Shown here piece after piece: positions 1-64,000 of a stretch of DNA of 64,000 nt. How positions within the stretch are numbered: the stretch's first letter is position 1; every line of letters begins with the position of its first letter. The translations under genes were made by a program, and so were the position numbers. The notes below the pieces were generated by a model that was given only the letters and a program-made list of their open reading frames with translations, was not told the origin of the DNA and ran no database searches. Source of the stretch: Malacoraja senta (taxonomy: Eukaryota); assembly GCA_038087875.1 (NCBI GenBank), contig CM075986.1, positions 16,864,001 through 16,928,000 of the forward strand, in the 5' to 3' direction.

Positions 1-537
1 ATGATGGATTGGAATCCCATTCTCCATGCATGCTCTCTGCAGCTCTTAGATCTAATGGGAAAAGTGGAAAACCAACTGGAAATGTGAATCAATTTGGGTG
101 TATTGTGGGTAAATTGTGGATTTTTATTTTCTCTTTGATTAGCCCTGGCAATTGCTCTTATCCTTGTGATTTTTCGTCTAACACTCAGTTGAAAAAATCA
201 AGTAATCTAATGTTAACTGCACAAGCTGGCAGTCCATTCCAGAGGTTCTGTCTGGTAAAAGAACTACCTACTGGCATCCTGCTAACTACGACTTTGAACT
301 GTTTAAAATTATGAGCCGCCTGCCCACCACCACTCTTCCAATGTGATCCTCCTTGAGTACAGTCATATAGCTTCTGTGGCTTGCAAACATTTTTCATATA
401 ATAATTGTACTGATGCATCGATACCATGGAATGCTTTCTACAGTGAATTAATTAATGACTTTCCTCTGCATTCTTAGCAGAGGATCAATATCCAATTATC
501 GATTGCTTCATGCAGCATCCTATCTATTTTGGTGTAC

Positions 538-1130
538 CTATATATAAGAAATGGTGGTAGGAGTACACTATTTTATCCTTTTTGATTCTGCTCTACCATT
601 CATCAAGATCCTGGTCAATTATCTACCTTGACCCCACCCTCATTATTCATTCCTTTTTATTAAATTACATCTAGACATCTCTCTTTTGAATGGCTGATCT
701 TCCATAGTTCCCTTGGATAGAGCATTCTGATAATGTCACCCTCTGCGAGAAGAGTTTCTCCTTTTTCAGTCCTAAATTGTTCAGCCCTCAAGTCCTGGTA
801 CTAAGACCATTAACCCTGGCTCTAAACTCTTCATCCAAGGAAAACTTTCTCTTTAAACTTTAAACTCGTTAAACTTTATCATCCAGATCGTTAATATAAA
901 TGACAAAGAACAGTGGACCCAGCATCAGTTCCTGTGGCACACCATTGGGAACCTCCAATCTGAATAATGGCCTTGAACCACCACCCTCTGATTCCTTCCA
1001 CAAAGCCAATTTTGTATCCTATTGGCTGACTTTCTCTGGGTCACGAGTGATCTGATCTTCCAGACTAGTCTATCATATGGGACCATTTCAAAGGTCTTGC
1101 AAAATCTACATAGATAATGTCTAATGCTTT
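538..1130 (-). mobile_element. Degenerate CR1 fragments
   Basis: VPYDRLVWKIRS...IQNWLCGRNQRVVV RT remnant plus CR1-type tail. Confidence 0.7.
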
Positions 1131-2888
1131 GCCCTTTAATAATTTGTTTTAAACTTTGTGCCCAAATGTTGATAACATTTCTACATGACAATGAATCTGC
1201 CATGTTCTTGTCCACTCACTTGGCTTGTCTACATCCTTCTGAAAGTTTTTTGACATCCTCTTCCCTATTCACAATCTTTTCTTGTCAACAAACTTGGAAA
1301 TATGACGTTTGGTCACTCGGTCATTAAGTTGATATTGAGATGCTGGGTCCTTGCTTCAATCCCTGTAATACCACAGTCATCACATCTTTCAAACTTGGGA
1401 AGGATCAATGTATTCCTACTTTTTTTTGTTTGATAGCCAGTTCTCTATCCGAATCTGTATATCACCCTGGTTACTTGTTGACCAATCTCCATTGTGGAAC
1501 TTTATTGAAAGCCATCTATCAGTACAAATATACCATAGCTAGTGACTTAATTGAATCATACATCACACAAACTGTCCCTTTGGCCCACTGCCATGTTCAA
1601 GCCTAGCATCAAGTCCTTATCTCTGCTAAACCCATGTAATTTCACTTTCACTGGTTACCCCTTATCTATTTGATGACTTGCATCCTCAAAGAACTCTAGT
1701 ATGTTTATTGGTCAAATGTGACCATAATTTATGTGATCATAAATCCATGTTGAAACTGCTCAATCCCATTATTTTTTTTCAAGGTGTTCTGTTATTGCAT
1801 CCTTTACGAGATATGTGAGCACCTTATTTGCTTTTAGAAGTATTGTAGAAGAATGCGTATTTCTTTATCTTTATGCCTCTGCTTTCATATTTTTCCCAAA
1901 GGCATGCATGTTGCTATGTTACTTGGCCACAGTAAAATGCTCCGAGTATGTAGATCAATGGTACAATTGACGGGAATATGGGGAGAATAGATAGATTACA
2001 AGAAAAAATAGTGGAGGAATGTGCTTTCTCCATAAACTGGCTAGACTGAATGGGCAGAATGACATGTCCTAAGGAAATTTGGAAAACTAACGTGCCTATA
2101 ATTGACATCAAAGTATCATTATATAGTTAGCCTGGTTATGCATGCCTCGCTTTGAAACACAGACCATATTCAATATTTCAAGTCTCTCGGAACCTTTCAG
2201 CGAATGTATGGGTTGAGTAAAAATATGGGCAGTCTGCTGTCTTTAGGTTTATTGGCCTCCGATTGTTTTTCAAACCTTTGGATACCTGTCCAGTAATTTT
2301 ATCCATTGTGCCAGTGTTTCATGTTAGCTATTCTATATAAAAAAGCATTACTGCATCATAAAGGAATGTTAATTTGATATGAATACTGTCAGCTTTATTA
2401 ATGTGATCGTTAAATTCCGTTGGTTGAAAGAATTTTGTTTCGAATTGAACTGTAATGTGATTTTGGTGGCATTTGATAATGTTACTTGTCCCACCATCGA
2501 GATGTTTGACTTTGAAAGACATTTAAAAAAAAACATGAAAATTGAGGACAATTTTCCTTTTGAAAAACATTTCTGAGTACCATAACAATCTGCAGGTCAT
2601 AAATTTCAATTTCCATTCAGTCAATGAAATGTAATGTTGCCTAGTCCATCAGAATGTTGATCAATGCCCTTCCTCAAAGAATGGACAGTACATTTAATAT
2701 TGTCTGCTTCACCCACCTCATGAGAATGTTAAAAAAATGGAGTCCCTGATAGTTTACCTGCTTAAATTCACAGGCCATAGCAGTGATTTTCAATGGTGTT
2801 CACAGCAGATAGATAGATATTATATTGTAATTGGCTCTCAGAAAATGTGCATTATGCGTTTTTTGACTGTTTTCATTTTATCCTGCAG

Positions 2889-3036
2889 TTTGTTCCGAAG
2901 AGGCTCTTTTTCTCTTAGCAACCTGTTACTACCGCTCAGGGAAAGCATACAAAGCCTACCGGCTTTTGAAAACTCATAGTTGCACTACTCCACAGTGCAA
3001 ATATCTTCTTGCCAGATGTTGTATGGATGTCGGCAA
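2889..3036 (+). CDS. CDC27: CDC27 (APC3) coding exon, human exon 3 equivalent
   Basis: ctgcag| acceptor, aa|gtaagt donor, 148 bp; encodes CSEEALFLLATCYYRSGKAYKAYRLLKTHSCTTPQCKYLLARCC, matching the N-terminal TPR region. Confidence 0.96.
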
Positions 3037-3264
3037 GTAAGTAAAAATAAATGAAAGTTTTATTCTCATAAGGAAGCAATGAGTGTACAGCCCTAAATTT
3101 TTGTGGATGAAAATGCTAACATTGCATCTTATCTGTTTAGTTTTGTTCAAGGATTTATGTGATATGTTGAGGATGACTGATTTTCTAAATCAGTTTGATT
3201 CCCTTATGGCGTCGAGAATAATATCCTGGTGGCTTGTCTGGAAATTGGGTATTGACAAGGAAAA

Positions 3265-3935
3265 TGTCATACAGCGTGGAAACAGGCCATTTGACCCAAC
3301 CTGTCCGCACCGACCAACATGTCTCATCTGCACTTGTCTCACCTGCCTGTGTTTGGCCCATATCCATGTACTTGCCTGTGTTTGGCCCATATCCATGTAC
3401 CTGTCTGAATGTTTCTTAAACGTTGCGATAGTACCGGCAGCTTGTTTCATACACCCACTGCCCATTGTATAAACAAAAAGAATTACCACTCGGGTTCCTA
3501 TTAAATCTTTTTTTTTTCCCCTCACCTTAAATCTATGTCCTTTGGTACTCGATTCCCCCACCCTGGGCAAAGACTCTGTGCATTTACCCGATCTATTCCT
3601 GTCATGTTTTTGTACACTTCTGAAAGATAACCCCTCATCCTTCTGTGCTCTAAGGAATAAGATCCTAGCCTGCTCAACCTCTCTTTATAGTTCAGGCCCT
3701 TAAACCCTGAGAACATCCTCGTAAACCTTCTCAGCACCCTTTCAAACTTGACAACATCTTTTCTATAAACGTGGTGACCAAAACTGAACACAGTGCTCTA
3801 AATGTGGCCTCACCAATGTTTTGTATAACTGTAACATGACCTCTCAATTTATATAATCAATACTCTAACTGATGAAGGCCAATGTGCCGAAAGCCTTTTT
3901 GACCATCCTATCGGCCTTTGATGCCACTTTCAAGG
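3265..3935 (-). mobile_element. CR1 3' end, with an internal 28-bp tandem duplication near 3343-3399
   Basis: YRKDVVKFERVLRRFTRM...YKERLSRLG...RMRGYLSEVYK; a similar copy lies at about 4265-4760. Confidence 0.85.
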
Positions 3936-4993
3936 AATTGCACCATCAGATGGAATGTGTGAGCATAAAGGACTGGTTTTTTTTTTTTTAAATGTGTTGT
4001 CCTATGTTTCTCAACAGTGCAGAAATATCACGGATTAGTTTTGTTAGATTGCCTAATGGAGAGAATCAGACTTTAATATGCTGTTCTTTGACTCGCTGCA
4101 TTGATTTTTTTTCTTCTCTCAATGTGAATTTTGAAGTTAACCTGGAATTTCTTATCTTATAAACTTTAATTGGTTTATTATTGGAGATGGCTATTCTACT
4201 AGTTATGGGACAATTCCCAAATCTGGAACATAATTATTCCATGCCCCAAATGACTATTTAAGTATAGAGCCATACAGCATGAAACAGGCCCTTTGGCCCA
4301 ACTTGCCCATGCCAAGCAAGATGCCCCATCTACATTAGTCCCACCTGCCTGCGTTTGGCCCATATCACTCTAAACCTTTTCTATCCATGTATCTGTACAA
4401 ATGTTGTTTAAATGTTGCTATAGTACTTGCCTCAACTACCGTCCCATATACCCATCATCCTCTGTGTGGAAAAAGTTGCCTCTCAGGTTCCTATTAAATC
4501 TTTTCCCTCTCAATGTTAACTTGCGTCCCCGTCTTCCACATCCTCATTCAAATTGTTGATATAAACCACAAACAATAGGGCCCAGTACGCATCCCTGAGG
4601 CACACCACTAGTTACAGTACCCCAGTATGGAAAAACAACTTTCCAACATCACCTTCCTTCCATGAAGCCGATTCTCTATCCAGCTAGCTAGTTCTCCCTG
4701 GATCCCATGCATCTAACCTTCCAGGCAGCCGAGCATGTGAAACCTTATCAAATGCCTTGCGGAAGTTAGGTAAGTATCTTGGAAAGTTGCGCATGCCTTT
4801 TTTTAATGAGGTTTGGTCTGATCTGTTATTTAACTTTAACGTAATGTGCCATTGTGCTGTGGTTGAATTATCCAGTCAGGTGGTGTCCTCATTAATTTTA
4901 TTTGTTTGTGAGACAGGCTATCATGTTAGAGGTAATTGTTCTGCTAATTTAGATTAGACATGCTTTCGTGGTGGAACCAAACATCTAGACTTG

Positions 4994-5105
4994 AAGGTAG
5001 ACACAAAATGCTGGAGTAACTCAACGGGACAGGCAGCATCTCTGGAGAGAATGAATGGGTGACGTTTCGGGTCTGAAGAAGGGTCTTGACCTGAAATGTT
5101 TCCTA
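4994..5105. mobile_element. Penelope-derived short repeat with internal inversion
   Basis: gtagacacaaaatgctggagtaactc...gacgtttcggg followed by inverted ctgaagaagggtcttgacctgaaa; same family at about 9832-9981, 15607-15731, 23845-24240, 28750-28865, 29800-30062, 30730-30860, 32555-32730, 33788-33906, 35870-35990, 51206-51800. Confidence 0.75.
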
Positions 5106-5326
5106 CACATCAAAGGACTTGATCTCACCATGTAAATTGATTGCTAATTATCAATAGAATTATTTTTGATTTACATTGTCCATTTGGATAGTCACTGTTG
5201 GTCAGGCAATGATGAAATTTGTAGAAAGAGGAAAAGGAAATATTTTATTTTTAAATACAGCATTTTAAACTCTGGGCCAAGGAAACTTGTGTCCCATAAA
5301 ATAATTATTGCTTCTTATTTCCCTAG

Positions 5327-5452
5327 ACTCGCCGAGGGAGAACAGATTTTAGCTGGTGGAATACTGAACAAACAGAAAAGCCACGATGATATTGTTACAG
5401 AGTTTGGTGATTCGGCCTGTTTTACATTGTCTTTATTAGGACATATATACTG
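5327..5452 (+). CDS. CDC27: CDC27 exon 4 equivalent
   Basis: ccctag| ... tg|gtaag, 126 bp; LAEGEQILAGGILNKQKSHDDIVTEFGDSACFTLSLLGHIY. Confidence 0.97.
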
Positions 5453-7494
5453 GTAAGACCTTGTGAATTGAACTGTAAACATTGATTAGTTTTGAGCCAG
5501 GAATCTGGAAACTAATTAAAGAATTTGACGATTCCATGAAAGGGATATAATTTAGCTTGACTGTGATTGCCAGATATTTTGTATTGATAAGAGTACTATC
5601 AAATTGGTGTATTGTGGTGTAACACTAAGTTTATTGCACCATTACCCAAAGTTTTGAAACATTGACTTAAATAACCAAGTTCAAATTCTACCATTCACAG
5701 CTGGGAAATTTAAATCCAATCAATTATATAAATTTTGAATTCAAAACATGATAGATTTGTAGAGATGCAAGACACTGCAGGTGCTGAAATCCTAAGCAAA
5801 AGATGCGCTGCTAGAGGTATCAGTGGGTCAAGCAGCATATATGGAGGCAGATAGATAGCTGATGTTTCGAGTCAAGACCTTGCATCAGGTCATTGGGATA
5901 TATTTTTGGTAATTTAAGGAATATAGGAATTGTGCTGAGGTAACAGGTTAGCCACAGTCATATGACTTGGCAGGAGGTTGAATGGCCCGCTCCTATTTCT
6001 TTCTTTCTTGTGCTCTTAATAAAATATTCAATCTCACTTGTTATTTAATTCGCTAATATTTTAACTTCACTTCTTTTAATAGTTAACGGTAACAGATATT
6101 GGTAAATATTACAGAGTGTTCCTTGAAAAATGGGCTAATTGCAGTGCAGCTGGGATTTAATTACCGTAATAGGGATAAATGTCTATTCCATCCCCGAGGA
6201 TTTTGATGGTGTGGGCTTCGATATTCAATTTCAAATCTTAGTTTGCCTTGGTGATGGTAGTCACGCTTTGGAGAACAATCAAATTTAAACAAGTAGAAAA
6301 GAGTACACCTTGGCTGACTATTGAGGGAGAGGGATGTTTTGATTGATGATTTATTGTAAACTGCTTGTTAAAGCTTCTAATGAGATTTGAGACTCCTTGG
6401 TTTTGAAGGGGCGGTACCTGTGAAACTGATAAATACTATTCCCTCGGCCATAAAACAGAATTATTAATTGGCCAAATGCAGTGTTGGATTGAGTGGAGCC
6501 TATAGAATAGAGAGGGCACCTGAATTTGAGATGTATTTGAATAATTGTTATTTATAGTGTTTGAAATAAGAATTTGGCCTTCCAGTTTTGGCTTCACGTG
6601 GTTCAAGAGTCATGTAAATGAGGTGAATTCCTGGAAAAGGATGACAACATTGTCATTCATGGCAAACTAAATTTCCAGTCCTTACACAAAATTACTTTGC
6701 CTTGCACAACTTTTGTGTATGTATTTATCTTAGTTTTTTCTGCTCAACTCCCATTAACATTTTTTTTTAAATTTAGAATCCTGTATCTTACACAAATATG
6801 ATCAGAGACTTGTAAATTTGAGCAGATAAAGATATTAAAATGGACTATAGAAACAAACTAATAAGCATTACTATGAGGAGGCAGAGAAAACTATGAGGTT
6901 GCAGAATACAAGCACCTTGGTGCAATGGGGCTAGGGAATGGATTCCAGGTGTATGCAACCTTGAACGTGAGAATTGATTTGTAAGCCCAAAAATGCACAC
7001 CTGTTAGGTTAAAGCACCACAAGAATGAATTCCATATGTAGAATCTGAGGAGGAGTAAATTATAGGAAAATAATTAAATGGGCAGTTATAAGTAGCAGTT
7101 TGGGAATCTTATTGCATCAATCAAAGTTGGTTAACAAATGACATCTGGCTCTGCTGTTTTGATTTTTTTCCCCTCTCTCACTGATAATGGGAAGCCCTAA
7201 AATGTTAACTATCTTGTGGCATGGTGTTGGTTTCAATCCACATTTGCTGAATGTGCTGATCCCTTCACTGCTGTTACTCCATCTCGCTGCTCCCCCTATG
7301 CAAAAATTAGCCTTGGTTCAAGTGGGTTATGGTTGGAAAAATCTACCTAGATTATTGCAACTGGTCGCATTTCAGTAATGGTTGAATTTAATTGTGATTA
7401 ATTCAGCAAAATTGAGTTAAAATATGTGAGCTTGGCTATCATTTGCTACGCTCAGATGTTGTGTTCGCATAATTGTAAATATTTGTTCTTACAG

Positions 7495-7592
7495 TAAAAC
7501 AGATCGAATGGCAAAAGGAGCAGACTGTTACCAAAAAAGCCTTGGTCTAAATCCCTTTCTTTGGACCCCTTTTGAATCCTTATGTGAAATAG
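7495..7592 (+). CDS. CDC27: CDC27 exon 5 equivalent
   Basis: ttacag| ... g|gtatgt, 98 bp; KTDRMAKGADCYQKSLGLNPFLWTPFESLCEI. Confidence 0.96.
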
Positions 7593-7677
7593 GTATGTGT
7601 ATAACATGTTGTTCTTTTTTCCAATTTAAACAAAAATCTGTTGAAACTGAATACTGTCTCCATCTCTCCCTTTTTAG

Positions 7678-7832
7678 GTGAAAGGCCAGATCCTGAACAA
7701 ACATTTAAATTAACATCTCTCCAGAATTTTAGTAGTTATCAGCCAAGTTTATGTTTGCCATTAGTTTTGAATCATGGTGTGCAACATAGGCAATCTGACA
7801 CTGTCCTGATGGAAACGCCACAAGACACTATC
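7678..7832 (+). CDS. CDC27: CDC27 exon 6 equivalent
   Basis: tttag| ... atc|gtgagt, 155 bp, after an 85-bp intron; GERPDPEQTFKLTSLQNFS...METPQDTI. Confidence 0.96.
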
Positions 7833-8422
7833 GTGAGTTTGATTTCATTCTTTCTTCCAAACAGCTGCAACTTCATCACTAAAGCTTGTCTGTCCTATTT
7901 CAAATCTTTGACGTTCCTCTGAACGCATGTTAACAAGTCAGTGGCACATTTTAAATTAGCACTTTTAAATTCTACTCTGGTCCTAAATACCTTGCAATTT
8001 AGAAGGCCTGATTTGATAATTGGCTCACCAGTTAAACTTTAAAGACATTTTGATACACTTCATGGAGAACTATTAATGCTTTGATGCTTAAACATAAGCT
8101 TTATTTTTAAAAGACCAGACAAAATACACATTTGCCTGATGAGAAGCAGAGTGTTGTAGAAGCATCTCAGATTTGATGTTTAGGTCATTAAAAGTGTAGC
8201 ATTCTATTCCTGAATCCACGACTGAAAGTAAGTTTCTCAGAGACCACTCTTTGTTGAACAGTTCCATAGCTTTCAGTAAAGGCTATGAAGTCTATGTTGC
8301 AACCCCAGGAAGCACAGTAGTGCAGCTGTTTCATTGTAGCTCAGTTTTGATCTATGGCACTGTCTGTGTAGTGATTGGTACTCGCTTCTGTTGTGATTAA
8401 GTATTTTGAGAAGTTGGTAATT

Positions 8423-8562
8423 TCAGTGGCACAGTTTGTAGAGCTGGTGCCTCACAGGGCCCGAGACCCGGATTCAATCGTGTATGTGGACGTTGCACAT
8501 TCTCCCCATGACTCTGTGGGTTTCTTCTGGATGCTCCGGTTTTCCCCCACATCGCAAAGACA
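8423..8562 (+). mobile_element. tRNA-derived SINE (HE1/V-SINE-like)
   Basis: A-box-like gtggcacagtttg and B-box-like ggattcaatc, then V-domain-like tttgcacattctccc...tccggtttcc...cacatc...aaagac; other copies at about 10020-10310 (-), 21950-22170 (-), 42845-43120 (-), 57540-57780, 63075-64000. Confidence 0.7.
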
Positions 8563-11500
8563 ATGGCTGAGGGACCATGTACCACTCTTCATCTGTGGAA
8601 AAGTGGTAGAGAGAGTAAATAGCTTCAAATTCCTGATGCAAATGCAAAGACAGCTCGCCAACATCAGAAGTTTGAGGAGTTTTGGCCAGAGGAGAGCATA
8701 CTAACTGGTGGCATCATGGCACCATGTTCGGCATGGTTCATTAATTTGAAAACTTAAGAACGATGGAGGCTGCAGAAAGTGGTGACTGCCATTTCAGTGG
8801 TGGGGAAAGTATTGCATCGAAGACCCACACCACCTTGGCCATGCTCTTAGCTTGCTGCCACTGACAGCAAGAAGGTACAGGAATATAAGAAATATTATTT
8901 CCGGGTTCATCAGGCTCGTGAATCACCCTGCACAATCCAAACCACAATACTCCGTTGGTACCAAACTACTATGCATTTATCATGAATAAGATTGCACTAC
9001 GTAATTTGCGTACTTTGCCTGGCAGTATCTGATGTCTAGAATGACAGAAAATGTATCGTTTATTGTATATTTGTCTTGTGTTAATGCGCTTGTAAAGCTA
9101 CAGCAAATAAAAATTTCATTTTTCTGATCGTGGTGCAAGTAAAAATTAAACACTCTTGACCTTTACTATTAAATCTACAATTATCTACAAATGGTCTCCC
9201 TGTGGCAGCATAGGTTTCCTTTAAGTGATTTAGTTTCCCCTCGCATACTGAAGATGCGTGGATGGTAGGTTAATTGGCTTTTGTAAATTGTCCCGAGTGT
9301 AGGTGGGTGGTAGAATTGATGGAAAGATGGGGGGAAAAGGCTACGGGGATAATTAATAGTGATGGGATTGCTCCGTCAATGGGCCAAAGATTCTGCCTCC
9401 TATGTCATAGGGAAATATTAAAGCTCTCCTGATGTTAATGATATTACTTCAAACAACCAAGCAGTGAGTCTCATAGATACATAGACAATAGGTGCAGGAG
9501 TAGGCCCTTCGAGCCAGCAATGTAATCATGGCTGATCATCCACAATCTGTACCCCGTTCCTGTCTTCTCCCCATACCTCTTGATTCTGCTAGCCCTAAGA
9601 CCTCTATCTATCTATCTTTTGAATGCATCCAATGAATCGGCCTCCAGTGCCTTCTGAGGCAGAGAATTCTACAAATTCACAACTTTCTGTGTGAAATAGT
9701 TTTTCCTCATCACAGTTCTAAATGGCTTACCCCTTATTCTTAAACTGTGACCCCTGGTTCTGGACTCCCCCAACATCGGGAACATGTTTCCTGCATCTAG
9801 CATGTCTCCTAGACTGAACTAATGTACTAAAGTGTAGGAATGAGCTGCAGATGCTGGTTTAAATCGAAGGAAGACACAAAATGTTGGAGTAACTCGGGAT
9901 GACGGGCCGCATCTCTGGATCCATTCCTTCTCTCCAGAGATGCTGTCCCGCTGAGTTACTCCAGCATTTTGTGTCTACCTTTAATATTAAAATATTTGAA
10001 TGAATTGATTGTTTGAAGGGTACATCATAGAAACAAGCTGTTCAGCCCATCAAGTCCATGCTGACCATCGATCACCTGTTCGAAGCTGTTCTAAGTTACC
10101 CCAGTTTTACATCCACGCTAGGGGCAATTTATATAGCCCAATTAACCTACAAACTTGCATGCCTTTGGAATGTGGGAGGAAGCCGAAGTATCCAGAGGAA
10201 TTATAGTGTTCACCGTGAACGTGTAAACTCCACACAGACGGCACTCGAATGTCAGGATTTAACCTTAGTCTCTGGTGTTGAGGCAGCAGGTCTATCAGCT
10301 GTGCCGCTAAACTGATATTTATTTTACTAAAAACATGATAGATTCCAAAGACAGTCATGTTACATGCAGCAATGTTCTTGGATCTAAGTTAGAACATTGT
10401 GGTTTCAAGTAAAATTCCAGAGACTTTGGCACATGTTGGAGACAGATGCTTCATTGTGGTATTCATTTGTGCTGGACTTGTTTGCAATGAGATGTTTAAA
10501 CATATCTCTGAAAGTGATTGTGGAACATTTTGAAGAATGCATTTAAGCCAAGTTTCCAGATTAAACATTATCACAGAGTCAAAGGCAAAACAAAAAAATC
10601 ACGTTTCCATCTGCAATTTTCGAAGTTACATTAAAAATTGCAGTTGTTAAATGAAATGTTTAAATATTGGGAATGAAGGAAAGTTTGATTAGTACAGAAA
10701 ATTGGTTCTGGAGTATCACTATCATAATGGTGCCATGAGAGCTTAAAGACTAACACCTGTTGTATATACTTAAATTGTGATTAGTGTTTCAGTGAGATTC
10801 GACATGATCATCTTGATTTGTATTATATTCTGGCTACAGTAAACTGAATGCTATAGCTACTGAAGCCTCAAGGAGTACTTTCTCTGTTATCAGGCTTCTG
10901 AACGGCCCTACCATACGTCAGGGTACTGCTCCATTCACCTCTACCCTATTGATAACACTAGACTTTGTCTATGGAACTGAGGTGCTATAATGGCGCAAAC
11001 TATATTCTGTACTCTAACTTCCCCTTTGCTCTATCTATTGTACTTGAGTTTGACTTGATTGCATTTATGCATGGTATATCTGATCTGTTTAGATAGCTTT
11101 TCACTGTACCTCAGTACATGTGACAAGAATGAGCCTAAACTATGCTTTTTAAAAATAGTATTCTTAATCGCTTCAGATAAGATTGCACATTACAATGGAG
11201 TGTTTCTATTCTCTATCCATAATTAGGACTGTATCCTTATTACCATTCTTTCTACAAAAATGTATCAGCTATGGGTTATTGATTGGGGACGATCAGCCAT
11301 GATCACAATGAATGGTGGTGCTGGCTCAAAGGGCTGAATGGCCTCCTCCTGCATCTATTTTCTATGTTTCTGTTCTATTCCTTCTCCATAAAATTGTGCC
11401 TGCTCATTCTATCGTGCTCTTCAATGCACATATAGCATAAAACTGCATTTCATAATGTGATTATCTTTGCTTGTTTTTGACTTGGTGAAAACATTTGATC

Positions 11501-11799
11501 CGCAAAATTAAATGTGTTCTTAACTGCCGGTAGTTTGGATGGAAGAGGAAAATGATTTGAGTACATATAAAAGTTGTTCCATGACTTGCCAAGGTCGCTA
11601 AAAATAACAGACCCAGCACTAGTGTTTATTTTTGGAGGGATAGAATTGAAGAACAGAAGTTATATCAAACCTTACTTGGAACCTGGTGTACTGTAGAAAT
11701 CAATGTATTCTGAGTGGGATGTTGAGACACTGAGGGATAAAGACAAGCTTTGCAACAGGAGGCCAGATATAAAACGTTTTTTATGATTTATTTTTCAGG

Positions 11800-13300
11800 A
11801 CTGGCTCATTGCGCACTGTTTATTGCCCAATCCCAGTTCACCTTGGAAAGGTGATATTTAACTGCTGCCTTGAACACTGCAGTTTTTCTGGTGAAGTTAC
11901 TTCAATAATGGTTTTAGTTATTCAGAGATTTAGGATGGCTTTGAAGAATCAATGATATCTAATAATATCAATGATATAAGTCAAAATGGTTTGTGGCTTG
12001 GAGGGGAACCTGCAGGTGATGGTGTTACAATGTACCCAAATCTATCTTGGTAGTATGGATTGTGGGTTTGGGATATGCGATTTGAGTAACGCAGCCAAGT
12101 AACATGAGTGTATTTCGGGAATGTTTCACATTTCAGACACTGTTGGTGGAAGCAATAATTTTTAACGGTGCAGGATGGATTATCAGTTAGACAGGTTGTT
12201 TTGTCCTGGATGATGTCAAACTTCTTGAGTGTTGCTGGAACTGAGCTCTCCCAAGGAAATGAGGAGTATTCCGTTATCCTGCTGACTTGTGTTATTTAGC
12301 TTGTAGAAAGTTACTTCTCCGTGAGCTGCCTTTGTAGCACACAATATGTCTATGGCTGGTCCAGCTGAATTTCAGATCAAAGGTGTAGCTGGTGGAGTAC
12401 TCGACCTTCAACAACATAACATGGGGAATGGGTTAGCTGCTATCATGTTGGTGTTTATCCTCTATGATCACTTGCCGTTTGTTTCTTGATAGTTAACACT
12501 AATCAACTCGTAGCAGAGCATTTTCTAGTTTTGCTGCATGCAGACATGGGTTTACTTCAATTCCTGAGAAGTTGCAAATAAAATTAAATACTATACAAGC
12601 AGCAAGACTTCCTGCCTCTGACTTTGGGATCGAAGGAAAGCAATTGATGAAGCAGCTGAAGATACACAGGCCAATGACACTTTGTCAAACAACTCTGTAC
12701 CAAGGCTGTTATATTTGATGTCTCATGACTACAAATCTATTCATTTTGAGAGGTATAACTCCATCTGCTGAATTGCTAGACTGACATCCCCCTTGATCTC
12801 CTTGATGCCCATCAACTTAAATTTTGATGCTCCTTGATCCTCACTTCGTCAAATTTTGCCTTGATGTCAAGGGCAATCATTTGCACAATATTGCAATTCA
12901 ACTTACTGAGATTTAGAGCCAACTAGTCGAAATAAAACTCAAATTGGGAATTGGTGCGGTGGCTATTGGTTAGTAAATTTTAAAATTTTCGAACCTTTTA
13001 GTTGCTTTCATCATATGGATTGTGAGCAGACTGAGAGAACAGAAATAAAAGTGGACTATATTGGTCTTGATTTTTGTGAATTGGACACATCTGGACCATT
13101 TTTCACCTTGGGCAGGTGCTAGTTTAGTAACAATGCTGGAATAGCTTGCCTGGAGGTACAGCTAGTTCTGGAGCATGGGTTTTCAGTACTATAGTCTGGA
13201 CATTGTCTCTGATCTTAAACTTTGCTTTATCTGCTGCTCTGAGCTGGATGTTTGTGGATTGAATAGAATTGGTTTTAGACTGAGTTACATAACAATGGGG
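11800..13300. mobile_element. Old, heavily decayed LINE (CR1-like)
   Basis: Starts with tttattgcccaatcccagttcaccttgg, recognised from recall as a shark CR1-type repeat; no ORF left. Confidence 0.45.
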
Positions 13301-14232
13301 ATCTTGGTAAGGAGAGGGGAAACAACGTTTGACTAGAGCAAAACAATGGCATGCACTAGTTCGGCCAAATGCCTGTTTTTGTCATTTTTCCCGTTATTAG
13401 GAAAAATGGCATTAAAAACATAGTATGTAAATCTACTTGTATTTACTCCATTATTTGCTGTTTACTGTTTTTTTACCTCCTGTGGGTTTAAATAAATACT
13501 GAGAAGAGTAATACTTTGAGTGCCAGTGTCTCCTATTTTCCTGTAGCTGAGAAACAATAGTTAACAATAACTATATTCCATAATTGAAGCCAATTTTGTC
13601 CATGCTGCTATTGGCTTTTCATTCCATGGATGTCATTTTTATTTTTAGCTGACAACCTTATTATGTGGCATTTTAGCAAATGCCCTTTGCAGCAGTTCTA
13701 AGCATAATTGTCTGCTTTGTTTCCCAAATTCCATGCCTAGTTATCACGATTAAATAACCTTCCTGGATACTTGTTCCATAAAACCACTGTGCTTAGGGGG
13801 GGAAAAAGCCAAAGAGATTTGTCTAGTCTGCAAAATTCCTTCCTAAAAACTCATTTTATTGCTTGACAGATTTGTTCTGCCATTTGGAATATTGACTCGA
13901 TATATTTTCACAATTTTGCCTTTATCCCCTGCACCCTTACCGATCTTTAGGTTGCACCACTACATATGTTTTATAATGAAAACTGCTTCAACTGTTGAAC
14001 ACTTTATTCCTGTCACAAGCTAATTTCAGATTTAGTCAAATTGAGTTGGTTTAATAATATGGGTATAGATGGTTATGTTAACTATGTACTCTTATTGGTA
14101 CATTTTATTTATGAGCTAAAGCATGTAGTTTCCCCCCATCCAGTTGCAGTAGATTTACTTGCTACTCCAGAAAAGCGTGTGAGTCAAGTCTACCCCAGGA
14201 AATTTACCGATTACCTTTTTTCTTATTTGTAG

Positions 14233-14450
14233 GAATTAAACAGATTGAATCTTGAATCTTCAGCCAACTCAAAATATTCCTCAATGATGACGGATTCTTC
14301 GGTATCGTTAATTGATCCATCTGTTATTTCTCCTGATGCTCTGCCACTTGGTTCTGGAACATCAGTTTTGTCCAAACAGCAAGTAAATAAACCAAAGTCT
14401 GGAAGGAGCTTGCTTGGTGGTCCTGGAACTCTAAGTCCTCTAACACCAAG
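14233..14450 (+). CDS. CDC27: CDC27 exon 7 equivalent
   Basis: ttgtag| ... ag|gtaaaa, 218 bp; ELNRLNLESSANSKY...GRSLLGGPGTLSPLTP. Confidence 0.95.
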
Positions 14451-15754
14451 GTAAAATTTTGCTTTAAATCTGTTTTAAAACTAAACTGTTTTGTGTTCAT
14501 TCTTATTGCCTTATTCCAGATGTATCCTATTGTTGGATTCTGGGTATGAAGCACAGCTTTTATAATCGGCATGTAGCTCCTTGGCCACAGGGGTGTTTCC
14601 ACCTCGCTCCATTTGGCAGAACCTGTGTTGGTTGTGATTCTTATTTTGCCTACTACAATGTTACTTGGTAGATTGTATGGTATAGCATATTTCTATGATT
14701 ATGGATGGATTTGGCCTCTACTGAAAATTGTTCTATTCATGAAATATGCATATAAACAGAGTAAAGACACTGAGGGCTTTGGTCCCTCCCTCTCGACACT
14801 GATGTTTTCTGGGGCATTCCTCTCTGATCATGAATATGTTTACTATTAACCTATTCCACCAACTGCCTGTGATTCAGGCAAATAATTTTCTGCACCTTAT
14901 TTGTCTAGGTAACAATTCCACCTTTGCAGAATAGCTCTCCTAATTTTAGGGGTTATTTCCCTTGGCAACAGTTTTTCTAAAAAAATTTTTTTTTTAAATG
15001 CAGCTCCTTCTTGCTTCTGTAATGATTGCACTACTCCGTGACATTACGGAACATTCTCCCAGATCACCTCTTCCCCAATAAACATCTGGGCACAGTACTC
15101 AAGATAAAGTTTAACTTGCCTTTTTTATTTATTTTCCTTTTCAACTATCCTAGCAATTGGATTGAAAAATAACAAATATGGTTACTTTTTTTTTAAAGAG
15201 TAGAAGGCAGGAAACAACATGCCAATTAACAACATCTGTCATGAGGAAAATATTAGTAACTGTTCTTAAAATTATTTTGGTAGGGCACTTCCAAAAATTC
15301 AAGCTGATGCGGTAACGTCAAAATGGTTTTGTGACAGCAAAATTATGTTTGAACAATTTTTATTGGATTTTTTTTAAAGAAAGAACAGAGGAACATATGT
15401 TCTGGATAAAGAACAACCTGTTTCACAGCCGCTTGATAAGGGGCTGTGTTAAAGGTCAGTACATTCCAGACTCCAGCAACTTTGTGGGGGTAGGGAATTC
15501 CCTTTCAGATCCCCTCTAAATCTCCTGCCTCATCCTAAATTGGTGCCGTTTTATTTTATTTATACCCAGCTGGGGAAGACAATTATGACTGTCTAGCCTA
15601 CCTTTAGAGTAGGAAAGAACTGCAGATGCTGATTTAAATCGAAGGTAGACACAAAATGCTGGAGTAACTCAGGCAGCATCTCTGGAGAGAAGAAATGGGT
15701 GATGTTTTGGGTCGAGACCCTTCTTCAGACCTATCTACCTTTAGGCCTACCTTT

Positions 15755-16275
15755 AGTATTGGTTTATTATTGCCATGTGTACCAAGATACATTGAAAAGC
15801 TTTAGGTATGCTATCTAAGAAAATCATACCATACATGAGTTCATCGGGTAATACAAAAGAGAAAATAAACAGTGGAAACTCTAGTGTTACAGCTGCAGAG
15901 AAAGTGGAGATTAAGAAAAAGTGTGAGGGTTGCAACATCGTAGATTGGAAAATCAGGAATTCATCCCTAGTGTATGAAGGTCCTTTCAAGAGTCTGATAA
16001 CAGTGTGAGGGGAAGAGAGCTGATCTTGCATCTGGTGGTGCATCTTTCCAGACTTTTGTGTTGTCTGTCTTATGGGAGAGGGGAGAAGGGTGAATAACTA
16101 TAATTTTGTCTGCTTTTCCAAGGCAGGTGGAGTATGTTAGTATAGATTGAGTCGATGGTAGGAGGAAGCTGGTTTGTGTGATGGACTGGGCTGTCTGTGG
16201 TTTCTTGCTGTCTTGGGTCGAGCAGTTGCTGTACCAAGCTGTGATGCATCGGGATAGGAGGCTTTCTATGGCTCA
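15755..16275 (-). mobile_element. L2/Rex-type LINE 3' fragment
   Basis: Tail ttggtttattattgccatgtgtaccaagatacattgaaaag; related tails at about 10870-11140 (+) and 53700-54130. Confidence 0.55.
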
Positions 16276-16297
16276 TTGGCTGGAATTATTGGGGACA

Positions 16298-17905
16298 TGC
16301 TTGTGGGGAATATAAAAACTGACTCTCAAAGCTTCTTCAGATATGTAAAAAGGAAAAGATTAGTGAAGACAAATGTAGGTCCCTTACAATCAGAGACCGG
16401 TGAATTTATAATGGGGAATCAAGGAAATGGCAGAACAGTTAAACGAGTACTTTGTTTGTGTCTTCCTCAGTGAAGACAGAACCAATCTCCCAGAAATAAT
16501 AGGGGGCCGGGGATCTAGTGGGAGGGAGGAACTGAAAGGAATCCTCATTAGTCAGGAAATGGTGTTAGGTAAACTGTTTGGATTGAAGGCAGATAAATCC
16601 CAAAGGCCTGATGGTCTGCATCACAGAGTACTCAAGGAGGTGGCCCTAGAAATCGTGGATGCATTGGTGATCATTTTCCAATGTTCTTTCGACTTTGGAC
16701 CAGTTCCTGCAGGCTAGAACTGATCCAGATGTCACCATACGTTTTAAGAAAGGAGGGAGCGAGAAAACGGGTAATTATAGACCAGTTAGCCTTACATTGG
16801 TAGTGGGGAAGATGCTTGAGTCAATTGTTAAAAATGTTATAGCAATGCATTTGGAAAACAGGTCAAAGTCAGCATGGATTTATGAAGGGAAAATCATGCT
16901 TGATGAATCTTCTGGAATTTTTTGAGGATGTAACCAGTAGAATGGATAAAGGAGAACCAGTGGATGTGGTGTATCTGGACTTTCAAAAAGTCTTTGACAA
17001 AGTCCCACACAAGAGATTAGTGTGCAAAATTAGAACACATGGTATTGGGGGTGGGGTATTGCCATGGATAGAGAAGATGCAAAGAATAGGAATTAACGGG
17101 TCCTTTTCAGAATGGCAGGCAGTGACGGGTGGGGTGCTGCAAGGCTCGGTGCTGGGACCCCAGTTATTTACAATATATATTATGGATTTAGACGAGGGAA
17201 TTAAATGTAACATCTCCAAGTTTGCGGATGACACAAAGCTGGGTGGCAGTGGGAGCTGTGATGAGGATGCTATGAGGCTGCAGGGTGACTTGGATAGGAT
17301 GGGCAGATGCAGTATAATGTGGATAAATGTGAGGTTATCCACTTTGGTGCCAAGAACAGGAAGGCAGATTATTATCCTAATGGTGTCAGATTAGGAAAAG
17401 GGGAGATGCAACGATACCTGGGTGTGCTTGTACATCAGTCACTGAAAGTAAGCATGCAGGTACAGCAGGCAGTGAAGAAAGGTAATGTTGGCCATCATTG
17501 CGAGAGGATTTGAGTTTAGGAGCAAGGAGGTCCTACTGCAGTTGTACAGGGCCCTGGTGAGACCGCACCTGGAGTATTGTATGCAGTTTTGGTCTCCTAA
17601 TTTGAGAAAGGACATCATTGCTATTGAGGGAGTGCAGCGTAGGCTCACCAGGTTAATTCCCGGGATGGCAGGATTGACATAATGAAAGAATGAGTCGACT
17701 GGGCTTGTATTCACTGGAATTTAGAAGGATGTGAGGGGATCTTATAGAAACATAAAATTCTTAAAGGATTGGACAAGCTAGATGCAGGAAAAATGTTCCC
17801 GATGTTGGGTGAGTCCAGAACCAGGGGTCACAGTTTAAGAGTAAGGGGTAGGCCATTTAGGACTGAGATGAGTCTTCACCCAGAGAGTTGTGAATTCTCT
17901 GCCAA
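16298..17905 (+). mobile_element. CR1-clade LINE, degenerate reverse transcriptase region
   Basis: Frameshifted ORFs with [47 protein letters not shown]; 3' tail resumes at 18585-18672. Confidence 0.93.
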
Positions 17906-17914
17906 CAGTCTGTC

Positions 17915-18580
17915 TTTTTTTTGTTTTGTTTTTTAATTTTTAGTGTGTGTTAAAAGTTTGTGTAAATGTTCACCAGTTTGTTTTATGTGGGGGAGGGGGT
18001 GGGTGTTGGGGGAAACTTTCAGTTTCTTACCTTGACGGAGATGCGATTATTTTCCGGATTGCATCTCTGGTCGCTCGGCGGCCTACCATCAATGGAGCTG
18101 GAGGCTTCCTCGGACTAACCTTGAGCCCCACCACAGGGTGTGGACTTAACATCGGACCCTTGCCTGGGATCGCTCCAAACGCGGCCTGCGGACTTACCAT
18201 CAAGAGCTCACAGTCTCGGGAGAGACCGCGGATGTCGGGAGCTCCAACGACGCAGAGGTTTGCCCAGCCCCGGCACGGGGGAGCTGATTGCCCTGATGTG
18301 GAGGGCCCGATTGCTGGCTACGGGTGTCAAGATGGTCCCCTCAACAGAGGGCTCGAGGCCCCCGACTGCGGGAGAACAATGAAGGGAAGAGATTTGAACT
18401 TTTTTTCGCCTTCCATCAGTGAGGAATGTGGCGGAATCACTGTGGTGGATGTTTATGTTAAAATGTGTTTTGTGTGTTCCTTTGCTTTTTTGTTTGTATG
18501 ACTGACTTGACAAATGAAATTCCTCGTTTGTTGCAAAACATACTTGGCTAATAAAGTATTATTGTGAATTGTAGTTGTGA
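17915..18580 (+). mobile_element. GC-rich non-autonomous retroelement inserted in the CR1 copy
   Basis: Interrupts the CR1 3' region, retains CpG, and ends in an aataaa plus simple-repeat LINE-type tail. Confidence 0.55.
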
Positions 18581-18699
18581 TTTTAAATGATTAGCCATAA
18601 TCATATTGAATGGCGGTGCTGGCTCAAAGGGCCAAATGGCCTACTCCTGCACCTATTTTTCTATGTTTCTATGATATATATTTTCACCAATAATTTATC

Positions 18700-20250
18700 C
18701 TTGTCTGACCAGGTCCTCCCTCACAATCTTGTATGCCACTGTGGGGTCACTCCTTCGTTCCAAGGCAAAACAGACTTGGCTTATCCAAACTCTCTATAAA
18801 TGTAATGTTCCAATCCAGCAACATTATGGTGAATCTCCTCTGCACCCTCTGCACCCTCTCCAGCACAAAGACAAAGGTGTGGCGATCAGAACTGCACACA
18901 ATGTTCTGGCTGTGGTCTAACCAATGTTTTACAAAATTGTCACGTGGCATTCTTGTTTTTGTATTCTATCCCATAGCTTTCACCAGCTGACCTACCAATG
19001 TATCATTTTTGGTGATCTATGGACGTATTATCAAGGTCCATTTGTTCATCAACACTCCCTAGGGCCTTGTGTGTGCCCTATATTCATTTGACCTTATAAA
19101 ATGCACCACTTTGCACTTTAGATGTGCTATGCCAATCATAGCACAGCTATAATCAATATCGTTGAGAATCAAGTGTTTAGTTGGCATATGCACTTGGGAA
19201 CAGAACAATTAAATGCTGACTTGTGGCCGCTTTACAGGCCCATTATCCCAATAAAACAAAATAAAATGCAATAAATAAAATCATTTTGTAGCCTAACACG
19301 GTCCTCCTTGCTTTCTGCTACACATATTTTCATGCCATCAACATTCACATTCTAAATTTCTAATCATGCCTCCTGCATTCACATTTAAGCCATTAACATA
19401 CAAGGCAGACATCAAGAGTCCAGGCTATTATCCTTAATCTTCCAATCAGTAAAGCAACCTTCCTTCAACACCCGCCACCTCTTAATTCTGCATCCAATTT
19501 GCCTTGGATCCCATGGACTCTAACCTTTTTGATCAGCCTGTTGTGCAGGACCTTGCCAAAGGCATTACTGAAGTCCATGTAGACAGCATCCCTCCTGAAT
19601 CATCCCTTAAGTAACACATTCATCTGATCGATCCTCTGCTCTTTATTTGCAGATGGCACAGGTTGTAATCCAGGGATTACAATTTAAGCTTTGATCTTTA
19701 ACCTTCCACCTAATTCCCTAAATGCATGTTGCAGGACCTCATCCCTCTTTCCATCTGTTGTTAATACCGTTGTGTACCATGATCTTAGGCCGATCACATG
19801 CCCCTATCAGAGGCAATATATCATCTGGGAGTCTAATTTAAAAACACTCAAGTGTTCCCCTTGCTATCAAGTTCCTGACTTCTGTAACTTGCAGTCATTT
19901 TCCTCCCCTGGTGTCCAACAGCACCAACTATGGTACCACAAATTTGGCTGTTGCTGTTTTCTGCTGCCATCTCCCCTAAAAATACCTAAAATGGTATGCC
20001 TGTTTAAGAGACTGGTGGCCACAGCATGCCTACACCTACTGATCTTCCTGATGGACCAGTTTGCTAACTGTTCTATCCACTGAGTTTGCAACATTATGGA
20101 TGCTCTGTGGTGAGCTTGAACTATCCTATGTGTTTAGTTAGGAGCTGCAGCAGAATACAGGAGCTGCAGCAGAATACAGTTTGTGCACATTTGCTCATTG
20201 GGGGCATGTGACATATCCCTTAATTACTTTCTAATTATGAAGCAACTAAA
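18700..20250 (-). mobile_element. Decayed CR1 fragments
   Basis: VLERVQRVQRRFT remnant and RT-region remnants (ggaccttgccaaaggcattactgaagtccat). Confidence 0.6.
20142..20179. repeat. 19-bp perfect tandem duplication
   Basis: gagctgcagcagaatacag x2. Confidence 0.9.
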
Positions 20251-21048
20251 CTCTGCTAATGACCGTCCTCTGCTTTAAACACCAACAACTACACCACTGA
20301 CCTTTCCCTATTTTAAACACTAAACAACTGCACTCTCAAGTCCCTGAAACAATGAAAAAGAAAATCTGAAAACAGCCACCTGATTGATACTCTCCAATTG
20401 TCCACCTTACCAAAGCTTTGTGCAAAATCAAGCTGTGGTTTATTACTTATTACCTGGAATGATAAATAATCAGAGGAGGTAGTGGGATGAATGGGATCGT
20501 AACCTGTGGATCCAATGGGCCAAATAACTATCTTCTGTGTTATTACAAGTATCGAAGGGTCATCAGCTTAAAGGTAAACTAAGTTGGAAATGAGGTAACG
20601 TTTTGTGTCCTGAGGGTTGAAAGTCTGGAACTCCTCAAAAGGCAGTAGGTATTGACTTTTTTTGTTATCAAAGATAAAGATAAATTCTTGATTAAGAACA
20701 TCTGGCACACCTGGAAACTTGCACTAATCCCAGAAACAGATCTCAATCCACCTTTACTTTTTCCCTTATTGTCCCTTATAGCTGACTTGGCTATTCATCC
20801 CAGTTTCTGAAATACATCAGAGCAAAACTGTATATTTTTTAAACCTCACTGATTATCAGTCAGTAATATTCTCAACCAAATTAATGCTTGAGTTGCATAA
20901 TCCTATTAATGGACTAGCAAGCTCATTGGAAATTGGAATGACAGTTTATAGTTCAGTGGAAAGGTTTGCTTTAGCTGTTGCTGTTAAGGATTGTGATGAA
21001 GCCCTTCTACAAACAAATGGTGTGAGATTTTCTTTAACTTTTTTTCAG

Positions 21049-21163
21049 CTTTGGAGTCTTGCCCCTGGAGACACCAAGCCCATGTGATGGTTCCTTTATG
21101 CAAAACTATACAAATTCTTCTTCTGTGATTGATTCATCCTCTGCAGGAGGCCCCACAAAAAAG
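21049..21163 (+). CDS. CDC27: CDC27 exon 8 equivalent
   Basis: tttcag| ... aag|gtaagg, 115 bp; FGVLPLETPSPCDGSFMQNYTN...GGPTKK. Confidence 0.95.
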
Positions 21164-21309
21164 GTAAGGTTATATTTTTAAAATCATTTATGGTTGAAAT
21201 AAGGAAGAGAATTTAAACACATTGTTTTGCTCGCAATGTACGTTACTTGTGTTGGCAGGTATTTCTGAAAATTGATTCCTATCTATCTTCTCCCTTCATA
21301 ACTCGAAAG

Positions 21310-21425
21310 TCTGTGGCGAGAATATCACAAAGTGGAACCAAGTCTGTATTCACACAGAGTGGAAATAGTCGCGATGTAACTCCAATTCCACTGACTCAGA
21401 CGCAGACTTCAGGTCCACAGACCAG
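21310..21425 (+). CDS. CDC27: CDC27 exon 9 equivalent (alternative in-frame acceptor would start it at 21259)
   Basis: cgaaag| ... ag|gttggc; SVARISQSGTKSVFTQSGNSRDVTPIPLTQTQTSGPQT. Confidence 0.88.
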
Positions 21426-22730
21426 GTTGGCATGCAGCTATATATTGTTGTGTCTAATTGATTTTTGGTGCATACTGTGCCGAATGATTTGTAAGAACAA
21501 AAGAAACAACAGTTGAATTTTTTTTAATCCAGCTTTTGTAGTTAATCGTACCTCCACACAACTTTCTTGCATTCTTCCCATATCATTCAATTCCCCCGAT
21601 ATTCAGAAATCTATTAATCTCTGCTTTGAATGAAAGCAATGGTTTAGCCCTCTAGGGTAGAAACTGTCAAGGATTCACTATCATTTGTGGTGTTCCTTAT
21701 TTTGAGACTATAGACTGAGATTGTAGACTTGGTTCTCAGCCAAGGTGGGTGGGGTTGAACAACTTTTGATGATATTTACCCCGATTTCTCCAAGCTCCAT
21801 TGTTTGTAAGCCTAGTTTACTTATTGTTGGGGTGGGGGTACGGAAAGACGCAATATGATATATAGAGTCGCTGCTGCATCTCAGGAGAGAAGATGCATCA
21901 ATCTTATTTCTCCCTCCCCTTCTCTGCCTGCAATTTATTCTTTCTCATTCATCCATCAATTCCCCTTTGATTCATTTGGTCATTAATCTGCTGCCAGAAA
22001 TAATTTATAGTTGTCATTTAACCGACAAACACACCTTTGTGAAATGTGAGAAGCAAGAACACCTGGAGGATTTACACCAGGTAGTGTAAAGTATATGCAT
22101 AACAGAATTTGAGGTTGGGATTGAAACTGGGTTGCTGGTGCTGTGGAGCTACGCCACTAATTGTGGTGACACTTCGTCACTCCTCATACAGCACACTAAT
22201 CATGCTGGGAGCCAGCACAGTAAAACTTTATATTTTCTTGAGTAAGAAGTACTAAGTGACGGAAAATGGAATTAAAGCACCAACCACTTGTGATCTAATA
22301 GAATGGTGAAAGAGATTTGAGGTGTTGAATGGCATTTTCCTAATCGTGTGTAAAATAATTCTGTTGCAACATATGAAGGCAATAATTGTAGCATTGCAAA
22401 TAAATAATGTGTAGATTTAAACTGTTCCACACTTGATCAGAGAAATTGAAATTGCACTTTAATACTGACCATGGCAATTTGAGACAATCAGCAACAGTAA
22501 GATAGACAAACACTGAGGATCTCCTTAGAACAATTAATTGAGTGCCTATATGGCATGCATGCAGATTTCAGACGTGTAGATGTTTGTTGTTGAGCTCTCA
22601 AGCATCGAGAACCATAGTTAAATTTGCAAAGTTTTTGTTAAGTTAGAAAAATGTGATAATACTGTCTGCTAGCCCATGGCATTTTAGTACTATTAAACTT
22701 GTTTGTGATTTTTCTCTTTAACTTGTTCAG

Positions 22731-22839
22731 TGCAGCACAAGTACTATTCCCAACAAGTACTGCTCCCACAAACGCACCTTGCAATGCACCACCCCGCCGC
22801 AGTTCCAGGCTCTTTACAAGTGCCAGTTCAACTACAAAG
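22731..22839 (+). CDS. CDC27: CDC27 exon 10 equivalent
   Basis: gttcag| ... aag|gtaag, 109 bp; AAQVLFPTSTAPTNAPCNAPPRRSSRLFTSASSTTK. Confidence 0.93.
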
Positions 22840-24914
22840 GTAAGAGATTCCACCTGGTGTTAATTGCAGTTGCTATGAACACAACTCCCTTACTACATCT
22901 AATTTATGTTTTTAAAGTACTTGTACTATTCTACCTTAACTTGGTTTAAAAAAAAAAAAGGTTACAGTAGAATTATATGATTAGCTTTTCACATAAAAGG
23001 ATACTAGAAACACTAGCAGGACAGCATCAGTGGGGAGGAGATAAATCTAATGCATAATACCTTTGCTCTGCCTCAAACAATTTTTCACCATGTTATGTTT
23101 TGATTTGCCTTGAAATCTATCTTCAAGATAAAGAATGGAGATACCACTTTTTGTCGTAGTTTTCTTTTTATAGTTCCATCTATTAAAATGGCTTCTACAG
23201 GCTTCCCATTCTCACTAGCAATCTTTAACACACTGTTGAACATTAGTCCACATTTTTGTCTAAATCTGGTGAAGGCATTCAATATATCAGTTGCTTCTTT
23301 AGTGGCACTAGAACGGGCGTGTTTATTGCAGCCATATCTATTACGATACGTACAACGATGCCGTTCCAATAGTACGTGTCAAGTTAATAACAGATTCAAT
23401 CATTTATAAATATTTAAGTTTGCAGTGTGGTTACTCGTTTTCACTGGCATCGAATGACATAACAAAGTAATCTTTTGTTGAATATGGGTGTTTAAAGGAA
23501 TCTTTCACCCCAGGGGAGAACCATTTATCTTCAATGTCCGTTTCCTTTTAATATATCCTCAAGCTGTTGTTTTTGTTGTTACATGCGATTTTACAATTTT
23601 GATCAATTTTCTCCCTTGTTATTAGGCTTGTAGTTATGTGCTATTTGGTCCCGATTCCCAGTCACCCAGTCCACCACTAACTTTTTGTCACTTTATATGT
23701 TTAGTTTTTTTGGGGGGTTTTCTTAACCTACGTTTATTAATCACAGATGGATTCATATTTCTCAATGAGTCCTTCTTTCTGACTGAGATAAATTTCTGCA
23801 GATGGCATTAAACCGGAAATTAGAGAAGCGTGAAGTAAGGATAAAAAATGCTGGAGTAACTCAGTGGGTCGGACAGCGTTTCTGGAGAACATGGATAGGT
23901 GACATTTTGGGTTGAGGCCTATCTTCAGACTTATTGTGGGGGGGTGAGGAAAGCTGGAAGAGAAGAGGAGCAGGACAAAGCCTGGAAAGTGATAGGTGGA
24001 TACAGGTGGGGGAGTTTGATGGGCACATGCTTGGGCAAAGGCCAGAGGTGGAAATTAAAAAAAATTACGAAATAAGGATGGGTAGTTGCAAATTGTGAAG
24101 CCAGAGGAAGGAATGTAGGGAGAGGGGAGAAATGGGTGCAAGTCCGGATGGGGCACAGTGAAGGGTACACAAGGGGGGGGGGGGGAAGAGAGAGAGAAGG
24201 GGAGGAGTGGTTTGGGTTAGTTACCTAAAATTGGGGGATTTGGTATGAGAGTTCCGAATATTAATTTTTGTGATTGTTCTTCATAGAATCTTTTTCTATG
24301 AAATTACTTGTGCTGTATTATTGAGCATGATGAATGTAAAATCTTATATTCCTAGGATGGATCCACAGCATATTGTTTGAGACACTGTCCTGAATGGGTG
24401 TCAAGGCATTGATCTTGACTTTGTTCCTATCTTTGCTAATTTGATGTGTCATGATTATTGTGCCACCATTAGTTACAAACATCTTTAAAAAATATTATTT
24501 CCTTGAACAGTATGGTTAGTCATAGGGGGGCCATAATCCATTCACATCTATCAAAGTTAGTTCCATTTGCCTGTGCTGGTCAGATTCCTCTTAAACCTTT
24601 TCCTAACCATGTACCTGTCCAAATGTTTTAATTGTTCATTATATCAGTTGCTTCCCAGTCCTGCTAAAGTATATAATCTGGTAGCTTGATTCTGGTTGCT
24701 TCTTTTTATATCAAGGTTATTTCTCACTGCCATCCGCCCCTTCCCTCCACCCCTACAGTACTTTGTCCTGGCAATCTTTTCCGATTCATTTTCAGCTTTT
24801 GTTACCTTGCAATCATATAATGGCTGTTAGATCCGAGCCATTAGACCTTTTCATTACAGTGGTGGGTTTCAAGTATCTACACGCACATTCAAGTATGTAT
24901 TTGTTTTAAAACAG

Positions 24915-25122
24915 GAAAATAGTAAAAAGCTGAAGATGAAGTTTCCACCTAAAATTCCCAACCGAAAGCCAAAAAACAAAACTAATAAAGGAGGCATAAC
25001 GCAGCCAAACCTCAATGATAGCCTGGAAATCAGCAAGCTTGACTTCTCTGTCATTCCTGATGGCAAAATCTCCTCAGTCACACCTCAAGTGCAGGCCTTC
25101 AATATACAGAAAGCAGCTGCAG
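24915..25122 (+). CDS. CDC27: CDC27 exon 11 equivalent
   Basis: aacag| ... g|gtaagc, 208 bp; ENSKKLKMKFPPKIPNRK...QAFNIQKAAA. Confidence 0.97.
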
Positions 25123-26735
25123 GTAAGCTTTATCTTAGTTGATGAGCATGTTCAGCCTATTTTCACAGAATCAATGCACTGCTAGTAATGAATTCCTCAT
25201 AGTGTGGGTAGGTGATTCGAGGCGTTTGAATGTAAAGTAATTGGTTCATTTTTCCATTTAATATTATTGGGTGGAAATGTTTCCAATATGATTTTCTGAC
25301 TTTTTTTTGCTGTCCTGTTTCTTTGATATTGGATACTGGGAGTGTGCTAACTGACATTCATTTGCATTTACATAATTTGCTGCAAGCCACATCAAGGTGG
25401 ATTACAGGTGTTTATCAAGCTGTCCCACTTACAGCAGCAGTTAGGCCAATTGGCTGAAGGCTTCTGAAGTGACAGAGAACTTTAACAGGAAATTTAATAA
25501 TAAAGGGCTTTGCCAATTGAAGGCATAACTATCAGAGGTGTTATGACTTAGTTAAGGACATTAGATCAAAATTGTACCAGAGGAATCCAGCACATCTCTG
25601 GGGAACTGACAAATAGTGTGAAATGACCCTTCAAAATAAATTAGCCAAGACATAAGAACCTATTAAGTGAATTGTAACCTGTGCAGATTCAATCTTGGCC
25701 TTGCCCAATTAGTCAAACCATGTGATCTGCCAGTTAGGTGAGAGAATTTCACATTCACATTTATAATGGTCACCTGTGTACCAGGCATGTGTGATAGCTC
25801 CAGGAACAGGTTCCATCCTGACATCTGGTACTGTCTGAGCATATTCTCCCTTTTTGCCCCAGTTAATCTGTTTTCTTCCCACATCCTATGAACACGGTAG
25901 GATAATTGGCTACTATGGCTTATTTCTTAAGTGGAAAAAATCAAAAGGGGGTGAGCATTAGATAAAATAATTGGAAAGGCATCAGTGAGTGGAGGAGAAG
26001 TAATGGGACTGGGAGCTGCCCTGGATTAATGGACTGATTGTTTTCTTTCCAATGTATAAGTAATGTTCCTGCTCAAGCAATTGTTGACTTTTAGGCAGGA
26101 AGCAAACAGTTCAAGTGCACGTGAATCCTCGGGTTAGTAGTTGGGTGTGCAAACAGTTATTGGCAGTTCCCTCAATTGTCCATCTTTTTAATTGGCCTTG
26201 CCAGCAACAATATATCCCTACTAATGCTTCAGTTTTACAGCTGAAACTAATTCTTATGCAAACCATTGCCACTTCATGTTGTAAAAGCTGAACATATTGT
26301 ATACAGCTGCTCATTCAACTTCTTGTCCAGAACACATTTGGATTTTAGGCACCAGATGAATCATTTGGGGTTTGAAGTCGCAGTCAATTTGATTTTTTTT
26401 TAATTGTGATGTTGCATGAATTTCTCTGAAAATTGATAGCCATGACATGCAAAATATTTTATTCTGATTGTAGAAAACATGTACCCAGTAGTGCACTCTA
26501 TGTAATGCAAAATAATCTTTGCGACTGATCAGATGATAACAGTTCACTTCAATAATCAGTCGAACCAAAATGGATCATGCAGTATTGTGTTTAGAAACTC
26601 TGACCCAGTTTCAAACCTATTTTGGTTTTTGCTGAAGTAACCGTGTTGTAAGGGTTTTGTTCTAATGTTTTTGACGCACCGGACCTTTGGTCTACCAATA
26701 AAACTTTTTTTTTTATTCTAATTTGACTATGCCAG

Positions 26736-26908
26736 ATGGACTGATGAGCCTTATGCGTGAGATGGGGAAAGGATATTTGGCACTTTGTTCATACAGCTGT
26801 AAAGAAGCAATTGGTATCCTAAGTCAGTTACCTTCGCATCACTACAACACTGGTTGGGTACTATGTCAAATAGGAAGAGCACATTTTGAGCTGGCTGAAT
26901 ATATGCAG
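26736..26908 (+). CDS. CDC27: CDC27 exon 12 equivalent
   Basis: gccag| ... cag|gtaagt, 173 bp; GLMSLMREMGKGYLALCSY...FELAEYMQ. Confidence 0.97.
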
Positions 26909-28091
26909 GTAAGTGGCTGGCTAAATTAATAAAATGCATATTTGAAAAAATTTCAAGCGGGGAAATCAGGATGACTTTGCATATTGATGGAATTTTAATG
27001 ATGACTGAGAAAGGTCAAAGCTGCCTGCTCAAAGACCAAAACAGTTTTCCAGAATTACAGGAAATGTCAGATTTTTAAACATTACTGTAGGAATGGTTCT
27101 AAAGAAGGAACTTGTAGGAAACTGTTTAGAAAAGATTATTTAAGCAAAGCCACTCCATGTGAATAAAGAAAAAAACATCAGCTGAGCCACCCACAAGACT
27201 GCAGCTTTCTATTTAATCTTGTTGATGAACATCTGTATTTAATAAAATAAGCATTATTTTGTATTAGATGGATAAGGATATTTTACAAGCACTTTTGTCT
27301 TGGCTGCAACTTATCTATTGTCCCCCTTCCCCTGCTCGAGCCTCGTTTTCCTCTCCACTCACTTTCAACAGGCGTGTATTTTATTTTTTAATTTTTTATC
27401 CCCTTCCCTGCCCACTCCCACAAACTCATTAAGAATTAGCTCTTACTCCTAATGATTGTTCACCACAGAATAATGACCACATGTTCAACCGAATGAGTTG
27501 TTTAATCAAACATTAGATACACATAGGGTTTTCATGGAAGCTTTTAAATGGGGAGGAAGAATTTTTTCAGTGTCCAGCCAAAATTACCCTCAATAAACTA
27601 CATCATTCCTCTACTCTAATGGTTCTGAGACCCCCTCCTGACTCTGACTCTCAAACTCTGCATCACAAAATGACAGTTAACTCTTGCCATGATGTGCTGA
27701 GCATCATGGATTCACATCTTCTCGGTGTCTACTTCAGTCCAAGCAAAGGCTCTCTCAGCGGGTGCTGCCCAATATACATTGTCCAAGCATAGGTGATACG
27801 AGCCAGGCATGGGTAAGTGGGACTAGCACGGTGAGACAACTTGGTCAGCAAGGAGTTGGATAGAAGAGCCTCTCTCCATACTGTATAGCTCAGTCTTCAT
27901 AACAGCAATGAAGGGAGGAAAGTAGGCTAGTCAGTAGGAACTGCTGATTTGTCCAGCAGATGCTTAAGACTTGCCCCTCCTGAGCCACACTTCCCCAGCC
28001 CTGTTCATATGCTGAGTCATGCATGCGTCTCTGACTACTTACCTTCCTCGTTCTTTTAAAAAAAAATTCAAACTCTTCTGTTCCTTGCTGG

Positions 28092-28127
28092 CTCTGTATT
28101 GAAAATAATCTCTGTATTGAAAATAAT
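28092..28127. repeat. 18-bp perfect tandem duplication
   Basis: ctctgtattgaaaataat x2, ending 10 nt before CDC27 exon 13. Confidence 0.9.
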
Positions 28128-28137
28128 CTTGTTCTAG

Positions 28138-28290
28138 GCAGAGAGGATATTTTCTGAAGTAAGGCGTATCGAAAGCTATCGAGTGGAAGGTATGGAGATT
28201 TATTCCACCACATTGTGGCACTTGCAGAAGGATGTCTCGCTTTCTCTCCTCTCCAAGGATCTGACCGAGATGGATAAAAATACCCCAGAG
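28138..28290 (+). CDS. CDC27: CDC27 exon 13 equivalent (followed by a GC donor)
   Basis: ttctag| ... gag|gcgagt, 153 bp; AERIFSEVRRIESYRVEGMEIYSTTLWHLQKDVSLSLLSKDLTEMDKNTPE. Confidence 0.95.
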
Positions 28291-28584
28291 GCGAGTTATT
28301 TTTCAATTTCTTCATAGGTATTTATTTTTTTTGTTCTATTTGGAATTAACCCGATGAAAAAGTAAATTGTGAAATGAATCCGAAGAGCATAAGAACGGTA
28401 GTGGACACCTGTCTAAAGCCTACGAGATCATAGAATAAGATCATCATTGATCTCAATCTGAAATTTACATTCCCCTTTGATCTCAATATACCATGTCATC
28501 AATATATTGTTTTTGTCCTTGAATACACTCCAATGATCATATCACTCTGTGGTAAAGAATCCCATATAAACACATTTCTACATG

Positions 28585-28718
28585 GTGAAACCAAAATGTA
28601 TAAAAATGGCCTTTATTAAAATCTGACAATGTGCACTTTGACCCCATGTGATTTTTTTTTTCTATTACAAATCTCAAATTGTGGAATACAGAGGCAAATA
28701 AATAAATGAAGGGCACTG
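28585..28718. mobile_element. Tc1/mariner terminal fragment
   Basis: AT-rich subterminal sequence ending gggcactg followed by TA. Confidence 0.5.
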
Positions 28719-29537
28719 TATGTCCTTGCGTTTTGTTTAGTTTAAACTACCTACAGCATGGTCTTGATCCAAAACGTCACCTATTCCTTCGCTTCATAGA
28801 TGCTTCCTCACCAGCATTTTTATCTACTTTCAATATTTCCAGCATCTGCAGTTCCTTCTTAAACATACAGCAAGGAATCATCACATTTGTTCCACCACAT
28901 GTTAACCTTATCTGAGTTCCTGATCTGGTCCCTGACATTTGCAGTTACTTTTGCACTTGATTAAAGTTTATTTGCATCTCTGTATCCGTCCTTAATCCTT
29001 TACCCTCTCGCACCTTGCAAATTTAATCCCATTTGCATCTGGTGTCTGATCGGCTTTCATTTACATAGAGCTGCAGATCTTTCATTTCGCCCCCCCCCCC
29101 TACTCCAACCCCCCTACACTCCATCATTCCAAAGCTCCGAACCTCTTCCTCTGGCTCCATTGTTCTGTTTATTTAGAATAAACTTATTGAGCCACCCTGA
29201 TTTAACTTGACCAATGCACTCTTTGTATATGGGCAGTGTTCAGAACAGCTCAAATTAAAGATATATCACCATTTTGCCAGCTCTGAATCTATTAGAGGAA
29301 ATCCACCTGATTAAAGTAATGGTGTCTATATGTAAAATGTCTCCTTGAGTATACAATATATGCTACTCTAGGCGATGAATCGAGGAATTCCAGATGTTAA
29401 ATTTATATTTAATATAAGAATGGAATTGTAAGAAATGTTGGTATGTTTGCTGGCTTTTTTTCTTTTGTTCATCGTTTGAACCTTCGGAATAGGTGCTACC
29501 AGTGTCGCTGTATTGAATTATTCTCTCCTCCTAACAG

Positions 29538-29746
29538 GCTTGGTGTGCAGCAGGGAATTGCTTCAGCTTGCAGCGAGAGCATGACATAGCAATCAAGTTC
29601 TTCCAGAGAGCCATTCAAGTCGATCCGAACTTTGCTTATGCATTCACTCTGCTTGGTCACGAGTTTGTATTGACAGAAGAGTTGGACAAAGCACTGGCAT
29701 GTTTCAGAAATGCAATTCGTGTAAACTCTCAGCACTATAATGCCTG
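29538..29746 (+). CDS. CDC27: CDC27 exon 14 equivalent
   Basis: taacag| ... tg|gtaagc, 209 bp; AWCAAGNCFSLQREHDIAIKFFQRAIQVDPNF...HYNAW. Confidence 0.97.
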
Positions 29747-30264
29747 GTAAGCACAGGTGCTGTATGTCTGGGCATAACTTCTAATGGGTAACTTCTAATA
29801 GGCTCTATCAACATTCCTTCCTCTGGCTTCACAATTCATAACTCTTGAATCCTTTTGTGTCTCACCGTTTTCATCTCTGGTCTTTGTCCAACCATCTGCC
29901 GATCAACCCCCCTCTTGCCTGTGTTCACTGCCATGCTTTGTACTGCCCCTCCTATTTTCTAGCTATCTTCCCCCACTCCCTATAAACAGTCTGAAAAGGG
30001 TCCTATGCATGTTCTCCAAGAATGCTGCCTGACCCACTGAGTTTCTCCAGCACTTTGTCTCTTTAGTTGATTCCTTACTGCCATCTGAAGTGACTAACAT
30101 ATCCCTGGTTGAATTTAAACCATTGGATTTATATGTTTTTGGAGTAAAACTGGACAGGCAGTATGTTCGTCTTCAAACAAATAATATCCTTGATTGTGAG
30201 ATAGACACAAAAATCTGGAGTAATTTAGCGGGACAGGCAGCATCTCTAGAGCGAAGGAATGGGT

Positions 30265-30292
30265 GACGTTTCGGGTCGAGACCCTTCTTCAG
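30265..30292 (-). ncRNA. Minimal hammerhead-ribozyme-like core in a Penelope-derived repeat (about 30200-30295)
   Basis: CUGAAGA-A-GGGU(CUCG)ACCC-GAAAC-GUC. Confidence 0.58.
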
Positions 30293-31000
30293 ACTTGATT
30301 GTGTTATGTGGCAGCACATTTGGTTAATATAGCAGTTGTAGAGAAATTGACTGCCACATTTTCTACTTTGTAATATTGGCTATACATGCATATAGTACTT
30401 GGATATTGTAGTTGTGAAAGGCAGAAAATATGTAAATGGTGACAAAATCTTCATAAAATTGATGAAGTAGTGCAAGAAGAAGCACTGACAAATTGACAAA
30501 TCTCGTAAGAGAAGGGGCACAAGAAATTTAATTTTAATGTGGAAGATGGAAGGTTTTAGTTGATCAAAGCAGCAACAATTGTGCTACGAGTGAAAGGGGG
30601 AAAGCATCTTGTGTTGGTGGGTGAGGGATGAATGTGTGATCGCATGGACTTGGTGGGCTGAAGAGCCTATTTCCTTTCTATATTTTTCAATCAATCAAAA
30701 CAAATGGTGGAAAGAACAGCTAAATTTAAGTCTAAAGAAGGGTCTCGACCTGAAACTTCACCTGTTCCTTCTCACCAGAGATGCTGACTGTCCCACTGAC
30801 TAACTCCAGCATTTTGTCTCTATCTTTGGTGTAAACCAGCATCTGCAGTTCCTTCCTTCCATGTTTAAGATTTGTTTGTAGGATTTGGTATATAAAGGTT
30901 TAGAAGTCGAGGCAGAAACAGGACTTGCATGATAATACTGCTCGGTCCCATCTGCAAAAATGATCCCACATTTTGCGTTGGCTGCCTCTGTCAGCTAAGC

Positions 31001-31059
31001 ATTTGCTATCATCGGTCTGGGTATTGAATACAGCAATACCCTGACTGATGATAGTAAAT
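31001..31059 (+). repeat. 26-bp inverted repeat, 7-nt loop
   Basis: atttgctatcatcggtctgggtattg-aatacag-caataccctgactgatgatagtaaat. Confidence 0.9.
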
Positions 31060-31870
31060 ACTAAATGTAGAAGTCATTGGTGAGAACACACTTGGAGTAT
31101 TGTGTGCAGTTCTTGTTGCCCATCTATAGGAATGATGTCATTAAGCTGGAAAAGATACAGAAAAGATTTACAAGGATCTTATTGGGACTAGTGGGTTAAA
31201 GGAGATGCTGGTTAGGCTGGGACTATTTTCCCTGGAGCAAGAAGGTTGATGGGTGATGTAATTTTTTTTAATTTAAATTAAAAAATTTAAATCATGAGGG
31301 ATGTAGATAATGTGAACGGTCAGTCTTGTCATCCTGGGTAGGGGAGTCTAAGACTAGAGGACATAGGTTTAAGGGGGAAATTTAAAGGAGATTTAAAGAT
31401 TTGCGGGGCATTTTCTTTCCACAGAGGGCAGTGAGTAAATGGAATGAGTTGCCAGTGGAAGTGGTAAAGGCATGTACAATTATGACATTTAAAAGATGTT
31501 TGGATGTATGTTGATAGGAAAGATTTGGAGGGATATGGTCCATGCATAGAAAAGGTAACTAGACAGTCTTTCCCCTGCAGTAAGGGGAGTCTAAAATTGG
31601 AGGATGTAGGTTTAAGGGGAAAGGCTTAAAAGGGACCTTGGAGGCAAATTTTTCAAACTTTTCTCGCAGATGATGGGCATATGGAACGATCTACTCGAGG
31701 AAATAGTGGGACTGGGTACAATTACATTAAAAAGAGGTTTGGACTGGAAAGTGTATAGAAAAGGTTTAGTAGGGTATAACCAAACTCTGGCAGATGGGAC
31801 TAGGTCAGACAGATATCTTGCATGGCATGGACATGTTGGGCCAAAGGGCCTGTTTCCATGCCATAGAACT
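31010..31870 (+). mobile_element. CR1 3' fragments (tandem mosaic)
   Basis: cacttggagtattgtgtgcagttc RT C-terminus and repeated CR1 tails. Confidence 0.75.
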
Positions 31871-34074
31871 GTTTCTAAGAAACTACTGGAAATTACAAAT
31901 ATTTCATTTAATGAGTGGTTACTAATGAGGAGGAAAGTTTGCAACTTCAAGATTATATGGATGAACAAGTAAATTGGGCAGACAAGTGGCAAATTGGATT
32001 TAATCCAAAGTGGTACATTTGGGGAGGTCAATCTCAGCAAGGGAATAAAAGATGGAGGATATATTAAGTGGTCTGTTGGAACGTAGATATGTTGGAATGG
32101 ATGTATTCAGATATACTGGATGACTTTCGAGTCAAGTATGTGTTCACATATCACCATGCTCTGCTACCCTGTAGAACTTGGCAACATTCCTTACACTTGA
32201 AATAATGTCTCATTGAAAGTGATAGAATTTCATAATTCCGGAGGCTGATTTGCCATGAATTCTAACTAATGTTATACCAGCTGTCAAATATAGAGGCCAA
32301 ATTGCAGTCACAGCAAAGCCAGAGAGCAATCGGCAAGACTCAAATATAGCAATGTATTGAAAGGGAAGAATCTTTTTGGAATGTTGAAATACGCTTTGAC
32401 TAAATTTATTTGAACAATTTCTAAATATACATTGTACAGGTCATATGCAATATCCGTTCTGGTCTTCTCTAATAACTCTCTTCCAGTTGCTGATTATATT
32501 GCAGCAAAAGGAATATTCTGGATAACTGCCTGAGATTCTTATTTCCCGTCTTGGTAGAACAAGGAACTGCAGATACTGGTTTACTAAAAAAGTCACACAG
32601 TGCAGGAGTAACTCAGTGGGTCAATCAGTATCCCTGGAGAACATGGATAGGAGAGGTTTTAGGTCAAAATGTCACACCACCATGTTCTCCAGAGATTCGG
32701 CTTCACCCGCTGAGTTTCTCCAGCACTTTGGCTTTTCCTGTCCTGGTGTCTGATTGACAGATTCTGCATTTAGCAGTTCCAAAGATGCCCGCAGTTAGAA
32801 AATTCCTCTAGAAACATCTGTGATTGGTGTTTGAAATCACAACCTGATTGCATTTGGTCTTGCCAGGATGAAACCCACCAGAGGGCTGGAAACAGTGGGA
32901 GAGACTACCTAAACTTCTGCCCCATGAAGTTGTTATATTGTCAGACATCAGCAAGGAGCCCTCGTCCTCATTGCCATCCACCATCCTCTTTCGGTTGATG
33001 AATCAGTGCTGCTCTATATGAACAACTCTTGGAAGAAGTGCTGAAAGTAGTGATGGCACAGAATGATCTCTGAGAAGGGGTGCTTATCACCAAAAATTGT
33101 TTTAAGGCCTGAAAGGCATAGAGGCCAGATGAGGCTGGTAGTGAGTGAACCAACAGGAGGGACACTATCAATAACACAACACAATCTACAAACTTACCAA
33201 TCGTATCTCCTACAAATCATCAAATAGCAAAGATCCCAGTACCCGGCCCCCTTGATACACTGCTGGTCACTGACTTGCAATCACAAAAGTAACCCTTCAT
33301 TATTACCTTCTGTATCCCATGGCCAAGTCAACCTGGGATCCAATTTTCCAACTTACATTTGAACCTATTGGCTTTAACCTTTTGGACCAGTCTTCCTCGT
33401 GGGACCTTGTCAAAGGCCCTACCCTAATGCATGTATAGTATCCATCATCTCCCTTGCATCACATGGCAGCTTGAGATGCATCTGTTCATGCTTTGGGGAT
33501 TTATCCACTATTATGCCTGCTAACCTAAGCATCAGCAGCAGCAAAAAGGTGCACTGCCACAATCTGTAACCTTACCGTCCATTATGTCCCTCATTTTCAT
33601 GATCAGGTGACAGCAATAACTCTGGTTCAATGAGGAATGAAAGGCAGCACTCGAGTGTACCTAAAAATGAGAAGCCAATCTGGTTAAGCTGCATGCTGGG
33701 TTCACGCTTGCGCCAGACAGCAACATAGGAAACTGTAGGCAGCCATGAAATCTTAAAATTGATGGATTAGATCAATGATGCTTCAGATCAGTCTGAAGAA
33801 GGATTTTGACCCAAAACATCACCCATTCCTTCTCTCCAGAGATGCTGCCTGTCCCGCTGAGTTACTCCAGCATTTTGTGTCTACCAGCATCTGCAGTTCT
33901 TTCCTACTCGGGTCAATTATACAAGCAGACTTAGTGCATAAATAGCCTGTATATCTAGTTGTGAAAGATGGTAGATGATTACAAAGTTAATGGGAGGAAG
34001 ACTCTTCCTGAATATCCCCATCCATGATGGTGGAGCCAAACATGTAAAAGCAGAAGAGAACATTTGGACAGATA

Positions 34075-34500
34075 CAATACAATACAATACAATTTTATTT
34101 GTCTTTTGGACAAATTTGTCATTTGGACCCCTTGAGGTCCAAACGAAATGTCGTTTCTGCAGCCATACATTACAAAACGAAAAAAGACCCGAGACACAAC
34201 ACAATTTACACATCCATCCATCACAGCGCTGTGATGGAAGGCAAAAAAACGTATCTTTCCACTGCACTCCCTCCCCCCCCCTTCCCCGATGTCAGAGTCA
34301 AAGTCAAAGCCCCCAGCGGGCGATGGTGATTATCCCGCGGCCATTAAAGCCACGCCGGTTAATGCAAGGGTCACGCACCGGGTCTTGGTGTTAGAGCCCC
34401 GGCGCGCGCTCGCAAAGTCCGGCGGCCATTCCAAGCCGAGTGGGGGGATAAAGCCCCGCTCCAGGTGCTCTTCAACCCCGCAACTCGGGCGGGAGAATAC
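34075..34500 (-). mobile_element. Young GC-rich retroelement 3' end inserted into a CR1 tail
   Basis: (ttgta)n tail on -, terminal stem-loop; interrupts catttggacagatac|atgaataggaaa with a short atac(a) duplication. Confidence 0.7.
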
Positions 34501-35335
34501 ATGAATAGGAAATGTTTAGAGGGATATGGGCGAAATGCAGGCAGGTGGGACAAGTGTGGGTGGGGTATGGTGGTTGGAGTGGGCACGTTGGGCTGAAGAG
34601 CCTGTTTCCATGCTGTATTACTTTTTGACCATGCTTGTTGATTGCTAAAGCAGAAGGCTGAAACATTTGCAACCATGTTCAGCCAAAGATCTGAATGTGT
34701 AATGATCTATCTCTGGTTCCTGCTGAGATCCTCACTGTTCCAAAACACAGTCTTCAAATAACTTGATTCACTGGAACAGCTTTAAACATAGGTTAAGGCT
34801 GGAGAGGTAGATGACAGTTCAGCAGTGGCACTGACGATGTGCACTCAGCAACCAGCTGCACCATAAACCATGATGTTGCAGTACGGTACAGTTACAACAC
34901 TGGCATTCCAGGGCTGTAGTGAGAGAGGCTGCCCTTGACGTCAAGGCAGCATTTCATCAACTGTGGGATCAATGAGCCCTCGTCATTGGTCATCAAGGGA
35001 TTTGAAAGCCAACAGTTGGAGTCATATCTCTTGCAAAGTTGAAGTTTTCCTCATGTGAACCATCCCTCTCTGCCTTTCCCATTCTTATTGCCATAAACAT
35101 CCATTTTTTCACCTGCTTGTTGTCCATATGACCAAATGTACACTCATTTTTTGTTTGTGCTTAGATGGTGAGGGTTTCAACTAATTTGTACAATTCTGTT
35201 GCACAGGTAAACCAAACTTTTAGAGCAAAAGACTTTAACGGAAAAGATAAACAACAAACCCAAGTGCTGTTGTCCCCCAAGTCTGTAATGCCCTCTGAAA
35301 CAGAGAATGAGGCTTGTCGTTTTCTCTCCCTGCAG

Positions 35336-35453
35336 GTATGGTTTGGGGATGATCTACTATAAGCAAGAGAAGTTCAACCTAGCAGAAATTCATTTTCAAA
35401 AGGCTCTTAATATCAACCCCCAAAGTTCTGTGTTGTTGTGCCACATTGGTGTG
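35336..35453 (+). CDS. CDC27: CDC27 exon 15 equivalent
   Basis: ctgcag| ... gtg|gtaagt, 118 bp; YGLGMIYYKQEKFNLAEIHFQKALNINPQSSVLLCHIGV. Confidence 0.97.
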
Positions 35454-36079
35454 GTAAGTAAACAAAAAACACAGGGTTTTCCTTGTTGGTGCTGAATTCC
35501 CTTACTCTTGTTCTCCACCATGTTCTATTTTGAAGCAAATGTAATCTCTTGCAGCATTGATCTTTTCCTTTTGAATGTACACTACCACACCCAAGTGACC
35601 ATGGCTAGCGTGTGCATAATTGTTTTGGCAAGAATAGAGCCTTGCTTATTGTGGTCATTGCTGCTAACAATTGTTGGTTAGACTGACTTGTCAAGGGTAT
35701 TTGCTAGAATGTGCTACCACCTGTTCCAAGTCCAGAACAGCACCATTTTTTTAAACCTGTATTGTCATTGACAAGAAGAGACACTAAATATTTATTTATT
35801 GTTTGCACTCGATATGCAATTGTAATAATTAGTGCCGAGCGGTATTGCACTGTGATGGGTAAATAAAATGTTTAAGAAAGAACTGCAGATGCTGGAAAAA
35901 TTGAAGGTATACAAAAATGCTGGAGAAACTCAGCAGGTGAGCAGCATAATTCATTTGCTCCGGAGATGCTCCAGCATTTTTGTCTACCTGTGATGGGTAA
36001 AGTTATTTGGGCCATAAGTGACAGTTATTACAAGCAATTCAGATAAAAATGAGTTCAATCCTTTGGATTTAGTAACAGA

Positions 36080-37370
36080 ACTGCTAAATTATCAAAGATT
36101 AGTAAGTTTACAGGTGACACTGAAATAGCTGGTATAGTGAAATGATTATCAAGAATTACGACAGGTTCATGATCAGCAGGGCAAGTTGGCCGACAAATGG
36201 CTAATGGAGTTTAATTTGGTTTGTTGAGGGTAGGGCAGAGAATGTTGTCTACGTGGATTTTAGTAAGGTATTTGATAAAGTCCCTCATAGGAGGCTGATT
36301 CAGAAGATTGAGATGAATGGGATTAGAGTATTAACTTTCAGGGTAGGTTGGACCAACTTGGATTTTCCAAAAGTGGAAATGCCAAAGACCAGAGTGTAAA
36401 TCTTTAAGGAGAGAGGGCCAATATTTAAAGGAGATGTGCAGGAGTAGTTTTTTTTTAAAACAGTGGTGGGTACCTGGAACGTGTTGCTATGGGGTAGTGG
36501 TGCAGACAGATACGACAGTGGCCATTAAGAAGCTTTTGGAAGGGCACATGAATATGCAGGGAATGGTGAAATATGTGCCGGCAGAGGAAATTGGTTTCAT
36601 CTGCCATCATGTTTGGCATAAACATTGTGGGCTAAAGACCTGTTCTTTGTGCTGTGCTGTGTTGTACAGTTCTATGTTAAGAGTGAGTTGTTGCATTTTA
36701 GGATGTCAAACCAGGACAGGGCATTCACAGTAAATGATTGGGCCCTGGGGATTGTTGTAAAGCAGAGGGATCTAGCAGTATAAGCACATGGTTCCCTGCA
36801 TGTGTATCACAGGTAGATATGTGATGGAGGCTTTTGGCATGCTGGACTTCATCAGTCAGAGAATTAAGTATGGATGTTGGGACATTTGTTACAAGACATT
36901 GGTGAGGCCACACTTGGGGAATTGTGTACTGTTTTGGTCACCTGCTATGGGAATGATGCTGAATACTCTCTGAATGCTGATGCTGAATAAAGGTTAATAC
37001 TCTCTGATCCAGGCAGCATTTTAGTAAACCTCTTCTGTATCCTCTCAAAAGCCTCCACATCCTTCCTATAATGGGGCGAGCAGAACTGAACACACCACTC
37101 CAAATGCAGCCTAACCAAAGTTCCATAAAGATGGGGGGGGGGTCACACAGAGGGTAATGGGTATATGAAACAAGCTTTTAGAGGAATTGGTTGATGTGGG
37201 TACTATAAATAGCTTTTAAAAGATACTTGGACAGTTAAAGTATAGGAAAGGTTTAGACAGATTTGAGCCAAACACGGGCAAAAGGGACACTAGCTTAGAT
37301 GGGGCATCTTGGTCAGCATTGCCAAGTCAGGCCCAAGGGCCTGTTTCCATGCTGTATGATTGACTATGAC
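36080..37370 (+). mobile_element. CR1 mosaic with an inverted piece at about 36990-37130
   Basis: YKTLVRPHLGNCVLFWSP on +, equivalent motif on -, CR1 tails. Confidence 0.7.
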
Positions 37371-37916
37371 AACTGGTGACAAAGTCGAAAATGTCTACCT
37401 TTTTTTAAAAACAAGTTTTGAACAAACAAAGTTTATATTTAATGATTCACCCACCCATTCCTTATGTCCTTGTGGGGCTGTCTGATGCTGATCAGAATGT
37501 TGCCAGAAATTTGAAATGGAACTCTACTGGGGAGTATTCTACATTTGACTTTGGCTGGATAGTTATCCAGTATGTCAACAAATTTCCAGTTGCATTTACA
37601 ATAAGGTTCTAGTTGTGTTTCCTTTCAGAGGAGTAATACTTGGGGGCCCCTAGTGTTGCAAAGCATTTTGAAAGAGTCACTTATTATGTCGACTAACATA
37701 GCAGTAGATTTGATTAACAGCAGACAAGGCAAATAAATAGTCTGTTTGGCTGTGATCAGAATGTGCATGCCACCCTTTCCTTGAATGTCAGGCATTGAAC
37801 ATTTGGTTGGATGCTAGATGTAGCTTGTTCTTTTAATAAAAATATAGAGAACTCTGAACTTGCTCCTACCGATTGGATAATGAAGCAAACGGATGCTCAT
37901 GTGGTTTATTTTCTAG

Positions 37917-38045
37917 GTCCAGCATGCATTAAAGAAATCCGAGAGTGCACTTGAAACACTAAATAAAGCCATAAGTATTGATCCCAAAAATCCCCTATGC
38001 AAATTCCATCGAGCCTCCATTTTATTTGCAAATGAGAAGTATAAG
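37917..38045 (+). CDS. CDC27: CDC27 exon 16 equivalent
   Basis: ttctag| ... aag|gtaagt, 129 bp; VQHALKKSESALETLNKAISIDPKNPLCKFHRASILFANEKYK. Confidence 0.97.
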
Positions 38046-38143
38046 GTAAGTGAGCTGTCGTTGGGTATCGTACAATACATTCTGATATACTGAGAAGTTG
38101 TGGTTTCAACATACAGTGATGTCTCTACTCTCTTTTTCATTAG

Positions 38144-38218
38144 GCAGCTTTGCAGGAGCTTGAAGAACTAAAACAAATCGTTCCCAAAGAGTCACTTGTT
38201 TACTTTCTAATAGGAAAG
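38144..38218 (+). CDS. CDC27: CDC27 exon 17 equivalent
   Basis: cattag| ... aag|gtaaga, 75 bp; AALQELEELKQIVPKESLVYFLIGK. Confidence 0.97.
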
Positions 38219-40079
38219 GTAAGAGATTTGACTTCCCTACTATTCAGAAACCTACATTTAGACAGTTCTTACTCAGAAACTCAATATTTCCTAGTTATAA
38301 GGTCTTGCATTAACATTATTTCGCTATCCATGGAGAATTTTGGTGATAGTCTCCAGGTGATAAGACTTGGGCTTTGTTGAATACAAAAAGTCCAAATGTG
38401 AGGCTGCAAAGAAATAAATGGGAAACAATTGTATTCATTTTCATGTTTATGAAGATCAAGGCAACCTGGTGTCCAAAAGGTAGTGAACAACCTGCCTGCT
38501 GCTGATGTCTTGCAGAAAAGTACCTCAAAGCAGGGTCAATAATAATTGATGTTTTTGTTATCTCCTTCTTCCAAAAACCTGGACACCAGGCCCTCCTCTG
38601 TTCTGCCAGCCTTTGCAATATTATCCTCCTTCTGGAACAAACAATAACATGCTGGAGGGAAGTGGAGGCAAAAGGTGCAAGTCGATGTTTCTGGTCAACC
38701 GACCGACAGTCAAATGACTGAGAGGGAAGAGGAACGATTACCAGAATATAGTAGAAGAGGGAATGTAGAGTTAATTGTCATGTATACTGGCAAGAGAACA
38801 ATGACATTTTTACTTGCTGCAATTTGTTGCAATAATGTAAAGATAAATGTATAATATTCAACACTGCAACGTTCTCTGTTTTGAAAGAAGCATGAAACGG
38901 GATGATAGGGTTTAGGTGGAACCAGATGGATAGGGAAAGGCATGTTGGGCAGATTCCATAATGTCAACATACATCTTTTCCTTCCACAGATGCTGCTTGA
39001 CCTGCTTCTTTCTTCCAGTATTTTTTTTGTTCCAGACTAGTATCTGCAGTCTCTTTTTGAATTTACCTGCCCTTTAGCTTTGTTGTCCCCTTTCAAGCTA
39101 TGTGTTCAATTGCTGTTGCAAATGTTGGCTTTTGCTCAGGGATAATATTCATCTAAAGTCACAGGTTGTGTCAAAACCTACTGCAGAGACTTGAATCCAC
39201 AATCCAGGATGATATTCCAGTTCTCTGCTGAGTGGGTACTGCACAATCACAAATTCGCTTTCTCAAATGACAACTTAAAAACAGATCCTAGACTGGCATT
39301 GGTAAAATGGATTCAGTTTGCTTATTTTATTTCTTGTTGTCTTTGGACTTTTGTGCAGAAAGTGGTGACTTGATTTTCCACATTATAATGGTTACACAGC
39401 TGAAGTATTTTGGCTGGACAGTGGGTCTAAAACGTAGAGACAAATTTATTAATTTCTCTGTAATATTATACATCAATACAGCACATTGCTTTTGACTATA
39501 TTTCTTAATATTTGATAAAACATGAACTTTCTTTATAAATTAATGTAGCGATTTCCCAAGTGTTTTATTTAATCTTGTCACAGATTCAAAAATGGTTTGT
39601 TTCCTCTCCGTTCTGCTGCAGGGTCTCAAGCTGAAATGTCCAACAACCTTTCCATTTACAGATGTTGCTCAACATTGCAGAGGGTTATTTGTTGGTCTAA
39701 TTTATTCTTTACTCATTTATTTATTCATTTTCATATTGTCTGGATATTCGGTTTTATTTCTATATTTCACTCTTTTTCCTTCTTGGCCTCCATTTTATCT
39801 GTTCTCTACCTAACAAGAACATTTTATTCCTGCCATATTTTCTGGTATGTTGGGATGTAGCTTTAAAAGTTTCTCATTGTTGGTTTCAATTATTTTCCTA
39901 CTTATCGACATTGATTGTTCCAGTTTACCTACCAGAACCTTTTCCTTGTTCAATTTTTTTCTGGTCTCCTTTTAAAGTATTTTTACTCTATATTCCAATA
40001 CCTTTGTTATCTCCCTGGATATGGTTCTACTCTTCCTTTTACCTCATAGACACTTGGAGCCATATATATATAGTCATGC

Positions 40080-40525
40080 ATCACAAAAACAGGTCCTTCG
40101 GCACACAATGTTCATTTGACCAAATTCATTTACCAGTATTTGGTATGTTGTTTACTATTCCTTGACAATTCGATAGCTTACCCAGATGCTGCACAAATGT
40201 TGTGAGAATCTGCTTTCACCATCTTCTCAGGCGTTTTTTTTTTTCAGTTTCCTCCACCTGCTGCGTGGAAAATAAATCTTCCTCCGATCTCCTCTAAATC
40301 TCTCACTTCTCCTCTGGAATCTGTGCTTCCTGGTCTTGGACTCCTCTCCCATAAGGGAAATGTTTCTTGCTCTTTACCCTATCTATGCCTCTCATAATGT
40401 TGCACACCCCCAACAGGTCCAACCGCAGCCTCTGCTGCTCCAAGCAAAATAAATCCAGCCTATCCAGCCTCTTTACATAATTTAACATTTGATTCCAGGT
40501 AACGTACTGGTGAATCTCCTCTTTC
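40080..40525 (-). mobile_element. CR1 3' fragment
   Basis: NYVKRLDRLDLFCLEQQRLRLDL...IMRGIDRV. Confidence 0.75.
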
Positions 40526-40938
40526 AAATGTTGGCAACATAGTGGTTCCTTATGTGTTCGATTTACTGGGTCAGAAATAATCTAAATACATTTTAAACTT
40601 CATTCTTTCTCCTGCATAACTGTTTGTATATAATTTTAAATAATGATTTTATTTTAAATAATTCACAATAATTCTTTTATGATGCATCACGTTTCACTTT
40701 GGCCTGCAGCCAAAGTGTAGACCCAAATAATGTGACTAATCTCTTTTTTCCCTTTGTCTTATTTCAGATTATCTTTTGTGTAGTTTTGTTTTCTTTGAAT
40801 TGCTATTGGTATATCGCTTAACACATCGATTGCAATTCAAAGGTTAAAGCAGATCAGGGTTTCTGTCCCCACATGTGTATTCGAATGATTGTAATGCTTT
40901 TTATGATCTTAAAAGCAGAGTGCTGTTTTTATCAACAG

Positions 40939-41095
40939 GTGTACAAGAAATTAGGGCAGACACACCTGGCTCTGATGAATTTCTCCTGGGCCATGGATCT
41001 TGACCCAAAGGGAGCCAACAACCAGATCAAAGAGGCTATTGACAAGCGTTACCTACCAGACGATGAGGAACCTGTAACAAATGATGGGCAGCACA
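40939..41095 (+). CDS. CDC27: CDC27 exon 18 equivalent
   Basis: caacag| ... a|gtgagg, 157 bp; VYKKLGQTHLALMNFSWAMDLDPKGANNQIKEAIDKRYLPDDEEP. Confidence 0.96.
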
Positions 41096-43190
41096 GTGAG
41101 GGTTACCAGTATGACACAGGTTAGTATTGGTGAATGATTGCAGTATTATCAAAGCTTTCAGTGCAAATGTGTTGGGTTCCAGGCCAGCCCATATATGTTC
41201 TGAATCCAGTCATGAGTATACAAAATTAAACTTTAAAAAAAAAATTAACAGCAAAATCCTGCACGACAACATTGATTGTAGATCACTGTGTCCAAAGAGC
41301 CATCTGTCCAGGATTAACTTTGGCCATCTTAGTATAGACGTAGCAATGATAGACCTGAATGTCTCTCCAGAATCATATGCATCAGTAGATGAGCTGATGA
41401 CTTCATACTCTACTGTGGCTTAATATGGTGACTCTTCTCAAACGATCTTGGGTCGTCTATGTAAGGTAAAATTATTCAGTACGAGATGAGTTTAGTTGGG
41501 TGAAAGAGTTGGGTGTCTGTCTGAGAGGGAAGTGGTGGTCCTGATGTGGGATGGGAAGTGTAGAAGGATTTTGGATCCACAGTAGAAAAAAATAAGCCTG
41601 TTGAGCCCAGGGAATTGCAATGTGTTGAAATAGCAGAGGGCATCTAAAGTGTCCAATGTGAATGAAGGGATGAAGTCAAGGTGGAAGAAATTACTTGTGT
41701 GGCAAGAATGGTCTCCTTTCTTGTGGGAGGAATAGAATACAAAAGATAAGTTATGTTTCAGTAATGAGGCATTGAGACCACATCTGAAGTACTGCGTATC
41801 GTGGTCTTATTTAAAGGCAGATGTTTATGTGTTTGAATCAATTAGGAGAGCGCTTGGTGGACCTATATCTTAAATGGCTGGCTTATCTTATGAAGGATGG
41901 CCGGAGAGGGTAACCTTGTATCCTCTGTAGTTCAGAAGAGTGACAAGGGGCTTGATGTGGATTTGGAGAGGATGTTTCCTTTTATAACAGTGTGCTGTGT
42001 TAAACAATATGCCAAATTAAACAAATCCCTTCTGCCTACATTTTCACCACAAAAAAAACATTCTTGCATATATACATCTCCTTTATCCCATTTAAACTTT
42101 CTCTCTCTCACCTCAAAATTATGCACTCCTAGTATTTGACATTTCCTGCCCGCGACAAAGATTCTGACTGTCTACGCTGTCTATGCCTCCTACAATTTTT
42201 ACAAACTCCTATCATGTCTCACTGTCCTATAATTCCCAGGATTACATCTACTTCCCTTCTTAAACAAAGGAACTACGATCCTCTGGGATCTCGTCTACAT
42301 TTAGAGAGGATACAAATATCTTCTTTAAGGCTTCAGTAATCTCCCTACTTGTTTTGCACAATATCCTGTAATAGACCCTCAGGCCCTGCGGTGCTATCCA
42401 TGCTTATGCTCTTCACCTACTTCATCTTAAAATGCCCCAGCACATTAGTACATCCCGCAATAATCTCACTATTTTCCATGTCCTTCTCCTTGGTGAGTAA
42501 TGCAAAGTATTGGTATAGCACCTCGCCTAAATTCTCTAAACTTCAAACATAAATTTCCTCCTTTATCCAAGAGTCACCCTCTTGATTTTAATGGATGTAT
42601 AAAATGTCTTGGAATTCGCTTTAATCCAACTTGCCAATACCAATTCTGCCCCCCCCCCCCCCCCCCCCAATATGCTGCTCTAGTTCTTTGGTGCTTTCTT
42701 TCTATTCTTTAGTGGGCCTGTCTAATTTCACCTTCATGTGCTTCCTTTTTATTTTTGGCTAAACTTGCAATAGCAACACTGATCTCATAGATGGCAGAGT
42801 AGGTGTGAACAAACAACTGGCTAACTCTTTCCTGCTAATTAGTTTTAAGTTTAGTGACACAGCATGGAAACAGGCCCTTTGGCCCACCAAGTCCATGCTG
42901 ACCATTGGTCTCCCTTTCACACCAGTTCTGTGTCATCCAACTTTCAAATCCACTCCCTACACACTAGGGGCAATTTATAGGGGCCAATTAACCTACAACC
43001 CCACGTAAATTTGGGATGTGGGAGGAAACCGGAGCACCCAGAGGAAGCCTGTGCAGTCACAGGAAAAATGTGCAAACTCCTCAAGGACGGTATCCAAGGT
43101 CCAGGTCGAACCCAGCTGCATCACTGCTGTATGTGTGTATAAAAGATTGCAGACTTTCTAGTTAACTTCCTAAAAATCTTGTTTTTACAG

Positions 43191-43282
43191 CTGGAACAGA
43201 TGAGTCCCAGGAAAGCAGCATGACCGATGCTGATGACACCCAGTTACATGCAGCAGAGAGCGATGAGAGCTTCAACTTGTAA
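43191..43282 (+). CDS. CDC27: CDC27 last coding exon
   Basis: tttacag| then GTDESQESSMTDADDTQLHAAESDESFNL-stop (TAA at 43280-43282). Confidence 0.96.
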
Positions 43283-44203
43283 ATGCCATCCCAGCCAAAA
43301 CATGGTTCCAGAGCAAGAGCTGCTACTCCCAGGCCTTTCCCACTCTTTGTCTCATTATGTCTGTCCTTCTGCTTTGAGCATTTTGTCTGATGCAATTTGC
43401 CAACGTTATAAACGTAGGCTGAAGAGACCTATCACTGGGTCACGATGAAACCTGTCACCAACAACTTTTATTTTCCAGCCTCAATGATATTTGTGTTGAA
43501 CAGGGGGCTTTGTTTTTAAATATACTTGTTATAAATGATCTGAATGTGGACCTGCATAACTCCCCTTTCCCTCTGCTACTTCTGCTCATGCAAAATTTGA
43601 CCTTCACGAAAGATCCAATTATGCTGCTGTTATCAACATCTTAAAAAGGGTAAGGGGGGGGGGGGGTTGGAAATCTAGTGGCTGGTGTTACCTCAGTGAT
43701 TAACCAGCAGAAGGTACAGGCGGTCAAATTGGCAGCCATTTTCAAGCAGCACTTTGTTCGTCGTGGCTAAAGTACAGCCTTTGGCCATTTAGTTGCTGTG
43801 AATGGAGGTATTCTCTCATCTCGCCCATCTCCTGTCTTTTATTTCACCATAGAGTGCAGTGCGGCCTTTTCTGTAAAATGCACGCGCTGATTGCGTACAA
43901 TGATGGCACCATGCTGGTCTTTCTGCTCCCAGGATCCTGCTGTCACTTTGTGCAACCAGCAGAAGTGTTGATGAATGGAAAATGCAACGTGTGTCTGTAT
44001 GTGTGGATGTGTATGCGCATGGGTGTGTGAAATCTGGTCTGTTTTTTTAAATTTCATTTCTCATTTAAAACTGTAATTTGGTGTCTTAAGTGGATTTTTT
44101 TCTGTTGCTTATCCCTTTTAAGTTCAGATATTTGTACAGTCTTAGAAAAAGTCTTTTTGTTAATATATTTGCAACTCAGTTTAATGATGTGAAAAAAATC
44201 CAA

Positions 44204-44209
44204 AATAAA
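44204..44209 (+). promoter_or_regulatory. Probable CDC27 polyadenylation signal
   Basis: AATAAA about 920 nt after the stop, ending a repeat-free, U-rich 3' UTR-like stretch. Confidence 0.6.
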
Positions 44210-45795
44210 ATACTTTGAAAACCTTTTAACAGCTGGATGTTGATGATGGCTGTCCCCTCTTCAATAATTGGGAATCATAGAATTATTCCAGCAGAGGCCA
44301 ATCGAATCGACCATTATGCTGGTGACCTCCAACATGTTAGTGTGACGAATGTGAATGAGTGACAAAGACTGCATCTCTGCAAGCATAAATTCAACACGAG
44401 TCAAATGTTTGAAGTGTAAATGTTGCACATATTTGTGGTCCTTACACATTTTACAAAGGATCCATATAACACGTTGATTTATTTTTGATCCTCTATATCA
44501 GCCCTTTTATCTCAGTTTTGCATTACAATTGCATTTATGTTTGATGTAAAGCCGTTATCAATGTCTGCTCATGCGCGGGGTAACGTGAAGTTCCTGTGCA
44601 TTCTATTCATTTTTGCATCCTGATTCTAAAACACAGATTGTACAATCCTCAGACTCCTGGTTTTTAATCTGTGCAATGACCCTCATATTTGTCATCTCAG
44701 ACTGATATGCCAAGACAGCAGAAAGCAAGCCAGCCTTCGTCAGTTATCAGTTGTGTTCTGCTGCCCTGGTCCAAGCATAAGTGTTGGTTGTCAGACTGTC
44801 TTTCTTTCCTTCTGCTCTTTACAAAGATGGTAATCTGACCACCTGCCCTAGGTGGTGGATTTCAGCATTTTTTGGGGGGACCATGCTATAAAAGTCAGTC
44901 TCATTTACTTGATGCTCCTGTTCGTTACCTTGGGATATATTCACGGTGCTGGATAAATACAAGCTATGTTCCAAGCAGACAGCAGATGGCATCGTAAATC
45001 CAGTATTTTGCTGGAACATATTTTCCTTGCACAAGAAAATATTTATGGCAGAAGCTAGGGTTCTGTTCTGAGTTAAAGAATGAAATCTGAAGGCTGGGTG
45101 ACCATGGTATAAGAGTAATATGCCATCTCTCCAAGGCCCAAGCAAAGTCTGCCACCATATATGAACTTGCACACTTGAAAAGTGAATCAGGAGCTATCTT
45201 TGGCAAATAAGATTAAGGCAAATATAAAGAGATTTCATAATTATATTAAGGGAAACAAGGTAACTAGAGAAAATAGGCCCCTCGGACACTAAAGTAGTCA
45301 GAAGTACATAGAATTACCAGCGGGTAGATAGTCAGAACATTTTTCCCAGGGTGGAAATGTCAAAGACGAGGCAGCATTTCCCAGGTGAGGGATAACGTTT
45401 AAAGATGTGCAAGGCAAGGGCTTTTTACCGTGCTAGGTGCCTGGAATATGTTGCCAGAGGTGGTGGTTGATGGAGGCAGATACAACAGTGGCATTTGAGA
45501 GGCTTGTAGATAGACACGGGAATATGCAGGTAATTGAGTAATATGGATCATGTGCAGGCAGAGGATATTAGTTTATTGTGGCATCATGGTTGGCATGGAC
45601 ATTATGGACGCAAGGGCCTGTTTCTGTGTTGTCTGTAGTATGTGCACGTCACCATCCATCCTATACCTGCAGTGCTAAACTTTACTAAAGAATTGTACAC
45701 TTCTGCCCCTTTGAATTTGTCTTCCAATTCTTTGGTACAAATAGCAACACTTTTATGGGCGACAAGGAATTCAAAAGCTCTCGGCAGGAACACGT

Positions 45796-45801
45796 TTTAT
45801 T
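45796..45801 (-). promoter_or_regulatory. NDUFA3 polyadenylation signal
   Basis: AATAAA on - about 70 nt after the stop. Confidence 0.7.
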
Positions 45802-45870
45802 TTTTTGCCTTGTTTCTTAATTTCACACATCTAGGTTCAAGACCCACCACAAACTAATTCCATGTGCTTG

Positions 45871-45962
45871 TCAAAGCCTCTTCATCCATTCAAGAGATGG
45901 TCCAATTTTCTCACAAGGGTGGGATGGAATATCAGGCATATTGTCATCATCCCGTAAAGGAA
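45871..45962 (-). CDS. NDUFA3: NDUFA3 exon 4 (last)
   Basis: taacag| then [30 protein letters not shown]-stop (human [30 protein letters not shown]); total CDS 261 nt. Confidence 0.95.
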
Positions 45963-46079
45963 CTGTTAAGAAACAAGCAACAAAGTAATAACTGAGAGGA
46001 GAGAAATAATCAACATATTAGCTCAATGAGTATGTTAGAAAAGGCTGCCAAGTACACCATTGTTCTAATGAAGGACATG

Positions 46080-47900
46080 GAATGTAGCAGTGTTACAATG
46101 GATTTAGAAAAGTTCAAAGCAATCAGTCACCGAATATCAGCAAAGGGGAAATTATGTTTGACCAATTCAATTGAGTTTTTTGAAGAAACGTGCTATGAAT
46201 AAACAGGTACCAGCAGATGTAATATGCAGCTATGCAATATATTGATTTAACCATACTTGGGAATATTATGTCCTGTTCTGGTTGTCATACGGCAGGAATA
46301 ATGCGATTAACCGCAAAGGGTCGTAGAGGGCTTGAGTTATGAGAGATTAGACTAGGCTGGGAGCAACGGTGGCTGAAGGGTGCCCTTATCAAGGCACGTA
46401 AAATTATGAAAGATTTAGATAGGAGAGATAGTCACAATCCTTTTCCAAGGGTTGGAGAGTTTGAAACTTTACAGCACGGATTTACGTTGAGCGGGGAAAG
46501 ACTAAAAGGGGAGATCATAGAAACATAGAAAATAGGTGCAGGAGTAGACCATTCGGCCCTTCGAGCCTGCACCGCCATTCAATATGATCATGGCTGATCA
46601 TCCAACTCAGTATCCTGTACCTGCCTTCTCTCCATACCCCCTGATCCCTTTAGCCACAAGGGCCACATCTAACTCCCTCTTAAATATAGCCAATGAACTG
46701 GCCTCAACTACCTTCTGTGGCAGAGAATTCCAGAGATTCACCACTTTGTGTGAAAAATGTTTTTCTCATCTCGGTCCTAAAAGATTTCCCCCTTATCCTT
46801 CAACAGCGACCCCTTGTCCTGGACTTCCCCAACATCGGGAACAATCTTCCTGCATCTAGCCTGTCCTACCCCTTAAGAATTTTGTAAGTTTCTATAAGAT
46901 CCCCCCTGCAATCTTCTAAATTCTAGCGAGTACAAGCTGAGTGGCAAATGTTTCCATACGGTGGTGGGTATATGGAATGAGCTGCCAGAGTAAATGGTAA
47001 AAGTTTAAAAGACATTTGGACAGGGATATGGACAGGAAATGTATAGAGGAACATGGGCCAAATGCAGGCAATGGAGGTTATCTATAGATGGGGCATCTTA
47101 GATGGCATGGTCAAGTTTGGCCGAAGGGCCTGTTGCCTTACAACTAATGTTCTCTGGATTCCCTGTGGCATTTGATCAGGGTCCACGTAAAAACTTATTG
47201 TAGAAAATAAAAACAAGGTGTAAGAGATCAGTAATAAAGGACTGTCAAGCTGACAGGAAACATTAAGAATTGACCCTTCTATATTTGGCACCAGTTAGTG
47301 GGTGATATGCCATAGGGATTGGTGCTGGGGCCTCAACCTCCCACGACTTCTATAAATAAATTTGATGAATGTGGTGGCTCAATTAGCTGCTTACACATAG
47401 ATCGAGAGCAAAATAAGCTGTGAAGTGGATGTAAGCAGCTGACAAAGGGATAGATATAGTTCAAATGAATGGACAAAGACCTGGCAAGTGAAGAACTATA
47501 TCTAAATGGTGAGAGTTTGCAGAACTCTGCAATGCAAATGGTACTTTAGAGATTAGAGATTAGAGATTCCTTTATTTGTCATTCAGACCTTTCGGTCTGA
47601 ACGAAATTCACTGGTGGTCCCAGTGAATAATTCACAAAAGACTAGTATGCAGGTGCATAAAAAGTTAACTGAATGTTATTGTTTACGGGGAAGGGAAATT
47701 AAAAACTAGGAGATCATGCTTAACTATGCAAGGAATTAGTGAAATTACATTTGGAGCATTATGTAGTCTTGGTCTCTTATTAAAAGGACATAAATTAGGT
47801 CATATGGTTCATGAAAGCTTACAGGACCAACATCTGGAACAATCTAAGATGAGGCAAATGATCTTGAACAGCAAAGGGGTGAGAGGTTCTCTGTTGATAG
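46080..47900. mobile_element. CR1 cluster in NDUFA3 intron 3, with a young inverted CR1 tail at about 46516-46940
   Basis: catagaaacatagaaaataggtgcaggag tail; decayed RT motifs. Confidence 0.7.
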
Positions 47901-48296
47901 ATGGAAATGCAGAGATCAGGTTACAGTCAGATTTGACGAAATAGTATATCTGAGAAACCACATCACTTTTTAGTTCATGTTCTAGGAGCAGAATTAGGCT
48001 ATTTGCTCCACCATACAATCATGGCTGATCTATCCTTCTCTCAACCCCATTCGCCTACCTTCTAATAACTCCTGACACCCATACTAATGAAGAATCTGTC
48101 AATCTCTGCCTCAAATATACCCAATGATTTGGCCTCCATAGCCATCAGTGGCAATGAATTCAACAGATTCACCACCCTCTGACTAAAGAAGCTTCACAAG
48201 GAGCCCTCTGTGATGGGTACAGTGTGGATGTACAAGATGTCACTGTGAGGGATGTGGGATACATCCCACAGATATAATCGATTGAAATTGACTCAC

Positions 48297-48374
48297 CTGG
48301 ATACTGTAGGGGTACAGCACGATTCATCTTTGTTTGGTAATGGGCAACGGGGCTCACCCATGGCAACATAAGAG
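48297..48374 (-). CDS. NDUFA3: NDUFA3 exon 3
   Basis: tttcag| ... g|gtgagt, 78 bp; ALMLPWVSPVAHYQTKMNRAVPLQYP (human [26 protein letters not shown]). Confidence 0.93.
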
Positions 48375-48776
48375 CTGAAACCAGAGCACATGGAGGTCAA
48401 ATCATTTTCCTCTCTCCCTCCTTCCCCTATCCTCCACACCAACTTCCCGTTTCCAAATGGTTTGGTCTGCCCGTCACCCCCAAACCACCTTCCTCCACAT
48501 CTTTCACCCCATGATCTTGCTCTTCTTTCTGACCCTTTTTATCTTCGTGTAGCCTCCCTTCCCTCCACCCTGTCCCCAGACTCCCTGCTCTCCTGCCCAC
48601 TCCCTCCCTCAACCCTCCTTTCCTCTACTCACTCCCTTACCCTGGCCCCTACCTCTTATCCTCCACCTGTTTCTCCCCAGCCCCTCTTCACCGCACCCTA
48701 ACCCCCACCCAACCGTGGCTCCTCTCTCCCTCCCTCCCTCCTCTATGTACCCCCACCTGACCTATCGTACACTCAC

Positions 48777-48851
48777 CGGCGATGCCGATGGCGAACGATG
48801 TCACGATCACCGGCTCCTTCGCCCAGGCGTTCTTCAGAAACGCCGCGATGT
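48777..48851 (-). CDS. NDUFA3: NDUFA3 exon 2
   Basis: ctcag| ... g|gtgagt, 75 bp; IAAFLKNAWAKEPVIVTSFAIGIA (human VGAFLKNAWDKEPVLVVSF). Confidence 0.95.
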
Positions 48852-49108
48852 CTGAGTGTTGGGGACGGAAACCATCAGACGGACCACAAACCGACCCACT
48901 CCATCCCCTCCCCTCCCCTCAAGACCAGAGCCCCCCCTCCCCTCCCCTCCAGCGCCAACCCCCGGAGCTGCGGTCCCCGAAGAAACCTCCTGCTCACATC
49001 GCAAAGACGCCGTCCCCACAGCCGACCTCAGGGCAATCTCCCCGCCGCCCTGTCACCGGGACCTCGGGCTGACCTCCCCGCCGCCCTCTCTCTCTCTCTC
49101 ACACTCAC

Positions 49109-49124
49109 TCCGCAGCGCCGCCAT
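49109..49124 (-). CDS. NDUFA3: NDUFA3 exon 1 (coding part)
   Basis: ggaagATGGCGGCGCTGCGGA|gtgagt = MAALR, phase 1, inside a CpG island. Confidence 0.88.
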
Positions 49125-49138
49125 CTTCCTGGACCGTG

Positions 49139-49591
49139 GTCCCGCCCCCAAGACGTCACCGCGTCACCCCGCTCCGAGCTTGTCCCGCCCCCAAGACGTC
49201 ACCGCGTCACCCCGCTCCGAGCTTGTCCCGCCCCCAAGACGTCATCGCGTCACCCCGCTCCGAGCTTGTCCCGCCCCCAAGACGTCACCGCGTCACCCCG
49301 CTCCGAGCTTGTCCCGTCCCCAGACGTCACCGCGTCACCCCGCTCCGAGCTTGTCCCGCCCCCAAGACGTCACCGCGTCACCCCGCTCCGAGCTTGTCCC
49401 GCCCCCAAGACGTCATCGCGTCACCCCGCTCCGAGCTTGTCCCGCCCCCAAGACGTCACCGCGTCACCCCGCTCCGAGCTTGTCCCGCCCCCAAGACGTC
49501 ATCGCGTCACCCCGCTCCGAGCTTGTCCCGCCCCCAAGACGTCACCGCGTCACCCCGCTCCGAGCTTGTCCCGTCCCCAGACGTCACCGCG
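49139..49591. repeat. 43-bp minisatellite, about 10.5 copies
   Basis: Unit gtcccgcccccaagacgtcaYcgcgtcaccccgctccgagctt; gacgtca at 49152, 49195, 49238, 49281, 49323, 49366, 49409, 49452, 49495, 49538, 49580. Confidence 0.97.
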
Positions 49592-49621
49592 CCGCGCCTC
49601 CACCGGAGGTCACCGCGCTTT

Positions 49622-49658
49622 CCCCGCCCCCGCCCCCGCCCCCGCCCCCGCCCCCGCC
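49622..49658. repeat. (CCCCCG)n microsatellite, about 6 copies
   Basis: Read directly; GGGGGC repeats on the - strand. Confidence 0.95.
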
Positions 49659-49680
49659 GTGCCCGACAGAGACACCAAGT

Positions 49681-50507
49681 GTTAAAGAAGGAACTGCAGA
49701 TGCTGGAAAATCGAAGGTAGACAAAAATGCTGGAGAAACTCAGCGGGTGCAGCAGCATCTATGGAGCGAAGGAAATAGGCAACGTTTCGGGCCGAAACCC
49801 TTCTTCAGACTGATAGGGGGTGGGGAGAAGAAAGGAAAAAAGGCAGAGGAGGAGCCCGAGGGCTGGGGGAGGGGAGGAGACAACCAGATGGCTGATGAAG
49901 GGGAGGGGACAGCAAGGGCTAGCAGAATTGGGAGAATTCAATGTTCAAGCCCCCAGGATGTAGACTGCCCAAGCGGAATATGAGGTGCATTTCCTCCAAT
50001 TTCCGGTGTTGCTCGCTGTGGCCATGGAGGAGACCCAGGACAGAGAGGTCAGATACGGAATGGGAGGGGGAGTTGAAGTGCTGAGGTCAGATTGGTTATT
50101 GCGGACCGAGCGGAGGTGTTCGACGAAACGATCGCCAAGCCTCCGCTTGGTTTCACCGATGTAGATCAGCTGACATCTAGAGCAGCGGATGCAATAGATG
50201 AGGTTGGAGGAGATGCAGGTGAACCTCTGTCGCACCTGGAACGACTGCTTGGGTCCTTGAATGGAATCGAGGGGGGAGGTGAAGGGACAAGTGTTGCATC
50301 TCTTGCGGTTGCAAGGGAAAGTACCCGGGGAGGGGGTGGTACGGGAGGGAAGGGAAGAATTGACAAGGGAGTTACGGAGGGAGCGGTCTTTGCGGAAGGC
50401 AGACATGGGGGGAGATGGGAAGATGTGGCGAGTGGTGGGGTCACGTTGGAGGTGGCGAAACTGACGGAGGATCACTTGTTGTATGTGACGGCTGGTGGGA
50501 TGAAAGG
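49681..50507 (-). mobile_element. 5'-truncated Penelope-like element (GIY-YIG endonuclease end plus terminal repeat)
   Basis: ORF contains FPCNRKRCNTC and CISSNLIYCIRCSRCQLIYIGETKRRLGDRFVEH (GIY-YIG); flanked by 13-bp direct repeat agagacaccaagt at 49668-49680 and 50508-50520. Confidence 0.9.
49781..49808 (-). ncRNA. Minimal hammerhead-ribozyme-like core in the Penelope terminal repeat
   Basis: CUGAAGA-A-GGGU(UUCG)GCCC-GAAAC-GUU; stem I is only about 2 bp. Confidence 0.6.
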
Positions 50508-50528
50508 AGAGACACCAAGTTGCTGGAG

Positions 50529-51205
50529 CAAAGATACTAGAGCAGGGGGTGGGGAACCTTTTCATGTTGTAATGCCGCATTGTTAGCTGCAATCTAATAA
50601 GGCCGCATCCAAAAAACTTCAATTAGATATACTTCAAAATGTACATTATTTTGTAAAAATCTAACTACTATGTACTAACTTCAAGAAAATGAAAAAAAAT
50701 TGTTAATTCTAAAATTAATTAACCTTTTAGTGACTTTGTTGTGACTGCCTTTTGTGGGAAAACATTTGAATATTTGGTTGCAACATGGAAGTACGCAGTT
50801 TCAGCTGATCTTCTAGATGGGTATCCCTCATTTGTGACCTTAAGGGCGTCTTGGGTTAGGTAGGAGAATGTCATGTCAAAGTTAACATACATTCTAGAGT
50901 CGCATTAGAACTAAATCATGAGCATAACAGGTGTTAAAATAGCCCTCATGACTTACTAATGTTTTAATTGTGGCCGTCAGTCGGGGAGGATTATTTCGTT
51001 GAATCGTATTTTACTCTTTGGTATTTTAAATATGTTCATTTTAAGATTAAAATAAAAATAATAAAAGACGAACAAAAACATATTAATAAAAATAAAAGGA
51101 TTTGTTCTACAAAATTTGGATTCATTCAAAAGTCCGCACTTAATGGCCTAGGCCGCAGGTTCCCCACCTCTGTACTAGAGGATACTAGCTCCTCTAGTAT
51201 ATTTG
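50529..51205. mobile_element. 39-bp palindromic mini-element split by the hAT insertion
   Basis: Rejoined sequence caaagatactagagga-tactagc-tcctctagtatatttg; flanked by tgctggag at 50521-50528 and 51206-51213. Confidence 0.75.
50543..51172. mobile_element. Non-autonomous hAT (Charlie-like) DNA transposon, 630 bp
   Basis: TIRs cagggggtggggaacct / aggttccccacctctg; 8-bp TSD tactagag at 50535-50542 and 51173-51180. Confidence 0.9.
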
Positions 51206-52637
51206 TGCTGGAGTGACTTAGTGGGTCGGGCAGCATCTGTGGTGAACATGGAATGAATGAATATGTTTATTGGCCAAGTATGTACACATACAAGGAAGTT
51301 GCCTTGGTGCTCCGCTCGCAAGTAACAACACGACATACAATAACAATTAAGAATGACATTAACATTAATAACACATTAATATGGACGTAACGTTCCGGGT
51401 CGGGACCCTTCTTCAGTGATTGTGGTGGTGGTGGGAGAAAGCTGGAAGGAGGGGATGGGACAAAGACAGGCGATAGAAGAGAGGCGAGAGAAGGGAAAGA
51501 GGGGTTCTGAGAAAGAAGAGCAAGAAGCTCTTGTGAGGAGATATGCAGGGGCAGGGGAGTAAAGGGGATACAGGAGAGGTTGTTAGGCAGATGGTTGGGC
51601 TAGGGATGAAAAGAAAAAAATGAGATAAGAGCAAATTGTGAATCCAGAGGAATATAGGTGTGTGCGTCGAGGTGGATCACAAGGAAAAGAATAGGCAGAG
51701 GGGAAAGAAATGGGGGGGGATGTTTGTAAGTTATTTACCTAAAATTGGACACTTCAGTGTTTATTCTGTTGGGGTATATGCTACTCAAGCAGAATATGAC
51801 GTGCTGTTCCCTCCAGTTTGTGTTTGGCCTCAATCTGGCAATGGTGGTGAGTGTGGGGAAGGGCAGAAAAAGTCTCAGTTCCCCGACACGGATTCTTCGC
51901 CATGTTCAGTGTTGTGACTTGGGACCCATCCCATCAATGTCAAAGGTCGCAAACTCAGATGTTTCTGCCGTTGTTGGTGTCATCGCTCCCCACCCTGGGA
52001 GAGGACGGCTCCGTCCCATGATAACATCATCGGCATCCACCTCCCCTCCTCCGGGTGTCCTGAACCGTGGCTTCTCCCCACCCCCGGCATTGACCACATA
52101 GCTGGAAGGGGACAGGAGGGAGAAGTCTGGCACTTTGGAATATAAACCTGGGTCTATGGAACATTAGTTGAAGCCCTTGCACCACTACTGTACCTGTAAT
52201 GCGTATCCTCCCCTACAAATGAAAAGGTTAACTTTACTGAGCCACACTCCCTACAGTACGATGCTACTGTGCAAAGATCTTAAAGGAACTTCAATCCAAG
52301 GGAAGACCTGGTGGCTGATTGCTGGAGTCTGAACCCAACAGATTTCACACTGGGAACACCTTCTTGGTTCCATTTCTATTAACAAAACAAGAGGTGACTA
52401 TGCTGCCAGTCCTTCCCACAGTTCCGGTTTTGAGTCTTTAGCTTCAGGAGAGCCAACACTTTCCAAGGATCTCTAGCCTTTCCAAGTATAGCATAATCCT
52501 ATCTCAAAGATCTTTTTCCAAAACCGTTCCTGCCTCTGAAGTTTGGTTTCAAAACATTAATCGGGGCTGGAGAAGATTAAGTACAGAAATCAAAGGATTG
52601 CAAACAAGGAAGCACACAGAATTATTTGTAAAACAAG

Positions 52638-52643
52638 TTTATT
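52638..52643 (-). promoter_or_regulatory. RNF113A polyadenylation signal
   Basis: AATAAA on - about 55 nt after the stop. Confidence 0.65.
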
Positions 52644-52696
52644 TTGCTGACCAAAAGTTGAAGCTTGGTCTATACTGTGCAGAGCGGTGGACAGTG

Positions 52697-52782
52697 TTAC
52701 TCCGTATGCTCCACTTCGGATTCTTCGTGGGAATGTTCTGGCATGCTCTCAGCGTTGTGCTTTTTCATTTTTGCCATGAGTT
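52697..52782 (-). CDS. RNF113A: RNF113A last coding exon
   Basis: ttgcag| then ELMAKMKKHNAESMPEHSHEESEVEHTE-stop (human ELIAKLEKH...). Confidence 0.9.
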
Positions 52783-52904
52783 CTGCAATGGATAGAAAAA
52801 AGTTGTATTAAAAGTCTCCCAAATAATCAATACAGGCACTGGACACATCAGAACATGAGAAGTAATGGCAGGAGTATCCTCCATTCATCAAGACCACAGC
52901 TGCA

Positions 52905-53680
52905 TAAAACTTTGTTTAGGCCGCATTTGCAGTATTGTCTGTAGTTTTCATTGCCTCATTACAGGGAGGATGTGGAGGTTTTGGAGAGAATACAGAAGAG
53001 GTTCACCAGGATGTTGGGTAGATTGGAGAGTATTAGCTGTAAGAAGGACATACTTGGATTCTTTCCTCTGGACCATGAGAGGGTGAGGGGCAACGTGATA
53101 GAGAATAATGAATGGAAACAGGTCTCCTCCCCCCCCCCACCCACAAACTCCTCCAAGATCCGAGGTTGGACAATATCCCTCTAAACCATTTCCATCCCTG
53201 TGCCTGTGTAATTATCTTTGCAAACAATGAGATTGTACTTGCCTCTACAGCTTCATTTGGCAGCATAATCTCCATACTCACCACACTGTGTGTAAAATGA
53301 ATCTACGCACTCTAGTTTTAGATTCTCCTACACTAGCAAAAAGACTGACCATTCACTTTATTTATGCCCCTCATGATTTTACATACCTCTATAAAGTCGC
53401 CATTCAGCCACCTACAAGCCAAGGAAAAAAGCCCCAGCCTATGGAACCTCTTATAACTCAACATCCTTTCTATAGCTGGGTGACAGAACTGTGCAGAGTA
53501 CTCTAAATGCAGCCTCACTGACGACTTGTACAGTTGTAACATGACATCTCAGATCATGTACTTAAAGAGTGCCAAACCTCTTTTTCACCACCCTGTCTAA
53601 TTGTGGCACCACTTTCATGGAAGTATGTACCTGCACCCCTCGGTCTCTCTGTTCTACAAAACTGTCCAGGGCCACTTTAT
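52905..53680. mobile_element. CR1 fragments in both orientations
   Basis: PHYREDVEVLERIQKRFTRML on +; LQLYKSSVRLHLEYSAQF on -. Confidence 0.75.
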
Positions 53681-54399
53681 TTCCAGAACAGCTGCATTGG
53701 TATTGGTTTATTAATGTCACATGTACTGAGGTGCAGTGAAAAAACATATATGATTACAAACAGGTAGTGCAGAAGAGAAAGGAAAGAGAATGCAGAACGT
53801 AGTGTATACCTCCTTCCGTCACCTTTTCTGGCAGCATAATCCAGTCACTCACCACTTGTCCCGCACATCTCCTTTAAACATACCTCCTCTTACCTTAATG
53901 CTACACCATTTAGTATTTGAAAGTTGTATTAATGCTATACCTCCCATCTACCTCATTGGAGACCTTTGAACTATCTTTAATCAGACTTCAATGTTATATC
54001 TTACACTAAATGTTGTACCTTTATCCTTACGTATGCACTGGGGACGACTTGATTGTATTCATGTGACTGTAACTGGATAGCACGCAAACAAAAGCTTTTC
54101 ACAGTATCTTGGTATACATGACAATAATAGTGAAGAAAACCTGCCGGTTGCATCTATATACACCAGTCTCACGTCAAGACATGTGACGTCATTGGTCTCT
54201 CCTGGGTCCCAGTAGGCTATGTGCTTTGCACAAAAGTGAAGGTTCACCACCACCATCTCAGTGAAAGTAAGAATAGGTGTGAATGCACTTAGTTGAACAA
54301 GTATGGAGAATGATGCTAAATAGTTAGGATTTTTTCCCCCAAAAAATGATTCTGGAGTTTTGGTGCTAAATGCCACTTTAAACAGGAAAGTAACTTTCA

Positions 54400-54540
<141 letters not shown>

Positions 54541-54635
54541 TCACGGAGAGCATGACATTTCTAAATTAACAACCACCAGATTTCTGGCTAAATAATATGA
54601 AGACCTTGTGGTCTTGTCCTGACAAAGTTACTCAC

Positions 54636-54729
54636 TTAGTCATCACTGGGTTGGTAAATGAGGTCCTGCAGATAAAACATTTAAAGGGCATGGCATCCTC
54701 ATCACTGCTCACTTCATAGTTCTCGTCAT
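54636..54729 (-). CDS. RNF113A: RNF113A exon, start of the RING domain
   Basis: ttgcag| ... aa|gtgagt, 94 bp; [31 protein letters not shown]. Confidence 0.95.
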
Positions 54730-55899
54730 CTGCAAAAGAAAACACACGATCGTGAGAAGCCACACAACTGTGTTGAAATTCCCCCAAAGTTGTTCATATT
54801 GGCTCTGATTAACAGAGTGGAACATCCGCTGAACATGGCAGCTGGTTAAACAAAACCAGTTACCAAAAAAAATCAGTTTGGCAGCTGCTCAAGTGAGTGT
54901 CAATTAATGTCAATTGAATCTTTATCAATTAATCAAAAGCTATTTCCCAGTTTAGACTAAACCTCCAAAAAACGGAGTAGATTTAAAAAAAATCAGTGAA
55001 AATTAAATGAATTTGAATATCTGCAGGTTATTAGAAAAAGTTAATATGGAAAACTAAAAATATCTTACAGCTCAGGAAAAATACTAGATCAGAATTCGCT
55101 CTTGCACCCAAGCTTAAGATTGTTTTTACTACTTTTAAGGAGATTAAAGTTGTTTTTTCTTGTAATTATAAGGGTGAGATGATAAAAGCTCATGCTGTAA
55201 ACTTGCTTTTATTTGCAGTGTGGAGCTGTAATTAATCTTTAACGATGCTCTGAGTATTCCGAGAACAAGCCAGTGCAAAGCTGTTCTGTCTCAGATTGAA
55301 AGATTCCTCTTTGTCACAGTACAAGGAAAATACATCATATAAATTTTGAACATGACTAACACAAGAAATGGAAGCACACCATATAAGCCTGCTTCACCAT
55401 TTATCACAGCTGATATTCCTATGTCAACTCAATTTTCCAGCACCACCCTTATATCCCTCAACTCCATAATTGCCAGAAATTTATTGAATTCAATTTATTG
55501 CATTTTTGTTATCTATATGTATTGTGTTTACAGGCCTGAAATGCTGCTCCAAGTAAGAACTACATTGTGCAGTGCATATGACTATTATACATTCTTGACT
55601 CCATTGATTCCTGCTTTTGAATGTACACAGTGACTGAGCATCCACAGTCTTCTGGGGTACAGATCTTCAAAGGTTCACCATCCTTTGAGAGAATACATTT
55701 CTCTTCATTTTTAGTCTTAAAAGGCCTAACCCTTTTTTTCAAACTGCACCACCTTTCCTAGATTTTTCACAGGAGAAATATCCTCCTTGCATCTAGCTTG
55801 TCAGATCCTTCAACAATTTTGTAGTGGCAAAGCCTGCTCTCACCTTTCTAAACTCTGAAGAATCCAATTCCAGTCTATTCAATCTCTTATACAAAAAAA

Positions 55900-57480
55900 C
55901 AGGTCAGTTTCACAAATGCAGATTGGGAGACCACTTTGAGGTGATCCCTTGTTCAGTGACAAATACTTGCAGGTAGATAGGATGTTGTTGTTATTTCAAC
56001 AACAAGGCTGTAGGGTTGCCAGGGATAGGAACTAAACATCCAAGGATACTTAATATTTACCAAGGGCAGGCAAAAAGGGAAAGGAAGTGGATGGTCTTGT
56101 TAGTAAAAAGAGGGAATCAAAACTATTGGCAGCTTTTGAGATCTAGTTATCCAAAAGTAGAGAACATAGCTTTAAGGTAAGGGATGAGACATTTAGAGTG
56201 GATGCGAGGATCTTTTTCACCCAGAGGATGGTTGGAATCTGGAACATGCTGCCTGTGACAATGGTGGAGATGGGTACTCTCAAAACATTTACAAAGTATC
56301 TTGACAAGTATTCGAGTTGCCAAAGCCCAGAGGCTGTGGACCAACTGCTTGTAAATGGGATTAGTGCACAGAAGTTAACGTGGATATTTGTGGGTTGAAG
56401 GCACCGTTTCTGTGGTTTATTACTCCTGATAGTCCTGATAGTCATTCTGTATGGGTGGAGCAAAGGAAAAGCAAAGGCCTGAAATATTAGTGATTTTATA
56501 TAGACCCCCCAAAGAGTAGTATTAAATATGAAACCAGAGATGCATGCAATAGAGGTACATCTATTATGGGTGATTTTAATCTACATATAGATTAGGCAAA
56601 CCAAATTAGCAATAATACTGCAGAAGAGGATTTTCTGGAGTGCCTTTGAGCTGGAAGAACCATTATGAAGTATCAATCAGCTAGCAGGTCACCCAAAACT
56701 GGGTACTTTGTGATTTAAAAACTTAATAAACAATGTTGTGTTGGGTCCTTGAGGAAGAATGACCATAACTTGATTGAATCTTTCACTAAGGTGGAAAGAG
56801 AGAGGGAATTGATTCCGAGACAATGGTCTTGGATTCCAAATAAAGGAAGCCATGAAGGTATGTGGCACGAGTTGGCTACGATAGATCAGGGAACATTACT
56901 GGAGCAGCAGTGGCAAAAGGTTTATGGATGAATCACAATTGCACGGTGCAAATAAAACAGTGAATTTCAACTTAACAATGAATTTCAAATGAAATTAGGA
57001 ATAGTATTAGATTCAAGGAGGAGAAATATAAAAAGGCCAGAAAAAGTCACAAACCTGAGGACTGGGAGTGTGTAGAAATCAGCAAAGGAAGACAAAATTA
57101 TTGATAAGAAAGGAGAAGATAGAACATGGAAGAAAGCCTACAGAGGTCACAGAATCTGACTGAAAAAAAAATTGATTGCTAAGTGAAGAGAAGATTAGTG
57201 AAGACAAATGTAGTCAGGCACAAGGGAATTTATTATTGGGAACAAAGAAATGGGAAAACAATTACATTCATACTTTGGTTCTGTCTTCAAAGGATGATAT
57301 AACAGCACCACCAGGAATGTTGAGGACGAGGGAGGAACTAGATGAAATCAGGAAAATGAAGGGATTGAATATTGATAAATCCCTGAGGCTTGATAGTCTG
57401 TAATTTGGAATATTTAAGGAAGTAAGCAGCAAAAGATACGATTGGTCGCATAGTAGGTTTGCAGATGACATGAACTTTGC
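55900..57480 (+). mobile_element. Decayed CR1 (endonuclease-to-RT region) with nested CR1 tail
   Basis: YRPP-like tatagacccccc, MGDFN (atgggtgattttaat), NDHNLI motifs. Confidence 0.65.
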
Positions 57481-57886
57481 GGCTCAATGGATCTACTTAT
57501 GCTCTTACTTTCTATGTCCGTGTCTATGACCAAACTTCTGGTGCTGTCGGTGCAGCGTTTGCACATTTTGCCTGTTACCATTTGTACTCCAACATCCCAA
57601 TGATGTGTGGTTTAGTAGGTTGATTGGATGCTGTAAAATGCCCTTATAGTGTTGATGAGTGATAAAATGAGTTGATGTTGAAGAGAATGTGGGGAGAATA
57701 AAATTGGGATTAATATAGGATTAATGAGTGGTTGTTGGCATGAACTCAGTGGAACAAAAGGCCTGTTTCCATGCTGAATCGTTATAGCATTCAGAATACG
57801 TTGCAGCCTTCATATTACTTAGTAGTTTAACAAGATGGGTGACGCTTTACAAATACATAGGACTAGATGTTAAAGTGCCAAATATC

Positions 57887-58794
<908 letters not shown>

Positions 58795-59386
58795 TTACTA
58801 CAGCCATGACTTGCATTTTACAACTGTTATAAGCCTCTATCTACCTTCATTAATCTACCAACTAGATGGCTTCATCGAACGTTTATTACCACGGCACCCT
58901 TTCTTTCTACACTATTTCCATTGTCCTATTACCCTTCCTTTTCTCTGAAGTCCTGACAAAGGGTCTTCAACCTGAAACATTAACTCTGTTTCTTTTTACA
59001 CAGCTGCTGCCTGACCTGTGAAGTATTTGTAGTTTTTTTATATTTTTGTCTCAGAAATCTAGCAACTGCAGTATTTTGATTTTCCTACTCGGAGGATTTG
59101 CCTTCTTTTCCAATTTGTCCTTGCTCTCAATGCTAGCTAAGGTGCAGGGATATCAATACTTGCAGTCCCTTGTCCAGTCCAAGCAGCACGTCAGAATTGA
59201 TTCTGTGCGCATCAAAACTACTCCTCACCCTCAAGCAACTTCCTATGCATGGTACTTCCAGGACATTGGAGAATTTAACCCTCGCTGAAAGTGAGCCCGA
59301 CAGTTTCAAACGAAAGATCGCCTTGGCTACGATCAGCTAGACCAGGGATCAGAGCTGATCGTAGCCTTGGTTCCGAGTTACGGTCA

Positions 59387-59987
<601 letters not shown>

Positions 59988-61827
59988 GTCATTAGAAAGC
60001 ATCTGATGCCCGCTTGAATCTTTCAAAAGCTACAATGTGATGAAAAAAATACTAAATAACGTGAGTGACCGTGAATGAGGGACTAACCTGCAAGCCAGCC
60101 AGGAAATCCGTTCGTCCGGAGCCCTAATAACCTGAACCGTTTAAATCCGATACCCGTTTAAATCTTTCCCATCCACCAATACATCCAATTAGTCCAAATG
60201 GTAATTGTACCCGCATCAGACAGTCAAAACACAATTGGTGACACATCGTGTTAATACGATGATAATAGTGACATTTAACAAGCGCTTAACAGTGACCGTT
60301 AACAGATCGTTTTCGTCTCAGAGGAATCAAGTGATAAACGACTCCAATCGCTCGAGTATTGTATGTCTGTGGAATGGTTGAGCACGGGGGGGGATTGTCC
60401 CCCACCTCTCAAAACATGGGGGTTTTGTTCTCTCAATGTGTGGATTGTTTTCTTGCTGACATTGATATTGTCTCTCGGCTCAAGTCATCATTCACTGCCC
60501 ATGAGGAACGGGCAGGGACGGCAAATGGATTTTTATACAACTGGAGAATGAGGAGCTGTATTAGGAAGTTTGTCAAAATCCAATCACATTCTCTAGTGCA
60601 AGGGGAATCATTCCTAACTTCTCCAGTCTATTTACATAACGAAACTCAAAATCCATCAACCCAAAATCAGTTTAGTAAAATGGCGGTGGCTGCATGTGTA
60701 ATATATGCAAAAGGACTTTCACTGAGCAGTTGCATGTGTGACAAATAAAGCGCCGTTGAACCACTGAAATCCCATCTGCACCCTCTCAAACATTTTGTCT
60801 CGCATGTTCCTGCAGGGTAGCAAGACCTAACACAATAATCCAGTTTTGGCAAACTAGTTTTTTTTAAATGACTTCAAGATCCGCTCTGCCTGTTTATTCA
60901 GACCAGCATCCCTGTGATTTTTTTTATACCATCTTTTCAACCTACTATGCTAGTTTCAACAAACCATTCACTTATAACTTAGCCCCACATCCTTCTGTCC
61001 CCTCAAGCTTCTTTTTTTAAACACGCATGTTTCAGCATTACGTTTCATCTGCCATCTAGATCCCCTTTCTGTCAGCATGCATCTCCTTGAAGTCTATTAC
61101 CTCAGCTTTCCTTACAGCAGCTCACTGTGCCTGAGCTCTGTGCCATTTGCCATCTAGAAATTGCACCTAGGCTTCCAAGGGTGCAGTACGAATATATATA
61201 AAGGAAAGCCCTAATACCAACCATAGGGTTGGCTCACTTCCTCTTAGCCAATAAACTACCTATTACTACTCTACATCCTGTCACTTAGTCAATTATCTAT
61301 CCAAGTTGCTGCAAATCCTTTCACTCTATGGCCGCAATCATTCCAGAATGCTATTAGGAAGTCCAGATAGATTGCATCAACTGACTTTTCTTATGAGCCC
61401 TTTACTAATTCATTATTAAATTATATCGTTGGTTAAGTCCGAAAAGATACCTGATTTTGCCACCTTGATCTACATGATCACAAGTCTAATACAAACAGAT
61501 CCCATAGCACCGCGGAAATTGTTTCCTGTCCAATGTTTGTCCTTCAACAAACAATTAAAAAAGATAACCTGTAAATGATTGCTTTGGTGGGACTTTGTTG
61601 TGTGCAATTGGTATCAACTCTTAGGCAACAACGAAGGCTGTCTATCGATACAGCAGGACATAGATCAGCTAAAAAGTTGGGCAGAGTGGTGGCAGATGGA
61701 ATTTAATCCAGGCATAAGTGCGAGGTTAAATTCTGGAGGACGATATAGAGCGCTGATGTACAGAGATTCCTTGGGGTGCACGAGGGCGGATAGGGTGGTG
61801 AACAAGGCATTGGGAAGCTTGCCTATA

Positions 61828-62091
61828 CAGTGCATTCATAACGTTTTCAGACCTCTTCACTTTTCCAAATTTTGTCACGTTATAGCCTTATTTTAAAATG
61901 GATTAAAAATTCATTTTTTTAAATCATCAATCTACACACAATACCTCAGAATAAAGAAGCAAAAACAGTTGTTTCGAAAATTTTGCAAAGTAATTTAAAA
62001 GAAATAACTGAAATATCACATTTACATAAGTATTCAGACCCTTTACTCAGTACTTTGTTGAGACACCTTTGGCAGCAATTACAGCCTCAAA
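61828..62091 (+). mobile_element. Tc1-like IR/DR terminal repeat fragment inside a CR1 copy
   Basis: TA|cagtgcattca...ttttcagacc (outer DR) and aagtattcagacc (inner DR) about 190 bp apart. Confidence 0.75.
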
Positions 62092-62379
62092 TTTAAAGGA
62101 GTTCTGTAGGGTATTTTTCCACATGGAGTGATGATATCTGGAACAAGTTGCCAGAGGAGATGGCGGAGGCAGATAGAAATACCTTTCAAAAGGCATTTGG
62201 GCAGGTACTTGAATTTGAAATGAGTCGGGGAATATGAGCCTAATGTGGGCAAATGGGATTAGCAAAGACAGGCATCACTGCAACATGCATGAGGTGAGAT
62301 AACTATTTCTGTGCCGTACAACGCCATGATTCTTCGTAAACTTTGGGATACCAGGAAGAGGAGCTGCTGTCTCACTCAC

Positions 62380-62489
62380 CTTACCATTCCCGAAGCTGCA
62401 TTTGCCATGGACGTGTCCTTGGGTTTGATATATTTGATATAGTTGTTTATACCGCGATAGATTTTCTCATCATCTTTCCCTTTCAGTTC
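62380..62489 (-). CDS. RNF113A: RNF113A internal exon
   Basis: tgcag| ... ag|gtgagt, 110 bp; [36 protein letters not shown]. Confidence 0.95.
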
Positions 62490-62877
62490 CTGCAAACACA
62501 AACAGAGCCTCACTCTTACACTTGAAGCAGAAATAAAGAGTGGTAGTGAAGGCAAATTGCACCTTCAATAAAAACCTCAGGTCAGGTGTATCTATACAAA
62601 ACATTATGGTACAGGTCCACCACCAATTTTCCAGCAACTGATGATCTGGTTACCTCCTTAGACAACAATAGACAATTGTTAGGAAGGTACACAGCATATG
62701 CACCTTCATTAATCAGTGCACTGAATACAGAAGAAGGGAGATTATGCTCCAACTTTATAAAACGTTGGTCAGACCTCAGCTGGAGTACTGTGTGCAGTTC
62801 AAGTCAGCAAGGTATAGGGGGTATGTAACAGTAGTGGTTTTCCCTCCATTCCTGATGCCACATTGCCGCCGGCTCAC

Positions 62878-62985
62878 CTCTTGGACCTTCTGGCTTCTTT
62901 CGAAGATAGCTTGCATATCTTTATCTTTCTCAGTGTCCAACTGATAGACAGCTGTTGCTCCCATGTCTTCTGGCCCCACAGGTTT
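62878..62985 (-). CDS. RNF113A: RNF113A (Cwc24) internal exon
   Basis: cctag| ... gag|gtgagc, 108 bp; [36 protein letters not shown]; upstream exons lie beyond the window. Confidence 0.95.
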
Positions 62986-63196
62986 CTAGGAAGCAGAGAT
63001 TGTACATTTAGTGCCACAGAGCCTTCCAACCAGATCATATCACAACAAAAGCACCACAAAAAGGGCAACACAAATAGTAGAGTCACTGTCTCACGGGGAC
63101 CTGGGTTCAATCCTGAACTTGGGAGCTATGTGGAGTTTGCATGTTTCCCCTGTGACCAAGTAGGTGCTCCCGTTTCCTCCTACATCCCAAAGACAA

Positions 63197-63861
63197 CCCC
63201 TTAATTTAGTTTATAATAGTCTTTGCAGATTTATTTTAAGGTGTCCATATACAACTCACCACTGTTCTATGTATGGAACTTTAAACTGGTTATCCCCCCA
63301 TGCTCGAAGATACTACCACTGGTTCCAGTTCATCTTTAAATGCATCCATCTTAATTACCCCTCTTATTTAAAACAAGACCTATTACCATACACACCCTCA
63401 TATTCACTAAGACATATTCAACAACCCTTCTTTTTCATTCCAAGAACTAACAAAGAAATTGGGAGACGTGCATTTAAATATAAAGCTCCTTTTGACTGGA
63501 ACACTCTGCCTAGTACCATAAGAACCATTAGTTCATTTCGTCTATTTAAAAATACACTTTTAACATTTCTCATAAAACCATGTACCTGTTTCTAGTATTA
63601 GAGTATTGCATAGCGACTAACATTATGCTGTAATACATAACTTTTGTTATTATTGGATTTAAGTTAATTAACAATTGTTATAAACTATAACAAGTGGGGA
63701 TGGAGGGGTTTTGGGTTTGGTGTGTGGGTAGGTGGGTCGATGAGAGCCTTTATGTATGTTATGTCTTGTGCTGTATGTTCTATGTTGGACCCCCTCGAAA
63801 ACGAGATGACTGTCCATCTCAAGGGGTTATCCATAAATAAACTTGTTGAAACTTGTTGAAA
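63197..63861 (+). mobile_element. LINE 3' end (L2/Crack-like) inserted in a V-SINE
   Basis: Open ORF2 C-terminus (HCSMYGTLNW...GRRAFKYKAPFDWNTLP), terminal stem-loop and (aacttgttga)2 tail; the SINE resumes as cccaaagac|atgtagattggtagg. Confidence 0.8.
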
Positions 63862-64000
63862 CATGTAGATTGGTAGGTTAATTGGTGGCTGTAAATACCC
63901 TGATTGTGTCAGTGAGGAGTAGAATATGGGAGCAGTTCATGAGAGTGTGGTGAAAATAAAATAGGATTAGTGTATGATCGGTGCATTGGTGGTTGAGGAT

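What the first reader, a model, noticed from the sequence alone, without database searches (positions are those of the whole stretch)
49139..49658. NDUFA3 proximal promoter is a tandem-amplified cassette of Sp1 and CRE-like sites
Seen: about 10.5 near-perfect 43-bp units start 15 bp upstream of the NDUFA3 ATG. On the gene strand each unit has a GC box (GGGGCGGG), TGACGTCT (7/8 match to the CRE TGACGTCA) and a second half-site TGACGC. A (GGGGGC)6 tract follows, and a YY1-type AAGATGGCGGC overlaps the ATG. Established: Sp1, CREB/ATF and YY1 are typical regulators of nuclear-encoded OXPHOS genes. Inference: one promoter module was amplified about 10-fold, giving a VNTR that could tune expression of a complex I subunit by copy number.
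Basis: partly seen in the sequence, partly recalled or inferred. Interest (0 to 1): 0.72.

Follow-up and report, generated by a model that had tools for sequence, protein, structure and literature searches.

The report
Expanded CRE/GC-box repeat, skate NDUFA3 promoter
In this skate, a 43-bp piece of the promoter of the mitochondrial complex I gene NDUFA3, carrying a CRE-like site and a GC box, has grown from about three copies to eleven; this is a clear example of a known kind of promoter repeat, and its effect on expression is untested.

Summary
A 43-bp x 10.6 tandem array (49139-49591, 97% matches) ends 14 nt upstream of the NDUFA3 start codon on the minus strand. It sits inside the only large CpG island of the window.

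All 11 units carry TGACGTCT, 10 carry TGACGC and 9 carry GGGGCGGG. A (GGGGGC)6 tract lies 30 nt further upstream, and AAGATGGCGGC overlaps the ATG.

Orthologous promoters support amplification:
- Leucoraja has 2.4 copies of a 46-bp unit.
- Amblyraja has about 2 copies plus a distal element.
- Rhinoraja has its own degenerate array of about 7 copies.
- Sawfish has dispersed CREs and GC boxes.
- TGACGT at -34 is shared by all four skates. The GC box at -23 is shared by three of them and decayed in Rhinoraja.

The window's array is a mosaic of ancestral distal-type and middle/proximal-type elements. It was nearly doubled by one 257-bp (6-unit) block duplication, with 1 mismatch in 196 positions.

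So roughly 3 ancestral modules became 11, recently. Three things remain unshown: the transcription start site, copy-number polymorphism, and any dosage effect on expression. The read data could not resolve the array interior, and no RNA run of this species was found.

Verdict: a real, young promoter minisatellite made of conserved CRE/GC-box modules, and a new member of a known kind. Earlier notes of this scan report similar promoter arrays elsewhere in this genome.

The parts
49139..49591 (-). 43-bp x 10.6 tandem array. On the gene strand each unit reads AAGCTCGGAGCGGGG-TGACGCGG-TGACGTCT-TGGGGGCGGGAC. Unit order on the + strand is C C T C D C T C T C D, where T is the catcgcg variant that creates an upstream ATG, and D is the 42-bp variant whose GC box is GGGGACGGG.
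   Evidence: TRF; unit table and shift analysis, where a shift of 257 bp gives 1 mismatch in 196 positions; motif positions at a 43-bp pitch
49125..49138 (-). 14-nt unique spacer (CACGGTCCAGGAAG on the gene strand) between the proximal unit and the ATG. It is conserved in all four skates and is the likely zone of transcription initiation (inferred).
   Evidence: Alignment A1; the start site was not measured
49117..49127 (-). YY1-type motif AAGATGGCGGC overlapping the start codon (ATG = 49124-49122)
   Evidence: Sequence; AAGATGGCG is present at the ATG in 5 of 6 batoid orthologues; YY1 sites in OXPHOS promoters lie within about 10 bp of the start site (PMC2268925)
49568..49621 (-). Ancestral distal element (GGTGACGTCTGGGGACGGGAC, identical to the D variant) plus a decayed further site (TGACCTCC here, TGACGTCC in Amblyraja)
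   Evidence: Alignment A2; dissection
49622..49658 (-). (GGGGGC)6 tract on the gene strand, holding five overlapping GC-box cores. It is the only canonical G-quadruplex motif in the 600 bp upstream, and the orthologues have only GGCGGGGGCGG at this place.
   Evidence: TRF; G4 regular expression; orthologue sequences
49109..49124 (-). NDUFA3 exon 1, coding part (MAALR + 1 nt), with donor GTGAGT
48777..48851 (-). NDUFA3 exon 2
   Evidence: Pfam NADHdh_A3, E = 2.5e-8; the exon 2-exon 3 joint 48374/48777 is seen in an RNA contig of a related skate
48297..48374 (-). NDUFA3 exon 3
45871..45962 (-). NDUFA3 exon 4, coding part with the stop codon. The AATAAA signal is at 45801-45796.
   Evidence: Pfam, E = 1.3e-11
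48601..49690 (.). CpG island around exon 1 and the array. CpG observed/expected is 0.84 on the gene-side flank, 1.32 in the array and 1.08 on the distal flank, against a window background of 0.36.
49030..49087 (-). About 1.6 copies of a 36-bp intron-1 repeat. The same unit is expanded to 5.4 copies in Amblyraja.
49660..49810 (+). Very abundant short interspersed repeat that bounds the promoter upstream. Related copies lie at the orthologous place in the other skates.
   Evidence: Summed word depth of about 2e7 against about 32 for single-copy flanks; orthologue sequences

Best explanation
The array is a recent, lineage-specific minisatellite expansion of the proximal promoter module of NDUFA3.

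Shown:
- The ancestral skate promoter had about three copies of a CRE-like TGACGT site directly followed by a GC box. These were a distal, a middle and a proximal copy, lying in front of a conserved AAGATGGCG element at the start codon.
- In this species the distal and proximal copies lie 43 bp apart.
- The array contains both distal-type and middle/proximal-type units.
- A single 257-bp (6-unit) duplication roughly doubled a ~5-unit array to 11 units.

Inferred, on how the array arose: a short internal deletion brought the distal and proximal copies to the 43-bp spacing. These roughly 22-bp direct repeats then served as substrate for slippage or unequal exchange.

Inferred, on how it works:
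- The array is part of an unmethylated, TATA-less CpG-island promoter.
- Transcription starts in or just after the proximal unit, positioned by the YY1-type element.
- The units act as a homotypic cluster of bZIP (CREB/ATF-type) and Sp/KLF sites.
- The extra copies most likely add redundant or saturating activator occupancy rather than scaling output linearly.
For: The array is real and non-random.

Gene identity and structure are established.

Orthologues:
- Leucoraja has 46 bp x 2.4 copies.
- Amblyraja has about 2 units plus a distal element.
- Rhinoraja has an independent 27-bp x 7.4 degenerate array.
- The D variant is identical to the distal element of Leucoraja and Amblyraja, and the C core is identical to their middle unit.
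- The proximal module and the spacer are conserved in four skates and partly in sawfish.

TGACGT sites are enriched in the 300 bp upstream in 5 of 6 species, with 0 of 1000 dinucleotide shuffles reaching the observed count. Sites lie at -34 in all four skates; the GC box at -23 is present in three of them.

The array is young. Units are 97-100% alike and the 257-bp blocks are 99.5% alike, whereas introns are 8-15% diverged from the other skates.

The region is a CpG island with no TATA motif.

PMC2268925 documents CREB, SP1 and YY1 sites in OXPHOS promoters, with YY1 at the start site. PMC8559717 documents tandem duplication at bound sites in germline-open chromatin as a source of homotypic clusters.
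Against: No transcription start, chromatin, methylation, binding or expression data exist for this species in the tools. No RNA run of it was found.

All 11 CRE-like sites are 7 of 8 matches; none is the perfect palindrome.

In the older Rhinoraja array 2 of about 9 TGACGTCT cores have decayed. Narcine has no TGACGT at all in the 600 bp upstream. So multiple copies are not strictly required.

Gnomon isoforms in Rhinoraja begin inside a repeat unit 63 nt upstream of the canonical ATG. Some transcription may therefore start within or above the repeats.

The copy number rests on the assembly alone.
Confidence: 0.55

Rival explanations
1. The array is a neutral by-product of a mutational hotspot. 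It is real and made of promoter sequence, but only the conserved proximal unit and the YY1-type element matter. The extra units are too young to have been tested by selection and have no copy-number-dependent effect.
For: The locus expands different repeats in different skates:
- a 36-bp intron-1 unit x 5.4 in Amblyraja;
- a 27-bp array in Rhinoraja;
- G-rich or C-rich arrays in sawfish and Narcine.

The units are near-identical, so they are very young. Some sites in the older Rhinoraja array have decayed. Narcine lacks TGACGT sites altogether. Tandem duplication at bound sites in germline-open chromatin is a known mutational bias (PMC8559717).
Against: Every unit keeps the full CRE-like core, and 9 of 11 keep the GC box. 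Multiple TGACGT sites are retained in five of six species over long divergence. Extra intact consensus sites next to a core promoter are likely to be bound. This argues for occupancy, not for a fitness effect.
Confidence: 0.35
2. The array is mainly transcribed 5' UTR. Transcription starts upstream of it, and the repeat acts after transcription through a G-rich structure and three short upstream reading frames of 12 codons opened by the T-variant units.
For: Rhinoraja isoforms X1 and X2 start at an ATG inside a repeat unit. T-variant units create ATGs at 49502, 49416 and 49245, each opening the same 12-codon frame. G-rich skew on the sense strand runs through the array into intron 1.
Against: The YY1-type motif overlapping the ATG and the conserved 14-nt spacer point to a very short leader; YY1 sites lie at or just downstream of start sites (PMC2268925; PMC8384218). 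A 500-nt, 72% GC leader would be unusual for an abundant housekeeping mRNA. A highly repeated element lies directly upstream of the array, leaving little room for another promoter.
Confidence: 0.07
3. The copy number is an assembly artefact. The promoter has a few units, and the assembler inflated or mis-joined them.
Against: The variant units form an ordered higher-order pattern with a clean 257-bp periodicity. The proximal junction is exact in an independent contig. Homologous arrays of other sizes exist in three other skate assemblies.
Confidence: 0.07

Closest known systems
Human ALOX5 promoter Sp1/EGR1 GGGCGG tandem repeat, with related Sp1-bearing promoter VNTRs such as XRCC5 and the 61-bp SLC19A1 repeat
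   Same: These are tandemly repeated GC boxes in a TATA-less proximal promoter. The (GGGGGC)6 tract here has the same motif as the ALOX5 CGGGGG/CCCCCG repeat cited in PMC3566118.
   Different: Those are polymorphisms within one species with measured associations. Here the unit is a 43-bp composite of a CRE-like site and a GC box, only between-species variation is shown, and no expression data exist.
TYMS 28-bp enhancer repeat (2R/3R) just upstream of the start codon (from general knowledge, not checked here)
   Same: It is a minisatellite lying directly in front of the ATG of a housekeeping gene. Each unit carries an activator site, and copy number is reported to change output.
   Different: TYMS has 2-3 units carrying USF E-boxes inside the 5' UTR. 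Here there are 11 units with bZIP and Sp motifs, and the position relative to the start site is unknown.
Homotypic clusters of transcription-factor sites generated by tandem duplication in germline-open chromatin (PMC8559717; Gotea et al. 2010 as cited there)
   Same: An existing bound site is duplicated in tandem, which enlarges a cluster of like sites in a promoter.
   Different: The human events described are 5-20-bp insertions. Here whole 43-bp composite modules were duplicated, and then a 257-bp block.
Viral enhancer and promoter repeats: HTLV-1 21-bp repeats (imperfect CRE flanked by G/C-rich runs) and SV40 21-bp GC-box repeats (from memory, a lead only)
   Same: Repeated short modules combine an imperfect CRE core or GC boxes to build a strong promoter.
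   Different: There is no sequence relationship and no viral origin; the units derive from the gene's own ancestral promoter.
Other promoter arrays noted in this same skate genome by this scan (MHC class II beta Y-box x58, CD59, FLVCR1, a meiotic gene)
   Same: Tandem multiplication of a promoter module directly upstream of a gene.
   Different: The genes and motifs differ. These are unchecked notes that I did not test.

Membership tests
NDUFA3 gene (Pfam PF14987 NADHdh_A3) | Protein matches the family profile above the curated cutoff | tested here: met
   Exon 2 scores 34.6 bits and exon 4 scores 45.1 bits against a cutoff of 27. The 86-aa product is 93% identical to skate NDUFA3.
NDUFA3 gene (Pfam PF14987 NADHdh_A3) | Intact spliced reading frame | tested here: met
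   Four exons have GT-AG borders and an open frame. The exon 2-3 joint is seen in RNA of a related skate.
Promoter minisatellite / VNTR carrying transcription-factor sites | Head-to-tail units of 10-100 bp in several copies | tested here: met
   43 bp x 10.6 copies, 97% matches
Promoter minisatellite / VNTR carrying transcription-factor sites | Lies in the proximal promoter or 5' UTR | tested here: inconclusive
   It ends 14 nt before the ATG and sits inside the CpG island. The start site itself could not be mapped.
Promoter minisatellite / VNTR carrying transcription-factor sites | Copy number varies among individuals | tested here: inconclusive
   Contigs of two samples (X1, X2) do not resolve the array interior. 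Copy number does differ between species: 2.4, about 2, about 7 and 10.6.
Promoter minisatellite / VNTR carrying transcription-factor sites | Copy number changes expression | not testable with these tools
   Needs reporter assays or allele-specific expression
cAMP response element (CRE) | Palindrome TGACGTCA, or at least the half-site TGACG | tested here: inconclusive
   There are no perfect palindromes in the window. There are 11 copies of TGACGTCT (7 of 8) and 21 half-sites. Perfect CREs exist in Leucoraja (1) and sawfish (2).
cAMP response element (CRE) | Conserved in orthologous promoters | tested here: met
   TGACGT lies at -34 in all four skates. Sites are enriched in 5 of 6 species against shuffles.
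cAMP response element (CRE) | Bound by CREB/ATF and responsive to cAMP | not testable with these tools
   Needs ChIP or EMSA and forskolin reporter assays
TATA-less CpG-island promoter with a YY1 element at the start site | GC at least 0.55 and CpG observed/expected at least 0.65 over more than 500 bp; no TATA box | tested here: met
   48601-49900 has GC 0.66 and observed/expected 0.95, against a window background of 0.36. There is no TATAAA in the 600 bp upstream.
TATA-less CpG-island promoter with a YY1 element at the start site | AAGATGGCGGC core close to the start site | tested here: inconclusive
   The motif is present and conserved at the ATG. Its distance to the start site is unknown.
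Transposon-derived or genome-wide satellite | Unit found at other places, or unrelated to the local ancestral sequence | tested here: not met
   There is no copy elsewhere in the window. The units align base for base with the orthologous promoter elements of other skates.

The most novel reading that the evidence does not exclude
Tandem arrays of GC-box or CRE modules sit in front of NDUFA3 in all five batoids examined, each with a different unit. Several other promoters of this skate genome were also noted as arrays. This could reflect a general mode of promoter evolution in batoids, in which bound promoter modules are repeatedly amplified and decay. One possible driver is meiotic recombination directed at CpG-island promoters: PRDM9 in the cartilaginous fish examined (elephant shark, whale shark) appears partial (PMC5519329).
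Probability: 0.15. Interest if true: 0.65.

Novelty: new member of a known kind. Interest (0 to 1): 0.36.

Why it matters
This locus gives a datable, step-by-step example of how a cluster of like transcription-factor sites is built from a gene's own promoter. The steps are about three ancestral modules, then a 43-bp repeat, then a 257-bp block duplication. Natural comparators with 2, 3, about 7 and 11 copies exist in related skates.

If copy number affects output, it would be a natural allelic series for a complex I subunit. If it does not, it is a clean case of mutational bias shaping promoter architecture. Either way the locus is a convenient test bed, but the phenomenon itself is well known.

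Tried and rejected
- **Start-site mapping from public RNA.** No RNA run of the window's species turned up. Run X24, from the same study, held only the flanking repeat. RNA of a related skate (X20) confirmed the exon 2-3 splice but gave nothing at exon 1.
- **More outgroups.** Stingray, manta and white shark loci came back without DNA.
- **Rfam scan of 48-52 kb.** Only a chance hit appeared (E = 0.17).
- **Transposon or satellite origin of the unit.** Rejected.
- **Bidirectional promoter.** Rejected. The upstream neighbour, a CCCH/RING zinc-finger gene, is co-oriented, and in the orthologous loci it ends about 2.4-2.8 kb upstream.
- **Xi et al. 2007 on YY1.** The paper is not held, so it is cited only through PMC8384218.
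- **NDUFA3 promoter literature.** The search gave nothing specific.

Full report
**What is there**

Reading 48700-50100 and running TRF confirm a 43-bp tandem array at 49139-49591, with 10.6 copies, 97% matches and no indels. A (CCCCGC)6.2 tract lies at 49622-49658. It is the only sizeable tandem repeat in the 64-kb window. A 30-nt unit probe matches nowhere else, with 9 hits against 0 expected.

The gene next to it is NDUFA3 on the minus strand.
- Exon 2 (48777-48851) and the coding part of exon 4 (45871-45962) hit Pfam NADHdh_A3 above its cutoff.
- Exon 3 is 48297-48374.
- The four GT-AG exons give an 86-aa product. It is 93% identical to skate NDUFA3 proteins but identical to none of them, so the window comes from a further skate species.
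- An RNA contig from a related skate shows the exon 2-exon 3 joint at exactly these coordinates.
- The ATG is at 49124-49122, and 14 nt separate it from the array.

On the gene strand TGACGTCT occurs in 11 of 11 units, TGACGC in 10 of 11 and GGGGCGGG in 9 of 11. AAGATGGCGGC overlaps the ATG.

The region 48601-49900 is the only large CpG island of the window. Its GC is 0.66 and its CpG observed/expected is 0.95, against a background of 0.36. The non-repeat flanks of the array also retain CpG, at 0.84 and 1.08. This argues for a germline-unmethylated promoter.

**Orthologous promoters**

Using the NDUFA3 proteins of other batoids, I fetched the loci of Leucoraja erinacea (L001), Amblyraja radiata (L002), Pristis pectinata (L003), Narcine bancroftii (L004) and Rhinoraja longicauda (L005).

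| Species | Repeat in front of NDUFA3 |
|---|---|
| Leucoraja | 46-bp unit x 2.4, directly before the ATG, plus a distal element |
| Amblyraja | one such unit, the proximal copy and the distal element |
| Rhinoraja | its own degenerate 27-bp x 7.4 array (76% matches), made of TGACGTCT, GGGGAGCGGGG and TGACGCG |
| Sawfish | no CRE array, but two perfect TGACGTCA, further TGACGT sites and GC boxes within 150 bp of the ATG, plus a G-rich GC-box repeat further upstream |
| Narcine | no TGACGT site, but a 20-bp x 13 C-rich GC-box array |

TGACGT at -34 is positionally conserved in the four skates. The GC box at -23 is conserved in three of them and has decayed in Rhinoraja (GAGGCGGGAC). The spacer and the AAGATGGCG element are conserved as well. 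TGACGT sites in the 300 bp upstream exceed all 1000 dinucleotide shuffles in five of the six species.

**How the array was built**

Alignment A2 shows two matches.
- The D-variant unit (TCT-GGGGACGGGAC) is identical to the distal element of Leucoraja and Amblyraja, and to the window's own distal flank.
- The core of the common unit is identical to their middle unit.

The 43-bp unit differs from the 46-bp unit in two ways. It lacks about 11 nt (AGACGTCCAGG) and it includes the doubled TGACGCGG-TGACGT of the proximal copy. This is consistent with a deletion that placed two roughly 22-bp direct repeats 43 bp apart, followed by slippage or unequal exchange. That step is an inference.

The order of variants is C C T C D C T C T C D. 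A shift of 257 bp (six units) gives 1 mismatch in 196 positions, against 88% identity at a shift of 43. So the last event was one block duplication that about doubled a five-unit array.

Intron and exon DNA is 8-10% diverged from Leucoraja and Amblyraja and 15% from Rhinoraja. The expansion is therefore much younger than these splits, unless the array has been homogenised.

**How it probably works**

None of this is measured. CREB, SP1 and YY1 sites are the recurrent conserved elements of OXPHOS promoters, and YY1 sites sit within about 10 bp of the start site (PMC2268925). The YY1 motif is over-represented just downstream of human start sites (PMC8384218).

With a YY1-type motif on the ATG, no TATA box and a conserved 14-nt spacer, the most likely start zone is the proximal unit or the spacer. 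The array would then be upstream promoter, acting as a homotypic cluster of bZIP and Sp/KLF sites.

Two observations temper this reading.
- Rhinoraja Gnomon isoforms X1 and X2 begin at an ATG inside a repeat unit 63 nt upstream, so some initiation within the repeats is possible.
- The T-variant units would add three 12-codon upstream reading frames if they are transcribed.

**Selection or mutational bias**

Arrays recur at this promoter in all five batoids, each with a different unit. A different 36-bp intron-1 repeat has expanded in Amblyraja. Two TGACGTCT cores have decayed in the older Rhinoraja array. These facts fit a locus prone to tandem duplication.

Such duplication is known for bound sites in germline-open chromatin (PMC8559717). 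The same facts also fit turnover under selection for a cluster of sites. The data do not separate the two readings.

**Limits of the read data**

- A short-read contig of the best-holding run matches 48427-49168 without mismatches, which confirms the proximal junction.
- Nothing spans the array.
- No RNA of this species was available.

Copy number, polymorphism and start site therefore remain open.

**Comparison and verdict**

The closest known things are:
- promoter VNTRs with Sp1 sites, such as the ALOX5 CGGGGG repeat and XRCC5 (PMC3566118);
- the TYMS repeat in front of its ATG (from general knowledge);
- homotypic site clusters made by tandem duplication.

The finding is a real and well-resolved new member of that kind. 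Earlier notes of this scan list similar arrays at other promoters of this genome. Cartilaginous fish appear to have only a partial PRDM9 (PMC5519329). Together these allow the speculative broader reading given in the section on the most novel reading.

Noticed in passing
window 49660-49810 (and beyond to about 50050): The short interspersed repeat directly upstream of the promoter has a summed contig word depth of about 2e7, against about 32 for the single-copy flanks. It is therefore one of the most abundant repeats of the genome.
   Followed up: partly
L002:6032-6225 (Amblyraja intron 1); window 49030-49087: A 36-bp G-rich intron-1 unit is present in about 1.6 copies in the window and about 2 in Leucoraja, but is expanded to 5.4 copies (98% matches) in Amblyraja. 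This is a second, independent minisatellite at the same 5' region.
   Followed up: partly
L001:5747-5772 and 5825-5850; L002:5879-5904: A 26-bp palindromic insert (CAAAGATC...GATCTTTG) interrupts the promoter repeats in Leucoraja (two copies, the first with variant inner bases) and Amblyraja (one copy). It is absent in the window and in Rhinoraja. It looks like a tiny hairpin element or a footprint.
   Followed up: no
L005:6001-6170 (Rhinoraja longicauda): The annotated isoforms X1 and X2 (118 and 120 aa) start with MTSWGRGDAVTS. This is the translation of a promoter repeat unit, followed by exon 1 read out of frame and part of intron 1. It is probably a minor or artefactual model, but it hints at transcripts that begin inside the repeats.
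   Followed up: partly
L004:3421-3677 and L003:3674-3779, 4051-4400: Narcine has a 20-bp x 13 C-rich GC-box array, and sawfish has 21-32-bp G-rich GC-box repeats upstream of NDUFA3. Sawfish also has a long poly-purine G-rich array in intron 1.
   Followed up: partly
L001 and L002 flanks; window below about 43000 and above about 52000: The gene order is conserved among batoids: a co-oriented CCCH/RING zinc-finger gene (makorin-like by its domains) upstream, then NDUFA3, then a convergent ANAPC3/TPR gene downstream.
   Followed up: no
window 49245, 49416, 49502: The C-to-T unit variant (catcgcg) creates an upstream ATG in three units, and each opens the same 12-codon frame (MTSWGRDKLGAG). This matters only if the array is transcribed.
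   Followed up: partly
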